Origin: Thermoplasmata archaeon
GTDB lineage: Archaea; Thermoplasmatota; Thermoplasmata; Lutacidiplasmatales; UBA184
Length of the DNA: 64,000 nucleotides
Assembly: GCA_052326485.1 (NCBI GenBank)
Contig: JBKQMS010000009.1
Coordinates: 8,206 to 72,205 of the forward strand
Reading direction: 5' to 3'
Positions 1-64,000 of the stretch are shown in pieces; position 1 is the first letter of the stretch, and every line of letters begins with the position of its first letter. The notes beneath the pieces were generated by a model. It did no database searches and was not told where the DNA came from. It worked only from the letters and a program-made list of their open reading frames with translations. A program made the translations under genes and the position numbers.

Positions 1-173
1 GGGTTGCGACGATGATGACCTGGGATCGCATGGCGCTCGAAGTCTCCGCCCGAGCGAACCACGGACGGAGAGAACGGGCATAAAGGGTTGTATCGGGGGT
101 AGACCCCCTCGGAGGAGTAGGCTGGGAAATAGGGTTAAATCGCGGCGGCCCGTGCGCGACCGAAGGTGTTTCG

Positions 174-1142
174 ATGAGTGAAACCTCCGCCCCGCCCTCG
201 GGCGCTGGGCCTGCCTCCCCGACCCCCTCCCCCCATCGGTACTCGCGGCCCCGGCTCAGCCGGCTCGGCCTCGGGCCAGGGAAGATGACCCGATTGAAGC
301 GGCTCCTCTACACCCACGGTCCGGGCGGCGGCACTCTGCTCGTCCTCCCCATCGACCAAGGGCTCGAGCACGGTCCGGTCGACTTCTTCCCGAACCCGGA
401 CGCGCTCGACCCGCAATACCAGTACGACCTCGCCCACGAGGGGAAGTTCAGCGCGATCGCGCTCCACATCGGTCTCGCCGAGAAGTACTTCCACGAGTAC
501 GCCGGCGACGTTCCGCTGATCCTGAAGCTGAACGGGAAGACCACCATCCCGGGCGACGCCCAGGCATTCAGCCCCCTCACGGGAACGGTTGAGGACGCGG
601 TGCGTCTCGGCGCGGACGCTGTCGGATACACGATCTACGTCGGCTCACCGGCCCAGGACCGGGACTTCCTGCAGTTCCTCGAGGTCCGCAAGGAAGCCCA
701 GCGCCTCGGGATGCCCCTCATCGTGTGGGCCTACCCGCGAGGCGAGGCGGTAGCCAAGAAGGGAGGCAAGGAGAGCCTCTATGCCGTCGACTACGCGGCG
801 CGCGTCGCCCACGAGCTCGGCGCCGACGTCGTGAAGCTCAACTACCCGGTCTCGTCCCTGAAGGACGCGGACAGCCCGCCTCCGTACAACACCCTGCGAC
901 TCCCGCCGTCCGAGGCCTTCCGCAAGGTCGTTCAGAGCGCGGGCCGCTCGCTCGTGCTCGTCTCGGGTGGAGAGAGGATCGGGGACGACGAGCTGATGCT
1001 CAAGGTCCGGTCCTCGATGGACGCCGGCGCGACGGGGATCATCTTCGGCCGCAACCTTTGGCAGCGACCGAAGGCCGACGCGCTCCGATTGACCCGGGAA
1101 CTGCATGAGATCTTCCGGGAGTACGCGCAAGCCCCGTCGTAA
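174..1142 (+). CDS. fba: Class I fructose-bisphosphate aldolase (FbaB/DhnA type)
   Basis: The translation matches my recollection of E. coli FbaB blocks (LVLPIDQGLEHGP, PLILKLNGKTT, IVWAYPRG, VKLNYP). A TATA-like GTTAAAT at 134-140 and a GGTG just upstream favour ATG174. Third-position GC stays high through the N-terminus. ATG285 is an alternative start. Confidence 0.85.
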   Translation: MSETSAPPSGAGPASPTPSPHRYSRPRLSRLGLGPGKMTRLKRLLYTHGPGGGTLLVLPIDQGLEHGPVDFFPNPDALDPQYQYDLAHEGKFSAIALHIGLAEKYFHEYAGDVPLILKLNGKTTIPGDAQAFSPLTGTVEDAVRLGADAVGYTIYVGSPAQDRDFLQFLEVRKEAQRLGMPLIVWAYPRGEAVAKKGGKESLYAVDYAARVAHELGADVVKLNYPVSSLKDADSPPPYNTLRLPPSEAFRKVVQSAGRSLVLVSGGERIGDDELMLKVRSSMDAGATGIIFGRNLWQRPKADALRLTRELHEIFREYAQAPS

Positions 1143-1680
1143 CGCGGCGCTCCGCCTCCTCGTCGTGCTGGCGGGGGAGGACCACCCCAAGGCGTGCACC
1201 GGTCGCCGTCTTCTGCGTTGGAGGCGGGTCGTGCAGGTCCCCCGCGAGGACGCGAGCTTCCCCGCCCCGGTCGTGCTGGACCCCTACGCCCCCACGCCCC
1301 TCTCGGGCGCCGACCGCGAGACCGCGGAGGGAGGGGGGATCCTCGTGGTGGATTGTTCGTGGAACCGCCTTTCGGCCCGGGGTTCATTCCCCGGCCAAGA
1401 GCGTCGGGACCGTCGCCACGGCACCCACCGGCGGCTTCCGGTCCTCGTTGCCACGAACCCGCAGCATTATGGACGGCTCACCCAGCTAAACACCGTGGAG
1501 GCGTTCTGTGCGGCGCTGTCCATCCTGGGAAGAACCGAGGAAGCGGAGAACCTGATGGACGGATTCGCCGGAGGCGGCGAGTTCCTCGCGGTGAACCGCG
1601 ACCGCCTCGACCGGTATCGGGAAACCGCGGGGCCATCCGAGGTCCTTGCGGCAGAGAAGGCTCTCTTCGGGGGGACGTGA
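1105..1680 (+). CDS. tsr3: 16S rRNA aminocarboxypropyltransferase Tsr3 (DUF367)
   Basis: Tsr3-like motifs are present: LRLLVVLAGEDHPKACTGRRL, ILVVDCSWNRL, LVATNPQHYGR and LNTVEAFCAAL. ATG1105 is the only canonical start upstream of the first conserved strand, which gives a 38-nt overlap with fba. Confidence 0.8.
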   Translation: MRSSGSTRKPRRNAALRLLVVLAGEDHPKACTGRRLLRWRRVVQVPREDASFPAPVVLDPYAPTPLSGADRETAEGGGILVVDCSWNRLSARGSFPGQERRDRRHGTHRRLPVLVATNPQHYGRLTQLNTVEAFCAALSILGRTEEAENLMDGFAGGGEFLAVNRDRLDRYRETAGPSEVLAAEKALFGGT

Positions 1681-1769
1681 GCCCTTCGGTCCGTCCGCGA
1701 GTAATCGCGGTCTGGTCGCGGGACGTAGGACCGTGGACGACCCGAATCGAGAGGCGCCGGTCCCCGGGC

Positions 1770-2669
1770 TCATCCGGGAATCGGGTACGACCGCCCTTCC
1801 GTCGAGAGATGCTCGACGGAAAGGTCGGCCACGGTGCGAAGAGGCGTTCGAAGAGGGAGGCGGGCGATGATCACGCCGCCGTAGCGCTCGTAGATGCGAG
1901 AAGTGTGGAGGGTGAGGCACCTCCCTCCGTAGAGGGGACGCCCCGTGAGGTCCGGGTCGTGACCTCGCAGCATGATCTGAAGGCCGGTCACGCGCAGGAA
2001 CTGCTCTAGGTCCCGTCCTCCCCAAGGAAGGGCCGCGCCACGACGGATGTGCGAGGCGTCGCACTCGGCCCAGACGAGCTCCGCGAGCCGCTCCTCATCG
2101 GGCGCGACGAACGCTTTCGTCCAAGGGGTAGGAAGCCTCCCACGGGGGAACCCGGCGTGGGCGAGGTAGGCCCCGTTCGAAGTGACCACCGCGAGAGGTC
2201 CCCTCTCGAACAGTCCGAGCAGGCGGTCGTACCGGGTGGAATCCGGCCCCCATAGTTCGTCCACCTCGTCGGGGAGGCGGTGGGGTACCGCGGGAATTCG
2301 ACGTATCGTCTCGTGGTTGCCTTGGATCAAGAACACTCGAGCAGGGGCTTCGGCCGCGAGGCTCAGCAGGTACAGCCCGTTCGCGACCGAACCCGCACCG
2401 CAGTCGTCGGGAGGTCGGTCGACGTAGTCGCCGAGGCCGATCAGGCAGCGGTTCCCCGCGCGATACCGTTCGACAAGGTCCTCGGTCGACCTCCAGTCGC
2501 CGTGGGAGTCCCCGAACACGATCGCCTCCTCGGCCTCCTCTACGGGCATATCGACCAAAGGGGGTCGAACGGGGACTCTGCGCTCGAGGCGGTCCAGGAG
2601 GGCGTCCGCCTCAGTGGCAGAGAGGCGCAGGAGGTCGGAGGGCGACGACGGAGCTCCTTCCTCGGACAT
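1770..2669 (-). CDS. Metallophosphoesterase / PPP-family Ser/Thr phosphatase
   Basis: Carries the motifs GDSHGD, GDYVDRPP and GNHE in the canonical order and spacing. Confidence 0.8.
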   Translation of the reverse strand: MSEEGAPSSPSDLLRLSATEADALLDRLERRVPVRPPLVDMPVEEAEEAIVFGDSHGDWRSTEDLVERYRAGNRCLIGLGDYVDRPPDDCGAGSVANGLYLLSLAAEAPARVFLIQGNHETIRRIPAVPHRLPDEVDELWGPDSTRYDRLLGLFERGPLAVVTSNGAYLAHAGFPRGRLPTPWTKAFVAPDEERLAELVWAECDASHIRRGAALPWGGRDLEQFLRVTGLQIMLRGHDPDLTGRPLYGGRCLTLHTSRIYERYGGVIIARLPLRTPLRTVADLSVEHLSTEGRSYPIPG

Positions 2670-2871
2670 TCCGCGGACCGCCTACGGCACCGAGGGAAGT
2701 GCGGGGGGCCGGAGTTCCCGGGGGCCGGTCCTGACGACCGGCCCGCCCTTTGAACCGGCGAATGCCCTAGGCAACAGGGTCCTAAGCCCTGCCTCGGTGG
2801 CCCCGCCGGACGCGTCCGACGGATTGGCCGAGCTGGAGCACCCCCGCACCGGAATGATGAGGCGAGAAGAG

Positions 2872-2978
2872 TAGCCCCGGCAGGAGTTTCGGCCGTCGGG
2901 GAATTCGACCTCCGCGGCGTTCGAACCTGCGTCGCGAGATCCAGAGTCTCGCATGATTGGCCACTACACTACGGGGCT
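2872..2978 (-). tRNA. tRNA-Gln(CTG) with a 34-nt intron at T-loop position 59/60
   Basis: Cloverleaf read by hand on the minus strand. It has acceptor AGCCCCG/CGGGGCT plus discriminator A, anticodon stem CGAGA/TCTCG with loop CTCTGGA, and T-stem GCAGG/CCTGC. The T-loop is interrupted by plus-strand 2886-2919. A helix-bulge-helix-bulge-helix is formed by GCAGG:CCTGC, TTCG:CGAA (4 bp) and GCCG:CGGC, with 3-nt bulges AAC and ACT. The spliced product is 73 nt with T-loop TTCGAAT. Confidence 0.85.
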
Positions 2979-3002
2979 ACAACAGTCCCAGCTTCGGGCC
3001 GT

Positions 3003-3009
3003 TGATAAA
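3003..3009 (-). promoter_or_regulatory. TATA box for tRNA-Gln
   Basis: Minus strand reads GTTTATCAAC, ending 24 nt upstream of the tRNA 5' end at 2978. Confidence 0.5.
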
Positions 3010-3136
3010 CGTTACCGCGCGAAGGAGCTTCCGAGCGCCTCCGTCCCAGAAGGGACCACACGACACAAATAGACCGGGACAGTCCCCCGCGCATCCATGC
3101 CGGGAGGACTGCATGGCGGGAGGGGGGTGAATCCAC

Positions 3137-4930
3137 TTGAGCGGTCAAGCGGATTCCGCACCGAGGACCGAGGACCCGGCGCAATCTGGAACGGCGGTGA
3201 GATCGGCTCCTTCCTCTGACCGCACGCGACTGCGGTGGAGCCGTCCGGCCACGTTCCTCTACCTCGCGGTTCCGCTGTCGATCGGCGTGATCGCAGCCTC
3301 CGACCCGGGGTTCACGGCCGCGGGGCTCGCGAGCTATCTCCCGACCGCCACCGTGGACGTCTCGTATTCGTTCTTGCGGATGTCGGCCGCGTACCTCCTC
3401 TCCCTCGCGTTCGCGCTTTCCTACGGCTACTACGCCGCGGCCCACCGGACCGGCGAGAAAGTGATGATCCCGATCCTCGACATCCTGCAGTCCGTTCCCA
3501 TTCTCGGCTTCTTCCCGGTCGTGGTCTTGGTGCTCTACAATCTTCAGCCCTCCGGGTTCGGGCCGAACCTGGCCTCCGTGATCCTGATCTTCACCTCGAT
3601 GTCGTGGAACATGGTCTTCGGGGTGTACGAGTCCTTGAAGACAGTCCCCTCCGACCTCCGCGAGGCGGCCGACACCTTCGGGCTCCGGGGCTGGCTCCGG
3701 TTCCGGCGCCTCCTCTTCCCGGCCACGGTGAACCGTCTCGTCTACAACTCGGTGCTTTCCTGGACGGGCGGCTGGTTCTTCCTCGTCGAGGCCGAGATCT
3801 TCACCACGAACGGGGCGGCGCTTCCGGGGATCGGGAGCTTCCTCTCCTTCGCAGCTAGCGGGCACAACAGTGAGAAGTTCATCGCCGGTCTCATCGTCCT
3901 CGTCATCGTCATCGCGCTCCTCGACTTCGCCCTCTGGAGACCCCTCGGACACTGGGCCGAGCGGTTCCGATACGATCAGTCTCCCTCGGGGGAGGGAGAG
4001 GCGTTCGCGCCTCCCGGCACTTCGGGGCGATTCCGCCGAGCGGCGGCGTACGTCACGCGCGGGGTTCGAACCGGCGTCTCGCGACTGAGCACCCCGCTCG
4101 TCCAATTGGCGGCCATCCGGGTACGACCCAGCCGAGAGCCGAATGCTCGCCGTCAGTCGATGATCTACCACCTCTCGTTGGGGACCATCCTGGTCCTCGT
4201 CTGGCTGATGTTGATCGCCATCATCGTCGCCGTGTACACCGTGTTCAGTGGAACGATCGTACCACCGGTGCGAGCCCAGATGTTGCAGATTCCGTTTGCC
4301 GTGGGGGCCTCGATCGTCCGGCTCGTGGTCGCGTATGCCATCTGCCTCGCCATCGCGCTTCCCCTCGCGATCCTCTTGGCCCGAGGACCGCGGGCGCGAC
4401 GCGTGGGCCTGCCCATCGTCGAGGTGGTCGCGTCGTTCCCGGCAACCGCCCTCTTCCCGGTCATCATCTTCGAGGTGGTCCCCTACATCACCCCCGAGGG
4501 CGCCTCGATCGTCATGCTGATCACGGGGATGATCTGGTATCTCTTCTTCAACCTCCTCTCGGGGATACGGTCGATCCCGCCGGACCTCGAAGAGGCGGCA
4601 CGGTCGTTCGGGCTCAAGGGTCGGAAGTTCCTTCGTCGGGTCCTCGTGCCGGGGGTCTTCACCGCGCTGATCACCGGCTCCATCACTGCGTTCGGAGGCG
4701 GCTGGAACACCCTGATCGTGGCGGAGTACCTCAAGGTCGGCAACGGCCCGTCCCTGAGCGTCCTCGGGGTCGGTCAGCTGATCGACATCGGGTACGCCGA
4801 ATCCGGGGCCGGAGGGTACCCGCTCATGGTCGCGGCGCTGTTCGCCCTGATCGCGAGCGTCATCATCATCAACGAACTCATATGGAAGCCGCTCTACCGC
4901 CGGGCGGTCGAGAAATACCGGTACGATTGA
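3137..4930 (+). CDS. ABC transporter permease, NitT/TauT family, duplicated (fused) permease domains
   Basis: Polytopic membrane protein with two repeated ABC permease cores, each containing an EAA-like loop (LREAADTFGLRGW and LEEAARSFGLKGR). The TTG start is preceded by GGAGGGGGGTGA. Confidence 0.85.
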   Translation: MSGQADSAPRTEDPAQSGTAVRSAPSSDRTRLRWSRPATFLYLAVPLSIGVIAASDPGFTAAGLASYLPTATVDVSYSFLRMSAAYLLSLAFALSYGYYAAAHRTGEKVMIPILDILQSVPILGFFPVVVLVLYNLQPSGFGPNLASVILIFTSMSWNMVFGVYESLKTVPSDLREAADTFGLRGWLRFRRLLFPATVNRLVYNSVLSWTGGWFFLVEAEIFTTNGAALPGIGSFLSFAASGHNSEKFIAGLIVLVIVIALLDFALWRPLGHWAERFRYDQSPSGEGEAFAPPGTSGRFRRAAAYVTRGVRTGVSRLSTPLVQLAAIRVRPSREPNARRQSMIYHLSLGTILVLVWLMLIAIIVAVYTVFSGTIVPPVRAQMLQIPFAVGASIVRLVVAYAICLAIALPLAILLARGPRARRVGLPIVEVVASFPATALFPVIIFEVVPYITPEGASIVMLITGMIWYLFFNLLSGIRSIPPDLEEAARSFGLKGRKFLRRVLVPGVFTALITGSITAFGGGWNTLIVAEYLKVGNGPSLSVLGVGQLIDIGYAESGAGGYPLMVAALFALIASVIIINELIWKPLYRRAVEKYRYD

Positions 4931-4966
4931 TCCCGGGAACTGGTCGGCAAGGGTGGGGAAAGGACC

Positions 4967-5776
4967 GTGGCGCTGATCCGGGTCGAGCACGTGGACAAGA
5001 GCTTCGCGTCTCGGCACGGTTCGATCTCCATCATGCGGGACATCACCTTCGAGGTCAAGGACTCAGACTTCGTCGCCATCGTCGGGCCTTCCGGATGCGG
5101 GAAGTCGACCCTGCTGCGCCTGATCCAGGGCCTCGATATACCGACCGCGGGCACGATCTGGTTCCAGGACCGGAAGGTCGAAACGGTCTGCCCCCAGATG
5201 GCGATGGTCTTCCAGAGCTTCGCTCTGTACCCCTGGCTCACCGTCGCGCAGAACGTCGCCTTTGGGCTCGAGGCACTCGGTTGGGCCTCCGAGCGGATCG
5301 GCTCGCAGGTCGAGCGGTACATCTCCGTCACCGGCCTCGACGGTTTCCAGGAGGCGTATCCCCGAGAGCTTTCCGGCGGTATGCGCCAGCGCGTGGGGCT
5401 CGCCCGAGCCCTAGCCGTGGAACCGGCCGTCCTGCTGATGGACGAACCGTTCAGCTCCCTGGACCCGCTCACCGCGGAGAGCCTTCGCGAGGAGGTCCTC
5501 CAACTCTGGCGGGACCCCCAGCTGCCCCCCGACGCCGTCCTGCTCGTCAGCCACAACATCGAGGAGGCGATCCAGCTGGCGGACCGGGTGATCGTCCTCT
5601 CGCGGCGACCCGGCCAGATCCTCGCCCAGGTCGAGGTCGACCTTCCCCGGCCCCGGGACCGGAAGTCCACCGCGTTCTACGACCTCACCGACCGCGTCTA
5701 CTCGCTCATCACGGAGGGGGGGGCCCCTTTCTCCCTCCGGACCCGACCCGCGGAGGGCTCTCCCCCCGCCGGGTAA
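4967..5776 (+). CDS. ABC transporter ATP-binding protein, NitT/TauT family
   Basis: Has Walker A GPSGCGKST, signature LSGGMRQR and Walker B LLMDEPFS. GTG start. Confidence 0.9.
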   Translation: MALIRVEHVDKSFASRHGSISIMRDITFEVKDSDFVAIVGPSGCGKSTLLRLIQGLDIPTAGTIWFQDRKVETVCPQMAMVFQSFALYPWLTVAQNVAFGLEALGWASERIGSQVERYISVTGLDGFQEAYPRELSGGMRQRVGLARALAVEPAVLLMDEPFSSLDPLTAESLREEVLQLWRDPQLPPDAVLLVSHNIEEAIQLADRVIVLSRRPGQILAQVEVDLPRPRDRKSTAFYDLTDRVYSLITEGGAPFSLRTRPAEGSPPAG

Positions 5777-5827
5777 GTCTTATAGAACGGTTCCTAGTAG
5801 GGTCGCTCCGAGAGGAAGAGGACAGAA

Positions 5828-6448
5828 GTGCCGACGACGTTCCCGAAGTGCAACCCCACGGAAATGATGGGGCTGCTGGTCCTCCTGAACTCCCACAATG
5901 GTTCCGAGGACGTGGCCCTCCTCGCCGACGACCTCGATCTGGAGATCGACGAGATCTTCCCCGCGCTCGAGTTCGCCGAGGTCCTCCAGCTCGTGAAGGT
6001 CACGGATGGGCGGGCCACCTTTACCGACCTTGGGAAGAAGCTCATGGGCGGGTCGATCCGGGAGCGCAAGACCACGATCCGCGAACAGCTCCGAAAGACC
6101 ACCCTCTTCAAGACGCTCCTCCGCGCGCTCGAGAGCGCCCCGGAGCACTCGCTCTCGGACGAGGACCTTGGCCAGATCGTCTCGTTCACCACAGCTCCGG
6201 CCGACGAGGCGGTGCAGAACATCGTCAACTGGGGGCGGTACGCCGACCTCTTCCGCTACGATTCCGCGGAGCAGCGCCTGATCCTCACGCGGCGTTCTTC
6301 CGCCGGGAAGACCGGCTCGGGCCAGTCCCGTCCCCCGGCGCCTCCCGCGACCCCGGGGGAAGGGGGTTCCTCCGCCTCGAAGGAATCGACCTCAGCCTCC
6401 CCGGGCTCCGAAATCCGCACCTCGGTAGCGCTGACGGCCACGGGCTAG
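5828..6448 (+). CDS. Stand-alone AAA-associated (NitT/TauT ATPase C-terminal-like) domain protein
   Basis: Resembles the domain I recall fused C-terminally to some NitT/TauT ATPases (LLVLLNSH, LADDLDLEIDEIFPALEFAEVL, WGRYADLFRYD), followed by a low-complexity tail. GTG start follows GAGAGGAAGAGGA. Confidence 0.7.
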   Translation: MPTTFPKCNPTEMMGLLVLLNSHNGSEDVALLADDLDLEIDEIFPALEFAEVLQLVKVTDGRATFTDLGKKLMGGSIRERKTTIREQLRKTTLFKTLLRALESAPEHSLSDEDLGQIVSFTTAPADEAVQNIVNWGRYADLFRYDSAEQRLILTRRSSAGKTGSGQSRPPAPPATPGEGGSSASKESTSASPGSEIRTSVALTATG

Positions 6449-6617
6449 GCACGACCCGGCAGGCCGGGGACCTGGCGCCTGCTGAAGCCCCCTACCGTAG
6501 TTCAAACTGTTCCCCGGTTCGGCACGACCCCCGGAGAACCGACACGCGGCCGGTCCGTCTCACGGCGGGGAGGAGTTTCCAAAGGGCTTAAGGGGACAGC
6601 CCTATCCCCGCCTCCGC

Positions 6618-6689
6618 GGGCACGTAGATCAGCGGAAGATCGCTGCTTTCGCAAAGCAGAGGTCGGGGGTTCAAATCCCCCCGTGTCCA
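6618..6689 (+). tRNA. tRNA-Ala(CGC)
   Basis: 72-nt cloverleaf read by hand: GGGCACG-TA-GATC-AGCGGAA-GATC-G-CTGCT-TTCGCAA-AGCAG-AGGTC-GGGGG-TTCAAAT-CCCCC-CGTGTCC-A. The G3:U70 Ala identity pair is present and no CCA is encoded. TATA-like CTTAAG lies at 6587-6592. Confidence 0.95.
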
Positions 6690-6835
6690 CTCCCATTCGC
6701 GCCGCGGGACCGCCCTTTGGGGCCGCGGACCTCAACTGACGTCAATCCCGACATAAGAGCTGTTCACCGAATGTCCGGGGAGGTCATCGCGTCGCGCGGG
6801 GAGCCTTCCCGATTGTCGGTTCCCGCGGGCGGTGA

Positions 6836-9679
6836 TCAGCGGGCGGAGGTCGTCGGTTTTGCTTCCGAGACGGGGACGCCCCCGATTGGAGGAGGGGAAT
6901 TCTTGGCGGCTCCGGCCGTGGTCGCGACCCGGGGACTCTCGGCAGGCGGCTGTGGGGCCTCCTTCGACGCCGCTGTCTCGGGAGGGCGGTCGCCCCTTAG
7001 GTCGAGGGTCGCCTCCACCGTACCGTCGTCCGAGTACCTCAACGAGAAGCCCATCCGCTTCATGAGCGAGAGCGCCCGGTAGTTCTCCGCCAACATGACG
7101 GAGTAAACCCGCTCGATCCCCATGTCCTCGGCCACCTCGAGAACGTGGTCCGCGAGCTTCGTTCCAAGTCCGGCGTTTTGGAACTCATCGGTCACGATGA
7201 CGGCGAACTCTCCGCTCTTCCCGTCCGGCTCGATGCTTAGGCGGCCGACGCCGAGGAGCCTTCGCCTCCCGTCCTGGGTCAGCTCGGGCACGATCGCGAT
7301 TTCCCGGTCGTAGTCGATGTTGCAGTAACGGACCCGCATCTCGTGCGGGGTGTCCTTGATCACCTGGAAGAACCGGTACCGGACCGACTCCTCCGAGAAC
7401 CCCCGGAACATCTCGAGCCACATCGGCTCGTCTTCCGGCTTGATCGGGCGGAGGACGACCTCCTGGCCGTCCGCCATCCTCCAGCGCGCTTCGTACTTCT
7501 TCGGGTACGGACTGATGACGAGGTGGGCGTGGGCGTCGCGGTCGTGCTCGGACCGGTCCTTGTCGATCAGGATCCGCGCGTCCAGGATGTGGAGCTTGCT
7601 CTCGTTGAGGAGGAGCGGGTTGATGTCGATCTCCTTGATCTGCGGGAAGTCGACCAGGAGCTGCGAGAAGAGGAGCAGCGTCTTCTCGAGGAGCTCGATG
7701 TTGGCTCGCGGCTGGTTCCGGTACCCCTTGAGGAGCTGGTAGACCTTCGTCTCCTCGAGCATCCGCCGGATGAGGGTGGTGTTGAGCGGAGGGAGCGCGA
7801 CCGCGGCATCCCGGTAGAGCTCGACCCCCACGCCACCCATTCCGAACAGGACGACCGGCCCGAAGAGGGGGTCGGTCTTTCCGCCGACGATCAGCTCGTA
7901 ACCGCCCCTCGGGATCATCGGTTGGACGGTCACGCCGAGGATCTGGGCATCGGGCTTGTACTCCTTCGCCCGCGCGACCAGGGCGTCGAACTGACGGCGG
8001 ACCTCCTCCTCCGAGCCGATGTCGAGCGCCACTCCGCCGGCCTCGGTCTTGTGCAGGATGTCAGGGGAGAGGATCTTCAGCACCACCGGGAAGCCGAAGT
8101 GCCGGGCCTTCGCGGTCGCCTCGTCGGCCGTCGTGGCGACCTCGGTCGCGACCACGGGGAAGCCGTAGTACTTGAGCAGCCGCTTCGCCTCCTCCTCGGT
8201 CAGCGCTTCGCGACCTTCTTTGGCGGCCCCTTGAAGGATGACAGAAATCGGTCGGCGGGGAGGGGCCGAGTCCACGGTCAGCTCTTCGGGGGTCTCGTAG
8301 AGAAGCCCGATGTTCCGGCGGTACTGGTACATCGTTAGGTACGTCTTGACCGCCTGCTCAGGGGATGAGTACGTGGGGATGTTGTGGCCGGCGAAGAAGG
8401 CGTTCGCCTCGGTGACCCGGCTACGGCCCATGAACGACGAAAGGATCGTCTTGTTCTGGTAGGTCTTGGACTGAAGGACGTCCACGACCGTCTCCGCGAC
8501 GGCCAGCGGATTGATCATCGCCTGGGCGGTCAAGAGGAGCAGGATTCCGTCGACGTTCTCGTCGTCCAGGCAGGCCTCGAGCGCGGCCCGGTAGCGTTCC
8601 GGTCCGGCGTCGCCGATGAGGTCGATCGGGTTCCCGTGGCTCCAGAACGCCGGGAGCGCCTGGTTGAGCAGCTCCATCGTCTTTGGGCTCAGCTCGGCCA
8701 GTTTCCCACCGCGCGCGAGGAGCGCGTCACTGGTCATGATCCCCGGCCCGCCCGCGTTCGTGATGATCGCGAGCCTCGGCCCATTCGGCAAAGGCTGGGT
8801 GCTCAGCACCTCGGCGGCACTGAACAGGTCCGAGATCTCCTCGACACGAACGATCCCCGCTCGCTTGAACGCCGCGTCGTAGATGTCGTCCTCCCCCGAC
8901 AAGGAGCCGGTGTGCGAGGCGACGGCCCGGGCGCTCTCGCGAAACCGCCCAGCCTTGACGACCACGATCGGCTTCGACCGGGCGAAGTGCCGGGCGGCGC
9001 TCATGAACCGCCGGGCGTTGGTGACCCCCTCGATGTACATCAGGATGCTTCGGGTCTGCGGGTCGCTGCCGAAGTAGTCGATGAGGTCGCCGAAATCGAC
9101 GTCGCTCATCGACCCGACGGAGACGAAGGTCGAGAACCCGACGTTCTCGTGGATCGCCGTGTCGAGGATCGCGGAACCGAGCGCGCCGCTCTGGGAGAGG
9201 AACGCCACCGTCCCCGGTTTCGGGACCTTGGAAAGGAACGTCCCATTTAGGCGCGTGGACGGCCGCATGATCCCGAGGCAGTTCGGGCCCACGATCCGGA
9301 TACCGTACCGAGCGGCGACCTGGAGGATCTCCTCCTCGAGTGCCTTCCCCGCCGGTCCCGTTTCCTTGAAACCGGCGGAGAGGATGACGATGCCTTTCAC
9401 CCCGGCCTTGCCGCACTCGTCGACGAGCCCCGGTACCGTCATTGCCGGCGTGGCGATGATTGCGAGGTCGACCGTTTCCGGAACCGCCCCGATTGTGGGG
9501 TAGGCCTTGACCCCGAGGATTTCGGGCTTGTGGTTGTTTACGAAGTAGGCCTTGCCCTCGAACACCCCTCTCGCGAAGTTGGCCGAGACCGCGTGGCCGA
9601 CCGACCCTTCCTTATCGGTCGCGCCGAGAATCGCCACGACGCGGGGCTTGAAGATCTTGTCGAGATTGTAGGTCCCCAT
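6836..9679 (-). CDS. Pat-like fusion of ADP-forming acyl-CoA synthetase (alpha+beta) with a C-terminal GNAT acetyltransferase
   Basis: N-terminal CoA-binding region (VAILGATDKEGSVG, GPNCLG), then an ATP-grasp region, then a C-terminal GNAT (FQNAGLGTKL). ATG9679 is preceded by GAGGAG. The longer ORF reaching 9763 was rejected. Confidence 0.9.
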   Translation of the reverse strand: MGTYNLDKIFKPRVVAILGATDKEGSVGHAVSANFARGVFEGKAYFVNNHKPEILGVKAYPTIGAVPETVDLAIIATPAMTVPGLVDECGKAGVKGIVILSAGFKETGPAGKALEEEILQVAARYGIRIVGPNCLGIMRPSTRLNGTFLSKVPKPGTVAFLSQSGALGSAILDTAIHENVGFSTFVSVGSMSDVDFGDLIDYFGSDPQTRSILMYIEGVTNARRFMSAARHFARSKPIVVVKAGRFRESARAVASHTGSLSGEDDIYDAAFKRAGIVRVEEISDLFSAAEVLSTQPLPNGPRLAIITNAGGPGIMTSDALLARGGKLAELSPKTMELLNQALPAFWSHGNPIDLIGDAGPERYRAALEACLDDENVDGILLLLTAQAMINPLAVAETVVDVLQSKTYQNKTILSSFMGRSRVTEANAFFAGHNIPTYSSPEQAVKTYLTMYQYRRNIGLLYETPEELTVDSAPPRRPISVILQGAAKEGREALTEEEAKRLLKYYGFPVVATEVATTADEATAKARHFGFPVVLKILSPDILHKTEAGGVALDIGSEEEVRRQFDALVARAKEYKPDAQILGVTVQPMIPRGGYELIVGGKTDPLFGPVVLFGMGGVGVELYRDAAVALPPLNTTLIRRMLEETKVYQLLKGYRNQPRANIELLEKTLLLFSQLLVDFPQIKEIDINPLLLNESKLHILDARILIDKDRSEHDRDAHAHLVISPYPKKYEARWRMADGQEVVLRPIKPEDEPMWLEMFRGFSEESVRYRFFQVIKDTPHEMRVRYCNIDYDREIAIVPELTQDGRRRLLGVGRLSIEPDGKSGEFAVIVTDEFQNAGLGTKLADHVLEVAEDMGIERVYSVMLAENYRALSLMKRMGFSLRYSDDGTVEATLDLRGDRPPETAASKEAPQPPAESPRVATTAGAAKNSPPPIGGVPVSEAKPTTSAR

Positions 9680-10188
9680 CGGTCGGCTCCTCGTTTCCTT
9701 ATCGTGACAGTGTCCCGAACCGCCCAACCGCCGTGCGCCGGGATTGGGACGCGGTGAGACCACCTTTCGGCGCTATTACAGACTTGCGGCCCCTCAAAAG
9801 GAGGTTCGTTCTCTCGAGTCGACGGTAGGTGCGAACGAGGCCTTCTCGGTCCCCCGATGACCTCCTGACTCGCGCACCGGGTGGCGTCTGATCGGAGTCC
9901 CTTCTGAGGGTCCACCGGGGCAGGAAAACGTGCTTGGGCCGGCCCATGTCGAAGACCACGATCCCGGCAGCGAGAAGGGGCGAGCCCTCGTATTGGCGGG
10001 CGGAGAGATTGCTTGCGCCCTCCACCGGTTAGGGCACTCCTCGAGGAATCCGCTGTGTGACAGCACTCATCGCGAGGTGGGCTCGCGGGCCGAGCCGACC
10101 GAGCTCATGGCCCCGAATAGAGGAGGGACCGCACGCCCGGGTCCGCGGCTTGCGCGGCCCGACGCCACCCTGGGGGCATCGCCGCCGG

Positions 10189-11139
10189 TCAGGGTCGCAG
10201 GGCGACCACGGTCTTTCCGCGCGCCCGCCCGGCCTTCAATTCCGCGAGCGCCGCAGGCGCTTCGGGGAGGCGGACCCGACGTTCGAGAGGTATGGTGAGG
10301 TGGTGTTCTACCACGTCCTGCGCCAAGCGTTCGAGGAGCACCGTCGTAGGCTGTAGGTCCACGTTGAACCCGCGGATACCCGCCCGCTGCAGCGCCTCGA
10401 CGTCCGCCGAGAATGTGGTGGTGGCCGCGACGCCCCCTCGGCGGACCAACGCGGCCCACTGCGCGAAACCCGTGCGGTCGCTCATGGCGTCGAGAAGACC
10501 ATCCAGGCCGGAGGGGTGGGCCCGCGCGATTGCCGCTGGAGGGTCTTCGGAGGAGGGGTCGACGACGGTCTCGGCCCCCAATGAACGGAGGCGAGCCGCC
10601 GAGTTCGCCCGTGCGATGGCGGTGACCTTGAGCCCTCTCGCGGCCGCCAGTTCTGTCGCGAACGACCCGACTCCCCCGGAGGCGCCCACGATCGCCAAAG
10701 ACGCTCCGACGGGAAGGGCGAGGGAATCGAGGCTAGCGAGCGCGGTCATCCCTGCGGTAGGAAGGGCCGCCGCTTCCTCGGCGGTGATCCCGGCCGGGAG
10801 CCGAATGACAGAGCCCGCTTCGGGGACGGGGGCGAGCTCAGCATAGGTTCCCGTGCCGACCGGGTCGTGGAGGAACTGGCCGAAGATCCGATCGCCTACC
10901 CGAAACCGCTCCACCGCAGGGCCGACCGCCTCCACGGTCCCCGAGGCGTCTACACCGAGCACGAGCGGGAACACATGAGGGCGGTTGCCCTCGTACATTC
11001 CCTCGGCGATTTTCCAGTCTAGGGGGTTCATCCCCGCAAATTCCACGCGCACGACCACCTCCGCCCGACCGACCACGGGTGAGGGGAGCTCCATCAACTC
11101 GATCGGATTTCGGAACCGGGAGACGGCGGCCGCCTGCAT
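10189..11139 (-). CDS. NADPH:quinone oxidoreductase / MDR-family zinc-type dehydrogenase
   Basis: N-terminal GroES-like region (VVVRVEFAGMNPLDWK) and a Rossmann region (LAIVGASGGVGSFA). Confidence 0.85.
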   Translation of the reverse strand: MQAAAVSRFRNPIELMELPSPVVGRAEVVVRVEFAGMNPLDWKIAEGMYEGNRPHVFPLVLGVDASGTVEAVGPAVERFRVGDRIFGQFLHDPVGTGTYAELAPVPEAGSVIRLPAGITAEEAAALPTAGMTALASLDSLALPVGASLAIVGASGGVGSFATELAAARGLKVTAIARANSAARLRSLGAETVVDPSSEDPPAAIARAHPSGLDGLLDAMSDRTGFAQWAALVRRGGVAATTTFSADVEALQRAGIRGFNVDLQPTTVLLERLAQDVVEHHLTIPLERRVRLPEAPAALAELKAGRARGKTVVALRP

Positions 11140-11243
11140 GCCGGACGAATGGCACGCGCGGTCTTCAAAGAATCCGAGGCCACGACGATCGCCTCGCGGA
11201 ACGCTAAGTACGTTACCCGCTCTTCGGGACCTCCTGAGGGCCC

Positions 11244-11714
11244 ATGGGGATGGACCGGGACTTCCCGATGACCGGGACGCAGGGGAAGGCCCTCATCGTA
11301 GGCCTCCTGGTCATGTGCGCGTTCGGTGCCGCCCTGTTCGGAGGCGCCATCCCGGGACTCAAGCCCAACTACTCCGAGCCCAGCGTCGTCGTGGTCGGTG
11401 GGGAATCGTACGACTTCACCACCGTCGTCCTGGCGACTCCCAGCCTCCCCCTCGACCACACTTCCCCTCAATCCTTCGCGTTCCACAACGTGACGTTCGC
11501 GCTATGGGTCTCTCATTGGTACTCGCTCTCGGGTGGGCTCGTCTACGGGAACGGTACCGAACCGAACGGGACCGTCTATGCCTTCGCCCTTGGCGAATCC
11601 GCTAGTCCGCCGGTGAACACCACACTGTTCGTCTCGCCCGACCGGGAGTTCGCGGCCTACTGGCCGGGGGGCCCCCTCAGCGGGTCCTCGGTGAACCTCA
11701 TGGTCCGCGCCTGA
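11244..11714 (+). CDS. Hypothetical signal-anchored/secreted protein
   Basis: N-terminal hydrophobic segment ALIVGLLVMCAFGAALFGG, several N-x-S/T sequons, and high third-position GC. Confidence 0.55.
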   Translation: MGMDRDFPMTGTQGKALIVGLLVMCAFGAALFGGAIPGLKPNYSEPSVVVVGGESYDFTTVVLATPSLPLDHTSPQSFAFHNVTFALWVSHWYSLSGGLVYGNGTEPNGTVYAFALGESASPPVNTTLFVSPDREFAAYWPGGPLSGSSVNLMVRA

Positions 11715-11968
11715 TCACGGGCGCTTCCCCTCCGGCTTCGGATCCGTCGAATTCGAGGTTAGAGAAACATCTAATCCCGTGACGCTGTGCCGGACGACAG
11801 CACCGCTTCCGTGGCCTTGCGGCAGGGAGGTCGCGAGGAAGCGGCGAGATGCCGAAAGTGAGAACCATGCCTACCCGGAACCCTCGACGTCGCTCCACGT
11901 CCGGTCGGAGCCCTATAGGCGGTTCCTCTAGCGGATCTCCTCCGGCACATTCCCGGGACCATCGTCGG

Positions 11969-12583
11969 ATGCACGAGGCAACTTGGTCTCGCGCCGAAGC
12001 GGTCAGCGTTCTCGACTCGCCCGAACGCCGCTCGAGCCAGGACCCGAATCGTCTTTGGCGTCGGGTAGGCTTGAAGCGGGGCGACACCGTCGTCGATGTA
12101 GGGGCCGGGTCGGGCTTCTACACGTTCCCTGCGGCTGTGCTGGTCGGCCCGAGCGGCCGAGTGTACGCGGTCGATGTCTCCCAAGACCTCGTGGAGTTGG
12201 TACGAGAACGAGCCGCGGACCGGAAGCTCCGCAACGTGGAACCGATCCTCTCGACCCCGACGCACATTCCTGTCGAGGATGCGGTGGCCGACATGGCGCT
12301 CCTCGCGAACGTCCTTCACGGGATCCCCCCGGAGACCGTGGACGAAGCGGTCCGTCTGCTCCGACCCGGGGGGCGGCTCGTGAACGTTGACTGGAAGAAG
12401 GAGCCCTCTCCCGAAGGGCCTCCGGTGGAGCACCGCCTGACCGCGCCGGAGGCAGCGGCGGTCCTGTCCGCCCACGGATTGATTCCCGCCGACTCTTTCG
12501 ACCTCGGACCCTACCATTACGTGCTGGTCTTCGAGCGACCTCACCCTCCCCGGCTTCCCGGCCATCTCGTCTCCGCGGAGTGA
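11969..12583 (+). CDS. Class I SAM-dependent methyltransferase
   Basis: Motif I VVDVGAGSGFY and post-I VYAVDVS, plus LRPGGRL. The N-terminal 40 codons of ORF 11849 are R/S/P-rich junk, so ATG11969 was chosen. Confidence 0.8.
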   Translation: MHEATWSRAEAVSVLDSPERRSSQDPNRLWRRVGLKRGDTVVDVGAGSGFYTFPAAVLVGPSGRVYAVDVSQDLVELVRERAADRKLRNVEPILSTPTHIPVEDAVADMALLANVLHGIPPETVDEAVRLLRPGGRLVNVDWKKEPSPEGPPVEHRLTAPEAAAVLSAHGLIPADSFDLGPYHYVLVFERPHPPRLPGHLVSAE

Positions 12584-12647
12584 GGGGATCACGATGTCAC
12601 CCCCGTTGGACGCCTCGTTCATCTCCGCGGGGATCTAGGTCGCGGCG

Positions 12648-13070
12648 ATGCAGGCGGTCGCGACGTGGAGGAAGGGGCACGAGATCCTCCTCAAGGACGG
12701 CCGCACGCATTCGGTCCTTGTCGACCTCTCCCCGGACGAAGGAGGGACGAGCGCCGGCACCACTCCCCTCGAGCTTTCGCTGCTCGCTCTCGCGGGGAGC
12801 CTGGCGTCGACGTTCGTCACGCTCGCGAGGAAGCGACATCTCGATTTCTCGGGGCTCACCGTGGTCCTCGAAGGCGACGCGCCGTCCCCAACGGCGGTCA
12901 TCGGTGGGGTCCACGGGTCGCTGCGCCTCCGCAGCCGCGCGGACCGAAACGACGTGGAAGCGACGTTGCGGGCGTCCCTCGACCTCTGTCCTGTCGGTCG
13001 GATCTTCCGCGAGGCGCGGGTCCCGGTCAACGTGATCGCGGTCGTCGCGGTGACGGGGCGCTCCCCCTAG
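12648..13070 (+). CDS. OsmC/Ohr family peroxiredoxin-like protein
   Basis: OsmC-like layout with GGTSAGTTPLELSLLALAGSLA and a C-terminal LCPV motif. Confidence 0.85.
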   Translation: MQAVATWRKGHEILLKDGRTHSVLVDLSPDEGGTSAGTTPLELSLLALAGSLASTFVTLARKRHLDFSGLTVVLEGDAPSPTAVIGGVHGSLRLRSRADRNDVEATLRASLDLCPVGRIFREARVPVNVIAVVAVTGRSP

Positions 13071-13112
13071 AGAAGACGACGAGCACCGACCCGGCCCGCG
13101 TCGGGTCGAAGG

Positions 13113-13682
13113 TCACAGATGGACGAGAGCCCGCACGAGGTCGTTGCGGGTGACGATCCCGACGAGACGGTCCCCCCGAAGTACCGGGATGCGGTTGATC
13201 TCGTTCTCCCGCATCACCTCGGCCGCGAGCTCGAGCGACGCGTCGGAGGAGATGGAGATCGGGGGGCTGGACATCGCATCCCGGACGTTCGTTTCCTCGA
13301 GGATGCGTCGCAGGACCTGGACGCTCACGCCGGTCTCGTCCGAGAGACCGAACATCAACAGGTCGAAGAGACCGACCACCTCGGGAATCCCGCCCGCGCT
13401 CTTGAGGGTCCGCGCGACGTCCCGCTGGCTCAGGACGCCCACCAGCTTCCCGGTCTCGTCCACGACCGGGAGCCCGGAGACCTTCTGTCCCCTCATGAGC
13501 ACCAGCGCGTCTAGGAGCGTGGCGTCCGGCCCGACCGTGACCGGGTGTCGGCTCATCACGTCGCGCACATTCACATTGATCACGAACGCGTCGACGGCAG
13601 GGGCTCGGGAGCGGTCCGGAGTACGCCCGCGAGCGGGAGACTTCTTGGCCGCCGATCTCGCGGGAGATGGCATACGGGACAT
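13113..13682 (-). CDS. CBS domain pair protein
   Basis: Two CBS repeats (VRDVMSRHPVTV...GLPVVDETGKLVGVLSQRD and VRDAMSSPPISI...RIPVLRGDRLVGIVTRND) follow a basic N-terminal tail. Confidence 0.85.
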   Translation of the reverse strand: MSRMPSPARSAAKKSPARGRTPDRSRAPAVDAFVINVNVRDVMSRHPVTVGPDATLLDALVLMRGQKVSGLPVVDETGKLVGVLSQRDVARTLKSAGGIPEVVGLFDLLMFGLSDETGVSVQVLRRILEETNVRDAMSSPPISISSDASLELAAEVMRENEINRIPVLRGDRLVGIVTRNDLVRALVHL

Positions 13683-13879
13683 TATCCGTCGGAGGGGTAT
13701 TTAGGGGATGCTGCCCACGGGGAATGCCCCCCTGTCTCCGCCGACCCCTACCGGCGGGGTCCGCTCGATTCGCCCCGCCTAGCTCGACCGCGAAAGACCT
13801 TCGAATCCGGGAAGGGCCGGGCCTCTCGACCTCCGGAGTTCGGTCGAGGTGGGCGGAGCGGGCCGGAGGGGGCTACGGC

Positions 13880-14560
13880 TCAACGAACGGGGGTCGTGGG
13901 CGGCGCGCGCGACCGTTCGAGCAGCCGCCGGACCTCCTCGTCGCTCACCTGAGCGAACCGGTGATACCACTCTCCGACGGCGAAGAACATGGCGGGGACC
14001 AGGAGCACCACGAGGTCATCGACCTCGGGGCGGAGGCTCTCCACGGTGTCGGGCGGAGCTACCCCCAGCGCGAGGACGATCCGGCGGGGCCCTCGAGCTC
14101 GTACCGCTTGCAGGGCCGCGAGGACGGTCCCCCCGGTGGCGACCCCATCGTCGACGAGGATGACCGTGCGGTTGCCGAGCTCCACCGGGGGGTTTCCGGC
14201 ACGGAACTCGCGGGCCCTCCGGTCGACCTCGGCCGCTTCCCGAGCGATCGTGGGACCCAGGTCCCTCACCGTGAGACCGGTGGCGCGGATCCGTGGCTCG
14301 TCCAGATACCGGGTGCCTCCTTCGACCACCGCGCCGAGGCCGTACTCGGGGTTCCCCGGGGCCCCGACCTTCCGAACGATCAGGACGTCGAGCGGTGCGC
14401 CCAGGCGGACCGCGATCTCGAATGCGACCGGTACGCCGCCGCGGGGAAGAGCTATCACGACGGGGTCCTGGTCCCGGTACGAAAGTAGTCGCGCGGCGAG
14501 ACGTTCCCCGGCCGTCCGGCGATCCGGGAGAGGGACCGGCGGGCCCTCCGGCTCGGTCAT
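13880..14560 (-). CDS. Phosphoribosyltransferase family protein
   Basis: PRPP-binding loop VILVDDGVATGGT and the N-terminal pattern VIALPRGGVPVA. Confidence 0.85.
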   Translation of the reverse strand: MTEPEGPPVPLPDRRTAGERLAARLLSYRDQDPVVIALPRGGVPVAFEIAVRLGAPLDVLIVRKVGAPGNPEYGLGAVVEGGTRYLDEPRIRATGLTVRDLGPTIAREAAEVDRRAREFRAGNPPVELGNRTVILVDDGVATGGTVLAALQAVRARGPRRIVLALGVAPPDTVESLRPEVDDLVVLLVPAMFFAVGEWYHRFAQVSDEEVRRLLERSRAPPTTPVR

Positions 14561-14653
14561 GACCCAGTCCCCGGGGGCAGGGCTCCGCTCCGATTAACTC
14601 CCCGGTAGCGTCGGGTTAGCCACCGGGAGAAGGGCGCATGGGGGGCCTCGGGC

Positions 14654-15193
14654 TCAGATCGACTCGAGCTTCGACTCTCGGGTCATGAACCCCTTCGCGT
14701 CCTCGGCCGCCGGGGGACCCGCGTCGACGTTCGGTCCCAGCCGTCGCCGGTCGATCTCGATCACGCGGTTGTGGAGCCACTCGAACTCATGGAAGATGAG
14801 CGGGTCGCTCATCGTCTTCCTCAGGTCGCCGATCATGTCCACCGGGTCGCGCAAGGCCCAGTAGTACGCCGTGACCCAGCCTCCGAACGCTTCCCAGACC
14901 AGGTCGTCCTCGAGCACTTTACGGTGCGTGAGCGTTCCCACGAGCTCGAAGAAGGTGATCACTTCGAGGTTCGAGATGTCCTGATGCGCTTGCTTGAGGA
15001 TGCGTTCGCTCAGGTGTCGCCGGGCGGCGCGCATCCGCGGGCTGTCGAACCGCTCGCGTAGGTTCATCACCGCGTTCGCGGAGTTCAGCTTCTGCGCCTG
15101 GATGGTCTGCCACAGCATCAAGAGGAGAGTGCCCACGACCAGGACCCAGGTCCCGACGAGCGACCAGATGGCGATGTTGAACCAATCGATCAT
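14654..15193 (-). CDS. Hypothetical N-terminally membrane-anchored protein
   Basis: ATG15193 is preceded by GGAGGAGG. One TM segment (IAIWSLVGTWVLVVGTLLLMLW) is followed by a helical soluble domain. The upstream part of ORF 14654..15385 is R/G/P-rich and was rejected. Confidence 0.6.
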   Translation of the reverse strand: MIDWFNIAIWSLVGTWVLVVGTLLLMLWQTIQAQKLNSANAVMNLRERFDSPRMRAARRHLSERILKQAHQDISNLEVITFFELVGTLTHRKVLEDDLVWEAFGGWVTAYYWALRDPVDMIGDLRKTMSDPLIFHEFEWLHNRVIEIDRRRLGPNVDAGPPAAEDAKGFMTRESKLESI

Positions 15194-15408
15194 CGACCGG
15201 CCGCTCCGACCTCCTCCGTGATGGCCTCCCCCCAGCGAAGGTGGCCAAGAGCTTTGGGGGTCCCGTCGACGGGGAGGTCCGAGAGGGCTCTGCCACCCTC
15301 GGCTACGCGAACGACCGGACGGGGACGCGAGGGAGCCGGTCTCTCCGTACGTCGGACACGGCGCTCGAACGCCGTGTCCCCTCACGCGGGAGGGGCGACC
15401 CGGCAGGA

Positions 15409-15960
15409 CTACGCGTCGCCGTACCGGGGGGTCCTTCCCGGGTGCTCATCACGCGCGAAGGCTGCGTCGGCCTCGAGCTGCTTCGCTTCCATCTCTTCCT
15501 TGGGCATCTTGACCCGCATCGAGAGGGTCCACTGATGACCGAAGGGGTCGAGGAGCTTACCGTATCGTTCGCCCCAGTACTGGTTCTCGAGCGGCAGGCT
15601 GACCTTGGCGCCCGCGGCCACGGCCCGGTCCCATAGCGCGTCGACATCCGCGGAATAGATGTGCAGGGTGACGGTCGTGGTTCCGATCGAGGAAGGGGCC
15701 GCCGTCTCGGAGTCGGGAAAGACGTCCGAGAGGAACACCATCGTGTCGCCGATCCGCAGCTGCCCGTGGATCAGCCTACCGTTCGGGGTCACGCGGCGGT
15801 GGACCTCATGCGCGCCGAACGCCTTCTTGTAGAACTCGATGGCGGCGAGTCCGCCCACCACCGATAGGTACGCGGTCACCGTCCCGAATCCGGGCGGGAT
15901 CGGCGAGGGGTCGTCCGGGGACTTCGCGCGAGCTTTCGCTTTCTGCTTCGAAGCCGGCAT
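15409..15960 (-). CDS. VOC/glyoxalase family protein (PhnB-like)
   Basis: PhnB-like pattern: VTAYLSV, AIEFYKKAFGA, GRLIHGQLRIGD, FGHQW. Confidence 0.8.
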   Translation of the reverse strand: MPASKQKAKARAKSPDDPSPIPPGFGTVTAYLSVVGGLAAIEFYKKAFGAHEVHRRVTPNGRLIHGQLRIGDTMVFLSDVFPDSETAAPSSIGTTTVTLHIYSADVDALWDRAVAAGAKVSLPLENQYWGERYGKLLDPFGHQWTLSMRVKMPKEEMEAKQLEADAAFARDEHPGRTPRYGDA

Positions 15961-16062
15961 GGGGGTCCGGTGTGGGGACGGACTACTCCTATATGAGTCT
16001 CCAAGTCCCGGGGGTCCGCGGGCACCCCCTGGTCCTCAGGCCCGGGACGTTCGGTGGCAGGG

Positions 16063-16290
16063 CTAGCTGGAGTGTGCTTTGCGCGTGTGCTCTTGCAGCG
16101 CCGCAGTCGTGCTGAACCGCAGACGGCAGAGCGAGCATTTCAGGGTCCGCGGACGCGCGGACTCCTCCGGAGCGTTCACGGCCGATGCGTGGGCCTCCTT
16201 GCGGTGGTCCTCGAGCGCGTCCTCGGACCGGAACGCGCGTCCGCAATCCCGGCAGACCGCCTCGACCTCGTCGTACTCCACGTACGGCAT
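16063..16290 (-). CDS. Two-finger C2H2 zinc-finger protein
   Basis: Two exact C-x2-C-x3-F-x5-L-x2-H-x4-H units: CRDCGRAFRSEDALEDHRKEAH and CSLCRLRFSTTAALQEHTRKAH. Confidence 0.75.
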   Translation of the reverse strand: MPYVEYDEVEAVCRDCGRAFRSEDALEDHRKEAHASAVNAPEESARPRTLKCSLCRLRFSTTAALQEHTRKAHSS

Positions 16291-16883
16291 AATCTAGGAG
16301 ATTCCACCCCTTCTCATCCGCCGCAAGGCGGGGGCCCCGGCGTGGGGGTCGGAGTACCGTAACTCACTCCTGCGTATGAAGCAAGAGGGAGAAGGCTGTC
16401 ACGCCGAGAATCGCCCTTGGCATCGCCTTCTCGGGGTCTCGGGGTCTTGGGGTCCGCGGAAGTCTCTCGGGTATGGGTAAGGGGGACTCCTCCGGCGAAC
16501 GGGAGAGGCCCCCGCCGACCGGGTCCGATGCGGCCCCGATCTCCATCCCGGAGGGTCCAGAGATAAGAGGGGTCCGACCTTTAGGATGGGAAGGGGCTCG
16601 CTCGACCGCGTTGACGACCTCGCGCAACCCCCGGAAACGACGGTGGGGGACCCCGCCCCTCGACCTGAGTTCGGGCCTCCGGTTCGCCCTGCGCCAGGAG
16701 GTCCGGTTGTCGGTCGAGGCTGGACCCCGGACCGAGGCAACGGCGCACACGCTTCTCGCGGAGGCCGGTTTCGAACCGGTCCGCAAGCGGGGTCCCCCGG
16801 GAGGCTCGGACGCACCCCCCGCCGCGTTGGCCGGCGGCTGGGTGGGCGAGCGGGGACTCCGACGCAGAGGGGGAACGGCGCCA

Positions 16884-17285
16884 GTGGTTTGGGCGCCGAT
16901 TATCACCGTGTTCCTCGCCGGATGCGTTCTGGGAGGGCTCGATGCCTACATCGCGGGGTCTATCCTGGTCGGAGTGTTCTGGGCGCTCGGCGCCGCGGGG
17001 GCGTCCGGCGCCTTCTGGCTGCGATACGGGAGGATCTACGACAGCGACCTTGCGATGGTCACGATCTCCAGCCCGCCTGCGGGTCCGCCCTCCGGCCTAG
17101 GATCGACCACCGTCGTCTTCTGGGCCGTGCGGGTGCGCTCCCAGATCCATTCGGGCGTTCGGATCCCGACGATCGTGAGCGGTCCCCTTCGGCTGGCCCG
17201 CGAGGTCGGGGCCCTATCGCGAGAGTTCCAGCGTAGGATGCAGGGGCCAGCGGGCTGCGAACGCTCCCGATCTATCCCGACCTAG
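16884..17285 (+). CDS. Hypothetical small membrane protein (start very uncertain; the ORF opens at 16473)
   Basis: Two hydrophobic segments (IITVFLAGCVLGGLDAYIAGSILVGVFWALGAAGA). GTG16884 follows a G-rich stretch. The upstream part of the ORF has mixed codon bias. Confidence 0.3.
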   Translation: MVWAPIITVFLAGCVLGGLDAYIAGSILVGVFWALGAAGASGAFWLRYGRIYDSDLAMVTISSPPAGPPSGLGSTTVVFWAVRVRSQIHSGVRIPTIVSGPLRLAREVGALSREFQRRMQGPAGCERSRSIPT

Positions 17286-17707
17286 GATGGCCGTGGAACC
17301 CGGGCCGTGCGGCGAGGACGCGCCGGGCCGAACGCTTCGAGGCAGACCCCGTTGGGGTCGTTGACGTAGACGAGTCGGGATTTCCCATCGACGAAGTCCT
17401 CGATACTCTTCCCCCCGGCGCTCAGCGCCCGCCGGTACCAGCCGGCAACGTCCGAAGCGTAGAATCCGAAATGGTCGAACTCCGTGCCATTCCGGAACGG
17501 TTCGTAGAACCGGTTGCCCTTCGGGTAGTAGTTCAGCTCGAGGCGGTGATGAGAGCCGGGGAAGACCAGATGGACCCACTGGCCCCCGTGTCCCATCCGA
17601 CCCCTCGCGTGGACCCGAAACCCGAGGGCTCGGTAGAACTTTAGCGAACGGCGGAGGTCGCGCACACGGATCCCCGAGTAGAGGAACCGGACCGGTCGGC
17701 GGGCCAT
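17282..17707 (-). CDS. VOC family protein / glyoxalase I-like
   Basis: Pattern FLYSGIRVRDLRRSLKFYRALGF, LELNYY, HFGF, VNDPNG. Confidence 0.85.
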   Translation of the reverse strand: MARRPVRFLYSGIRVRDLRRSLKFYRALGFRVHARGRMGHGGQWVHLVFPGSHHRLELNYYPKGNRFYEPFRNGTEFDHFGFYASDVAGWYRRALSAGGKSIEDFVDGKSRLVYVNDPNGVCLEAFGPARPRRTARVPRPS

Positions 17708-17861
17708 GGTCCCGGAGGACGCCCGCGGCTTATCCGTTTGTCTTCGAGGACCCGGGAACGGAGGTCGACTCTCTTCCGGACCTGGGGGATCCGCGTCCGC
17801 CTCAAATACGGGAGGACCTTGTGGGCGCCGCTCCTCGGTCCTCCGGCGGAGCAGGGAGCTC

Positions 17862-19646
17862 GTGGCCCGTTCTGAACGGTCGGCAACGGAAGCCCTTCGA
17901 GCCTATCTCGACGAGGATTGGACGCGATGGCTTGAGGAGTACCCCGAGCTGGCCACGAGCTTCGGGTTTCCGGGGCTCGATGACCGCTGGACGGACGATT
18001 CTCCTGCCGGCATCGAGCGGCGGACGAGGCACCTCTCGGACAGCCTCGCCTCGCTGAAGCGCCTCGATCCGGCCTCCCTGCCTCGGAAGGAGCGGACGAA
18101 CTATGACCTCTACCGGGAGCTCCTCGAGGTCGCCGAGCGCGGCCTCGCGTTCGGGCTCGACCCGCTGCCCTTCCATCTCGGGATGCCCCACAGCCTGCTC
18201 GTCCCGCTGAACCAGATGGAAGGGGTCCATCTCACGGCCTCCGATACTCTCGACATCCAACCCCGGGAGCACCTCTCCGACTTCGAGAACATCCTTTCCC
18301 GGCTGAACGCGCTCGCGGAACCGGTCGAGCAGAACCTCGCCCTTCTCGAAGCGGGTCGCCGGCAGGGATTCGCTCCGCACCGGGTCGCGATGCGGGGCGT
18401 GCCCGACCAGGTCCGCGGACTGATCCCGCGCGACGCGCTGACAAGCCCGCTCCTCCGGGCGTTCACCGAGCTGCCCAGCCGGATCGGAGATCCCGACCGT
18501 CACCGGCTCGTCTCCGCGGCGATGGCGGCCTACTCGGACCGGATCGTCCCCGCGTTCGAACGGCTCCACGAGTACCTGGTCTCCACGTACCTCCCCGCCT
18601 GTCGCGACCTGCCGGGGGTCGCCGCCCTGCCCAATGGGGCAGCCCTCTACGCGCACCTCGTGCGTTGGCAAACGACCACGGGAAAGACCCCCCAAGAGAT
18701 CCACGAGATCGGTCAACGGGAAGTACGGCGCCTCCACTCTGCGATGGAAGATCAGATGGCGAGGACCGGATTCTCCGGGTCGTTCTCAGAGTTCCTGGAG
18801 TTCCTGCGGACGGACGACCGTTTCTTCTTTTCGAGCGAGGACGCACTGGTCGATGCCTACCGGGTCATCGCCAAGAAGACCGACCCCGGGCTGGCGCGGC
18901 TGTTCGGCCGACTCCCTCGCCTGCCGTACGGGGTCCTGCCCGTGCCCAGCTACCGTGCGAAGAGCTCGCCGACCGCGTACTACATGCCCGGGGCACCGGC
19001 CACCGGGCGTTCGGGGATCTTCTTCGCGAACACCTTTGACCTCCACGCCCGCCCCCGGTGGGAGATGGAAGCCCTCTGCCTCCACGAGGCGGTCCCGGGC
19101 CACCACCTCCAGGGAACGTTGGCCCAGGAGGTCGAGGACCTCCCCGGCTTCCGTCGCTTCACGGGACCGACGGCCTTCGTCGAAGGGTGGGGACTGTACG
19201 CAGAGAGCCTGGGAGAGGAACTCGGCCTTTACCAGGACCCGTACTCGAAGATGGGCGAGTACACCTACGACATGTGGCGCTCGGTCCGCCTGGTCGTCGA
19301 CACGGGGATCCATGCGTTCGGCTGGACGAGGGACGAGGCGATCCGCTTCTTCCGCGAGAACACCGGCAAGAGCGAGGTCGACATCGCGGTGGAGGTCGAC
19401 CGGTACATCGTCTGGCCGGCCCAAGCGCTGGCGTACAAGATGGGACAACTCAAGATCCGCGAGCTCAGGACGTGGGCGGAGCAGCAGCTCGGGGACCGGT
19501 TCGATACCCGAGGCTTCCACGACTGCGTGCTCGAGGAAGGGGCGATCCCGCTGGGGATGCTCGAGTCGCGGGTGAAGGAGTGGGTGGCCGCTCGAGCGAA
19601 GTCGACGGGTCCGACGGTTGTGTCCGAGGATACGTCCCCGCGGTGA
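17862..19646 (+). CDS. DUF885 family metallopeptidase-like protein
   Basis: DUF885-type motif LHEAVPGHHLQ plus EGWGLYAE. The ORF opens at 17706, but that abuts the divergent start at 17707. GTG17862, preceded by GGAG, is the proposed start. Confidence 0.85.
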   Translation: MARSERSATEALRAYLDEDWTRWLEEYPELATSFGFPGLDDRWTDDSPAGIERRTRHLSDSLASLKRLDPASLPRKERTNYDLYRELLEVAERGLAFGLDPLPFHLGMPHSLLVPLNQMEGVHLTASDTLDIQPREHLSDFENILSRLNALAEPVEQNLALLEAGRRQGFAPHRVAMRGVPDQVRGLIPRDALTSPLLRAFTELPSRIGDPDRHRLVSAAMAAYSDRIVPAFERLHEYLVSTYLPACRDLPGVAALPNGAALYAHLVRWQTTTGKTPQEIHEIGQREVRRLHSAMEDQMARTGFSGSFSEFLEFLRTDDRFFFSSEDALVDAYRVIAKKTDPGLARLFGRLPRLPYGVLPVPSYRAKSSPTAYYMPGAPATGRSGIFFANTFDLHARPRWEMEALCLHEAVPGHHLQGTLAQEVEDLPGFRRFTGPTAFVEGWGLYAESLGEELGLYQDPYSKMGEYTYDMWRSVRLVVDTGIHAFGWTRDEAIRFFRENTGKSEVDIAVEVDRYIVWPAQALAYKMGQLKIRELRTWAEQQLGDRFDTRGFHDCVLEEGAIPLGMLESRVKEWVAARAKSTGPTVVSEDTSPR

Positions 19647-19655
19647 GGCGGCGCG

Positions 19656-20012
19656 ATGGATTTCGACCGATGGACGGTCCTCTTCTTGCTCCGTCGGGAA
19701 GACGCGCTCGAGCTCGACGAGAAGGAAAGCGACACGATCCAGGATGCTCACCTCACGTACCTCGCCCGGTTGCACGAGGATGGCCGCCTCGCGGCCGCGG
19801 GTCCGGTGGAGGGGTCGTCCGACCCGAAGATCGCCGGGATCTGTCTCTTCCGGGTCGGAGCTCTCGAGGCTCAGGCACTGGCCGAAGCCGACCCCGCGGT
19901 CCGGGCCGGACGACTACGCGTCGACGTCCTCTCCTGGTCCGTACCCCGAGGAGCCCTCACGACCGGCCCGTCCCGGTTCCCTCGGTCGATGGCCGACGTC
20001 GACGCGACGTGA
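19656..20012 (+). CDS. YciI family protein
   Basis: YciI-like pattern: AHLTYLARLHEDGRLAAAGP followed by ADPAVRAG. It starts 9 nt after the DUF885 stop. Confidence 0.85.
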   Translation: MDFDRWTVLFLLRREDALELDEKESDTIQDAHLTYLARLHEDGRLAAAGPVEGSSDPKIAGICLFRVGALEAQALAEADPAVRAGRLRVDVLSWSVPRGALTTGPSRFPRSMADVDAT

Positions 20013-20044
20013 CGGGACCGAACGTCGGGTGTTCCCCGACACGA

Positions 20045-20857
20045 TCACGGTGTAAGGGAGGTAGGCCGCAAGGCGCTTTCGAGGAGTTTCTTCTCGATGA
20101 TCGCAATCGCCTCTGAGATCCCCGACTTGCTACGGCCGAGCCGGCGGGCGAGCTCGGTCAGCGTGATCCCTCGAGGGACCGCGAAGTAGCCGGCGGCCAT
20201 CGCCTGGGATAGGAGCTGTTGCTGGGCGTCGGTGAGCATCGGCAGGTGGCTCCTCAGCGGGCGGTCGCGGATGGAAACGACCTGAAAGTCGGGGGCGACC
20301 GCTCGGGCGTGCTCGAGGACCGCTTCGAATTCGGAGCGCCGCGCGACCACCTCCCAGGTAAGGAAGCCCGCCTGGATCCGAAGAGGGAACTGCATCGGTA
20401 TCCCGAGCATGCGATAGACGTAGACGATGGGCGGGCTCGAGTACGTGATCCGGTAGAGACAGCCACCGCCGACCTCGGCCAGGGTTTCGATCTTCCGCAC
20501 GTCGGAGTACCCGGCGATCTCCCGAGCCCACACGCCCGGTGGACCTCCGCTGATCCAATAGTCCGAGACCGATACGTGCTCGGTCAGGTCCGAGCGGTTG
20601 AGGACCTCTATGGTAAGGTCCGGATGAGCCCTCGAGAACGGGCCCATCCCCAGCCCCTTCGTCTGAATCCGGATTCGCAACGTGGCGAGGAGGAGGCGGT
20701 TGCCCGCCGCCACTGGCGACCTACCCCGGAGACGCCGAAGTCGCGAGGCCTTGCCATTTCGGGTTCGACCTGAACGGCGGGGGCCACGGCCACGCACTTT
20801 CGAGCGACCTCGCGGGACCACCTTCCTCACCCCCTGGCGCGCCCGGCTCACCGGCAC
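20045..20857 (-). CDS. HTH_10 (bacterio-opsin-activator-type) DNA-binding protein
   Basis: C-terminal LTDAQQQLLSQAMAAGYFAVPRGITLTELARRLGRSKSGISEAIAIIEKKL. GTG20857 lies about 28 nt downstream of TATA GTTTATAAC (plus strand 20885-20893), suggesting a near-leaderless mRNA. GTG20713 and ATG20647 are alternative starts. Confidence 0.8.
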   Translation of the reverse strand: MPVSRARQGVRKVVPRGRSKVRGRGPRRSGRTRNGKASRLRRLRGRSPVAAGNRLLLATLRIRIQTKGLGMGPFSRAHPDLTIEVLNRSDLTEHVSVSDYWISGGPPGVWAREIAGYSDVRKIETLAEVGGGCLYRITYSSPPIVYVYRMLGIPMQFPLRIQAGFLTWEVVARRSEFEAVLEHARAVAPDFQVVSIRDRPLRSHLPMLTDAQQQLLSQAMAAGYFAVPRGITLTELARRLGRSKSGISEAIAIIEKKLLESALRPTSLTP

Positions 20858-21080
20858 GTTGGTCGGGCCGGAATCGATTTCGGAGTTATAAACGGAGGGG
20901 GAGGATCTCGATTTCGGCCCCCGGCTCCACGCGTGACCGGATGCTGCGGCGCGACCTCACAGCCCGCCGGAAGACCCGAGCGACCCTCCGAACCCATTCG
21001 GGAATCCGAACCTGTTCGGTGACACGCCTTGACCTCGGAAGGGGTTCCTGGGATGGGAAGGGAGGGGGACGGAACGATCC

Positions 21081-21968
21081 ATGGCAATTCGCAATCCCTC
21101 CTTCACCGCGTCCCCGATCATCGACACCGCGTCAGTCGGGCTCGTTTCCGAACCCGCGAACGGACCGTCCTCCCCCGGCGGCCTCCCTCACCGGCTCCCG
21201 CCGCGTCATCGTCTCCCGTCGCTCGGCCCCGGTCCCACGGCGGGGCCGTCGGTCTTCCCGACCCGTCTCTTCGACCGCCCGAACTCGGTCCTGGTCTATG
21301 GTACGTGTCGGCCGCTGGTCAACCTGACCCTCTTCGCCCTCGCGACCACCACGAACCCCGACCTCGAGTGGGTGGAGATCGGCGAGCCGAAGGCTGATCG
21401 GACCCTCCGCGACCCGGTCCAGCTAGGGTGGATCCCCGAGGATCGTCTCTGGCGAGTGAACGACCTCGATGCCCTCCAGCCCACGGCTCTGAGCAAGAAC
21501 GTCTCCCTGGTCGGCACGATTCGTACGGACGAGCCCCCGGAGGTCATCGCTCAGATCACCGAGTTCTTGCAACTTCCCGACCGGTCCCAGCGGATCCTCG
21601 CCACCCGCCCTCCCGACGGCAGGCCCGGGGTGGTGGCGGTCACCGACACTCACCGCGCCCAAGGAACGTTCTCGACACAGCGTGTTCCGTCCATCCTTAC
21701 CGTGCATCGGAACGCGGGCTTCTCCGTCTTTGTCGGTCACGCGAAATCGCCCGGGCCGGGACGAGACCTGTTCGACTTCGTCTTTCACCTGGACGGTGAG
21801 AACGAGGACGCCGCGGACTGGAAGAAGCGGGAGCTGGTCTGCGAGAGAGGAATCTCTTCCGGGCCGCTCCGAGACGCTCGGCCGGTCCTCCTCGAGGACA
21901 TACCGATCGTGGCGCGTGTCCTGTTCCGGGCCACCTCTTCGGGAACGACACGTGCGTCGGCTCGGTGA
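21081..21968 (+). CDS. Degenerate KaiC/RecA-like protein lacking Walker A (paralog of 27546..28250)
   Basis: Aligns by eye along its whole length with the 27546..28250 product: QRIL, VVAVTDTHR vs VVVVANTNR, NAGFSVFV vs RNGFSMIT, FDFVFHLDGENEDAADWKKRELVCERGISSGPLR vs FNIVLRLDVDSAEEWRKAHLVVEKGLLSGDLR. The strand order resembles KaiC/RAD55, but the P-loop position reads VYGTCRPLVN. Confidence 0.65.
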   Translation: MAIRNPSFTASPIIDTASVGLVSEPANGPSSPGGLPHRLPPRHRLPSLGPGPTAGPSVFPTRLFDRPNSVLVYGTCRPLVNLTLFALATTTNPDLEWVEIGEPKADRTLRDPVQLGWIPEDRLWRVNDLDALQPTALSKNVSLVGTIRTDEPPEVIAQITEFLQLPDRSQRILATRPPDGRPGVVAVTDTHRAQGTFSTQRVPSILTVHRNAGFSVFVGHAKSPGPGRDLFDFVFHLDGENEDAADWKKRELVCERGISSGPLRDARPVLLEDIPIVARVLFRATSSGTTRASAR

Positions 21969-22489
21969 ACGGGGACTTTGAGCCGATCTTCGGACCCTCG
22001 GGGGGTCCGGATCCACGTCAGGGACGCATCCGACCTGACGCGGCGCCTAGCGCGAAGCGGTCGGACGTTGATTCTCCTCAGAACGGAATCGGTCGGAGGA
22101 AGAGCTGCGCGCAGGTCCGGCGTTGAAATAGATGGACCCTCATAGGTACGATCACACTCGGTCGCCGGCCGGGTAGACCCACCAAGATGCCAAAGAAGGG
22201 CCAGAAAAAGAAGAAGAGGTAACGGTCCCACTTGGGACCGTGCCTCGGTGAGCGACACCGGGGGAGTTGCTTGCGCGGACTACTCTCCCCGCTCCGGCGA
22301 GCGGGGGATGTCCGCGGATTCCCCCACCCTTCGCTACTCGAGCGGATCGCTCGATGAACCCTAGGCGCGTTCTCGCCGGTCCGATGGGCACTCTAGCGAA
22401 CCCCGCGTCCGAAGGAGATCACCCGGGCGTGTTCCAGTGGTTCGATAGGTTCATGGCCCTCCTTCCCGGCATCTCCACCAGGTTCGTGC

Positions 22490-23800
22490 ATGACGGGCGT
22501 CGTCCAACAGACTGCGACCTGCCCGACCTCCGCTGGCCGGGGGCGGTCCGGCCACCTTTCGGCGCAGCTGCTCCTTCCCGCTGGGGCGTTCGCTACCCTC
22601 CTCCTAGGCCTTGCTCTCCTTCTCGACCCTCTGGGACCCATGGACGCCTACGCTCCTTTGGCACTGTTCGTGGTCGGAGCGGGATCGTTGGCCACGTACG
22701 TCTCCCTCCGTTACTGGAAGGTCGTCCCGGCCACGTCCGGAACACCTGCGCTGGCGGTGCGCGTCGTAGCGACCTCGATTCCGACGGACCCGCCGAGCGG
22801 GAGTGGAACCGGGTCGGCGGACCTCCAGCGCGCCCCCATCACGAGCCGTGGCTCGGAATGGCGAGTGCTGTCCGCCCCGGCAAGCCCCGGGGACGAGACC
22901 TGGATCTCTTGGCTCCCTCGAGAACATCGACGCTTGGGTCCGGAGGGAATCGGGTTCACCTCGGGGGTGGTCCATTCGCCCGGAAAGGCCGGGAATCTCG
23001 TGGCATTCCCTGTCCCGAACTATTATCACGGGGTCCGGTCCGCGCCGGGATCCGGTGGGGTCATCCCTCCGACGCCGGCATCGAGACCTTCCCCGAGCTT
23101 CGCCGGGGCGGAGGACCCGAACGCGATCCTCACGGCTCCTGGTGATCCGGTGGGTCGAAGACCGTCCCGGTCGTCGGCCAGGGCCGGGTCGTTCTCGGAG
23201 GAGGAGCTCGATCGCATGTTTCCGCTGACCTCGAATCACCCCTACGTCGTCCTCGCCGACGGTCCGAGGAAGGTGGGAGGGGTGACGTCCTGGAAGAGAG
23301 AGCCGGGTCCGTCGCTCGAAGCTCCGGCCCGTCCGTATTCCTTTCCCCCGCTGGCGGGAGGCCGCTCCTCCCCGCCCGGAGGGGACGATGACCGAAGTTC
23401 CCAGCTCGTCTCCTTCGAGGAGGCCGACTCCGACCGCCCCAGCGGCCCCGGCTCGATCACCTCCCATTTCTCCGAGTCGCCCGACGCCTCCCCGCGTCTC
23501 CGGGGCACGGCGGCCGAGCTGTTCCTGGAGGCGTCTAACCCCGTGCCGCCCCATCTACGAAACGCGAGCGGTTCTATGCGGGTCGAAGTCCACCGGCCGG
23601 CACGTCGTTCCGTGGACCCCGGAAGCCAACGGTCGGTCTGCGCTTCCTGCTCGAAGGTGGTCGTGAACCTTCACATGAGCGGGCCGTGCCCGAAGTGCCT
23701 GCGGCCGATTTGTAACGATTGCCTTCACGACGCATTCGTCCGCTATGGCCACGGATGGTGCATCGACTGTTCCGCCGCGTCCGCCGTGAGAGGCACCTAA
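22490..23800 (+). CDS. Hypothetical membrane protein with a long disordered linker and a C-terminal double zinc ribbon
   Basis: Two N-terminal TM segments, a P/S/G-rich middle, and a C-terminal CASC-x12-CPKC-x3-CNDC-x13-CIDC. Confidence 0.6.
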   Translation: MTGVVQQTATCPTSAGRGRSGHLSAQLLLPAGAFATLLLGLALLLDPLGPMDAYAPLALFVVGAGSLATYVSLRYWKVVPATSGTPALAVRVVATSIPTDPPSGSGTGSADLQRAPITSRGSEWRVLSAPASPGDETWISWLPREHRRLGPEGIGFTSGVVHSPGKAGNLVAFPVPNYYHGVRSAPGSGGVIPPTPASRPSPSFAGAEDPNAILTAPGDPVGRRPSRSSARAGSFSEEELDRMFPLTSNHPYVVLADGPRKVGGVTSWKREPGPSLEAPARPYSFPPLAGGRSSPPGGDDDRSSQLVSFEEADSDRPSGPGSITSHFSESPDASPRLRGTAAELFLEASNPVPPHLRNASGSMRVEVHRPARRSVDPGSQRSVCASCSKVVVNLHMSGPCPKCLRPICNDCLHDAFVRYGHGWCIDCSAASAVRGT

Positions 23801-23882
23801 AGCGGTCGTCGGCGGGCCCGGGAAGAGCCTCTCCTCGGAAGGAACGACGGCCGGTGGCCGCGGGAGTGACTCTCGGGCGACG

Positions 23883-24344
23883 CTAGCGACGCCGCGCCTT
23901 CCGGTAATCGGCTTCCAGTACCTTCGCGAACTGACGCCAGGCAGCGAGGGTGCTCTTCTCGATGGATCTTCGGGACGGCGGTCTCCAACCGAGGGCGGAG
24001 ACGCGACGCTTCCACGTGAGTTCGAATCGGGTCCGCTTGGGGCCGAGCGGGGTCAGCTTGTAATCGAGGGTCGCGTCGCGGTAGTTCCCGACGGAGTCCG
24101 AGTGCCAACCGTCCGGTGGATGCAGGGTGACCACATGCCGGGCCCACCGCCATCCGGTCGCGGTCGGTTCGAGGTCCTCGTACACCACTCGCCGCGCGGT
24201 CCGCTCGAGGATCTTCCGGTCGTACGCTTCGCCCTCGCGCCGGGCATCATCCGGACGGAAGTCGGTGCACCAGCGGAAGGCGAAAGATAGCGGCACTCGC
24301 AGCACGGTGGCGATATGATACTCCGTTTTCGGCCAGCTCGTCAT
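23883..24344 (-). CDS. SRPBCC (START/polyketide-cyclase-like) family protein
   Basis: The size and pattern (FAFRWCTDFRPDD, RTRFELTW) are typical of SRPBCC ligand-binding proteins. Confidence 0.75.
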   Translation of the reverse strand: MTSWPKTEYHIATVLRVPLSFAFRWCTDFRPDDARREGEAYDRKILERTARRVVYEDLEPTATGWRWARHVVTLHPPDGWHSDSVGNYRDATLDYKLTPLGPKRTRFELTWKRRVSALGWRPPSRRSIEKSTLAAWRQFAKVLEADYRKARRR

Positions 24345-24380
24345 GGACGCTCCAGGTCGTCGGTAGGCCGAGGTGGGCTA

Positions 24381-24827
24381 TTACGCATCCCCGACCTCCC
24401 GCAGGTCGGTCCCGTTCTGAAGGACCGACTTCAGGTTCGTGAGGAAGTACGCCCAACCCTGGCAGGTCCCCCCGTAATTCTCCACCCAGGCGGGGGACCT
24501 TCCGAAGCCGGTGTGTCGGAGGGTGAGGAGGGTCCCGCCCCTCCGGGCGGCCAGGATGAACTCCACCTGGGTCATCCCGAGACCCTTCGCGGGCCACTCG
24601 AGCGTGAGCTTCCGGTTCGGAACGAAGGCGATCACCTTGGCCCGGTGCCGATAGCCGAGCTGCCACACGAACTCGTAGCTCGCCCCGGCCTTTGGCGGCA
24701 GGCGGGCCTCCTTCAGGAACCAGCGGACCAGCTCCGTCGGTTCGGTCAACGAGCGGAAGACCTTCGCTACGGGTGCGCGGAAGAGGTAGGCCTGTCGGAT
24801 CGTCAGTCCCTTGCGGTTCGCCGCCAT
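24381..24827 (-). CDS. SRPBCC protein, AHSA1 (activator of Hsp90 ATPase homolog 1-like) subgroup
   Basis: Pattern LFRAPVAKVFRSLTEPTELVRWF, KLTLEW, TLLTLRHTGF, GWAYFLTNLKSVLE-like. Confidence 0.85.
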   Translation of the reverse strand: MAANRKGLTIRQAYLFRAPVAKVFRSLTEPTELVRWFLKEARLPPKAGASYEFVWQLGYRHRAKVIAFVPNRKLTLEWPAKGLGMTQVEFILAARRGGTLLTLRHTGFGRSPAWVENYGGTCQGWAYFLTNLKSVLQNGTDLREVGDA

Positions 24828-24994
24828 GGAATCCGTTTCGGGGAGACCCCTTCTCGTATTTCCTCCCTTGGAGAGGGCCTTCGTCGTCGTCTCGACGACC
24901 CATCACGTCGGAGCCCCACGCGCCGCGAAACTCGACGGCGCGGCCCGTTCCGACCGAAGCGACGAGGTGGTGTGGGGGGATCTTACCGGAGGGC

Positions 24995-25948
24995 TCAGGG
25001 TGGTCGAGGGGAGGGAGGGTTCGCCTCAACCGGTTTCCCACCGATGGGAGGGCGGGTCCGGTTCCCCGTGAAGAACACCAACGAGAGTCCGGTGACCACC
25101 AATAGGAACCCGCCGACCTCCCAGACCGTGATCGTCTCTCCGTACAGCCCCGAGCCGAGGCCGACACCGACGAGCGGCAGCAGGTACGTGACGAGGTTAG
25201 CCCGACCCGGCCCGATGCGATGGTGCAGCCGGAAGTAGACGACGTATCCCAGCAAGGAGGAGAACACCACCAGGACCAAGAGCGGGCCCCAGACGCCGAG
25301 CGTGAGCGGGAGCCGCTCCGGTCCAGGGGACACGAGGATCGCGAGGGCAAGGACCCCCGCGCCGACGCCGAACTGTAGCGAGAGCTGCCAGGTGCCTTCC
25401 CGCCCTCGTCCCCAACGGCGAAGGAGGACCGTCCCCAGCGGGAACACGACGAAGGCGCCCATCACCGCGACCGGCCCCACCCAGCTACCCCCGACCCCTC
25501 CGAACAGGCTCGGGAGAACCAGGACCAGGATGCCGAGGAACCCGACAGCGATCCCCAGGATGGCGACGCGGGAGAGCCGCTCCGAAGGAAGGAGGAAGTA
25601 GGCGAACACGACGGTGAGGATCGGTCCAGTACCGGACAGCACCGAGGCGTACCCGCCCGTGGTGAATTGTTCTCCCCAGTAGAGCAGCATCCCGTAGAAT
25701 CCGATGATGAGCGTGCCTCCGACCAGCGCGGAGAGGAGGACGGACCGTCGGCTCGGCCACGGTTCCCGGCGCGCGAACGCCACGAGAGCGAGAAGGCCGG
25801 CCACGAGCGCGTAGCGCGTGCCGGCGTAGAGGAACGGCGAAGCCCCGGCGACGATGCCTTCGCGGATCGCTACGTACGCCGAGCCCCAAAGGACGGCGAG
25901 GGCGACAAGCCATAGCACCTCGGTCCGACCGACGCGGACCGGCGCCAC
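24995..25948 (-). CDS. EamA/DMT family transporter
   Basis: About ten TM segments and two EamA halves (LWGSAYVAIREG). GTG25948 is preceded by AGGAG with an 8-nt spacer. The ORF reaches TTG26011. Confidence 0.85.
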   Translation of the reverse strand: MAPVRVGRTEVLWLVALAVLWGSAYVAIREGIVAGASPFLYAGTRYALVAGLLALVAFARREPWPSRRSVLLSALVGGTLIIGFYGMLLYWGEQFTTGGYASVLSGTGPILTVVFAYFLLPSERLSRVAILGIAVGFLGILVLVLPSLFGGVGGSWVGPVAVMGAFVVFPLGTVLLRRWGRGREGTWQLSLQFGVGAGVLALAILVSPGPERLPLTLGVWGPLLVLVVFSSLLGYVVYFRLHHRIGPGRANLVTYLLPLVGVGLGSGLYGETITVWEVGGFLLVVTGLSLVFFTGNRTRPPIGGKPVEANPPSPRPP

Positions 25949-26117
25949 CGTAGGAGCTCCTGTTCCCGCCACCCCGGAACCCGCCAACCTGACGACCCTC
26001 CTAGGGGCCAACCGACGGACTCTTATCTGGGAGCGGGGAGGGGACGTTCACGAGGGAATCGGTGGTCGGCCGGCCAAGCTTGGCCCAGAGTCCACCGGGT
26101 CCGCGGAAGGAGCGGAA

Positions 26118-26702
26118 ATGACGGACGAGGCGGGGACCCCGGCCCCCGGGGGACGCGGTGAGTCTCGGCCGCCTCCGGTCGAGCTGATCGACCTGCCGAC
26201 GGAGCAGCGGGAGCGGGCGGTCCCGGTGCTCAAGGACGGCTTTGTGGGGATCTACCGATGGCATGCCAAGCGGACCCTTCGGGGCGCGACCTGGGTGCGT
26301 GCCGCCCTCCTCCAGGGTGAAATCGTGGCCGTGTCGGTCCTGGAACGGCTCGACCCCGAGGTGGGGTACGTCTACTATCTCTCCACCGCCCTGTCCCACC
26401 GTCGGGAGGGCCTCGGAACGCTCCTCCTGGACGATGCGCTCGCCCTCTTCCGTCGGGAACGGGCTGTCGTGGCCTACGGGGCCGCGGAGGAGGAGAACGA
26501 GGCCTCGATCGCGCTCTTCCGCTCCCGAGGATTCCGACCCGTGGAACGGAAGGAGCTCAGCTTCCGGGAAGGGGGTCTGGGGGCGTGGGGTCTTCGGAGC
26601 CGCATGACCCTCGTGGGCGGAGAGGTTCTGATGGGGCTCCGACTCTCCTCGGCAGGACCGCAGGAAGCGACGGAAGGAACCGTCCCCGAACGACGGCGGT
26701 AG
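26118..26702 (+). CDS. GNAT family N-acetyltransferase
   Basis: Motif A region VYYLSTALSHRREGLGTLLL and FRSRGFRPV. ATG26118 follows AGGAGCGGAA. Confidence 0.8.
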   Translation: MTDEAGTPAPGGRGESRPPPVELIDLPTEQRERAVPVLKDGFVGIYRWHAKRTLRGATWVRAALLQGEIVAVSVLERLDPEVGYVYYLSTALSHRREGLGTLLLDDALALFRRERAVVAYGAAEEENEASIALFRSRGFRPVERKELSFREGGLGAWGLRSRMTLVGGEVLMGLRLSSAGPQEATEGTVPERRR

Positions 26703-26753
26703 GACGAATCCCGCGACCCTCGTCGATGACCGGAGGACGACGGCGAGCCGATG

Positions 26754-27374
26754 CTACTCCATCGGACGCATCGAACGTTCGTCCGGATGCCAGGCAAACC
26801 CCTTCCAGGGTGCCGGGATCTCCCAGTCGAAGGCGCTGATCGTCGTCAACAGGAACTCGCGCTGCACCCCAAGACGGGCCAGCTCGTCCCCGACGCGTGC
26901 CCGCCACCGCTCGGTCGCTTCCTCCACCGAGGAGGTCCCCAGGGGAGCCGGAAAATCCGGATAGATCACGAGCACGGTCAGCAGAGCTCCGGACTTGACG
27001 ACCGAGGGAAGGTCGTGCTCCACGATCGAATCGGTTGCCACTTTGACCTCCCGGATCGCGACCGCCGGCCGGTCCGGGATTCCGTGCCAGAACCACATCA
27101 GTTGCGGGAGGTCGGTCCCCCCGGTGGCCTGAACGAGACCGAAGTCCCGGGCGAGCGAGCCGAGGAACGCGGCGAACGTACGGTTCCATTCCTCGTACGT
27201 GTACTCGGGTCGGCTGGGGGGCGAGCTCCCGGGAGCCACCACGAATCGGCGATGGCGGTCGTAGAAGAGCCCGAGCGCGGTCCGTGGGTCGCCCGCCGAC
27301 TCATCGAACTGCGACCGGAACCGGGCGAGCCATTCCTTGGCGTAGATCACGTCCGAGGGGAGCTCTCCGTTCAT
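26754..27374 (-). CDS. Hypothetical protein, possible PD-(D/E)xK-like core
   Basis: Clean ORF with high third-position GC. The segment GIPDRPAVAIREVKV followed by a hydrophobic strand (ALLTVLVIYPD) is reminiscent of a nuclease-fold core. This is weak, and I recognise no family. Confidence 0.6.
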   Translation of the reverse strand: MNGELPSDVIYAKEWLARFRSQFDESAGDPRTALGLFYDRHRRFVVAPGSSPPSRPEYTYEEWNRTFAAFLGSLARDFGLVQATGGTDLPQLMWFWHGIPDRPAVAIREVKVATDSIVEHDLPSVVKSGALLTVLVIYPDFPAPLGTSSVEEATERWRARVGDELARLGVQREFLLTTISAFDWEIPAPWKGFAWHPDERSMRPME

Positions 27375-27545
27375 GGGGTTTTCTCGGGTCCTCCTACCCC
27401 GGTAATGTCCGTGCCCACCCTCGACATCGTTCGTAGAGGGCTTAGAACGGGGACTTTAGGCATTCGGTCCTCAGGAGACGGAACCTCTCCCTCGGTTTGC
27501 TGACCGATGGGCCGGTAGTCGGTCGACCTCGCGACCCTAATCGGT

Positions 27546-28250
27546 CTAGCCCACAGCCTTCTCGATTGCGGCGCCCGCTTCGAGGTACCAGGGAAGCTCC
27601 GCCGAGGTGAATGACGCGCCGGTCCGTAGGTCGCCCGACAGCAACCCCTTCTCGACCACGAGGTGGGCCTTTCGCCACTCCTCGGCGGAATCAACGTCCA
27701 GTCGCAGGACGATGTTGAAGCCGTGCCGTCCTTCGTAGGGAGGCGGGATGGACGTGGTGATCATCGAGAAGCCGTTCCGGGGGAATACGTCCGTGTACGC
27801 GCGAAGGCGCTCCGGGTCGGCCGGATAGAACTGACGGACCCGGTTCGTGTTCGCGACGACGACGACCTGAGGCCTAGGCGAGACCTGGTCCACGTCGAGT
27901 ATTCGTTGGAGTCGTGTCGGTAGGAGGAAGAAGTGGTCGAGCGCGGTTCGCTCCGCAGCCGTTCCCTCGGGGCGGATCAGGGATTCGAACGTTTCCTTCG
28001 GGATTCGGGGTTCGGTCACGAACTCGGCGTCCGTGAACGGGGCAAGAATCCGGGTTTCAGGCAGGAGGCGGTGGACCCAGGCCTCCTCGACCGAGGGTTC
28101 CGTCGCCAACTCCCGGATGGTCATCCATCGGAACGACGGGTCGACGAACTTGGCGATGGCGAACGCCAGGACATGGCCCGCTCGACGGCTCCGGCTCCAT
28201 ACGTAGTAGGAGAAGGGGGTGGTGCGGAACTCTTGGGGAAGGTCGACCAT
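27546..28250 (-). CDS. Degenerate KaiC/RecA-like protein lacking Walker A (paralog of 21081..21968)
   Basis: See 21081..21968 for the alignment. The P-loop position reads VWSRSRRAGH and the Walker-B-like strand reads VVVVAN. TATA-like GGTTTATCG lies on the minus strand at plus-strand coordinates 28296-28304. Confidence 0.65.
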   Translation of the reverse strand: MVDLPQEFRTTPFSYYVWSRSRRAGHVLAFAIAKFVDPSFRWMTIRELATEPSVEEAWVHRLLPETRILAPFTDAEFVTEPRIPKETFESLIRPEGTAAERTALDHFFLLPTRLQRILDVDQVSPRPQVVVVANTNRVRQFYPADPERLRAYTDVFPRNGFSMITTSIPPPYEGRHGFNIVLRLDVDSAEEWRKAHLVVEKGLLSGDLRTGASFTSAELPWYLEAGAAIEKAVG

Positions 28251-28465
28251 CGTACCCGGTGCGGGTCAAACCTCGTACTTCATCGACGGTCCGCACGATA
28301 AACCTGGTAGGTCTTGCCGCTCACCCAGCCGGCTGGGGCGAGAGGCTTCGTGAAGGGTCCCCGGGCGACCGGAGGACGTACCCTGCTGCCCCGGACCTCA
28401 TTCGCACCGCGCGCGGACGTTCTTGCCCCGCGGAGAGGGGCGTGTCGAGCGGGTTTGACGGGGGG

Positions 28466-28471
28466 TTTATT
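28466..28471 (+). promoter_or_regulatory. TATA box for asnA (leaderless-type spacing)
   Basis: GGGGGTTTATTCG, with TTTATT ending 24 nt upstream of ATG28496. Confidence 0.5.
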
Positions 28472-28495
28472 CGCGCGCACTCCGCCCCGTCGGCA

Positions 28496-29644
28496 ATGTC
28501 TGTCACGGACGTCGCCCAGGACAAGAGGGCCGACCTCGCTGGCCCGGGGATCGGCACGTACGAAGAGGTCGACCGGGTGCTGCCCGGAGATTACGAACCG
28601 CTTCTCTCTCCTCGTCTCACCCAGCATGCGATCTACGCCGTGAAGAACTACATCGAGGAGCACCTGTGCAAGGAGCTCAACCTGATGATGGTCCAGGTGC
28701 CGCTCATCGTGGAGAGCGAGAGCGGCGTCAACGACATGCTCGACCGGGACGGCTCCCGAACGCCCGTCCAGTTCCACATCTCGAACGACCGCGACCTGCA
28801 CCCGGTGGACGCCCAGGTCGTCCAGGCGGCGACGAAGTGGAAGCGGATGGCCCTCAAGCAGTTCGACCTTGAGTCGGGCGAGGGGCTCCTTACCGACATG
28901 CGGGCCGTCCGGAAGGATTACTTCCTGGACCACGACCACAGCGCCTACGTCGACCAGTGGGACTGGGAGAAGGCGATTACGGTCGAGGACCGGAACCTCG
29001 ACTACCTCAAGGACACCGTCCGCCGCATTTGGAAGGTGATTACGGGCGCGCAGAAGCACGTCCAGCGGCTCTTCCCGCAGCTGAAGGACCCGCGCTACCC
29101 GAACCTGCCGGACGAGATCCACTTCCTGCACGCGGAGGACCTCCTGGACGCTTACCCGGACCTCCCGCGCAAGCAGCGCGAGACCGCGATCCTGCAGAAG
29201 CACCCGGCGGTGTTCCTGATCGGGATCGGCTGGCCGCTCAAGGACGGGTTCCCTCACGAGATGCGCGCCGCCGACTACGATGACTGGGTCACCGAGACCC
29301 GCTCGGAGGATGGACGCCCCATGCACGGCCTCAACGGGGACATCCTCACGTGGAACCCCGTTACCCGGCGCCGCCACGAGCTCATGTCCGGGGGGATCCG
29401 GGTGACCGCGGAGACCCTCCGCCGACAGCTCACGATGTCGGGCCAGCTCGATTTCCTCAAGTTCCCGTACCATCAGGCGATCCTGAACGGCCAGATCCCG
29501 CTCAGTATCGGTAGTGGCATCGGACAGGGCCGGACACAGATGCTCCTCCTCCGCAAGGCCCACATCGGAGAGGTCACCGTCACGGTCTGGCCGAAGAAGC
29601 TGCGAGAGATCAGCGCGCGGCACAACATCCACGTGCTGACGTAA
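28496..29644 (+). CDS. asnA: Aspartate--ammonia ligase (asparagine synthetase A)
   Basis: Aligns with my recollection of E. coli AsnA: VDQWDWEK, IHFLHAEDLL..YPDL, GLNGDILTWNP, GIGQGRTQMLLL. Confidence 0.9.
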   Translation: MSVTDVAQDKRADLAGPGIGTYEEVDRVLPGDYEPLLSPRLTQHAIYAVKNYIEEHLCKELNLMMVQVPLIVESESGVNDMLDRDGSRTPVQFHISNDRDLHPVDAQVVQAATKWKRMALKQFDLESGEGLLTDMRAVRKDYFLDHDHSAYVDQWDWEKAITVEDRNLDYLKDTVRRIWKVITGAQKHVQRLFPQLKDPRYPNLPDEIHFLHAEDLLDAYPDLPRKQRETAILQKHPAVFLIGIGWPLKDGFPHEMRAADYDDWVTETRSEDGRPMHGLNGDILTWNPVTRRRHELMSGGIRVTAETLRRQLTMSGQLDFLKFPYHQAILNGQIPLSIGSGIGQGRTQMLLLRKAHIGEVTVTVWPKKLREISARHNIHVLT

Positions 29645-29752
29645 GCGGCCCCGCCTGGGGGACACGATTTCCCTCACGCCACCTGCTGAGCCCCGGTTCT
29701 TGCCGCCCTGAACCGTTATCAGGACCCGCGGGCCATTCCGTCGGGAACGGCC

Positions 29753-30460
29753 ATGGGGATCCCGGGTGCGACCGTCGAGCGGCTCCTCCGGGAGGGAGAC
29801 GAACACCGTTGCGAGGGTCCCCCCGACAACTGCGTGCGGGTCCGGGCCCTCGCGAAACTACCCACTCGCTTTGGCGAGTACCAGGCCGTGGCGTTCGAGA
29901 ACTGCCTCGACCGGCAGGACCACGCCGCGTTCGTCCACGGGGACGTGTTCGAGCAGGAGGACGTCCCCGTTCGGGTGCACTCGGAGTGCCTCACGGGGGA
30001 CGCGATCGGCTCGCTGCGGTGCGACTGCCGCGACCAGCTCCTCGAATCGCTCTCGCGCATCGGGCGGATGGAGCGCGGGATCGTACTCTACCTCCGTCAG
30101 GAGGGCCGCGGCATCGGCTTCGTCAACAAGATCCGCGCCTACCAGCTCCAGGACTCCGGCTACGACACCGTTCAGGCGAACGAGCTGCTCGGCTTCCGCC
30201 CCGACGAGCGCGACTACGAGATCGCGGCCCACATGCTCTCGGCGCTCCACGTCCGCTCGATCCAGATCCTGACGAACAACCCGGTGAAGGTCCAGGAGCT
30301 CGAGCGGCACGGGGTTCGGATCAGCGGGCGGATCCCGGTCGAGATCCCGCCGAACGAGATCAACCGACCCTATCTCGAGACCAAACGCGACCGGATGGGC
30401 CACCTGATCGTGGTCGAGCAGGAAGACGACCTCTCGGGGTACGGGACGTCGTCGAAGTAA
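29753..30460 (+). CDS. ribA: GTP cyclohydrolase II
   Basis: Zinc site VRVHSECLTGDAIGSLRCDCRDQL, then LYLRQEGRGIG and LTNNPVK. Confidence 0.9.
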   Translation: MGIPGATVERLLREGDEHRCEGPPDNCVRVRALAKLPTRFGEYQAVAFENCLDRQDHAAFVHGDVFEQEDVPVRVHSECLTGDAIGSLRCDCRDQLLESLSRIGRMERGIVLYLRQEGRGIGFVNKIRAYQLQDSGYDTVQANELLGFRPDERDYEIAAHMLSALHVRSIQILTNNPVKVQELERHGVRISGRIPVEIPPNEINRPYLETKRDRMGHLIVVEQEDDLSGYGTSSK

Positions 30461-30530
30461 GTGGGCCCTGAGTCGGCGGTTTGAGTGCCGAGAGCCCCTG
30501 CTCTTCTCGAGCGATAGAAAACAAGAGTCA

Positions 30531-30553
30531 CCCCGGGCCGGTCCGGCCCGGGG
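30531..30553. terminator. Perfect GC palindrome between convergent ribA and the giant surface-protein gene
   Basis: CCCCGGGCCGG-T-CCGGCCCGGGG gives a stem of at least 9 bp. It lies in the 128-nt convergent gap, so it is a candidate bidirectional terminator or RNA-stabilising hairpin. Confidence 0.45.
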
Positions 30554-30588
30554 GAGAGGAAAGGGTTGCTTCGTTCGTCCGATGGGGC

Positions 30589-33500
30589 CTAGCTCGGCGG
30601 CGATCCCCCGGCGGGCGGTCCCTCGCTCCAGCTTCCGGCCTCACCCGAGGCCGGGGGGGTCGTCGTGGTGCTCCCCGCGGGCGGTGTCCAAGCCTGCGCC
30701 GGTGCCGACGTCGCCGCTGGCTCGCGGCGGCGGTGCAGAAGCACGGCCAGGAGAGCGATCACGAGCGCGATCACCGCGATCGCAATCAGCACCGCGAACC
30801 ACGTGTTGAACGTGTCCGTCGAGACGTACGACGTGGTCGTGCTGGGGGAGTACGTGGTCGCGAGGCTCATCGGGGCGCTCACCACGGTCAACGAGCCACT
30901 CGCTCCCGTGCTGGGGAGGTTGTAGCCACTCACGTTGTTGAACGCGTAGGTGTACGTCCCGGCCGTCAGGTAGAACACGAGCGATGTGCCCGCTGTCGAC
31001 TGGGTGTTCCCGTTGACGGTCGCGGACCAGGTGGTGTCCGCCGAAAGCCCGCCCGCGCTCAGCGTCACCGCGTAGACCAGGGCCGAGAACGCGACCGACA
31101 CATTGTAGGTCGCGCCCGTGACCGTCACGCTGCCGCTTGACGGGGTCGAGGCCCATCCCGAGATCGAGCCCACACCATAGGTGTAGGTGCCCATCGTCTC
31201 TGAGAACGAAATCACCGCGGTCGTCGCGCTTTGCGTCATGCCGCCCAGCGTCACCGACCAGGTCGTTCCCGTGGCCAGACCGGTCGCCACGAAGTTGACG
31301 GTGAACGTCTCCTGGGGTCCGATCGGGAAGAGGTCCTCCGAGAATCCCGAGACGACGTACGGCGCGAGATACCCGTTCGCCCCGTAGGTGTGCCAGTCCG
31401 ACCAGTAGTTCCCGACGCCCGTCGTGCAGTACTCGTTCGTGCAGACGTAGAAGTAGTCCGCGTCGTCGCCCTCGCTCGAGTACGCCTGGATGTGCGCCGG
31501 GCTGAACGTGCCCGTGGCCCCGTTGTTCCCGATGAAGTTGTTCATCGTGAACGTGTTATCGCCACCGTAGAGGACGGCGACCCCGTAGCTCGTGTCGTCG
31601 ACGAACGAGCTGCCCGTGACGTAGTTCCCGTACGCGTCGTCGCTCATCACGAGCCCGACATAGTCCAGGTACGCGCCGATGCCGTTGAAGTACCCGTTGT
31701 AGGTGCCGTTCAGAACGACCGCGTACTGACCACTGGTGCCGTTGATGTTGCTCACCTGAATGCCCGCGGAGCCATAGTCAAAGAACGCCGCACCGTAGGT
31801 CGTGGCGGTCACGTCCGAGACGATCGTTGCCTCAGTAAAGGAGGTCACGACCGCGGCGTTCGGCAGGCCCGTGGTCGGAGTGTAGAGGGGGGTCAGGCTG
31901 GTGGCCGACGCGGTGACGTCACTCACGGTCACGAAGGTCGAATCCTCGACGAAGACGGCCGTGCTGGTGCCGCCCGTGGCCGAGGCGCCCGTGTCGGTGA
32001 TCTGGCTGCTCGACTCATCGATCCAGTCGCCGACCGAGTAGTCCGTGGCCGCCGTCCCGGTCAGGGTCACGTCCAGCGAGTCCTGCACAACCGCTCCGGA
32101 GGCGTTGTCGTTCGCCGTCACACCGGAGACGGTGATGTCCACGGAGGAGACGAGCGCGACTCCGGAGGAATGGTCGGACGCGGCGACGCCGGCGATGGTC
32201 GCACTGGTAAAGCCCGCGAGTTCAACTCCGATCGAATCCTCGTTCGCGGTGACGCCGGTGATCATCGCCCCGGTACCGTCAACCAGCTCGACCGCTGGAC
32301 CATAGATGTAGTCCGTCGCCAAGATGTTCGTAGCCGTGACGGTGGTAGCTGCTTCCGCGAACACGGCGACCGTGCCGTAGCCGATAATGGTCGTGAGCGT
32401 GGTCATCACCGCACCGTCCAGGAACGCGCCGGCCTCTTCGGCCAAGGTTGCGTTCAGATACGTGAACGCAGTCTGGAACGCGTCCTCGATGTAGACACCG
32501 TACTCAACATCCGTGATGTTGGTGTACGTGAAGGTGACGTTGCTCACCAATCCGATGTCGTAGCCGTACTCAGCGTCGTCTACGGTGAGGTTGAACGAGG
32601 TCAGGTAATTGAGGTCGAACCCATAGACTCCGGCTTCGTCGTCCAGGATCAAGGTGTTGGTGAACGTCGTGTTCTGAGCACCCTCGAGGAACGCGCCTTC
32701 CACCGTCTCCGTCGCGACGAAGTTCGTGATGTTCGTATAGTCCGAACCGAACAGGACGACCCCGTACGCGTAATCGAACGAACCGAAGACGAAGACGTTG
32801 GTGATCGTCGTCGCAAAGCTGCTGACCCCAAAGACCCCGTCCGCGACTCCGATCGAGCCGTAGTACGCCGTGGTGTCGTTGATCGAAGTGTCGGTGGCCC
32901 CGTACAGGAGAGATCCGATCGAGAAGTAGTCAATGCTCTCCGAAGAGACGTTGGTAGAGAAGCCCTCCGACTGAACATCGTTGACGACCGCCCCCGTTCC
33001 GCCGAAGTCGGCGAACCCGACTCCGCCGTACTCGGCGATGATGTCCGTGAACGTCCCGCCGATGCTCCCAGCGTCGTAGACCCCGAAGGGCGTCTGGTTC
33101 GACCACCCTTCATCGTTGTACCAGTACACGCTGAATAGTGACTCCACGTACTGGACGGTCGCGTCGTTCGAGCCGGCGAGGGAGACCGCGTTCGCACCGA
33201 AGGCCGATTCCCCGTTGAGGAACGTCACCCCGGGCGAGCCGGCGATCCACGCGCCGTACGACCCGTCGATAGACAGGGTTTCGTTGATGACGGCTCCCGG
33301 CGTGTTCCAGAGCACCATCGCCCCGCCCGCGGGGTTCAGGTTGTAGTACCCGGAGGGGTCCAGCGGAGACCCGCCGAAGTAGCCCTGGACCTCTTGGCCG
33401 TACACCTGCACGTGCGGGTCCGAGTAGAAGGCGATCAGCTGGCCGTACTGCGGCAGGTCGTTCGTCAACGCCGGAGCAATCCCGAGCAGTGTCGAGGGGG

Positions 33501-35427
33501 AGTGGATTGGAGGCCCGTCCAGATAGTAGTTATTGGCCGCTCCGAGGCTGTCGCCCTGATACATACTGGTGACGTTAATGACGTCGGTGACGCCGGTCGC
33601 CTGGAAGAGATTGAACGATACAAAGCCCCAGTCGTTCAGGTGGTCGAAGAAGAGGGCGTCGTAGAATGCCCCATCGGTACCCGACAAGAGGTTGAGGTTG
33701 CTGAAGACGAGCGGGCCGCTGGTCCATCCTGTGAGGACGGCGGCAGCGGCCTCGGCCTGAGCGTTCCCGTTGAGGTAGAGGGGCTCCGTAGACTGACCCG
33801 CGCTCAGCGCTAGTGTCAACGCCGCCCCGGTCGTCGTGGCGGTGAAAGTCGTCTGGTCACGCGCGTAGCCATCCGCTACGCCCCACGCATAGTAGGTCCC
33901 TGCGCTGGGGAACACACCGTTCACCGGTGGCAAGTACGTGTTGAACCCACCGGTGGAGTCGGTCGGCAGGTAGGACTGGTTGAAGTACGGACCGCCATCG
34001 CCGACGAAGACGAAGGCCCAGTTGGGAGAGACCGTTCCTTGGTAGTGGATCGAACCGGAGGCCACCCGCACCTGAGGCGCTGAGTTCCACAGACCATACA
34101 GGAACGATGGTCCCGTCTGGAGATGCACGATCCCGCCCGGGCTCCAGGTCTCGGCCACACCGATCGCGGTCTCGCCGGTGTCCCCGCCGAAGTCATAGGC
34201 AGCCGGTACGGACTTCCAGCCCCCGCTCGACTGGTTCGAGTACTGGAGGGTCTCGGTCCCGTTGATGCTGTTGAAGACGGCGTTCGACCCGCCGCCGGGC
34301 CCACCGAAGATGAGCTCCGCGTCGTAGTCTAGCCCGAGGGGAGTCGTGTATGTGCCGCTGACCTGGAAGTTGGGCGCGAACTGCGGGTTCATCGGGGCCC
34401 AGACGTTGTTGAAGACCACGGTGTCGTAGATCCCCTGGAAGACGCCCCTGGAGTCCACGACCCGGTACCCGAACGTCACCTGGTCCATGTGGTTGACGAC
34501 GCTGACGTTGTTGTAGAGGTTGATCGTGACCGGGAAGGTGAGCGGGAACGAAGGCCCGTAGTCGTAGTAGAACGTGGGCTCCACGTAGGTTCCGTTGCCG
34601 GAAAGGATCGAGCCGGGGAGCAGGTCGCCGGCCGAGAAGTTCCAGACGTTGTTCTCGAATTGAATCCAGTTACCGTTGATCGTCACCACGTTCTGCGTCC
34701 AGAACGAGGTCTGGTTGTTCCCCGGGGTCTGGATGTTCGAGGTGACCGTGTTGAGTTGGATGCCGACATAGTACGGCGAATTGTACGAACCGCCCGTGGC
34801 CCCGGGCGGTGTGATGAAGTAGTACGCACCGGGGTAGGTGCCGTTCGCCGCGTTCAACGTCATGGACCCCGCGAAGTGCGTGGTGTTGTAGGCGTAGGGA
34901 GTCACGCCTAGTCCGAAGTCGCCGATCCCCATGGGGGCAGGATTGGCGGTGTAGCCCACGCCCACGGATTGACCGGGCGTGTGGGGTCCCGACGAGAGAA
35001 GATTGAGGTTCGGAAGGTAGACCGATGAGGGGGAGACCTGCCCTGCGGCGATCTTGGCGGCGAGGGAGTTGAGCGAGGCGCTGAGCCCGCTACCGGACTT
35101 CGAGGCAGCCTGACTGAGGGCCTTGGCGTACTGCTGAGGAGTGGATGCCGTGCCGAGGGAAGGTAGAGAGGAGGCTTGGGCAAAACTGTTCTTCACACTG
35201 GGCGATGAGGAGGAGCTGTGCGATAGGGCATTCATTCCGGTCGACGGGGTGGCCGCGGCGGCATGGGCCGGAGCCGAGCCGTGTCCGGCAGCAGCTCCCG
35301 ACGAGGAGACCGGTGCGGCGTTGGCGGCCCCAAGCAGGGCGCCCGCCGGCAGGACCATGAACGCGCAGACGACGAATACGATCGGCAACAGCCAGAGTGC
35401 TCTTCGGCCCGATGGCAACGGCGACAT
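30589..35427 (-). CDS. Giant (1612 aa) surface protein: signal peptide, thermopsin-like (peptidase A5) region, parallel beta-helix repeats, two Ig-like repeats, S/T stalk, C-terminal TM anchor
   Basis: Contains an N-terminal signal/TM segment (ALWLLPIVFVVCAFMVLPAG). Thermopsin-like blocks as I recall them follow (NPAPMGIGDFG, VGIQLN, WTQNV, FGGPGGGS, FGGDTGETA). After a long repeat region with ~20-25 aa periodicity, the C-terminus has WFAVLIAIAVIALVIALLAVLL followed by HRRR. There are many N-x-S/T sequons. Confidence 0.9.
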   Translation of the reverse strand: MSPLPSGRRALWLLPIVFVVCAFMVLPAGALLGAANAAPVSSSGAAAGHGSAPAHAAAATPSTGMNALSHSSSSSPSVKNSFAQASSLPSLGTASTPQQYAKALSQAASKSGSGLSASLNSLAAKIAAGQVSPSSVYLPNLNLLSSGPHTPGQSVGVGYTANPAPMGIGDFGLGVTPYAYNTTHFAGSMTLNAANGTYPGAYYFITPPGATGGSYNSPYYVGIQLNTVTSNIQTPGNNQTSFWTQNVVTINGNWIQFENNVWNFSAGDLLPGSILSGNGTYVEPTFYYDYGPSFPLTFPVTINLYNNVSVVNHMDQVTFGYRVVDSRGVFQGIYDTVVFNNVWAPMNPQFAPNFQVSGTYTTPLGLDYDAELIFGGPGGGSNAVFNSINGTETLQYSNQSSGGWKSVPAAYDFGGDTGETAIGVAETWSPGGIVHLQTGPSFLYGLWNSAPQVRVASGSIHYQGTVSPNWAFVFVGDGGPYFNQSYLPTDSTGGFNTYLPPVNGVFPSAGTYYAWGVADGYARDQTTFTATTTGAALTLALSAGQSTEPLYLNGNAQAEAAAAVLTGWTSGPLVFSNLNLLSGTDGAFYDALFFDHLNDWGFVSFNLFQATGVTDVINVTSMYQGDSLGAANNYYLDGPPIHSPSTLLGIAPALTNDLPQYGQLIAFYSDPHVQVYGQEVQGYFGGSPLDPSGYYNLNPAGGAMVLWNTPGAVINETLSIDGSYGAWIAGSPGVTFLNGESAFGANAVSLAGSNDATVQYVESLFSVYWYNDEGWSNQTPFGVYDAGSIGGTFTDIIAEYGGVGFADFGGTGAVVNDVQSEGFSTNVSSESIDYFSIGSLLYGATDTSINDTTAYYGSIGVADGVFGVSSFATTITNVFVFGSFDYAYGVVLFGSDYTNITNFVATETVEGAFLEGAQNTTFTNTLILDDEAGVYGFDLNYLTSFNLTVDDAEYGYDIGLVSNVTFTYTNITDVEYGVYIEDAFQTAFTYLNATLAEEAGAFLDGAVMTTLTTIIGYGTVAVFAEAATTVTATNILATDYIYGPAVELVDGTGAMITGVTANEDSIGVELAGFTSATIAGVAASDHSSGVALVSSVDITVSGVTANDNASGAVVQDSLDVTLTGTAATDYSVGDWIDESSSQITDTGASATGGTSTAVFVEDSTFVTVSDVTASATSLTPLYTPTTGLPNAAVVTSFTEATIVSDVTATTYGAAFFDYGSAGIQVSNINGTSGQYAVVLNGTYNGYFNGIGAYLDYVGLVMSDDAYGNYVTGSSFVDDTSYGVAVLYGGDNTFTMNNFIGNNGATGTFSPAHIQAYSSEGDDADYFYVCTNEYCTTGVGNYWSDWHTYGANGYLAPYVVSGFSEDLFPIGPQETFTVNFVATGLATGTTWSVTLGGMTQSATTAVISFSETMGTYTYGVGSISGWASTPSSGSVTVTGATYNVSVAFSALVYAVTLSAGGLSADTTWSATVNGNTQSTAGTSLVFYLTAGTYTYAFNNVSGYNLPSTGASGSLTVVSAPMSLATTYSPSTTTSYVSTDTFNTWFAVLIAIAVIALVIALLAVLLHRRREPAATSAPAQAWTPPAGSTTTTPPASGEAGSWSEGPPAGGSPPS
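30850..31305 (-). repeat. Two tandem ~75-aa beta-sandwich-type repeats in the giant protein
   Basis: FTVNFVATGLATGTTWSVTLGGMTQS...GTYTYGVGSISGW compares with YAVTLSAGGLSADTTWSATVNGNTQS...GTYTYAFNNVSGY. Confidence 0.6.
31393..33330 (-). repeat. Parallel beta-helix (PbH1/NosD-like) periodic repeat region of the giant protein
   Basis: Roughly 20-25 aa periodicity of the form xVxxVxAxxxxxGhxhxxxxxhTh, ending in NNFIGNNG (aa ~700-1345). Confidence 0.5.
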
Positions 35428-35449
35428 AGCGGACGGCGAGGAGGCATGG

Positions 35450-35459
35450 TAGTATAGAA
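35450..35459 (-). promoter_or_regulatory. TATA box of the giant surface-protein gene (leaderless-type spacing)
   Basis: Minus strand reads CCTTTCTATACTA, with 23 nt between TATACT and ATG35427. Confidence 0.55.
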
Positions 35460-35651
35460 AGGTTCCGAAAGCGAAAGACCCCGTTACTTGACTCCCTTGT
35501 AAACCAAAAAAGACCTTTCGCTACGCCTCAAACTCGGGGATACTCACCAGTCCTCCATCGAGATAGACGGGTACCGATGTAGGGGATACCTCAGCCGGTC
35601 GACGAGACCTGCGGACTCGTCCTTTTCTCCTTTCGTAGCTGTCCGGTCACC

Positions 35652-36029
35652 ATGCCGCGACCGGTGGGAGCCGGAGTCCTGACGATTCTCGGAGGATTCT
35701 TCATCTTGGCCGGAGGTCTCATTTTCGCACTGGTCGGCGCCATCTTCGCCGCGTTCGGGTTCTCGAGCGATATCTTCCTCCTCGGATTGCTCATCGGGTT
35801 CCTCACAATCATCGTTGGGTTCCTGATGATCGCGCTCCCCTCGGCACACGTGGTCTGGGGGATCCTTGCGATCCTCTTCGCCCTCGTGAGCATCGGAGTG
35901 GCCCTGGGCGGCTTCGTCGTCGGCTTCCTGCTGACCCTGATCGGAGGCATCCTGGCCCTCACGTGGAAGCCTCCGGTGGAGCGCTTCATCACGGTCGAGG
36001 CTCGTCGGGTGCCTCCCCCCCCGACCTAG
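35652..36029 (+). CDS. Small four-TM membrane protein
   Basis: Four G/A/L/I-rich hydrophobic segments and high third-position GC. Confidence 0.65.
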   Translation: MPRPVGAGVLTILGGFFILAGGLIFALVGAIFAAFGFSSDIFLLGLLIGFLTIIVGFLMIALPSAHVVWGILAILFALVSIGVALGGFVVGFLLTLIGGILALTWKPPVERFITVEARRVPPPPT

Positions 36030-36102
36030 GAACCGGACCGGAGCACGGGTCGACGAACGACGGGGGCTAGCCCGGGGGGCTCCGCCGAGAGGCAGAGAAG
36101 CC

Positions 36103-36681
36103 GTGAACGGGTCTGTGTTCGAGCTCGCGTTCGGGCTCGTCCTGGGCTTCTCGTTGACGATCCCGCCCGGTCCGATGAACGCCTTCATCGCGTCCCAGTC
36201 GGTGAGATCGTTCCGGGAGGGAGTCACCGCAGGTGTCGGCGCGATGAGCGCAGACCTCATCCTCGGGGTCCTGGTCTACGTGCTGCATTCTGCGGTCGAC
36301 CTCTCGGCCGGGCTGAGGTGGATCTATCTCGTCGGCGCCGGGGTGATGGTCTACCTCGGGATCGGCCTCCTGAGAGGCGCGTCGAGCCGGTCGCCTCCCG
36401 AGACCGAGGGCATCCGGACCTACGCGAAGGCGCTCGCCCTCGGGGTTTCGAACCCGTTCCAAATCGTCTGGTGGCTTACGGCGGGCCTTGCGTTCGCCTA
36501 CCTCGGAGGCTGGGTCCTCTTTGTGGGCCTCTTCGGAGCCATCGCCGTTTGGGTCGTGGCGTTCCCGTGGGCCGTGCACGCCGAAACCGAGCGGCGGCCG
36601 ACCATCGCCCGGGCGGTGCTCGTCGTATCGGGGGTCGTCATCTTCGCGTTCGCGGCGTACTTCCTCTTCCTCGCGCTCTAG
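36103..36681 (+). CDS. LysE/RhtB family amino-acid exporter
   Basis: N-terminal LTIPPGPMN motif and about six TM segments. GTG start. Confidence 0.85.
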   Translation: MNGSVFELAFGLVLGFSLTIPPGPMNAFIASQSVRSFREGVTAGVGAMSADLILGVLVYVLHSAVDLSAGLRWIYLVGAGVMVYLGIGLLRGASSRSPPETEGIRTYAKALALGVSNPFQIVWWLTAGLAFAYLGGWVLFVGLFGAIAVWVVAFPWAVHAETERRPTIARAVLVVSGVVIFAFAAYFLFLAL

Positions 36682-36705
36682 CGCGAGGCGGACACCCGAT
36701 CCTGC

Positions 36706-37275
36706 TCAGCCTCGTTTGAGTCGAGAGGCGAACTGCTTCCGGAACTTCGATACCTTTGGCTCGATGATCGCGCGGCAGTAACCAGCTCCCGGGTTGCGCC
36801 GGAAGTAGTCTCGGTGGTACTCCTCCGCCGGGTAGAACTCGGTGAACGGCACGAGCTCGGTGACGATCTTCCGCTTCCAAATCTGGGCGGCTTCCAGCTC
36901 ACCGATCACCTGCTCGGCGGTCGTGCGCTGGGCGGGGGAGTGGTAGAAGATCGTTGAGCGGTACTGGGTGCCCGCGTCGTTCCCCTGGCGGTTCAGGCTC
37001 GTGGGGTCGTGGGTGGTCATGAAGACCGTGAGGAGGTCGTGGTAGCTCACGACCCCCGGGTCGAACGTCACTTGGACGACCTCGGCGTGACCCGTCCGCC
37101 CCGTGCATACCTGCTCGTAGGTCGGTCGAGGAACGGTCCCGCCCGCGTACCCGCTCATGACGCTTGCAACGCCAGCGAGCTCCGAGAGGATCGCCTCGGT
37201 GCACCAGAAACAGCCCCCTCCCAGCGTAGCGGTCTCAACGGGTCGTGGGTTTGATCGAGCGGCTTCGGACATCAT
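36706..37275 (-). CDS. msrA: Peptide-methionine (S)-S-oxide reductase
   Basis: GGGCFWC active site, then GYAGG and TGHAEVVQVTFDP. ATG37275 chosen. Confidence 0.9.
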   Translation of the reverse strand: MMSEAARSNPRPVETATLGGGCFWCTEAILSELAGVASVMSGYAGGTVPRPTYEQVCTGRTGHAEVVQVTFDPGVVSYHDLLTVFMTTHDPTSLNRQGNDAGTQYRSTIFYHSPAQRTTAEQVIGELEAAQIWKRKIVTELVPFTEFYPAEEYHRDYFRRNPGAGYCRAIIEPKVSKFRKQFASRLKRG

Positions 37276-37349
37276 CCTCCCGTCTCTGCTTGGCCCTCTA
37301 CGCGAGGGACTCGGGTCAACGCAGGGAGGGGACAAGCCCCTTCCCGATT

Positions 37350-38090
37350 TCAGCTCGCCGATGGCGCCGCGGCGCCCTCAGCTCGGTCCCGGTCGGTCCC
37401 GCGGAAGACGAAGAAGGGAGCGAGGACCGAGAGGAAGGGGACCAGCACGAGGAGGTACTCGACCCCATGGAACGACACGATGAGCGAGACGAACGGTCCC
37501 ACCAGGGCGAGCAGGAGGACGGCATACAGGGCCGCGCCGAGAGCGATCTCGCGGGTCTTGAACCGAGACGAGCCGGCCGACAGCCCGAGCACGATCCCGA
37601 CGCCGCCGAGCCACCCCATCCAGAACCCGACGAGACCCGTGTAGGCCCCGAGAGGCTCGCCCGAGCGTAGACAGGTGAGCGCGTGGGTCGGTTGCCCGTT
37701 GACGCACGAGAGCAGGGAGCTCGAGGAGCCGACGATCACGATGGCCGCGACCACGACGAGAAGGAACCCCAGGGTCCCGATCCAGCAAAGGATCGATGCA
37801 ACGGCGAACCGGGAATCGACCTTGCGAAGGAGCGCGAATCCGCGTCGGTAGAAGAACAGAGAGACCAGGAAGAGCAGAGCACCGGCCAGGATGAGGAGGC
37901 CCGTCGCGTCGAGGAACGCGGACTGCTGCAGCGATAGGAATCCGCCCGGGTCGTACGATGCGACGAGGAGGAACGCCACCGGGATAACGATGGCGAGCAG
38001 CGCAGCCGCGAGACCGACGCCCGCGCCCGTGGCGATACGAAACAACCCGGTCCGGTCCTGCTCGGTCCAGGGAATCGATGTGGTTGCCAT
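37350..38090 (-). CDS. Polytopic membrane protein of unknown function
   Basis: Six to seven hydrophobic segments in a clean ORF. Possibly a DUF973-like archaeal family, from uncertain recollection. Confidence 0.7.
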   Translation of the reverse strand: MATTSIPWTEQDRTGLFRIATGAGVGLAAALLAIVIPVAFLLVASYDPGGFLSLQQSAFLDATGLLILAGALLFLVSLFFYRRGFALLRKVDSRFAVASILCWIGTLGFLLVVVAAIVIVGSSSSLLSCVNGQPTHALTCLRSGEPLGAYTGLVGFWMGWLGGVGIVLGLSAGSSRFKTREIALGAALYAVLLLALVGPFVSLIVSFHGVEYLLVLVPFLSVLAPFFVFRGTDRDRAEGAAAPSAS

Positions 38091-38326
38091 GCTTCCTACC
38101 TTCGGCGACTTCGCCTCCCACTACGTTCTGACCTATCTACCCTTGGAGGGGCTGGTTTTCACGGCGCGTGCACGTGTGGCGTCGGGGACGCGGCAACGTC
38201 CTGAGTGCAACCGATGGCCGCGGCCGTCGGTCGCCGCGGCCGGGAAGGGAGGGACGCCATGGCGATGCCGGCCCGGACCCGACCGCGTCCCTACCTTACC
38301 CGGGGCGACCCCCGGAGAAAGGGGGA

Positions 38327-38779
38327 TCACTTCCGAACGACGAACTGGACCTCGGTCCTCGACCAGGCCCGCTTGTCCTTCCAGGGGTTACCATCGTAGA
38401 CCTCTCGGTACGACACGACCGAGCGGATCTCCTTCTCTTTCCGCTGCCAGCGCAGCCAGTCGGAGAGCCCGTGATACACGACCCGGGGCGAAACGACGTT
38501 CGGGTCGAAGCGCACGCTTGCGACGCTGCCGGCGGGGAGCGTCCGAATCTTCACGCGGCCTTCTGAGCGCGCCTTCCCTCGAACCTCGATGGCGGTATCC
38601 CAAACGCGGGTTCCCGGCTCGCGGAAGATCCAACGGCCGATACCCAGGCCGCGGGCGCGCGCCCACTTCTCGACCTCTTCGAACCGTTGCTGGATCCGGC
38701 GCTCGCTGTACGGCCCAGTCCATCGGATCGCGGCGACGCGAATGCTCGGCGTCTTCTTCATCCCAAAATCGATCGTCAT
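38327..38779 (-). CDS. GyrI-like small-molecule-binding domain protein
   Basis: Its size and pattern (VAAIRWTGPY, EVEKWARARGL, REVY) are typical of the GyrI-like / AraC effector-binding fold. Confidence 0.7.
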   Translation of the reverse strand: MTIDFGMKKTPSIRVAAIRWTGPYSERRIQQRFEEVEKWARARGLGIGRWIFREPGTRVWDTAIEVRGKARSEGRVKIRTLPAGSVASVRFDPNVVSPRVVYHGLSDWLRWQRKEKEIRSVVSYREVYDGNPWKDKRAWSRTEVQFVVRK

Positions 38780-38926
38780 CGGTTGGCTCTCCGAGCTCCC
38801 CAGAGACCTCCTACATCATAACGCCGCGGGGAGCCCGGACCCGTCCTTCCTCGAGGTTCATCGTTTCCCCCCAACCGTCGGCGCCCCGCGGGTTAATGAG
38901 CGGTGGTCCGCATCTCGGTGGGGCCG

Positions 38927-39748
38927 ATGGCCTCCCTTCCTTCCGAGGCAACTCCCCCGAGGCCGATCCCGGCCGACCCTTCGAAATCCCTCGAGGTCTT
39001 CCGGGTTTCGAAAGCGTTCGGGTTCGTCGACGCGCTCTATTCCGTGAGCTTCTCGGTAGAGGCTGGACAGATCGTCGGACTGCTCGGGCCGAACGGCGCG
39101 GGCAAGTCGACGACGATGAAGGCGGTCCTCGGGCTCGTGCGCCCCGATGCCGGAGAGATCCGCCTCTTCGGAAAGAACGTCCGTGAGAACCCCGTCGAGA
39201 CCAAGCGCCAGATCGGGTACGTCCCCGAGTCCCCCGCCCTCTACGAGTTCCTCACAGGGGCCGAGTACCTCGATTTCGTGGCGGACATGTACGGCCTCGA
39301 CCCATCGACCCGACGGGACCGACTACAGCAGTTCCTGACGGGGTTCGAACTCGCCGGCCACGAGAACTCGCTCATCAGCGGCTATTCCCAGGGGATGAAG
39401 CAGAAGGTCGCGCTCATCGCGGCGCTCGCGCATCGACCGCGGCTGCTGCTCCTGGACGAACCGCTCAACGGCCTGGACCCGAGGTCCGCCCGAGTGACCA
39501 AGGACCTCTTGCGGAACCTGGCCGCCAACGAGGGCGTCGCGATCCTCTTCAGCACCCACGTCCTCGAGATCGCCCAAGCGATCTGCGACCGCGTCGTGAT
39601 CCTCCACCGCGGACGCGTCCTCGCTTCGGACACGGTCGCGGCGCTTCGGGACCGCACCGGGCTCGCGGGGCGGAACCTCGAGGAGGTCTTCCTCTCGCTC
39701 ACCGGCACGGGCGACCTTCGCGACGTGGTCGACGCGCTGAGCCGCTAG
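38927..39748 (+). CDS. ABC transporter ATP-binding protein (ABC-2 type)
   Basis: Walker A GPNGAGKST, signature YSQGMKQK and Walker B LLLDEP. Confidence 0.9.
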   Translation: MASLPSEATPPRPIPADPSKSLEVFRVSKAFGFVDALYSVSFSVEAGQIVGLLGPNGAGKSTTMKAVLGLVRPDAGEIRLFGKNVRENPVETKRQIGYVPESPALYEFLTGAEYLDFVADMYGLDPSTRRDRLQQFLTGFELAGHENSLISGYSQGMKQKVALIAALAHRPRLLLLDEPLNGLDPRSARVTKDLLRNLAANEGVAILFSTHVLEIAQAICDRVVILHRGRVLASDTVAALRDRTGLAGRNLEEVFLSLTGTGDLRDVVDALSR

Positions 39749-39755
39749 GAGGACG

Positions 39756-41354
39756 ATGGACCTCCACCGCGTCCGACGCCTCGCAGTGACCCTGGTCGCC
39801 TCGCAGCTCCGCTCGGGGCGGAGCTCGTCCGACCCGAGGAGCTTCCTCGGGCAACCCCAGCTTATCGCGGCCGTGGACGTCGTCCTGTTCCTCGCGGCCT
39901 TCGGGCTCACGCTCGGGGCCGTGGGCGCGAGCTCGCTCGGGAGCCATCAGGTCGCGGCGCTCGCGAACGCGCTCCTCCCGTTCCTCCCCCTAGTGGCCGT
40001 GGGGGTCGTCCTGGTGGCCGGCGTCATGTTCGAGCTGACGACCACGTCGAAGTTCGCGGGGAGCGATGCCGCGAACTGGTTGCCGCTCACACCGACGGAG
40101 TACGTCGCCGCGTCGGCCGCGGCGATCGCGTACACCTACTCCCCGGCGGTCTTTCTCGTCCTCGGCGTTCTGCTACCGTTCGCTCTCTTCGGAGGGACCG
40201 TCGCGGCCTATCTCCTCGCGGCCATCCTGAGCGTCGTCGCGCTCTTCGAGGGGGCGGTCCTCATCGAGATGATCCGCTCCGCCACCCAACGGGCGAGCTC
40301 GGTCGGTGCCGGTCGTCGGGGCCAGGTGAGCCTCGTCCTCCGGGCCCTGGTACTCGTGGTCGTCATCCTCGCGCTCCAGCTCGCGTTCAATCCGGTGTTC
40401 CTCCTGGGGCTCGCGCAGCGGCTCTCGGCGGTCGGATTGGTCACTGCGGCCATTCCGTTCTTCTGGTCGACCGAGGCGCTGACGCAGTGGGTCGGTAGTA
40501 ACCTCGTCCTCGGCGCCGCGTTCGCCGCCGGGCAGGTCGCCTTCGTGGCCCTCTTGGTCTACCTCGCGGGCGAGCTCCGCGTCCGCTACTGGGTCCCCTC
40601 GTCGGCCGAGGTTCGCTTGGAGGAGCACCGGTACGCTGCCCGGAACCCGTTCCTCGCCTTGCTCGGTCTCAGCGCCGCGGAGTCCGCGCTGGTCGCGAAG
40701 GACTTGAAAGGCCTCGTCCGCCGTCGCGAGATGCTTCCCACACTGGTCGTTCCGATCGTCCTCGTCGTTCTGGTCCTGGTGGAGGGGACCGCCTTCGGGG
40801 GGTTCGTCTCGGTGCTGTGGATCGGGTGGGTCGCTGGCTTCTTCGCGCTGCTCATTTCCGGCACGTCGGTCGGGCAGGAACGACGGGCCCTCCAATCGCT
40901 GTTCGCTTCTCCGATCTCGGCGGGAAGCCTCGTGCGCGCGAAGGCCGCGTTCGTGCTGCTGCCGTCGGTCGTCGTGGCCCTCACGCTCGGGCTCGTGGTC
41001 GGCTTCTACTTCGGGCTCCCGGTGGGGGACGTCCTCGGCGTGCTCCTGCTCGTCGTCACCGCGTCGGTGGTACTCACGTTCTGGGGGCTCATGTTCGCTT
41101 CCCGGTTCTCCGACTTCCAGGAACGACCTCGGCCCCAGTTCCTGCGCCCGGGAGGGATGCTCGCCGCCACCGGCTCAGGGATGGTGCTCCTCTTTGCGAT
41201 CTTGGTCCCCGGAACTTTCGCCCTGCTCTCGCCCTCCATGGCATCGGTCCCGCTCGCGCTCGCGTGTGCCGCGCTGGCGGTCGGGGTCGGGGGTCTCGCG
41301 GTCCTGTGGACCTACTCGGGCTTCCGCCGGCTCCTTTCCGAGCTTCCGTTCTGA
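39756..41354 (+). CDS. Large polytopic membrane protein, putative ABC-2 permease partner
   Basis: ATG preceded by AGGAGG, 8 nt after the ATPase stop. More than 10 hydrophobic segments. Confidence 0.8.
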   Translation: MDLHRVRRLAVTLVASQLRSGRSSSDPRSFLGQPQLIAAVDVVLFLAAFGLTLGAVGASSLGSHQVAALANALLPFLPLVAVGVVLVAGVMFELTTTSKFAGSDAANWLPLTPTEYVAASAAAIAYTYSPAVFLVLGVLLPFALFGGTVAAYLLAAILSVVALFEGAVLIEMIRSATQRASSVGAGRRGQVSLVLRALVLVVVILALQLAFNPVFLLGLAQRLSAVGLVTAAIPFFWSTEALTQWVGSNLVLGAAFAAGQVAFVALLVYLAGELRVRYWVPSSAEVRLEEHRYAARNPFLALLGLSAAESALVAKDLKGLVRRREMLPTLVVPIVLVVLVLVEGTAFGGFVSVLWIGWVAGFFALLISGTSVGQERRALQSLFASPISAGSLVRAKAAFVLLPSVVVALTLGLVVGFYFGLPVGDVLGVLLLVVTASVVLTFWGLMFASRFSDFQERPRPQFLRPGGMLAATGSGMVLLFAILVPGTFALLSPSMASVPLALACAALAVGVGGLAVLWTYSGFRRLLSELPF

Positions 41355-41369
41355 CGGACCCCGCGGCCT

Positions 41370-41849
41370 CTACAGCGGCGCGCCGCATGACGGGCATCTC
41401 CCGTCGACCTCGTTGCCCAACGCGCCGCAGAACCGACACCGTACCTTGACGACCTGTCGCTCGATGGTGTGGAGCGAGCTCCATCCCGGTCCGGTCGGCG
41501 GCGGGAGCGCCCGTTTGGCCTGGGCGATCGTCCCGGTCCACGCCTCCGGTTCGAGGACGTCGAACGAAGGGCGGCCGTGAGGAAGCTCGAGGACGAGCCG
41601 CGGTCGGCCGATGCGTCCCCGGCGGACGGCTACGTTCTTCAGCTCGTGAAGAGAGGCGTCGAGCTGGGTCTCCGTCTCGCCCAGTCCCCTTCGCCCGATT
41701 CCCCTCCGCGTCGCCGGAGCTTCGAAGACGATCCTCAGGGTCGTCACGTAAAGGACTCCGGGGCCCTTCGGGGGGCCGTCGGACCCATCCCCGGGGCTCG
41801 CGACCGCGTAGGCGCTGCGGAGCACGCTCTCCCCGTGACCCAGAAGCAT
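41370..41849 (-). CDS. Hypothetical PH/GRAM-like domain protein with a C-terminal zinc ribbon
   Basis: GVLYVTTLRIVFE is a typical first strand of GRAM/bacterial PH-like domains. The C-terminus has CRFC-x11-CPSC. Confidence 0.55.
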   Translation of the reverse strand: MLLGHGESVLRSAYAVASPGDGSDGPPKGPGVLYVTTLRIVFEAPATRRGIGRRGLGETETQLDASLHELKNVAVRRGRIGRPRLVLELPHGRPSFDVLEPEAWTGTIAQAKRALPPPTGPGWSSLHTIERQVVKVRCRFCGALGNEVDGRCPSCGAPL

Positions 41850-41873
41850 CGCCGGTGAGAGAAGGTCGGGAAT

Positions 41874-42635
41874 CTAATACCCTCGCCGCCCGACCGTCCG
41901 CTGCCCGCGGGCCTGGCGGAGCTCGTCCCGGAAGCGCTTCGGGGCCCGTTCGGTCGCAACGGTGATCGTCACGGGAGCTAGGCGGCGCGCCTCCCGCCGG
42001 AGGAATCGCTCGGTTCGGGCGCGGTCCTTCTTCCAGCACTCCCGGAGCCAGGTTCCCACCGCTCGCTGGACCCACCGCTCGGGGTCGTCCAAGAGGCGCA
42101 CGAGGAGCGCGAACGGTCGCTCGAGCTCGCCGGCTCGGACCCACGCTCGGAGGGCGTACGTCGAGGCCCGCCGGCGCCAGAGGTTCTTCGAGCTGGTCCA
42201 ATCGAGGAGCTCCCCGAACCGCTCGGGACGGGCCGCGGCCCAGCTCGCGAGAGGACCCGACGCGAGGCTGTCCGAGAGGGCCCAGCCGGTCGCGGCGTCC
42301 ACCCATCGTGCCCCGAGGCGCCAGCCGAGAGGGTCGTCGGCGAGCGGCGGGCGGCCGAGCAGCTCGATCGCCGCCATCTTCTCCTCAAAGAACGAGCCCT
42401 CCCACAGGGACCGGACCAGCTCGCGTTGCTCGGCGCGCGACCTCGTGCCGAGGCGGGACACGGTAGCCCGGACGACCCTTCGCAGGTCAGGCGCGCTCAC
42501 CCCCAGCACCGGGACCGGGGACCCGAGATACGAACGGGGCGACTCGATTCCGGAGGGTCCCCTTTCGGCCCGCAGCTCCCGGAGGATCCGACCGCGTTCC
42601 GTCTCAGCCCACGGGGCCCGACGCTCCGCTACCAT
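41874..42635 (-). CDS. DNA alkylation repair protein (AlkD-like HEAT repeat family)
   Basis: Pattern WALSDSL, SKNLWRRRAS, DPERWVQRAVGTWLRE. ATG42635 overlaps the upstream stop (ATGGTAG). Confidence 0.85.
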   Translation of the reverse strand: MVAERRAPWAETERGRILRELRAERGPSGIESPRSYLGSPVPVLGVSAPDLRRVVRATVSRLGTRSRAEQRELVRSLWEGSFFEEKMAAIELLGRPPLADDPLGWRLGARWVDAATGWALSDSLASGPLASWAAARPERFGELLDWTSSKNLWRRRASTYALRAWVRAGELERPFALLVRLLDDPERWVQRAVGTWLRECWKKDRARTERFLRREARRLAPVTITVATERAPKRFRDELRQARGQRTVGRRGY

Positions 42636-44356
42636 CCGATCGGGCTCGTGCGGTTCTGTTCGTCGAGCCATTGCTGGAGCGGCGCGAAGTACTCGAGAAG
42701 CCCTCTCGCGTCCATCCGACGCTCTCCCGTGAGCGCTTCGAGCGCGTCGGGCCACTCACGGCTCGCTCCCATCTCGAGGGTCGAGGCGAGCCGACGACCG
42801 GCCTCTCGGGAGCCGAAGATCGACGTCCGGTGGAGCGGCCCGGAGGCGGCGACCTCGCGGGCGAGGGCGCGGTGGAACTGGAACTGGAGGATGTGAGCGA
42901 GGAAGTAACGCATGTACGGCACGTTCGCCGGCACGTGGAACTTGGCCCCGGGGTCGAACTCGTCGTCGCCGCGCGCTCTCGGCGGAGTGACACCCTGGAA
43001 GCGCCGACGCATCTCCCACCACGACGCGTTGTATTCCGACGGTGGGGTCGCGCCCGAGAAGACGTTCCACCGCCACTTGTCGACGACGAGGCCGAACGGA
43101 AGGAAGGCCACCTTTTCGAGAGCTCTGCTCAGGAGCAGACCGATGTCCCCGCTCGGGTCGGTCGGCCGGTCGAGGAGACCGATCTGGACCAGGTACTCTG
43201 GCGTGACCGAGAGGGCGATCGTGTCCCCGATCGCCTCGTGGAACCCGTCGTGGGCGCTATCCCGGAAGAGGAACGGCTGTCGGGCGTAGGCCCGCTGGTA
43301 GTAGTTGTGGCCCAGCTCGTGATGGACCGTCATGAAATCCTCGCCGGTGACCTCGATGCACATCTTGAGCCGCAGGTCGTCGACGCAATCGACGTCCCAC
43401 GCGCTCGCGTGGCAGACGACCTCGCGGTCGCGCGGTCGGACGAACAGGGAGCGCTCCCAGAAGCTCGCCGGGAGCGGGTCGAACCCGAGGGAGATGAAGA
43501 ATCGCTCCGCGGTCCGCACGAGGTCGGTCTCCGAGAGACCGCGTCGGACGAGGAGCGAGGTGAGGTCGAACTCCGGCGTGGTCGATGGGGGAGCGAGGAG
43601 AGGAAGTGTCCCCTCCCAGGACTGCGCCCACATGTTCCCGAGCAGGTGCGCGGGGATAGGTCCCTGCGCGGGGACCCGGTCCTCCCCATAATGCTCGAGC
43701 AGGCGGCGTCGGACGTAGGCGTGGAGGGCCCGATAGAGCGGCTCGACCTCCGACCAAAGCCGGTCGACCTCCCGCGTGAACGCGGTCGGGTCCATGTCGT
43801 ACTTCGAGCGCCACATCGCTCCCGTGTCCGCGAACCCCAGTTCGGCCGCCCCGCGGTTGGCGAGCTCGACGTACCGGACGAAATCCGGGCGGATGCTCCG
43901 GCCGAGGCCGTGCCACCCGGTCCAGACCTCCTCCAGCAGAACGGGGTCCCGGCTCTCGCTCAAGATTCTCGAGAGACCCTGAAGGTCGAGCGGCTCCCGC
44001 GCGGAGCTCGGGGCGTACCGGCCGGTCGAGTAGGTCCCTCGCATCGCCGTTACCCGGCGGGACAGTTCCTCGGACTCGGTGGGGCCTGACGGAGCGACCA
44101 GCGGGAGCATCAGCCGCAACAGCTTGGCCTTCCTGGCATCGGGCTCCGAGAGGTCCCTCGTCGAGAATCCCGTCGACTCCTTGGCGAGCTCGGCGGTCGC
44201 GCCGATCAGGCGGGAGTACGCCCGAGCGGCGAGGAGCTCGCTATCGGGCGTGATGTACGTGTCGTAGACCCAGTCGGCCTTCTGGGACTCCACGGTGAGG
44301 TCGAGGATCCTCGATTCCGCTTTCCGCAGGAACTCCCCCATCTCCGACACCGCCAC
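42629..44356 (-). CDS. M2 family peptidyl-dipeptidase A (angiotensin-converting-enzyme-like)
   Basis: HHELGHNYYQ plus downstream FHEAIGDTIALSV, the ACE-type zinc site as I recall it. Also WWEMRRRFQGVTPP. GTG44356 or ATG44341 start. Confidence 0.9.
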   Translation of the reverse strand: MAVSEMGEFLRKAESRILDLTVESQKADWVYDTYITPDSELLAARAYSRLIGATAELAKESTGFSTRDLSEPDARKAKLLRLMLPLVAPSGPTESEELSRRVTAMRGTYSTGRYAPSSAREPLDLQGLSRILSESRDPVLLEEVWTGWHGLGRSIRPDFVRYVELANRGAAELGFADTGAMWRSKYDMDPTAFTREVDRLWSEVEPLYRALHAYVRRRLLEHYGEDRVPAQGPIPAHLLGNMWAQSWEGTLPLLAPPSTTPEFDLTSLLVRRGLSETDLVRTAERFFISLGFDPLPASFWERSLFVRPRDREVVCHASAWDVDCVDDLRLKMCIEVTGEDFMTVHHELGHNYYQRAYARQPFLFRDSAHDGFHEAIGDTIALSVTPEYLVQIGLLDRPTDPSGDIGLLLSRALEKVAFLPFGLVVDKWRWNVFSGATPPSEYNASWWEMRRRFQGVTPPRARGDDEFDPGAKFHVPANVPYMRYFLAHILQFQFHRALAREVAASGPLHRTSIFGSREAGRRLASTLEMGASREWPDALEALTGERRMDARGLLEYFAPLQQWLDEQNRTSPIGW

Positions 44357-44548
44357 CGTCCCCTCCCCTGCGACCGTGAGCTCAACGGTCCCCCCTTTAA
44401 GAAGGGAGACCGAAAGCCGCGCTGCGACCGCAATCGGTCCGCCCGATGTCCGCCAAGGCTTTACCTCAGGGGTAGGGTATCCACCCCTCCATTTCCAGTC
44501 GAACTTTCAGCTTTATGTACGACGTGCGTCTGACACCTTTCAGCGGAC

Positions 44549-44701
44549 GTGTCCGACAACCCCGACGGCCGGGCGATTCTTGCGGCGTTGCCCGCGCATT
44601 TCGGGCCGCCTATCGAGGATCTGGACGTCCCCCTTGCGGTCCTCCCGTGCCTTCGGCTCGAAGCCCGTCTCGCATCGCGCGAGGGGATCTGGGTCGCATG
44701 A
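44549..44701 (+). CDS. Candidate 50-aa ORF (not in the ORF track)
   Basis: GTG start. Reads VSDNPDGRAILAALPAHFGPPIEDLDVPLAVLPCLRLEARLASREGIWVA. Its TGA overlaps ATG44698 (ATGA). Fairly high third-position GC. Confidence 0.2.
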   Translation: MSDNPDGRAILAALPAHFGPPIEDLDVPLAVLPCLRLEARLASREGIWVA

Positions 44702-44919
44702 GCGTGGCGATCCGTAAACCGTCCCTGCCCTCGCCCGAACCGCCGATCGAGATGCCTTCCTCTCGAGTCTTCCTCGGCCAAGGCGAGCCGCGAGGCTACG
44801 GGGTCCGACCGAAGCTGACCCCGGAAGCGGCCGCGGCGTTCGCCACCTACGTTGACCCGGCGCGGGCTCGCGCGGCGATGGAAGGCCGCACGCTCGTCTA
44901 CACGGTGCGCTGGGGCTGA
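44698..44919 (+). CDS. Candidate 73-aa ORF
   Basis: Reads MSVAIRKPSLPSPEPPIEMPSSRVFLGQGEPRGYGVRPKLTPEAAAAFATYVDPARARAAMEGRTLVYTVRWG. It is the 3' part of track ORF 44515..44919. No family recognised. Confidence 0.3.
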   Translation: MSVAIRKPSLPSPEPPIEMPSSRVFLGQGEPRGYGVRPKLTPEAAAAFATYVDPARARAAMEGRTLVYTVRWG

Positions 44920-44934
44920 GGCGCGACGCCTGCC

Positions 44935-45492
44935 TCAGGGCGGCTCTGTTTCTCGACCCTGCTCCCGCTCGGCGACGACGAACGGAGGCACGGGGCGGTG
45001 GCGCTTCGCGTCCTCCCGGGCTTCCTCGACCGCACGTTTCGATAGCGCATCGGCCACCGTGTTCTCCTCCCGGGGCACCCAGCGGAACTCGACTTTAGGA
45101 AACGAACGGGCGAGCTGGCCGAGCCAGTCATGGTAGGCCTTCAGGTGCTCCGCCCGGACCTCGTACTCGCCGTTCATCTGGCGGACCACGAGCTGGCTGT
45201 CCCCCTCCACAACGACCTCGCCGGCGTAGCCGATCGAGCGGAGCTGTTCGAGCGCCCGGATCGCGGCCACGTACTCGGCGACGTTGTTCGTGGAGTGCGG
45301 CGAGTACGGCCGGGTCGCGAGCCCGCACTCCTCGAAGTGGATCCCGGGACCCTCGATCACGAACCCCCATCCTGCGACGCCCCCACCGCCCGGAGGCTGG
45401 CACGACCCGTCGAAATGGACGCGCACGGGAGCGGACGCGTCCGGAAGGGCGATCCCACGGGGAATCACGGGGTCCACGTCCACGGTCCTCAC
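44935..45492 (-). CDS. rnhA: Ribonuclease HI (type 1)
   Basis: DEDD residues in context (HFDGS, NNVAEY, GDSQLV, NTVADALS). GTG45492 overlaps the upstream TGA (GTGA). Confidence 0.85.
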   Translation of the reverse strand: MRTVDVDPVIPRGIALPDASAPVRVHFDGSCQPPGGGGVAGWGFVIEGPGIHFEECGLATRPYSPHSTNNVAEYVAAIRALEQLRSIGYAGEVVVEGDSQLVVRQMNGEYEVRAEHLKAYHDWLGQLARSFPKVEFRWVPREENTVADALSKRAVEEAREDAKRHRPVPPFVVAEREQGRETEPP

Positions 45493-46004
45493 CGCCTCCG
45501 AGACGGGGGAACGTTCGGCCGACTGGTCGCGACGGGGCGGGCGAGCGTCGGACAGTTGCAGAACGCCTCCATCCGACCGCAGGTCGGACAGGTCACTCGG
45601 TCGTTCACCATTCCGAGAGGGCGCCCGCAGTTCCGGCAGTCGCGGGCCCGCGCGCATCGGGGACACTGGGCCAGGTCGGAGGTGATCACCGTTCGGCAGT
45701 ACCGGCAGTCCGCCGGCTGGTGCGGGTTGAAGAGCCTCCGGGCCCGGGGTTCGACCGGCGGAGCGCGGGTCGGACGCTCGAGCTCGGCATAGGGGTTCCC
45801 GAACGCCCCTCCGACCGTCGTGCGGGTCGGGTCCTGCGCGAGGGCTCCGAGCATCACGACCACGAGACCGACCGGGGCCACGAGGAACCCGAGCTCCTGC
45901 TCGATGTCGAGCTGCTCGGCGCCGGTGAACGCGATCGGGTAGGCGACGAGGGCGAACCCGAACCCGATCAGGCTGACCCCGATGAGAACGATCGACCGGT
46001 TCAT
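45489..46004 (-). CDS. Two-TM membrane protein with a C-terminal double zinc ribbon
   Basis: TM segments [22 protein letters not shown] and [16 protein letters not shown]. The C-terminus has CRYC-x10-CPRC-x5-CRNC-x12-CPTC. ATG46004 chosen. Confidence 0.65.
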
Positions 46005-46114
46005 CCGACCTGCCGGCGGGCTCCTCCGGTCCTCGGAGCCTCGGACGGACGGACTTCCACTTAAACCGGATGGCTGGAGGTCTCGCTTTTCATCTCGACC
46101 GATGTCCCGCCGGT

Positions 46115-46585
46115 ATGGCACAACCGACGGCGACCCTCCGCACGACCCTCGGGGACATCCGCATCGAACTCTTCCGCGACCGCGCTCCCAAGACCGTCGA
46201 CAATTTCGTCTCGCTCGTCCGGAAGGGATTCTACAACGGGCTCGCCTTCCACCGCGTCATCCCCGGGTTCATGATCCAGGGCGGATGCCCGAAGGGCGAC
46301 GGGACGGGCGGCCCGGGATACACGATCCCCGACGAGTTCGATCCGACCCTCAAGCACGAAGGACCTGGGATCCTCTCGATGGCGAACGCCGGGCCCAACA
46401 CCGGCGGCAGCCAGTTCTTCATTACCCTCGCCGCGACCCCCTGGCTCGACCGCAAGCACGCCGTGTTCGGCAAGGTCCGTTCCGGCCAGGACGTGGTGGA
46501 GAAGATCGCGGCGGTCCCGCGGGACGGGAATGACCGGCCGCGGACGCCGGTGCGCATCGTCGAGGCGACGGTCGCGGGCGTATAG
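46115..46585 (+). CDS. Peptidyl-prolyl cis-trans isomerase (cyclophilin type)
   Basis: Pattern [34 protein letters not shown]. Confidence 0.9.
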
Positions 46586-46596
46586 CACCGACCCGG

Positions 46597-47097
46597 TCAC
46601 GCCGGGAAGTCGAACGGCAACCGCTCCTCGGGCGCACGGGCGTCTTCCACCGTGGTGAGGAGCCCGACGACGATCCCGATCACCGGGATGATCATCGCCA
46701 CCTCGAGGAACATCGAATAGCCCGCCGTGATGGACGCCGACCCGCCGGGGACGACGAACCGGTAGGGGGAGAGCCCGAGCGCATAGACGAGGTACAGGAG
46801 CGACACGAAGGACGCGGCGACCGACAGCGGCCCGTAGGCCCGCGTCGGTTTCGCGATGTACCGGGCGGTTCCGAGTGCGAGCAGCACGAGGCCCCAGACC
46901 AGCACCGCGGTGGTCGAGATCGGGAGAGCGATCCCCCGGGAATGGACGAAGGTGAGCGCGGCCACCGGGAGGGCCACGAGAAGGAAGAAGGACGGGATGA
47001 GACGCAGCGACGCGACGAGGATTCGGTAGCCGAGCGACGGAATGTGGTATCCGCTCGTCTCCCCCGAGACCACCGGGGCTCGGCTCGGGCCGCTCAC
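46597..47097 (-). CDS. Hypothetical four-TM membrane protein
   Basis: GTG47097 overlaps the upstream TGA (GTGA). Hydrophobic throughout. Confidence 0.6.
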   Translation of the reverse strand: MSGPSRAPVVSGETSGYHIPSLGYRILVASLRLIPSFFLLVALPVAALTFVHSRGIALPISTTAVLVWGLVLLALGTARYIAKPTRAYGPLSVAASFVSLLYLVYALGLSPYRFVVPGGSASITAGYSMFLEVAMIIPVIGIVVGLLTTVEDARAPEERLPFDFPA

Positions 47098-47918
47098 GGC
47101 AGCGCCTCCGGGGGAAGCGGGATCGCCCCGCCTCCGTTCGAGTACGTGGTCAGGAGCTCGCCCCCCGACAGGGGACACCCCGGGCTTAGGACGACGTTCT
47201 GGGTCTGGTCGTAGAACCCTCCTGAGGGGACGGCCAGCGAGAACGAGCCTCCGCCGCAGTCAGCGAAGTCCGACGACTCGAGCACGAACGTGAGCGTTCC
47301 GGAGTCTGGGGAAGCGGCGTGGTCCGCGAACGTCAGCGTGACGGGGACGATGAGGGTCCCGCCAGCGATCGAGGGAGTCCCGACGCTCGCCTGGAAGTCC
47401 TCGAAGGGGGCTCCCCAGAAGCGCGTCTCGGACAGGGAGACCGAGAGGGGGAACAGGTACGCGTACGTCGCGTTCCCCCAGGCGTTTACGCCGAGGTACT
47501 GGTCTTCCGTGAGCAGGGACTCCGCCGGGCCGGAGGCAGACACCGGTAGGTAGAGCGCGATCGGAAAGATCCCGGTCGTGGAGGGTGCGATCTCGGTCGG
47601 TCTCACGCCGAGCGTCCCGAGGAGGACCCCCGCTCCGTTCGTGACGCGAGCGGTCAGCGCGAACCCCTGGATCGGGTAGAGCCCGGGGTTCGAGAGCGTG
47701 AACGATCCGGTGATCTCCACCGTTCCGTTCGACGCGAACGACGCCGACAGCGAGCGGGACTGCGCGCTCGAGGTCGCGACCTCGACCGCCGAGTACGCCA
47801 CCGTCCCGGCGAAGATGATGAGGACGACCAGCACGATCGTACTGACCCAGCGCAGCGCTCGCGCGAGGCGATAGATCACGGGAGGTTGCCGATGCGTGGG
47901 AACGACCAGCGCGGCCAC
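47094..47918 (-). CDS. Hypothetical signal-anchored extracellular protein
   Basis: One TM segment (WVSTIVLVVLIIFAGTVAY) followed by a beta-rich domain with sequons. Codons between 47919 and 48038 have low third-position GC and contain a TATA-like box, so GTG47918 is preferred. Confidence 0.6.
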   Translation of the reverse strand: MAALVVPTHRQPPVIYRLARALRWVSTIVLVVLIIFAGTVAYSAVEVATSSAQSRSLSASFASNGTVEITGSFTLSNPGLYPIQGFALTARVTNGAGVLLGTLGVRPTEIAPSTTGIFPIALYLPVSASGPAESLLTEDQYLGVNAWGNATYAYLFPLSVSLSETRFWGAPFEDFQASVGTPSIAGGTLIVPVTLTFADHAASPDSGTLTFVLESSDFADCGGGSFSLAVPSGGFYDQTQNVVLSPGCPLSGGELLTTYSNGGGAIPLPPEALP

Positions 47919-48070
47919 TCGCGACCCCCCGCTGTTCAGACGCGCGGCTCCCCCTTGAAAACCTATCGAGCCCGACGAAAGGATGTTCTTCTCGCGCTTC
48001 CGAGCTCGGCGACACAAAGTAGATGTTCGAGAGGGCACGGTGAGCCCCTCGGGCCGAGGGACCTAGCGCG

Positions 48071-49924
48071 ATGGCCGAGGAACACCGCGACACGCTCCGG
48101 GAATGGGTCTCCGTGCCCGAGATGGGCTTCCCTCGCCTCTCCCCGCTGCGCGAGCACGTCGGCTTCCTGTGGGACCCCGACGGACGGGTCGAACTGTACA
48201 TCGTGGACGTGCGAGGGGGCCCACCGGTTCAGGTCACCCACGGCGAGCTACCCAAGTCCCCGTACCCGTTCGCTTGGTCTCCGGACGACCGGGCTATCGT
48301 ATTCTCCAAGGACCGGGACGGCAACGAGCTCCATGACCTGTTCCGGATCGACTGCGCGACCGGCTCCGTGACGCAGCTAACCCACGACCCGACGTGTCAG
48401 CGCATCGTGATCTCCTTCAGTCCCGACGGACGGTGGCTCCTCTACGTGTCCGACCAGGGCCGCCCGGGGGAGGAGCGGCAGCTCGACCTTTGGCGCATCC
48501 CCCCGAGCGGGGGCGAACCCGAACGCATCACGCACCACCGCCAGCCGGTGAACGCCTGGGCCTCCCGCTCCCTGTTCTCCCCGGACGGGACGCGGGTCGC
48601 CTACGCGGCGAGCGACCAGGACGACCCGCGGGATACCGAGGTGTTCCTGACCCGGCCGGAGTTCCGCGGGTCCGAGCGGGTTCTCTCCGTGAAGAAGGGC
48701 TCGAAGGAGATCCCCGTGACCTGGAGCCCGGACGGTCGATTTGTGGCCGTCCAATCCGACGCGGCCGATTTCGTTCGGACCGGACTGCTCGACGTCGTCT
48801 CCCACGACGTGCGGTGGCTCGGCCCCGGGACCGCCGACGAAACCCCCCTCGACTTCTCCCCCGACGGCCGGTCGTTCCTCGCGATCCGCTCCCACGGGGT
48901 CTCCGCCCAACCGGTCGTCTATGACCTCGCGACCGGCGGAGAACGCGTCGTCCCCGTCCACCTCGACTTCTGGGGGGAAGCGGGATTCCTGGCGGACGGC
49001 CGACGGGTCCTGTCGGTCCGGAACGAATCGAACCGACCTACCACGATCGTCACCTGGGATCCGGCCGGAGGCCCGATCGACGAGGTACTCCCCACGAACT
49101 ACGGTCCGATCCCCTCGGGCGACGTTGTCCCCTCCCAGGTGATCCGGTACCGCTCGTTCGACGGACGCGAGATCGAGGCAATCCTCTACCGTCCCCGAGC
49201 GCGGGCCGACGGGGGCCCGGCCCCCGCCGTCGTCGAGGTCCACGGCGGCCCGACCTGGCAATTCTTCGACGGGTTCGACGGCCTGACGCAGTACCTCGTC
49301 TCGCTCGGCTTCGTCGTCCTGAAACCGAACGTGCGGGGGAGCACCGGCTACGGGTCGAGCTTCCGGGACCTCAATCTCCGGGACCTCGGAGGCGGGGACC
49401 TCAAGGACGTGGCCGCCGCCGCGGAGTACCTTCGCCGCCAGCCGTACGTGGACCGCCATCGCCTCGGCATCTACGGCGTGAGCTACGGGGGCTACCTGAC
49501 CTACGCCGCCCTCACCTGGCAACCCGAGCTCTGGGCCACCGGGGTCGCGATCGCCGGGGTCACCGACTGGAAGCTCGGATACGAAGAGGAGATGCCGGAC
49601 CTACGCCACTACGACCTCGAGCTGATGGGAGATCCGGTCGAGAACGCGGCGCTCTGGCACGACCGAAGCCCGATCCACTTCGCGGAGCACGTGCGGGCTC
49701 CGATGCTAATGATCCACGGTCTCAACGACCCCCGATGCCCGGTGAGTCAGGCGCGGGTGTTCCGGGACGCCCTCCTCCGACTCGGGAGGAAAGAGGGACG
49801 AGACTTCGAGTACCTCGAGTTCTCCGACCAGGGCCACTTCAGCGCCGACCGCGAGCAGATCCTCCGAACGTTCCGTCCGGCGTTCTCCTTCCTCGAGCGG
49901 CACCTCCTCGGTCCTCCGAGGTGA
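48071..49924 (+). CDS. S9 family serine peptidase (prolyl oligopeptidase/acylaminoacyl-peptidase-like) with N-terminal beta-propeller
   Basis: Repeated SPDG propeller blades, nucleophile elbow GVSYGGYL, and a C-terminal D/H region (HGLNDPRC, GH). Confidence 0.9.
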   Translation: MAEEHRDTLREWVSVPEMGFPRLSPLREHVGFLWDPDGRVELYIVDVRGGPPVQVTHGELPKSPYPFAWSPDDRAIVFSKDRDGNELHDLFRIDCATGSVTQLTHDPTCQRIVISFSPDGRWLLYVSDQGRPGEERQLDLWRIPPSGGEPERITHHRQPVNAWASRSLFSPDGTRVAYAASDQDDPRDTEVFLTRPEFRGSERVLSVKKGSKEIPVTWSPDGRFVAVQSDAADFVRTGLLDVVSHDVRWLGPGTADETPLDFSPDGRSFLAIRSHGVSAQPVVYDLATGGERVVPVHLDFWGEAGFLADGRRVLSVRNESNRPTTIVTWDPAGGPIDEVLPTNYGPIPSGDVVPSQVIRYRSFDGREIEAILYRPRARADGGPAPAVVEVHGGPTWQFFDGFDGLTQYLVSLGFVVLKPNVRGSTGYGSSFRDLNLRDLGGGDLKDVAAAAEYLRRQPYVDRHRLGIYGVSYGGYLTYAALTWQPELWATGVAIAGVTDWKLGYEEEMPDLRHYDLELMGDPVENAALWHDRSPIHFAEHVRAPMLMIHGLNDPRCPVSQARVFRDALLRLGRKEGRDFEYLEFSDQGHFSADREQILRTFRPAFSFLERHLLGPPR

Positions 49925-49957
49925 GGGACGGATACCACCAGCGGTGACACAGACCTC

Positions 49958-50236
49958 ATGGCGCAGATCCCGCTCTGGGTGAAGGCCGGTAGCTCTACGG
50001 ATGCTCTCGCTTGGGACCCGTGGCGCCGGCGTTGGGTGGTCTCCTGCCGCGCCCCGCCCAAGGGCGGGAAGGCCAATCGCGCCGTGGCGCTCCTGATGGC
50101 GGACTGGCTCGGGTTGCCGAGCTCTTCGGTCGCCTGGTTGCAGGCAGGCTCCTCGCGCTCGAAGCTGCTGTCGGCCGATGGGATCACCGACGCCGAAGCG
50201 GATCGTCGGCTCCGTTCCCGCCCTAAGGCGGCCTGA
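49958..50236 (+). CDS. DUF167 (YggU-like) protein
   Basis: PPKGGKANRAVALLMADWLG and GSSRSKL match the DUF167 pattern. Confidence 0.8.
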   Translation: MAQIPLWVKAGSSTDALAWDPWRRRWVVSCRAPPKGGKANRAVALLMADWLGLPSSSVAWLQAGSSRSKLLSADGITDAEADRRLRSRPKAA

Positions 50237-50366
50237 CCCACGGTTTGGTTCGGCGACCGGAGTCCTTCGAGCGGTCGCAACCCTTGCGTCCGGGCCCCTG
50301 ACTCGAGGGGCGGCGCGGCCCGGAAGGGCCCGAGACGGTCAACGGCGATAGGTCGGCAATCCAGTA

Positions 50367-50663
50367 TCAGGGCTTCGATGGCGGGCCCTGACCCGGGGCC
50401 ATCCCGCTAGACTTGCTGGCGTCCGATCCGCTGCCCAAGCCCGGCATCATTGACATCATCTGGCCGAACGGGTGGCCGGTGATACCTGCGACCAATCGGT
50501 CCGTGCCCATGAAGAGCAGCGCGAGGGCGAGGAAGAAGATGAGCAGCCACACGGCCAGGAGCGGCTCGACCAGCACGATAAGGGCCAGCGCGATCGACAT
50601 CACTCCGACGATGACGGCCAGGGTGCGGTACCACATGGGGAGTTTCACTAACGATGCGGCCAT
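50367..50663 (-). CDS. Small two-TM membrane protein
   Basis: Hydrophobic segments TLAVIVGVMSIALALIVLV and LAVWLLIFFLALALLFMG with a G/S/P tail. Confidence 0.6.
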   Translation of the reverse strand: MAASLVKLPMWYRTLAVIVGVMSIALALIVLVEPLLAVWLLIFFLALALLFMGTDRLVAGITGHPFGQMMSMMPGLGSGSDASKSSGMAPGQGPPSKP

Positions 50664-50953
50664 AGATTCCTCGAGTGTGGAACGCCTTCTTGCACAAGTA
50701 ACTGTAGTCGGCCGCCCCCGTGCGGGTACCTGCGGCGTTGAGTCTTGAGAGTGGGGAGCGAACCCTCGCCTCAGGTATCACTCGTGCCCATTCACGGACA
50801 GCGCATGCCCTGCGCCCCGGCCAGAGGGTCGAGTGCACCTATGCCACCGGAACGAGCAAGGTGGTCGAGGCGAGAAGACCTTCCGGCCGCTCGGACGCTT
50901 TGGATTCCGGTCCTTCCCAAAAGGCGCGTGAGACGGCGCGAATCGGTTGGGCC

Positions 50954-51027
50954 AGCCACTGGAGGGACTTGAACCCCCGACCTGCTGATTACGAATCAGC
51001 CGCTCTGCCAAACTGAGCTACAGTGGC
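50954..51027 (-). tRNA. tRNA-Thr(CGT)
   Basis: 74-nt cloverleaf read by hand: GCCACTG-TA-GCTC-AGTTTGGCA-GAGC-G-GCTGA-TTCGTAA-TCAGC-AGGTC-GGGGG-TTCAAGT-CCCTC-CAGTGGC-T. Confidence 0.95.
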
Positions 51028-51054
51028 GTGAACGTACGGTCGATGGGAATCGCC

Positions 51055-51062
51055 CTATAATG
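51055..51062 (-). promoter_or_regulatory. TATA box for tRNA-Thr
   Basis: Minus strand reads CCATTATAGGG, ending 27 nt upstream of the tRNA 5' end. Confidence 0.5.
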
Positions 51063-51076
51063 GTGGCGGCAGAGGG

Positions 51077-52306
51077 TCACCGGAGCGAGTCGAGCGCCTC
51101 GGTCAGGTCGCGGACCAAGTCCTCGGGGTCCTCGATCCCGAACGAGAACCGAATGAGCCCGTCGTCGATCCCCCGGCGCTCCCGTTCCTCGGGAGAGAGG
51201 TGCCGGTGCGAAGTGAGGCTCGGCACGCTCGCGAGGCTGTCGACGCCCCCGAGGCTGGACGCCACGTGGACGAACCGTAGGCGTCGCAGGAACCGCTCGG
51301 CCATCGGCGCCCCACCGTTCAGGGAGACCGTGACCATGCCGCCCCTCCCGCGCATCTGGCGCGAGGCGATCGCTTCCTCCTCGGCGCTGGCCCGGCCAGG
51401 ATAGTAGACGCGCCGCACGAGGGGGTGGGCCGAGAGTGCCTCTGCGACCCGGTGTCCGTTCTCGTTGTGGCGAGCGACGCGCAGCGCGAGCGTCTTCAGG
51501 CTCCGTGCCAAAAGGTAGGCCGCGAACGGGTCGAGCGCGGAGCCGAAGTCCCCCTTGGTGTCGACCCGCGAGAGAAGGTCGTTCGGCCCGACGACCCCGC
51601 CCGCGACGAGGTCGCTGTGGCCGGCAAGGTACTTTGTGGCGCTGTGGAAGACGAGGTCCGCGCCGAGCGCGAGGGGGCTCTGATTGATGGGGGTCGCGAA
51701 CGTGTTGTCGACGACGAGGATCGCTCCGACCGCATCGGCGGCCTTCCCCCAGCGAGCGATGTCGTGGACGGTGAGCAGGGGGTTCGTGGGGCTCTCGAGG
51801 ACCGCGAGCCGTGTCTTGGAGGTGAGGAGCTTCTCGGGCTCCCGGGCCTCGCGCTCGCTCACGAACCGTACCGAGACCCCGAACCGAGGCAGGAGCTCGG
51901 AGAGGACGGTCAGGGTGCCCCCGTAGAGCACGTCGAGCGCGACCACCTCGTCCCCGGATTGGACGAGCGAGAGCAGTAGGCTCGTGAACGCCCCCATACC
52001 GGAGCCGAACAGGCGCGCCGCCTCCCCGCCCTCGAGCTGGCGGAGGAGCTCGGTCGGGACCTCCACCGTGGGGTTCCCGAGGCGGCTGTAGAGGTACACG
52101 CCCCCCCGGTCGGCCGCTTCGGAGAACCCCGACGGGAAGTGATAGGTGGTCGACTGGTAGATCGGCGGGACGACCGCTCCGGCGTTGTACTCGGGACGGC
52201 GGGCCCCGTGGACGAGGCGGGTCGACGGGCCGACCCATTCGGGGACCGGGTCAAAGCGCGGACGCGGGCGAAGGCCGGGGTCCTGCGACTTCTCCGGGTC
52301 GGTCAC
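51077..52306 (-). CDS. PLP-dependent trans-sulfuration enzyme (cystathionine gamma-synthase/lyase family)
   Basis: Pattern PPIYQSTTY, SATKYLAGHSD (PLP lysine), SLGGVDSL. GTG52306 overlaps the upstream TGA (GTGA). Confidence 0.9.
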   Translation of the reverse strand: MTDPEKSQDPGLRPRPRFDPVPEWVGPSTRLVHGARRPEYNAGAVVPPIYQSTTYHFPSGFSEAADRGGVYLYSRLGNPTVEVPTELLRQLEGGEAARLFGSGMGAFTSLLLSLVQSGDEVVALDVLYGGTLTVLSELLPRFGVSVRFVSEREAREPEKLLTSKTRLAVLESPTNPLLTVHDIARWGKAADAVGAILVVDNTFATPINQSPLALGADLVFHSATKYLAGHSDLVAGGVVGPNDLLSRVDTKGDFGSALDPFAAYLLARSLKTLALRVARHNENGHRVAEALSAHPLVRRVYYPGRASAEEEAIASRQMRGRGGMVTVSLNGGAPMAERFLRRLRFVHVASSLGGVDSLASVPSLTSHRHLSPEERERRGIDDGLIRFSFGIEDPEDLVRDLTEALDSLR

Positions 52307-52842
52307 GTAAGGCTCCGACCGAGACCCCGCGTCGCCTGCTTCACGATCTTGAGACGGGCCGGCGCGCCGATCTCGTCGAGATAGGCGGCGACCGCCGTGG
52401 GCACGGCGTCCTTCCAACCGGGGCTCCCCTCCGCCAGCTGCTCGCGGATCCGGGCCCCCTCGAAGCGGTCCCGGTCAAAGAGGGGCGGGCTCTCGACCTC
52501 GTGGCCCGACCGCTCGAAGAGGAGCCGGGTCAGGGGGTTGTTCGTGTAGACCCGGTCGAACTTCGGCAGGAGTCCTTCCAGGTACGTCACCCAGAGGGCG
52601 TGGCGGGAGATGTCTGCGATCGGGAGGGCGAGGGTGTTCTCGACCTTCGCCTCGGCGAGGGCGCGGCCGATCATCTCGAGCCGCTCGCCCGCGGTGAACG
52701 GGTTCTCCCAGGTGTACGACGCCTCGGCGCTTCCGACCCCGATGAGGAGGGAGGCGGTCGGGCGGTCCGCCCGGATCTTGCGGACGACCTCGAGGTGACC
52801 CCGGTGGAACGGCTGGAAGCGACCGATGAGAAGGGCTCGCAC
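52303..52842 (-). CDS. nadM: Nicotinamide-nucleotide adenylyltransferase (archaeal type)
   Basis: GRFQPFHRGH nucleotidyltransferase motif and archaeal NMNAT length. GTG start. Confidence 0.9.
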   Translation of the reverse strand: MRALLIGRFQPFHRGHLEVVRKIRADRPTASLLIGVGSAEASYTWENPFTAGERLEMIGRALAEAKVENTLALPIADISRHALWVTYLEGLLPKFDRVYTNNPLTRLLFERSGHEVESPPLFDRDRFEGARIREQLAEGSPGWKDAVPTAVAAYLDEIGAPARLKIVKQATRGLGRSLT

Positions 52843-52855
52843 AGGTTCCTCGCAA

Positions 52856-53101
52856 TCACTCGGGGGTCAAATCCTCCACGTCGTCCAAGAACTCGTCGAT
52901 GTGCGGGCACCGGGCGGTCAGGTAGTGCCGGCAATGCGAGCAGTGACGGTCGTTCCAGGCGGTGGTCAGGTCGTCATTGAACTCATAGCACGGACGGTCG
53001 ACGAACCGGTCTTCCTCCTCGTCCTCCCCGGAGAGCGAGGGGGTCGGGAACGGTCGAGAGACCACCGGCCCGTGCGCCGGAACGCGGAACGTTCCTCTCA
53101 C
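52856..53101 (-). CDS. Candidate 81-aa acidic Cys/His-rich protein translationally coupled to lon
   Basis: GTG53101 overlaps the lon TGA (GTGA). Reads ...[56 protein letters not shown]. These are the last 81 codons of the otherwise spurious track ORF 52856..54214. Confidence 0.45.
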
Positions 53102-55119
53102 GAACCGGTCGGCCGGGCCGGCGCAGCGGCCGGCGGAGTGGGCGAGGGGATCTCTTCGGTCGATCGGCCCGTGGCGCGGACCATCGCGGATAGGCGTTCG
53201 AGGAGCGACTCCTTCTGCGTGCCCTGGCCGACCAGGGCGTACTTCAGCACGTCGCGGAGCGTGGAGACCGGGATGACCTCCACCATGCCGCGGTACTTCG
53301 ACTCGAGCACGAGGTCGTCCAGGTTCTCTTCGGGCACGAGGACGCGCTTGATGCCCGAGTCGGCCGCCGCCTCGACCTTGGCCGTGACTCCGCCCACGGG
53401 CAGGACCTGGCCCCGGACCGAGAGCGATCCGGTCATCGCGACCGACTGGTCTACGGGGACGCCTTCGAGGGCGCTGATGACGGCGGTCGCGATCGAGACC
53501 GAGGCGCTGTCGCCCTCGACCCCGTCGGACGTGCCGACGAACTGGATGTGGATATCGTATCGGGAGATGTCCTCGCCCGTGTACTTCTTGATGAGCGCGC
53601 TGACGTTCTGGACCGCCTCCCGCGCAATCTCGCCAAGTTTCCCGGTCGCGACCACCACCCCGCCGTTCCGCGTCTGGGCCGGGGTCACCTCCGCGACGAT
53701 CGGAAGCACGATCCCCGAGAACTCCGCCATGCCGGTCTGGGCATTGATCGCCGCGAGCCCGTTCACGACCCCGACGGCCGAGCCTTCGGTCGAGAACATG
53801 TGGTACTCCTTGCGGTGTTCGACGTAGCGGTCGGCGATCTGCTGCTCGAGAGAGCGGGCCGCCTTCTTTGCCTTCACGACCTGCTCGGCGTGGACGACGG
53901 AGAGACCGTCCGAGAGCGCGATGTCGCCCGCGACCCGGACGAGGCCCCCGAGCTCTCGGAGGCGGAGGGTGAGCTGGCCCGAGCGACCCGAGCGGCGCTG
54001 GGCCTCCCGGATGACCTCGACGATGGCCCCGATGTCGAAGTGGGGGATCTTCTTGTCCTTCGTGACCTCCTGGGCGATGAACCGAACGATCTTCAGTCGG
54101 TTGTCCGGCGTATCGGGCATGGTCGTCTTGACATAGAGCTCGTAGCCGTAGCCGCGGATGCGCGACCGGAGCGCCGGATGCATCGTCTGGACGCTGTCGA
54201 CGTTCCCGGCGCACACGAGGACGAAATCGGATGGGACCGGTTCGGTCTTGACCATCGCCCCCGCGGAACGCTCGGACTGACCGACGATGGGGAACTTGCG
54301 CTCCTGGAGCGCGGTGAGCAGCGAGTGCTGGCTCTCGATCTTGAGGAGGTTGATCTCGTCGAGGAACAGCACGCCGCCGTTCGCCTTGTGGATGGCGCCG
54401 ACCTCGACGCGCTCGTGGGGAGGCGTCTCGAGGCCGCCCGACTGGAACGGGTCGTGCTTCACGTCCCCGAGCAGAGCTCCTGCGTGGGCGCCCGTGGCGT
54501 CCACGAACGGAGGCTTGTCGTCCGGGGTGTGGGAAACGAGGAGCTTCGCGACCGCGTTGCCCGTATCCGTGCGGCCGCCCGAGAACCGAGCGAGGACCCA
54601 GATGATGAGCACGATCAGGACGCCAAAGAGGATCGCGGTCAGGTCCTTCTGAACGATCACGATGTAGAGCGTGACCGCCATGATGACGAGGGCGACGACG
54701 ACGAACAGGATCGTCCGCTGCTCCTTCTTCTGGGCAGCCTCAATCTTTTGTGCCGCGACGATCTCCTTTCCTTTCCCCGCGGGGACGACCCGGATCTTTG
54801 GCTCGTTGGGGTCGTCGCTGTTGGAGTAGGCGAGGATGTCCTGGAGCTGCTCCTTGGGAAGGAAGTCGACCATCGCCCGGGCCAGCATGCTCTTCCCCGT
54901 CCCGGGGTCGCCAATCAGCATCATGTGCCGCTTCTGGGTAGCGGCCTTGTGCGCGACCTCGACGGCGTCGTCCTGACCGATCACCTGGTCCAAGAGGCGG
55001 GGCGGTACCTCGACCTGGGCGCTCGACGTGTAGGGCAGCGTCCGCGCCCACTGCTCGAGCTCGCTCACCGGTGCGGCGTCCGCGCTCCCGGTGCCCGGTG
55101 CTCCCGTTCCTTCTGCCAT
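53098..55119 (-). CDS. lon: Archaeal membrane-bound Lon protease (LonB)
   Basis: Walker A GDPGTGKS, two TM helices inserted in the AAA+ domain ([20 protein letters not shown] and [16 protein letters not shown]), and a C-terminal protease domain ([16 protein letters not shown]). ATG55119 is preferred over TTG55161. Confidence 0.92.
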
Positions 55120-55180
55120 GGCGGCGTCGCGGCTCCCGATGGTCGAGAACCGGTGCGCCAATCAATCCATGGGGAGGTCC

Positions 55181-55188
55181 ATATAAAG
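55181..55188 (-). promoter_or_regulatory. TATA box in the lon/folD divergent region
   Basis: Minus strand reads GGGCTTTATATGGACC, a near-consensus archaeal TATA. The predicted TSS is near 55160, giving lon a leader of about 40 nt with a GGGAGC SD. Confidence 0.5.
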
Positions 55189-55300
55189 CCCTTCGTGCCA
55201 GTATATCCGGCGTACCCTGGTTCCGGGGACCGGTTTTCACTTTCAGGACCGGCTCGAGCCCGGCGGGGGTCGGCCGTTATCTACCGTACCGGGCTCGACC

Positions 55301-56215
55301 ATGCCGGGACCCACGATGACGGTTCGGCTGGAGGGTAAGCCGGTCGCGGACCGGATCGACGAGGCGACCCGAAAGGCCGTAACGTCGGTCCCGGCCAGCG
55401 CGGCGCCCCCGTGCCTCGCGAGCGTGCATCGGGGCGTGGACAGCCCGTTCCGCTACTACCTGAAGCGTCAGGCGAAAGCGGCCGCCGCGCTGGGCATCAC
55501 GTTCCGGGACCAGTCTTTGCGCCCCGGGGACGGGCCTAAGGAACTCGTCGATCGACTGGCCACCCTGGACGGAGACCCGAGCGTCCATGCGGTGCTCCTA
55601 GAGCATCCCCTGCCTCCCCCGTTCGACTTCTACCGCGCGGTCGCGACCCTGCGACCCGCAAAGGACGTCGACGGCGTGGGAACCGCGAACCTCGGCCGTC
55701 TGGTCGCCCAGGCCCCCGTCCAGGTCCCGGCAGTCGCCCTCGCGGCCGTCGAGATCGCCCGCTTTTACCGGCTCCCGATGGAGGGGGAGCGGGTCGTCGT
55801 CCTGGGCCGATCCGAGACGGTCGGACTTCCTCTCGCTCTCTTGCTGGCCGGAAAGGGCATCGGCATCAATGCCACCGTCACCGTCGTTCACTCGAAGACC
55901 CACGACCTGAAAGGGGCCCTTGCGAACGCCCGTACGATCTTCTCGTGCATGGGCCGGCCCGGGATGCTGACCCGGGAACCGGTCCCGGAAGGGGCGTTCG
56001 TGGTCGACGTGGGGGTGGCCACCGTCCCGGACCCGGCCCGGCCGGGGAACTCGAAGACCACGGGCGATGCGGACTTCGCGAGCCTCGACGGTTGGGCGGC
56101 AGGGGTCACGCCCGTTCCCGGCGGCGTCGGACCGGTGACGGTCGCGAAGCTGATGGCGAACACGCTCGAAGCCTATCGGCTCTTGCGAGCAGAGGGAGCG
56201 GAGGAAGGACGTTGA
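55301..56215 (+). CDS. folD: Bifunctional methylenetetrahydrofolate dehydrogenase/cyclohydrolase
   Basis: Pattern VLGRSETVGLPLALLL, TVTVVHSKT, PVPGGVGPVTVAKLM. ATG55316 is an alternative start. Confidence 0.9.
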   Translation: MPGPTMTVRLEGKPVADRIDEATRKAVTSVPASAAPPCLASVHRGVDSPFRYYLKRQAKAAAALGITFRDQSLRPGDGPKELVDRLATLDGDPSVHAVLLEHPLPPPFDFYRAVATLRPAKDVDGVGTANLGRLVAQAPVQVPAVALAAVEIARFYRLPMEGERVVVLGRSETVGLPLALLLAGKGIGINATVTVVHSKTHDLKGALANARTIFSCMGRPGMLTREPVPEGAFVVDVGVATVPDPARPGNSKTTGDADFASLDGWAAGVTPVPGGVGPVTVAKLMANTLEAYRLLRAEGAEEGR

Positions 56216-56571
56216 GTCGCCACCACCCCGGCGCTCCCGGTGCGACGCCTCCGCCCCTGCGCTGCCGGGACTGTCCCATGTGGTACGGCGCGGAGGACGA
56301 CGGGTGGGGTCCGTGCTCGATCAAGAACCGGCGGGGCGATGAACGGTATCTCACGTGGGGAGGCCACGCGTGCGACGAGGACTACTCTCCGCCGCGCGTG
56401 AGGCCCACCTTCGCGCGGGCCGCGTGGTTGAGGGGGGTCCGTTCCACCTCGAGGGCGTCAGCCGTCGGGTACACCTCGACCTCGAAGGCGGCCCAGCGAA
56501 GCCGACGGGCGGCCCGGCGCAAGGCGGCTGGCCCGACCTCGAGGCGGCGGCGGGCCTCGTCGAGTCGATAG
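56212..56571 (+). CDS. Candidate small Cys-rich protein coupled to folD (3' extent doubtful)
   Basis: TTG56212 overlaps the folD TGA (TTGA). Reads ...RCRDCPMWYGAEDDGWGPCSIKNRRGDERYLTWGGHACDEDYSPP, then runs antisense into the radical SAM gene without a stop until 56571. Confidence 0.25.
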   Translation: MSRHHPGAPGATPPPLRCRDCPMWYGAEDDGWGPCSIKNRRGDERYLTWGGHACDEDYSPPRVRPTFARAAWLRGVRSTSRASAVGYTSTSKAAQRSRRAARRKAAGPTSRRRRASSSR

Positions 56572-57521
56572 TCCCCAGGGGCGGCGCCGAGCGCGCGGAC
56601 GACCCGGGCCGACCAGCGACCGAGGCCCTCGTCGCCCTCCGGCTCGACTATCCCGAGCACCACCGTGCCGTCCCCCGTGTGCTCGGCGAACCCGGGCGCC
56701 GTTCGTTCGGCTTGGCGCAGGAGGCGCTGACGCAGCTGGACACCGTCCTTGAACCGGGACGAACAGTAGTGAACCGGTACCGAGAGGGAGAGCTCTCGCA
56801 CGAGCCGCTCGGCGACCGCGCGGCTGCCCCGGACCCCCCAGCCGTTGCGCGGGTCGACGCGATAGCGGCGCTCGCGCATCTTCGTCTCGTTGGTCTCGGA
56901 GAACTCGAGCTCGTTCAGGTTCACGAAGTCGATCCCGATCGCGTCGAGGGTCTTCAGGAGCCGACGAAGCTCCGCTTCCTTCTCAGGTAGGACCGGGATC
57001 TCGACACCCCGACGGATTCCCCAACGGGGAGCTTGCTCGAGGACCGAACGGTACGCCCCGCCCTCGCTCGACAACGGGCCCCAGAGGTAGTGTGGGATGT
57101 GGAGGCGGAACTCGTCAAGCCCGGCGCGCGCGAGCCGGGCGAGCTTCTCGGGGTTGGGTTCGTGGGTGTAGAGGTGGATGTTGTGCTCGGCCCCGAACTC
57201 GCGCTTCAGGAGGCGGACGTAGTGCTCCACGCGGTCGACGACCCCGAGCGGGTCCCCGCCCGTGATCCCGGTGCCGGCCGCTCCGATCGCGAGGGCTTCC
57301 TCGAGCACGTCGTCATCCGACCGGACGAGGCGCTCGTTCGCATAGATGACGTCGAGCTGGTTGCGGTTCGGCGAGACCGGGCAGTAGAAGCAACGGAACC
57401 GGCACAGGCCGGTCACGAACAGTACCATCTTGCGCCCCTCCGCGCACTGGATGCACGCGGGGGAGAGCGGTCCCCGGTGGCTCGAGGCCATCGGAAGGAG
57501 ATGGAGGCCGTTCGCGTTCAT
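56382..57521 (-). CDS. Radical SAM protein (COG2108-like, PflA-related)
   Basis: CRFRCFYCP is a CxxxCxxC cluster, in a TIM-barrel-like body with a C-terminal extension. Confidence 0.85.
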   Translation of the reverse strand: MNANGLHLLPMASSHRGPLSPACIQCAEGRKMVLFVTGLCRFRCFYCPVSPNRNQLDVIYANERLVRSDDDVLEEALAIGAAGTGITGGDPLGVVDRVEHYVRLLKREFGAEHNIHLYTHEPNPEKLARLARAGLDEFRLHIPHYLWGPLSSEGGAYRSVLEQAPRWGIRRGVEIPVLPEKEAELRRLLKTLDAIGIDFVNLNELEFSETNETKMRERRYRVDPRNGWGVRGSRAVAERLVRELSLSVPVHYCSSRFKDGVQLRQRLLRQAERTAPGFAEHTGDGTVVLGIVEPEGDEGLGRWSARVVRALGAAPGDYRLDEARRRLEVGPAALRRAARRLRWAAFEVEVYPTADALEVERTPLNHAARAKVGLTRGGE

Positions 57522-57714
57522 CGGGGGGCGGAGCCGGTCCCCGAAGGATAAGCGTTTCCCGCGCCGGAGAACGGCTCGCGGGTCGACCGGCCCGGGCGCC
57601 GACGCTCGTTTCCCGTGGTGGCCTCTCGCCACCAAGTGGGATGGAGGGAGGCCGAAGGCGTAGGCTCAAATCCCCCACCTGGTTGGACGGCCCACTCGCG
57701 GAGGAACGTCGCCG

Positions 57715-58473
57715 ATGGAAATGCAACCGGGCCAGATGGCGTATGACCGGGCCAGCACGGTGTTCTCGCCGGACGGACGACTGTTCCAGGTCGAGTACGC
57801 CCTCCAGGCGATCCAGATGGGCGGCACCGCCGTCGCGGTGGCCTACGAGACCGGGATCGTCTTCGTCGCGTACCGTAATCTTCCCGTGAGCTCGCTCGCC
57901 GAGGCCGGTTCGATCGAGAAGAGCTTCGCGATCGACAAGGGACTCGGCTGCGTCACCGCCGGTCTGATCGCCGACTCCCGCGTCCTCGTCGAGTTCCTGA
58001 GGGTCGAGGCCCAGCGCCACCGCTTGACGTACGGCGAACCCCCACCGTTCACGTTGCTCGGCCACGCGCTCGGCACGCTCCTCCAACAGTACACCCAATT
58101 CGGTGGGACCCGACCGTTCGCGGTCTCGCTCCTCCTCGGCGGGTTCAACGGGACCTCCCCCGGGCTCGTCGAGCTCGACCCCAGCGGCGCGACGATCGGG
58201 TGGAAGGCCTACGCCATCGGCCGGAACCGCCGGGCGGTCGCTGACTTCCTCGAAGAGAAGCTCCCTGAGCACCTCACCGAGGAGTCCGCGTTCAAGCTCG
58301 CGGTCCAGGCGGTCGCCGAGGGTTCGCCGACTCCGTTCCAACCGGAGGCGCTCGACGTGGCGATCCTGGAGCCGGAGACCGACCTGCGTCGCCTGCCGGT
58401 GGGCGATGTCGCCCGCCGCGTGCAGGGGATGCCGTTCATCGGAGCGCCCGAGCGCCGACCCAATTCCCGATGA
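57715..58473 (+). CDS. psmA: Proteasome subunit alpha
   Basis: YDRASTVFSPDGRLFQVEYA hallmark and overall 20S alpha layout. Confidence 0.95.
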   Translation: MEMQPGQMAYDRASTVFSPDGRLFQVEYALQAIQMGGTAVAVAYETGIVFVAYRNLPVSSLAEAGSIEKSFAIDKGLGCVTAGLIADSRVLVEFLRVEAQRHRLTYGEPPPFTLLGHALGTLLQQYTQFGGTRPFAVSLLLGGFNGTSPGLVELDPSGATIGWKAYAIGRNRRAVADFLEEKLPEHLTEESAFKLAVQAVAEGSPTPFQPEALDVAILEPETDLRRLPVGDVARRVQGMPFIGAPERRPNSR

Positions 58474-58507
58474 TCGTTTGGGGAACCTTCCGGCGTCGGA
58501 ATCCTCA

Positions 58508-59077
58508 ATGGGTGCGAGCGGCCTCGCCGGGGCCATGACCGGCTCGCTCCGCCTCTCCCCGCAAGACGCGCGCGCGATCTCCGACTACAACCATGCCGTG
58601 TTCGACCGGTTCGTTCGCAAGGTTCGACGACTCCCGGGGAAGGAAGCGACGCGCAAGCGTGGCATCGGTCACGAATCGCTGTTCAACACCCTCGTGCACA
58701 TTCTCAACGTGCAGGAGGTGTGGCTCGTCTACATCGTCCACGGGCGGAACTCGGACCGGGTGCTGGGCGAGCTCTTCCGGGACCCCTCACGGCACCCGAC
58801 GACCTGGAAGGGGTTTGACGAGTACTCGACGCGGGTCTGGACGGGCATCGACGCGACCCTGCGCGGCCTCTCCGCGCGCTCGCTGGGCCGGCGGGTGAGT
58901 GCGTTCTGGATGCGCGGTCGTTACACGGTCCGGGACGCGCTCTTTCAAGCGACGATGGAGGAAGCGCATCATCTCGGCGAGATCATTGCCGCTCTCTGGC
59001 AGGACGGCCGCAAGCCTCCCGACATGACGTGGATCGAGGTCGGACGGCCCGCGGCGCGGCGTCGCCGACGTGCCTAG
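58508..59077 (+). CDS. DinB family protein
   Basis: Four-helix DinB pattern with conserved His positions (LVHILNVQEVW and EEAHHLGEI). The N-terminal part of track ORF 58103..59077 overlaps psmA and was trimmed. Confidence 0.8.
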   Translation: MGASGLAGAMTGSLRLSPQDARAISDYNHAVFDRFVRKVRRLPGKEATRKRGIGHESLFNTLVHILNVQEVWLVYIVHGRNSDRVLGELFRDPSRHPTTWKGFDEYSTRVWTGIDATLRGLSARSLGRRVSAFWMRGRYTVRDALFQATMEEAHHLGEIIAALWQDGRKPPDMTWIEVGRPAARRRRRA

Positions 59078-60801
59078 CCTCGCGACGAGACCCTTCGCGT
59101 CGCGGACGCGGCCTCGAACTCCCCGCGCAGGCGCATCCGCCGCCGCGTGCGGTGGTACGTGATGGCGAAGCGGTGCGCCTCGTCGCGCACCGCACGTAGG
59201 AGCAGCATCGGGGCCGCGTTCGGGTTCGGGTGCATCGGCTCGGTGCGGTCGGTCCGGTAGACCTCCTCCTCCCGCTTGGCGAGGCCGATCGTGGGGATCC
59301 GGTCGGCCAGCCCGAGCTCCGCGAGCGCCCCGGTCGCGGCCGAGAGCTGGCCGGCGCCGCCGTCGATGAGCAGTAGGTCCGGCAGGATCTCGTTCTCGGC
59401 GAGGCGGCGGGCGAAGCGGCGGGAGACGACCTCTGCGACCATCGCGAAGTCATTGGTCCCCTCGACCGTGCGGATGCGGTAGCGGCGGTACTCGGAACGC
59501 TTGGCGAGGCCCCGCTCGAAGACGACGAGCGAGCCCACGGCCTCCGACCCCTGGAAGAGGGAGATGTCGACGCCCTCGATCCGGTTCGGGATCGTCGGTA
59601 GCTCGAGGAGGCTTTGGACGGCGAGGAGCACCTCCCGCGGCGCGGGGCGGGCGACGACCTGGTCGACCGTCGCGCGGGCGAGGCGCTCGGCGAGGCGGCC
59701 GAGCGAGGCGTACCGTCCCGTGGGGCGGAAGTGGACCTCGACGCCGCGGGGACCGAACAGCTCGTCAAGCGTCGCGTCGATCCCGGCAGGTCGGGGCGCC
59801 GCGATGTAGATCCGGTCGGGAAGCTCGAACTGCGCGCCGTAGTACTGGGTCAGGAACTGGCGCAAGAGCTCCCCCGGCTCCGGGACGTCGTTCGCGGGGA
59901 TCTCGAGGAGATGCGGTTCGGTCTCGCGGACCTCGCCGTCCTCTACCCGGAGGAGCCCCACCGCCACGCGCAGCGTCGAGGGGTCCTGCGGGTACGCCAG
60001 GGCGAGCACGTCCGCGCGGCCCGTCCCGGGGCCGATGACCGCCTGACGTTCGGAGAGCGCCCCGAGGCCGGCGAGGGCGTCCCTCAGCATCGCCGCGCGC
60101 TCGAACTCCTCGCGCTCGGAGGCGCGTCGCATCTCCGTCTCGACCAGAGGGCGCACGAGGGTGACCTGGCCTCGGAGCACCTGCGTCGCTCGGTCGACCT
60201 GCGCCCGGTACGCCTCCGGGCTGATCGCCCCGATGCAGGGAGCGCTGCAGACCTTGAGGTGGTAGTAGAGGCACGCCTGCTTCGGCAGCCGCACGCAGCG
60301 GCGCAGCTGGAAGAGGTCGCCCAAGAGCTTCTCGACGCCCCGGGCCTCGCGGGCGCTCGTGTACGGGCCGAAGAGCAGCAGGCCCGGCCGACGCCGGGGC
60401 CGGCGGACGAGGAGGATCCGCGGGACCTCCTCGCCGACCGTCACCGCGAGGTACGGGTAGCTTCGGTCGTCCTTCAAGAGGACATTGTACGGCGGCTGGT
60501 ACTGCTTGACGAGGTTCGCCTCGAGGAGAAGGGCCTCCCGCTCGGTCGCCGTGGGGACGAACTCCACGCTCGTGCTCTGAGCGAGGATCGTCCCGTCCTT
60601 CTCGATGCGCGCCCTAAGGTGGTCGAGGACGCGACGGCGCAAGCTGCGGGCCTTCCCGACGTAGACGACCTCGCCGCGGGCCGAGCGGAAGAGGTAGACC
60701 CCCGTGACGTCCGGACCCCGTCGGAACCCGTCGCGGGTCTCGGCGGCGAGCTGGCTCGCCGGCACGAACGATGGGAGCTCGGCCCGGCCGTTCTCGGTCA
60801 T
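59074..60801 (-). CDS. uvrC: Excinuclease ABC subunit C
   Basis: GIY-YIG (GVYLFRSARGEVVYVGKA), a UVR domain and a C-terminal endonuclease/HhH. ATG overlaps the uvrA stop (ATGA). Confidence 0.95.
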   Translation of the reverse strand: MTENGRAELPSFVPASQLAAETRDGFRRGPDVTGVYLFRSARGEVVYVGKARSLRRRVLDHLRARIEKDGTILAQSTSVEFVPTATEREALLLEANLVKQYQPPYNVLLKDDRSYPYLAVTVGEEVPRILLVRRPRRRPGLLLFGPYTSAREARGVEKLLGDLFQLRRCVRLPKQACLYYHLKVCSAPCIGAISPEAYRAQVDRATQVLRGQVTLVRPLVETEMRRASEREEFERAAMLRDALAGLGALSERQAVIGPGTGRADVLALAYPQDPSTLRVAVGLLRVEDGEVRETEPHLLEIPANDVPEPGELLRQFLTQYYGAQFELPDRIYIAAPRPAGIDATLDELFGPRGVEVHFRPTGRYASLGRLAERLARATVDQVVARPAPREVLLAVQSLLELPTIPNRIEGVDISLFQGSEAVGSLVVFERGLAKRSEYRRYRIRTVEGTNDFAMVAEVVSRRFARRLAENEILPDLLLIDGGAGQLSAATGALAELGLADRIPTIGLAKREEEVYRTDRTEPMHPNPNAAPMLLLRAVRDEAHRFAITYHRTRRRMRLRGEFEAASATRRVSSRG

Positions 60802-63641
60802 AGGCGCGCGCGTCGCAAGGTGGGCACGAGCGGTGGAAGGTGCGGGAGGAGGAAACGCCCCGTGTGGGAGGCAGGAGCGCGCGCCACCTCCTCGGGGGAG
60901 CCTTGGGCCACCACGTGCCCGCCCTCGTTCCCGCCCTCGGGGCCGAGGTCGATCAGCCAGTCGGCCGACTTGAGCACGTCCACGTTGTGCTCAATGACGA
61001 CCACGGTGTTCCCGCCCGAGCGCAGCCGGAACAGCACCTCGAGCAGGCGCTCGACGTCGGCGAAGTGGAGGCCGGTCGTCGGCTCGTCGAGGAGGTAGAG
61101 GGTCTTGCCGGTCGGGGGTTTGGCGAGCTCGTAGGCGATTTTGATCCGCTGGGCCTCCCCGCCCGAGAGCGTGGTCGCGCTCTGTCCGAGCCGGATGTAC
61201 CCGAGACCGACATCGGAGAGGAGCTGGAGCCGGGAGGCGATGCGTCGGTGGTGCGCGAAGAAGGCGAGCGCCTCGCTCACCGACATGTCGAGGACGTCCG
61301 CGATCGCCTTCTCTTTGAACTTCACCTCGAGGGTCTCGGCGTTGAACCGCTTCCCGCGGCAACCCTCGCAGACCACGTAGACGTCGGGGAGGAAGTGCAT
61401 CTCGTAGCGGAGCACCCCGTCGCCCTCGCACGTCTCGCACCGCCCCCCGGCGACGTTGAAGCTGAACCGTCCGGGAGCGAACCCTCGCGCCTTCGCCTCG
61501 GGGAGACCGGCGAACAGCTCCCGGATCGGGGTCATCACACCCGTGTACGTGGCCGGGTTCGACCGGGGGGTCCGCCCGATGGGGGCCTGGTCGATGAGCA
61601 GGACCCGGTCGACCTCGTCGATCCCCTCGATGAAGTCGTGGCGTCCCGGGGTCTCGCGGCCCAGCCCGAGGTGCCGACGCACCGCTCGGTAGAGGATCTC
61701 CTGGAGGATCGTCGACTTGCCGCTTCCCGAGACCCCGGAGAGGCCAACGAGGAGACCGAGCGGGATCGCCACGTCGTCCCCCTTCAGGTTGTGCTCGCGG
61801 GGGCCGTGGATCGTCAAGAACCGGCGGCCGGGTGACAGGCGTCGTTCGGGCGTGGGAATCGAACGGGCTCCCGAAAGGAACGCCGCCGTCAGCGACCGAG
61901 GGGTCCCGGCGATCTGGTCGGGAGGACCGGAGTAGAGGAGCTCGCCCCCGAGGGTCCCGGCCCCGGGCCCGAGGTCGACGAGCCAGTCGGACTCCCGCAT
62001 CGTCATCTCGTCGTGCTCGACGACGAGCAGCGTGTTGCCGAGGTCGCGGAGCGTCTTGAGCGTGGAGAGCAGGCGGGCCTGGTCGCGGGGGTGGAGCCCG
62101 ATCGACGGCTCGTCGAGGATGTAGAGGACCCCGACGAGTCCCGAGCCGATCTGGGTCGCCAGCGCGATCCGCTCGGCCTCGCCGCCCGAGAGCGTTCCCG
62201 AGGCGCGGTCGAGGGTGATGTACGTGAGGCCGACGTTCTCGAGGAACCCGAGCCGGGCCCGGATCTCCCGTACTACCTGCCCGACGATCTGCTCGTCCCG
62301 CTCGGAGAGCGCGAGCGAGCGGAACATCTCGACCGACTCCGAGACCGTCATCGCGGTGACGTCGGCGATCGACTTCCCCTGGACCGTGACCGCGAGGCTC
62401 TCGGGCTTCAGCCGGCGCCCCCCGCACGCCCGGCAGGGAATGAAGGAAAGGAATCCGAGGTAGTACTCCTTCGCGCCCTCGCTCTTCGTCGTCCTCCACC
62501 GGCGTTCGAGAGCCGCGACGAGACCCTCGCGCAACCACCCGTTCACCCACCACTCTTCGGGGCGGTGGGTCGACTGACCGAGGCTCTTGTCGGCACCGTA
62601 CATCAGCGCCTTCCACCCCTTCTCGGAAAGCTCCCGGACGGGGTGACGCGGGTCGTAGTCGTACAGCTGGCCGAACCGGACGAGGGACGAGGTGGCGGGG
62701 GTGAGCCCCCAGACGTTGATCGCCTTCGTAAGCGGCTTCTCCTTGTTCGGGACGATACGGTCCGGGTCGGCGTGCAGCGTCGCTCCGATCCCGAGGCACT
62801 CCGGACAGGCCCCGAACGGGTTGTTGAACGAGAACATCCGGGGCGCGATCTCGTCCATCGAGAAACCGCAGATCGGGCACGCCCGACGGCTCGAGAAGAT
62901 CTGTCGCTCCCCGCGGGGCCGTCGGAGGACCACGAGACCATCGCCGAGGCTTCGGGCCAGCTCCACCGATTCCGCGAGACGGCTCTCCTCGGCCGGCGAG
63001 ACCTCGAAGCTGTCCACCACGACCTCGATCGTGTGCTTCTTGTTCTTCTCGAGCCGGATCTCCGAGCCCGGTAGCCGGACCTCCACTCCGTCGATGACGA
63101 ATCGGCGATAACCGGCCTTTCGCAGCTTGTCGATCACCTCGCGGTGCTCGCCTTTCTTCGCCTGGAGGACGGGGGCCAATAGGTCGACCTTTTCCCCGCT
63201 CGCCCGGGCCTTCACGGCGTCGACGATCCGGTCGACCGACTGCGGAGTGATCTCCTGCCCGTCGTTCGGACAGTGCGGGACTCCGATGCGGGCGAAGAGG
63301 AGGCGCAGGTAGTCGTGGATCTCGGTGACGGTGCCGACGGTCGAGCGCGGGTTCTTGCTGCCGGCCCGCTGCTCGATCGCAATCGCCGGAGCGAGGCCGT
63401 CGATCGAGTCGACGTCCGGCTTGTCCATCTGACCGAGGAACTGTCGGGCGTACGACGAGAGGCTCTCGATGTACCTCCGCTGGCCCTCGGCGTAGAGCGT
63501 GTCGAACGCGAGCGATGACTTGCCCGAGCCGCTCACGCCCGTGATGACGATGAACTTCCCGCGCGGGAGGTCGATCGAGACGTTCTTCAGGTTGTGCTGG
63601 CGCGCGCCGCGGACCCGGATGGTGTCGGATGGGTCGGCCAT
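60798..63641 (-). CDS. uvrA: Excinuclease ABC subunit A
   Basis: Two ABC modules (GVSGSGKSS and GVSGSGKST), zinc modules CxxC, and LSGGEAQR signatures. Confidence 0.95.
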   Translation of the reverse strand: MADPSDTIRVRGARQHNLKNVSIDLPRGKFIVITGVSGSGKSSLAFDTLYAEGQRRYIESLSSYARQFLGQMDKPDVDSIDGLAPAIAIEQRAGSKNPRSTVGTVTEIHDYLRLLFARIGVPHCPNDGQEITPQSVDRIVDAVKARASGEKVDLLAPVLQAKKGEHREVIDKLRKAGYRRFVIDGVEVRLPGSEIRLEKNKKHTIEVVVDSFEVSPAEESRLAESVELARSLGDGLVVLRRPRGERQIFSSRRACPICGFSMDEIAPRMFSFNNPFGACPECLGIGATLHADPDRIVPNKEKPLTKAINVWGLTPATSSLVRFGQLYDYDPRHPVRELSEKGWKALMYGADKSLGQSTHRPEEWWVNGWLREGLVAALERRWRTTKSEGAKEYYLGFLSFIPCRACGGRRLKPESLAVTVQGKSIADVTAMTVSESVEMFRSLALSERDEQIVGQVVREIRARLGFLENVGLTYITLDRASGTLSGGEAERIALATQIGSGLVGVLYILDEPSIGLHPRDQARLLSTLKTLRDLGNTLLVVEHDEMTMRESDWLVDLGPGAGTLGGELLYSGPPDQIAGTPRSLTAAFLSGARSIPTPERRLSPGRRFLTIHGPREHNLKGDDVAIPLGLLVGLSGVSGSGKSTILQEILYRAVRRHLGLGRETPGRHDFIEGIDEVDRVLLIDQAPIGRTPRSNPATYTGVMTPIRELFAGLPEAKARGFAPGRFSFNVAGGRCETCEGDGVLRYEMHFLPDVYVVCEGCRGKRFNAETLEVKFKEKAIADVLDMSVSEALAFFAHHRRIASRLQLLSDVGLGYIRLGQSATTLSGGEAQRIKIAYELAKPPTGKTLYLLDEPTTGLHFADVERLLEVLFRLRSGGNTVVVIEHNVDVLKSADWLIDLGPEGGNEGGHVVAQGSPEEVARAPASHTGRFLLPHLPPLVPTLRRARL

Positions 63642-63650
63642 GCTCCGGGC

Positions 63651-64000
63651 CTACGGTGGCAGGAGCGTCTGGACCGTCTCGACCAGGCGGTCGAGGACGT
63701 GGGCCTGCACCCGGGCCCCGATCTCGGCGGAGGCGTTCCTCGTGTCCCCGATCACGCTGTCCGGCCAGTCCTCCTCAGTCGGGCTCCCGGGGACGAACGG
63801 GCTGTGTCGGTACTCGACCACGGGACGGGCCGGGCCGATGGTCTCGGGAGCGATCGCCATCATCCGGGAGGTCTCGAGGAGGCCCGCGTGCCCGTCGTTG
63901 GGCGGCGACTCCTTTCCCCTTAGCTCGTACACGAAGTCGTAGTCGCAGAGCACGACGATGCGGGTCCCGGGGTGCGCTTGGACCGCGTGATCGGCGGCCT
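63651..64000 (-). CDS. Creatininase-family amidohydrolase (partial; N-terminus beyond the window)
   Basis: C-terminal part with the HAGLLETS motif. Its stop lies 9 nt upstream of the uvrA ATG. Confidence 0.7.
   Translation of the reverse strand, partial: AADHAVQAHPGTRIVVLCDYDFVYELRGKESPPNDGHAGLLETSRMMAIAPETIGPARPVVEYRHSPFVPGSPTEEDWPDSVIGDTRNASAEIGARVQAHVLDRLVETVQTLLPP

Follow-up and report, generated by a model that had tools for sequence, protein, structure and literature searches.

A tRNA-Gln(CUG) gene with a 34-nt T-loop intron and an adjacent, twice-interrupted tRNA-Leu(UAG) gene in the archaeal order Lutacidiplasmatales

The tRNA-Gln(CUG) gene and its precursor

The window, which is the whole stretch of 64,000 nucleotides analysed here, carries a tRNA-Gln(CUG) gene on the minus strand at 2872–2978. 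The precursor body of 107 nt runs from A1 at 2978 to the discriminator A at 2872, and CCA is not encoded. The 5' exon (2920–2978, minus strand; positions 1–59, 59 nt) contains the anticodon CTG at 2942–2944, which ARAGORN places at position 35 of the spliced sequence, and the 3' exon (2872–2885, minus strand; 14 nt) extends from position 60 to the discriminator at position 73. Between positions 59 and 60 lies an intron of 34 nt (2886–2919, minus strand) that forms a GC-rich hairpin. An earlier sequence-only reading of the window had given the minus-strand sequence and the limits of the exons and of the 34-nt insert exactly; it had also proposed that removal of the insert yields a 73-nt tRNA-Gln(CUG) cloverleaf, with a tRNA search of the spliced sequence as the check. 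When the insert was deleted in silico, ARAGORN called a flawless tRNA-Gln(ctg) cloverleaf of 73 nt with seven of seven acceptor pairs, five of five T-stem pairs and the T-loop TTCGAAT. The analysis confirms 2872–2978 as a real tRNA-Gln(CUG) gene with a 34-nt intron at 59/60.

The CUG anticodon, an A1-U72 pair and an enlarged D-loop (AGUGGCCAA) are all present, and these features recur in the tRNA-Gln of many archaeal lineages among the matches listed by a search whose pattern left both gene ends unconstrained. All complete tRNA-Gln genes among the matches listed begin with A and end in ...CTA, in agreement with the A1-U72 pair noted in the sequence-only reading, and three genes clipped by contig ends also begin with A and are consistent as far as they are readable. 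In the archaeal Glu-tRNA(Gln) pathway the A1-U72 pair serves as an identity element. CAG, the codon read by this anticodon, makes up 37 of the 46 Gln codons in six genes of the window.

The precursor folds into a strict 3-4-3 hBHBh' (bulge-helix-bulge, BHB) motif in both the MFE and the centroid structures (-44.8 kcal/mol, z = -1.96), in which the T-stem GCAGG:CCTGC is followed by the bulge ACU, the helix UUCG:CGAA, the bulge AAC on the opposite strand and the helix GCCG:CGGC. The 5' strand of the central helix is formed by U54, U55, C56 and G57 of the T-loop (2922–2925, minus strand) and its 3' strand by the intron-borne CGAA (2888–2891, minus strand), a position at which orthologues carry CGAA, CGGA, CGAG, CGGG or UGGA. 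The 5' bulge (2919–2921, minus strand) consists of A58, A59 and the first intron nucleotide, C(i1), with the predicted cut at 2920/2919; its third nucleotide is C, A, G or U in orthologues. The 3' bulge (2885–2887, minus strand) consists of A, C and U60, with the predicted cut at 2886/2885; its first two nucleotides are AC, AU, UA, AA or GC in orthologues and U60 is invariant. The outer helix h' pairs GCCG (2915–2918, minus strand) with CGGC (2892–2895). A strict BHB, with predicted cuts behind the second nucleotide of either bulge, had been put forward from the letters of the window; these folds support it, and the BHB is kept in the 56 distinct orthologues described below.

Upstream of the gene lies the block GGTAACGTTTATCAAC (3001–3016, minus strand; -38 to -23 from A1), which combines a BRE-like element with the TATA sequence TTTATCA (3003–3009). 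As the sequence-only reading had stated, 24 nt separate TTTATCA from A1. A GGYAACGTTTATCAAC block occupies -38 to -23 in nearly all of the 62 loci compared, within a flank that is otherwise about 80% G+C. At -31 to -28 the A+T fraction reaches 0.84–1.0, as against about 0.2 in the flanks; the distance of the block from the gene does not vary among the 62 loci, and GT at -2/-1 of the tRNA-Gln gene is invariant. With these BRE and TATA features the block is a predicted archaeal promoter.

The neighbouring tRNA-Leu(UAG) gene

A hidden tRNA-Leu(UAG) gene (2700–2847, minus strand; anticodon TAG at 2782–2784) begins 24 nt downstream of tRNA-Gln and had been missed by the sequence-only reading. Its precursor of 148 nt contains two introns at non-canonical positions, one of 27 nt between A21 and C22 in the D-loop (2797–2823, minus strand) and one of 35 nt at 59/60 in the T-loop (2714–2748, minus strand), the latter with a 3' bulge NNU. 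ARAGORN and Rfam found nothing in the precursor at 2700–2847, and ARAGORN called a tRNA-Leu(tag) of 86 nt only once both introns had been removed. It occurs in 61 of the 62 loci, and in the exception, L058, it is cut off by the end of the sequence examined. The spacer between the two genes (2848–2871, minus strand) is 24 nt long here and 24–36 nt in orthologues. No second TATA box was seen in this spacer, which suggests that the two tRNAs may be transcribed as one dicistronic RNA.

The D-loop intron of tRNA-Leu is associated with a BHB composed of h CUC:GAG, the 3' bulge ACC, H GGCC:GGCC, the 5' bulge AAU and h' CCG:CGG, and all four H pairs are found in 58 of 58 distinct introns. One relative (L027) carries a natural allele that lacks this intron and reads GGCCAA|CGAGG, which is the predicted junction; it is a record of a gain or loss event. 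At the T-loop intron the central helix consists of U54:A, U55:G and C56:G together with a conserved A57.G mismatch at the helix end. Three of the four pairs are formed in 56 of 59 distinct introns and all four in the other three. Since the strict BHB has four Watson-Crick or wobble central pairs, the intron at 2714–2748 falls outside the strict class, and its motif is predicted to work like a BHB that is slightly off the strict form.

Conservation in Lutacidiplasmatales

The tRNA-Gln arrangement was found in at least 61 other "Thermoplasmata" MAGs (GTDB species representatives). The carriers include UBA184 and Candidatus Lutacidiplasma silvani, and the clade is therefore the order Lutacidiplasmatales. 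In 57 loci the genes that flank tRNA-Gln are syntenic. All 62 genomes have identical exons except for one anticodon-stem variant in two of them, and the intron has 34 nt in 61 genomes and 33 nt in one. The interior of the intron has a median identity of 45%, with 56 distinct introns, and the orthologue alignment contained no conserved sequence block within the intron beyond the BHB. Each of the 56 distinct introns retains a core hairpin of 7–11 bp, with a mean z of -1.74. The sequence-only reading had described the intron as a T-arm mimic. This does not hold as a family-wide feature, as the loop TCGAATT is kept in the closest relatives only, in the form TCGRAYT (L023, L028, L051, L068, L070, and L120).

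An alignment of 61 sequences, of which 56 are distinct, was used to follow the BHB. Every alignment cell of the central helix is paired (100%), with 31 changes that are all wobble-only, and in a control in which the 3' partners were slid by 1–3 columns the pairing dropped to 19–50%. The observed covariation score of the alignment was matched by none of 500 shuffles. The helix h (the 5-bp T-stem) is invariant and the bulge lengths are constant in orthologues. In h' the pair G61:C87 never changes, the three pairs that follow it form in 57–88% of the sequences, and 17 double (compensatory) changes were observed; a subgroup of eight sequences favours a register of h' with one additional unpaired C. 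RNAalifold recovered the cloverleaf and the central helix and did not recover h', because the register of h' differs between sequences. In MFE folds of the whole precursor the BHB was present in only 15 of the 56 GC-rich orthologues, because GC-rich alternative pairings compete with it. Whole-precursor MFE folds were replaced as the test in orthologues by constrained folds and by folds of the isolated T-arm plus intron; in the isolated folds the BHB was the MFE structure in 31 of 56 and lay within 4.7 kcal/mol of it in the remainder.

Homologues without an intron provide a view of the expected product. Near-identical intron-less tRNA-Gln genes score 55.6–64.2 bits against the Rfam tRNA model, and two intron-less homologues match the predicted acceptor stem and T-arm exactly. 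The T-loop UUCGAAU that results from the predicted boundaries is that of nearly all intron-less tRNA-Gln genes among the matches listed, which bears out the earlier placement of the intron at 59/60 with a canonical T-loop. No intron-less CUG copy from an intron-bearing genome occurs among the at least 120 matches listed. In other high-GC Thermoplasmatota (L097, L107) the tRNA-Gln gene is intron-less, so that the suggestion of a lineage-restricted marker is sustained, and the introns of tRNA-Gln and tRNA-Leu are simple, alignable markers of the lineage.

Alternative readings, processing and known introns

The sequence-only reading had expected default scans to miss the tRNA-Gln gene. This is true of Rfam, whose tRNA model gives the precursor 23.5 bits against a threshold of 29, but not of ARAGORN, which on the unspliced window calls a mis-bounded 72-nt tRNA-Gln with mismatched stems at 2907–2978 and makes the same wrong-ended call in 46 of 61 orthologous loci. 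If these calls, and the alignment of the same span by Rfam, were taken at face value, the gene would be an uninterrupted tRNA-Gln of 72 nt and the supposed intron would be its 3' T-stem and acceptor strand. Only 4–5 of 7 acceptor pairs and 2–3 of 5 T-stem pairs form in such a molecule, its score lies below the Rfam threshold, and among orthologues no part of the locus varies more than its 3' half, whereas the true 3' exon, which lies 34 nt beyond, does not change. Stem mismatches, Rfam score and orthologue variability effectively refute this reading, which is left with practically no probability. Removal of the intron at displaced boundaries such as 58/59 or 56/57, with a different T-loop as the result, is allowed on paper by the A-rich bulges (AAC, AAAC) and, in tRNA-Leu, by TTCAAA...GGGAAC|T, which permits alternative 7-nt loops. 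It is nevertheless very improbable, as 59/60 alone obeys the rule of a cut after the second bulge nucleotide on both strands, 59/60 alone gives the UUCGAAU of almost all intron-less homologues, and the two bulge nucleotides that precede U60 vary whereas U60 itself never does.

Equally improbable is a tRNA-Gln pseudogene broken by a 34-nt insertion, beside an equally dead tRNA-Leu, with other copies serving the cell. A second, intron-less tRNA-Gln(CUG) copy could lie beyond the matches listed, and lineages with alpha'2-type enzymes are said to be without non-canonical introns (PMC5829648). Against this, the exons have stayed the same across the 62 genomes (apart from the one stem variant) while the inserts diverged to 45% identity and yet kept their length, BHB and hairpin; the promoter is conserved, CAG is the main Gln codon, and the matches listed hold no intron-less copy from these genomes. 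A second function of a spliced intron or of the two-tRNA locus is unlikely, if less so than the preceding readings; it might lie in a stable circular RNA of 34 nt, in a checkpoint on processing, in shielding the tRNA 3' half against integrating elements, or in an overlapping reading frame. The fixed intron length of 34 nt across the order and the indels of the spacer and the Leu introns, which are mostly multiples of three, leave room for it. In addition, 57 of 61 loci have a total length of 0 mod 3, a sense ORF runs from position 25 of tRNA-Gln through tRNA-Leu without interruption in all 61, and none of 24 stop trinucleotides of the variable parts falls in that frame. However, stops are rare in all frames at 74% G+C, selection for BHB stability alone would fix the length and the hairpin, and the intron has no conserved block beyond the BHB. 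An overlapping protein-coding gene is rejected, because the variability does not follow a codon-position period and translation of the variable parts yields no conserved sequence; the frame pattern is taken as a by-product and a curiosity.

The locus thus very probably holds a functional tRNA-Gln(CUG), the decoder of the major Gln codon CAG in a high-GC soil archaeon of Lutacidiplasmatales, with a protein-spliced 34-nt intron at 59/60. Transcription would start from the conserved BRE/TATA promoter some 25–30 nt upstream of tRNA-Gln and probably continue through tRNA-Leu(UAG). Folding and comparison show that in the precursor U54–G57 of the T-loop pair with CGAA near the 3' end of the intron, and that the resulting 4-bp helix with its two 3-nt bulges sits between the T-stem and the intron hairpin as a strict hBHBh', with the geometry of a canonical 37/38 intron but on the T-arm. 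By the established archaeal pathway, EndA would cut after the second nucleotide of each bulge, an RtcB-type ligase would join A59 to U60 and circularise the intron, and RNase P, RNase Z and the CCA-adding enzyme would finish the ends. With the intron in place the T-loop could presumably not meet the D-loop, and formation of the elbow and modification of the T-loop would therefore follow splicing. The tRNA-Leu(UAG) would be processed likewise at its two sites, in the D-loop and at 59/60.

For annotation, this means that ARAGORN and Rfam mis-bound or miss the decoder of the main Gln codon and miss tRNA-Leu(UAG) wholly, so that tRNA complements and completeness estimates for widespread acid-soil archaea can be wrong. 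The archaeal mode of tRNAscan-SE 2.0 includes a BHB routine (PMC8450103). A T-arm/acceptor scan of the window returned four tRNAs and two chance matches within coding sequence (36364–36511 and 42120–42227), and the scan of 446 kb of orthologous loci returned no further tRNA species with a T-loop intron.

BHB introns at 59/60 are already known from Crenarchaeota and ARMAN-2 and are previously undescribed in Lutacidiplasmatales; the paper that defined the order makes no mention of introns. The present cases are clean, order-wide introns at non-canonical positions, with a strict BHB, outside the Crenarchaeota and DPANN in which such introns are usually discussed. The DPANN system reported in 2011 (PMC3239211) likewise has a 59/60 T-loop intron with a BHB built from T-loop nucleotides and the 3' end of the intron; its Pro case is a strict 3-4-3 motif as in tRNA-Gln here, and several non-canonical introns per tRNA are possible as in tRNA-Leu here. 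It differs in its three-unit epsilon2 endonuclease of broad specificity, in the tRNAs concerned and in a Cys intron with a relaxed hBH motif, whereas the present host is a Thermoplasmatota order with an intron of 34 nt and order-wide conservation. The non-canonical BHB introns of Crenarchaeota/Thermoproteales share the splicing logic and positions that include 59/60 (PMC4090602, PMC4033280, PMC8450103). Multiple introns per gene also occur in both, up to three per tRNA in Crenarchaeota/Thermoproteales (PMC4090602, PMC4033280; tRNAscan-SE 2.0 survey PMC8450103), and precursors elude plain tRNA finders in both. Those archaea differ in having an (alpha-beta)2 EndA with a specific loop and many relaxed motifs, in contrast to the strict tRNA-Gln motif.

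According to reviews, the alpha4 and alpha'2 enzymes that characterise this part of Euryarchaeota go with introns at the canonical position only (PMC4090602, PMC5829648), and 'Cluster II' Euryarchaeota, which include this lineage, are reported to have alpha'2 enzymes (PMC5829648). An EndA-like gene was not found in the window or in 123 loci by a catalytic-motif regex and by tblastn with an approximate probe, a weak negative that covers these sequences alone. We would suggest, quite tentatively and with more doubt than confidence, that Lutacidiplasmatales have kept three or more tRNA introns at non-canonical positions, within a single operon of two tRNA genes, since the origin of the order, despite this reported alpha'2 and canonical-only background. 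If so, either a plain alpha'2 EndA is able to process BHBs on the T-arm and the D-arm in vivo, one of the introns having an A.G mismatch in its central helix, or the endonuclease of the order is altered; it would also suggest that these abundant acid-soil archaea harbour more disrupted tRNA genes than are on record. The locus is a natural test case for asking whether it is the type of endonuclease, or only the shape of the motif, that restricts where introns can lie.

Among euryarchaeal cases, pre-tRNA-Glu(UUC) of Methanopyrus kandleri resembles tRNA-Leu here in having a D-loop intron and a second intron (PMC5829648). Its D-loop motif is a relaxed HBh' that is poorly cut by an alpha'2-type enzyme in vitro (PMC5829648), whereas tRNA-Leu has a full 3-4-3 D-loop BHB by way of the alternative CUC:GAG helix, and the second intron lies at 37/38 in M. 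kandleri and at 59/60 in tRNA-Leu. Canonical euryarchaeal 37/38 introns show the same strict hBHBh' as tRNA-Gln with identical geometry, on the anticodon arm instead of the T-arm: in both, a 5-bp stem carries a 7-nt loop that is cut between nucleotides 6 and 7, and loop nucleotides 1–4 pair with the 3' end of the intron. Haloferax volcanii has such 37/38 introns in tRNA-Trp, tRNA-Met and tRNA-Gln(UUG), the last of 31 nt (PMC7714728). Identity of the present intron with this 31-nt intron was considered and rejected, as a Halobacteriales MAG (L048) carries the 31-nt tRNA-Gln(UUG) intron at 37/38.

Anatomy of the tRNA-Gln(CUG) gene and its detection

The minus strand at 2872–2978 carries a tRNA-Gln(CUG) gene interrupted at tRNA positions 59/60, with a 5′ exon of 59 nt (2920–2978), an intron of 34 nt (2886–2919) and a 3′ exon of 14 nt (2872–2885); no CCA is encoded at its 3′ end. 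The sequence-only reading had transcribed 2978–2872 and placed the gene exactly as found in the window, and the 73-nt cloverleaf that it expected on removal of the insert is drawn by ARAGORN as a flawless tRNA-Gln(ctg) with 7/7 acceptor pairs, 5/5 T-stem pairs and the T-loop TTCGAAT. Unspliced, the 107-mer has a folding energy of −44.8 kcal/mol (z = −1.96 relative to dinucleotide shuffles). Its minimum free energy (MFE) and centroid structures agree on the order of elements, in which the T-stem GCAGG:CCTGC is followed by a 3-nt ACU bulge on the 3′ strand, the 4-bp helix UUCG:CGAA, a 3-nt AAC bulge on the 5′ strand and an intron helix GCCG:CGGC running into a hairpin. The textbook bulge-helix-bulge (BHB) that had been proposed is therefore present in both structures as a strict 3-4-3 hBHBh′ motif. 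The layout is identical to that of the canonical 37/38 site, although in another arm, the T-arm; at both sites the first four loop nucleotides are base-paired to the intron's 3′ end, with cleavage between the sixth and seventh.

ARAGORN reports a tRNA-Gln at 2907–2978, a 72-nt model whose 3′ half is intron sequence and whose acceptor and T stems contain mismatches. The Rfam tRNA model recovers two ordinary tRNAs from the window, Ala-CGC (6618–6690) and Thr-CGU (50954–51027), and the tRNA-Gln gene is absent from its matches; a permissive Rfam search gives the same wrong span of 2907–2978 at 23.5 bits (threshold 29). The earlier expectation that default scans miss the gene thus holds for Rfam but not for ARAGORN, which calls a tRNA-Gln with wrong ends, so that the gene is mis-bounded or missed rather than strictly invisible. 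Over 61 orthologous loci, ARAGORN returned a wrong-ended tRNA-Gln in 46 and a tRNA-Leu in one. The archaeal mode of tRNAscan-SE 2.0 includes a dedicated BHB step (PMC8450103).

A sense open reading frame of 90 codons (2682–2954, minus) begins within the tRNA-Gln gene and stays open through the tRNA-Leu gene behind it in 61/61 loci, and the length differences of spacer and introns among orthologues are for the most part multiples of three. Coding was considered and rejected, since the orthologous loci showed neither codon periodicity nor conservation of the translated variable parts. The frame and the length pattern are probably by-products of 74% G+C and structural constraint.

Conservation of the intron in Lutacidiplasmatales

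A scan covering a single genome for each GTDB species, its pattern limited to the D-arm and anticodon loop, yielded at least 120 loci. Among the matches listed, the window included, at least 62 genomes have a tRNA-Gln insert at the same place, which is 34 nt long in 61 of them and 33 nt long in the other. The inserts comprise 56 distinct sequences; acceptor, anticodon stem, variable region and T-arm do not differ among the 62, except for one anticodon-stem variant in two genomes. The 62 genomes, most of them from soil, are "Thermoplasmata archaeon" MAGs and include UBA184, Candidatus Lutacidiplasma silvani AcS3-62 and other AcS/SubAcS MAGs. They belong to the order Lutacidiplasmatales according to NCBI taxonomy, as also placed by Sheridan et al. 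2022 (PMC9287336). Synteny extends to the flanking metallophosphoesterase and ABC-transporter genes in 57 loci. Closest to the window among the matches listed are L070 (86–96% amino-acid identity), L068 (UBA61), and L023, L028 and L051 (UBA184), and the contig itself recurs in a Logan assembly and two NCBI metagenome assemblies. At L097 and L107, sampled from other high-GC Thermoplasmatota, tRNA-Gln(CUG) is intron-less with no tRNA-Leu behind it. Some 3.6 kb away from the tRNA-Gln gene, on the plus strand, is the ordinary tRNA-Ala(CGC); ARAGORN found it in 29/61 orthologous loci, which indicates a conserved neighbourhood. MAG SMAG_U15060 contains the tRNA-Gln/tRNA-Leu locus twice, in differing versions with unlike introns on separate contigs (L045 and L120), and the bin is probably a mixture of two related populations.

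The structure was compared across the window and 60 orthologues (61 sequences, 56 distinct). All cells of the central helix (54–57:88–91) are paired, and each of its 31 changes is wobble-compatible (CGAA, CGGA, CGAG, CGGG and UGGA against an invariant UUCG). In the intron-side helix the first pair (G61:C87) is invariant and pairs 2–4 are retained in 57–88% of sequences with 17 double changes. The bulges are three nucleotides long in every sequence; their exon members A58, A59 and U60 are unchanging and their intron members vary. Over the entire structure 97.3% of cells are paired, compared with only 19–50% when the 3′ partners were slid by 1–3 columns, and none of 500 column shuffles matched the observed covariation score. 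The MFE fold of the whole precursor contains the BHB motif in just 15/56 sequences because GC-rich alternative pairings compete. When the T-arm and intron were folded in isolation, the strict BHB was the MFE structure in 31/56; in a further 11 the central helix and the two bulges were retained and the register of the intron-side helix differed slightly, and in all sequences the BHB was reachable within 4.7 kcal/mol of the MFE. The intron interior has a median identity of 45% and always forms a hairpin of 7–11 bp (mean z = −1.74, 96% below zero). Fold and orthologues together bear out the original interpretation of a tRNA-Gln(CUG) with a strict-BHB intron at 59/60. The feature is real and conserved, and very probably functional.

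The TATA box noted upstream corresponds to a conserved A+T-rich block, GGYAACGTTTATCAAC, which almost every one of the 62 loci has at −38 to −23 relative to A1. At −31 to −28 the A+T fraction reaches 0.84–1.0, compared with roughly 0.2 in flanking sequence, and GU at −2/−1 is invariant. This pattern fits an archaeal BRE/TATA promoter, with a predicted start site that would leave a very short leader. CAG makes up 37 of the 46 glutamine codons in six window genes, so tRNA-Gln(CUG) decodes the main glutamine codon. Among the matches listed there was no CUG copy without an intron from these genomes, a result that is only suggestive. Intron-less tRNA-Gln homologues score 55.6–64.2 bits with the Rfam tRNA model, and at the scan locus L005 eight stem positions are unlike those of the spliced product. 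The complete tRNA-Gln genes recovered all begin with A and finish with CUA, in line with the remark on an A1-U72 pair, and three genes truncated at contig ends agree as far as readable. In two 'Thermoplasmatales' MAGs of 67–69% G+C (L100 and L113), an intron-less tRNA-Gln(UUG) matches the predicted spliced tRNA-Gln(CUG) exactly in acceptor stem and T-arm; it may represent the UUG isoacceptor in the same lineage or in a sister one. An archaeal-type tRNA-Gln(CUG) on a contig of an 'uncultured Bacteroidales bacterium' MAG (L085) is near-identical to that of a Methanosarcinales MAG (L093), and the contig is likely mis-binned.

A tRNA-Leu(UAG) gene with two introns downstream

A conserved GCGGGGGUGCUCC start 24–36 nt past tRNA-Gln in the orthologues pointed to a tRNA-Leu. 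In the window, a tRNA-Leu(UAG) gene with a 148-nt precursor lies at 2700–2847 (minus), 24 nt downstream of tRNA-Gln, and has two non-canonical introns: one of 27 nt in the D-loop between A21 and C22 (2797–2823) and one of 35 nt in the T-loop at 59/60 (2714–2748). ARAGORN and Rfam give no match to the precursor, intact or without either single intron; with both introns out, ARAGORN finds an 86-nt tRNA-Leu(tag). The precursor fold has z = −2.92. The D-loop BHB consists of an exon-side helix CUC:GAG, which draws on the second CUC of the D-loop, a 3′ bulge ACC, a central helix GGCC:GGCC, a 5′ bulge AAU and an intron-side helix CCG:CGG; after splicing, GAG would re-pair with the D-stem CUC. The central helix is fully paired in 58/58 distinct orthologous introns (GGCC, GGCU or GGUC against GGCC). 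In the T-loop BHB three of four central pairs form in every case, and the position opposite A57 is a conserved G in 55/59 distinct introns and a pairing U in three; the motif deviates slightly from the strict form. The nucleotide selected opposite A57 forms no standard pair.

The tRNA-Leu(UAG) is found in 61/62 loci, the exception (L058) being truncated by the end of the available stretch. At L027 (781–1050, Thermoplasmata MAG JA4.bin45) the tRNA-Leu is without the D-loop intron, and its sequence there, GGCCAA|CGAGG, is exactly the junction that the BHB predicts; L027 is a natural allele of intron gain or loss. No second TATA box was seen in the spacer between the two genes, which suggests a single dicistronic transcript.

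Proposed processing and introns known at 59/60

The analysis shows the gene anatomy, the BHB motifs with their conservation, and the promoter block; processing would follow the established archaeal pathway. The splicing endonuclease EndA would cleave after the second nucleotide of each bulge, RtcB would ligate the exons and circularise the intron, and the ends would be trimmed and completed by RNase P, RNase Z and the CCA-adding enzyme. Splicing should precede elbow formation and T-loop modifications; the T-loop would be unable to dock on the D-loop earlier because U54–G57 are paired in the precursor. Catalytic-motif and tblastn probes with an approximate query found no EndA-like gene in the 64-kb window or the loci compared.

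Introns of this type are already known. A published list of non-canonical positions includes 59/60 (PMC4090602), and ARMAN-2 has a relaxed 59/60 intron in tRNA-Cys(GCA), cleaved in vitro by its own epsilon2 endonuclease, and a strict-BHB intron at 59/60 in tRNA-Pro(GGG) (PMC3239211), the latter matching the window tRNA-Gln(CUG) in motif and position. Reviews tie non-canonical introns to (alpha-beta)2 and epsilon2 enzymes, and assign strict BHBs at the canonical position to alpha4/alpha′2 Euryarchaeota, the cluster containing Thermoplasmata among them (PMC4090602, PMC4033280, PMC5829648). The Lutacidiplasmatales genome paper used tRNAscan-SE 2.0 and never mentions introns (PMC9287336). The novelty lies in the host order, in conservation across the whole of it and in the grouping of three such introns within a single locus of two tRNA genes. 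A 31-nt intron has been reported in Haloferax tRNA-Gln(UUG) (PMC7714728); identity with the window intron was rejected, as a Halobacteriales MAG (L048) has the former at 37/38.

Inserts at or near 59/60 of tRNA-Gln(UUG) also occur in MAGs labelled Nanoarchaeota (L054, 30 nt), "Methanosarcinales" (L059, 13 nt, with an additional 37/38 intron) and Woesearchaeota (L042, two introns), which indicates that the site has been struck repeatedly; the palindromic T-loop UUCGAA may make it a recurrent insertion site. A long insert at or near 59/60 of tRNA-Gln(UUG) was also observed in an unclassified archaeon (L089), and the inserts of these four loci look independent.
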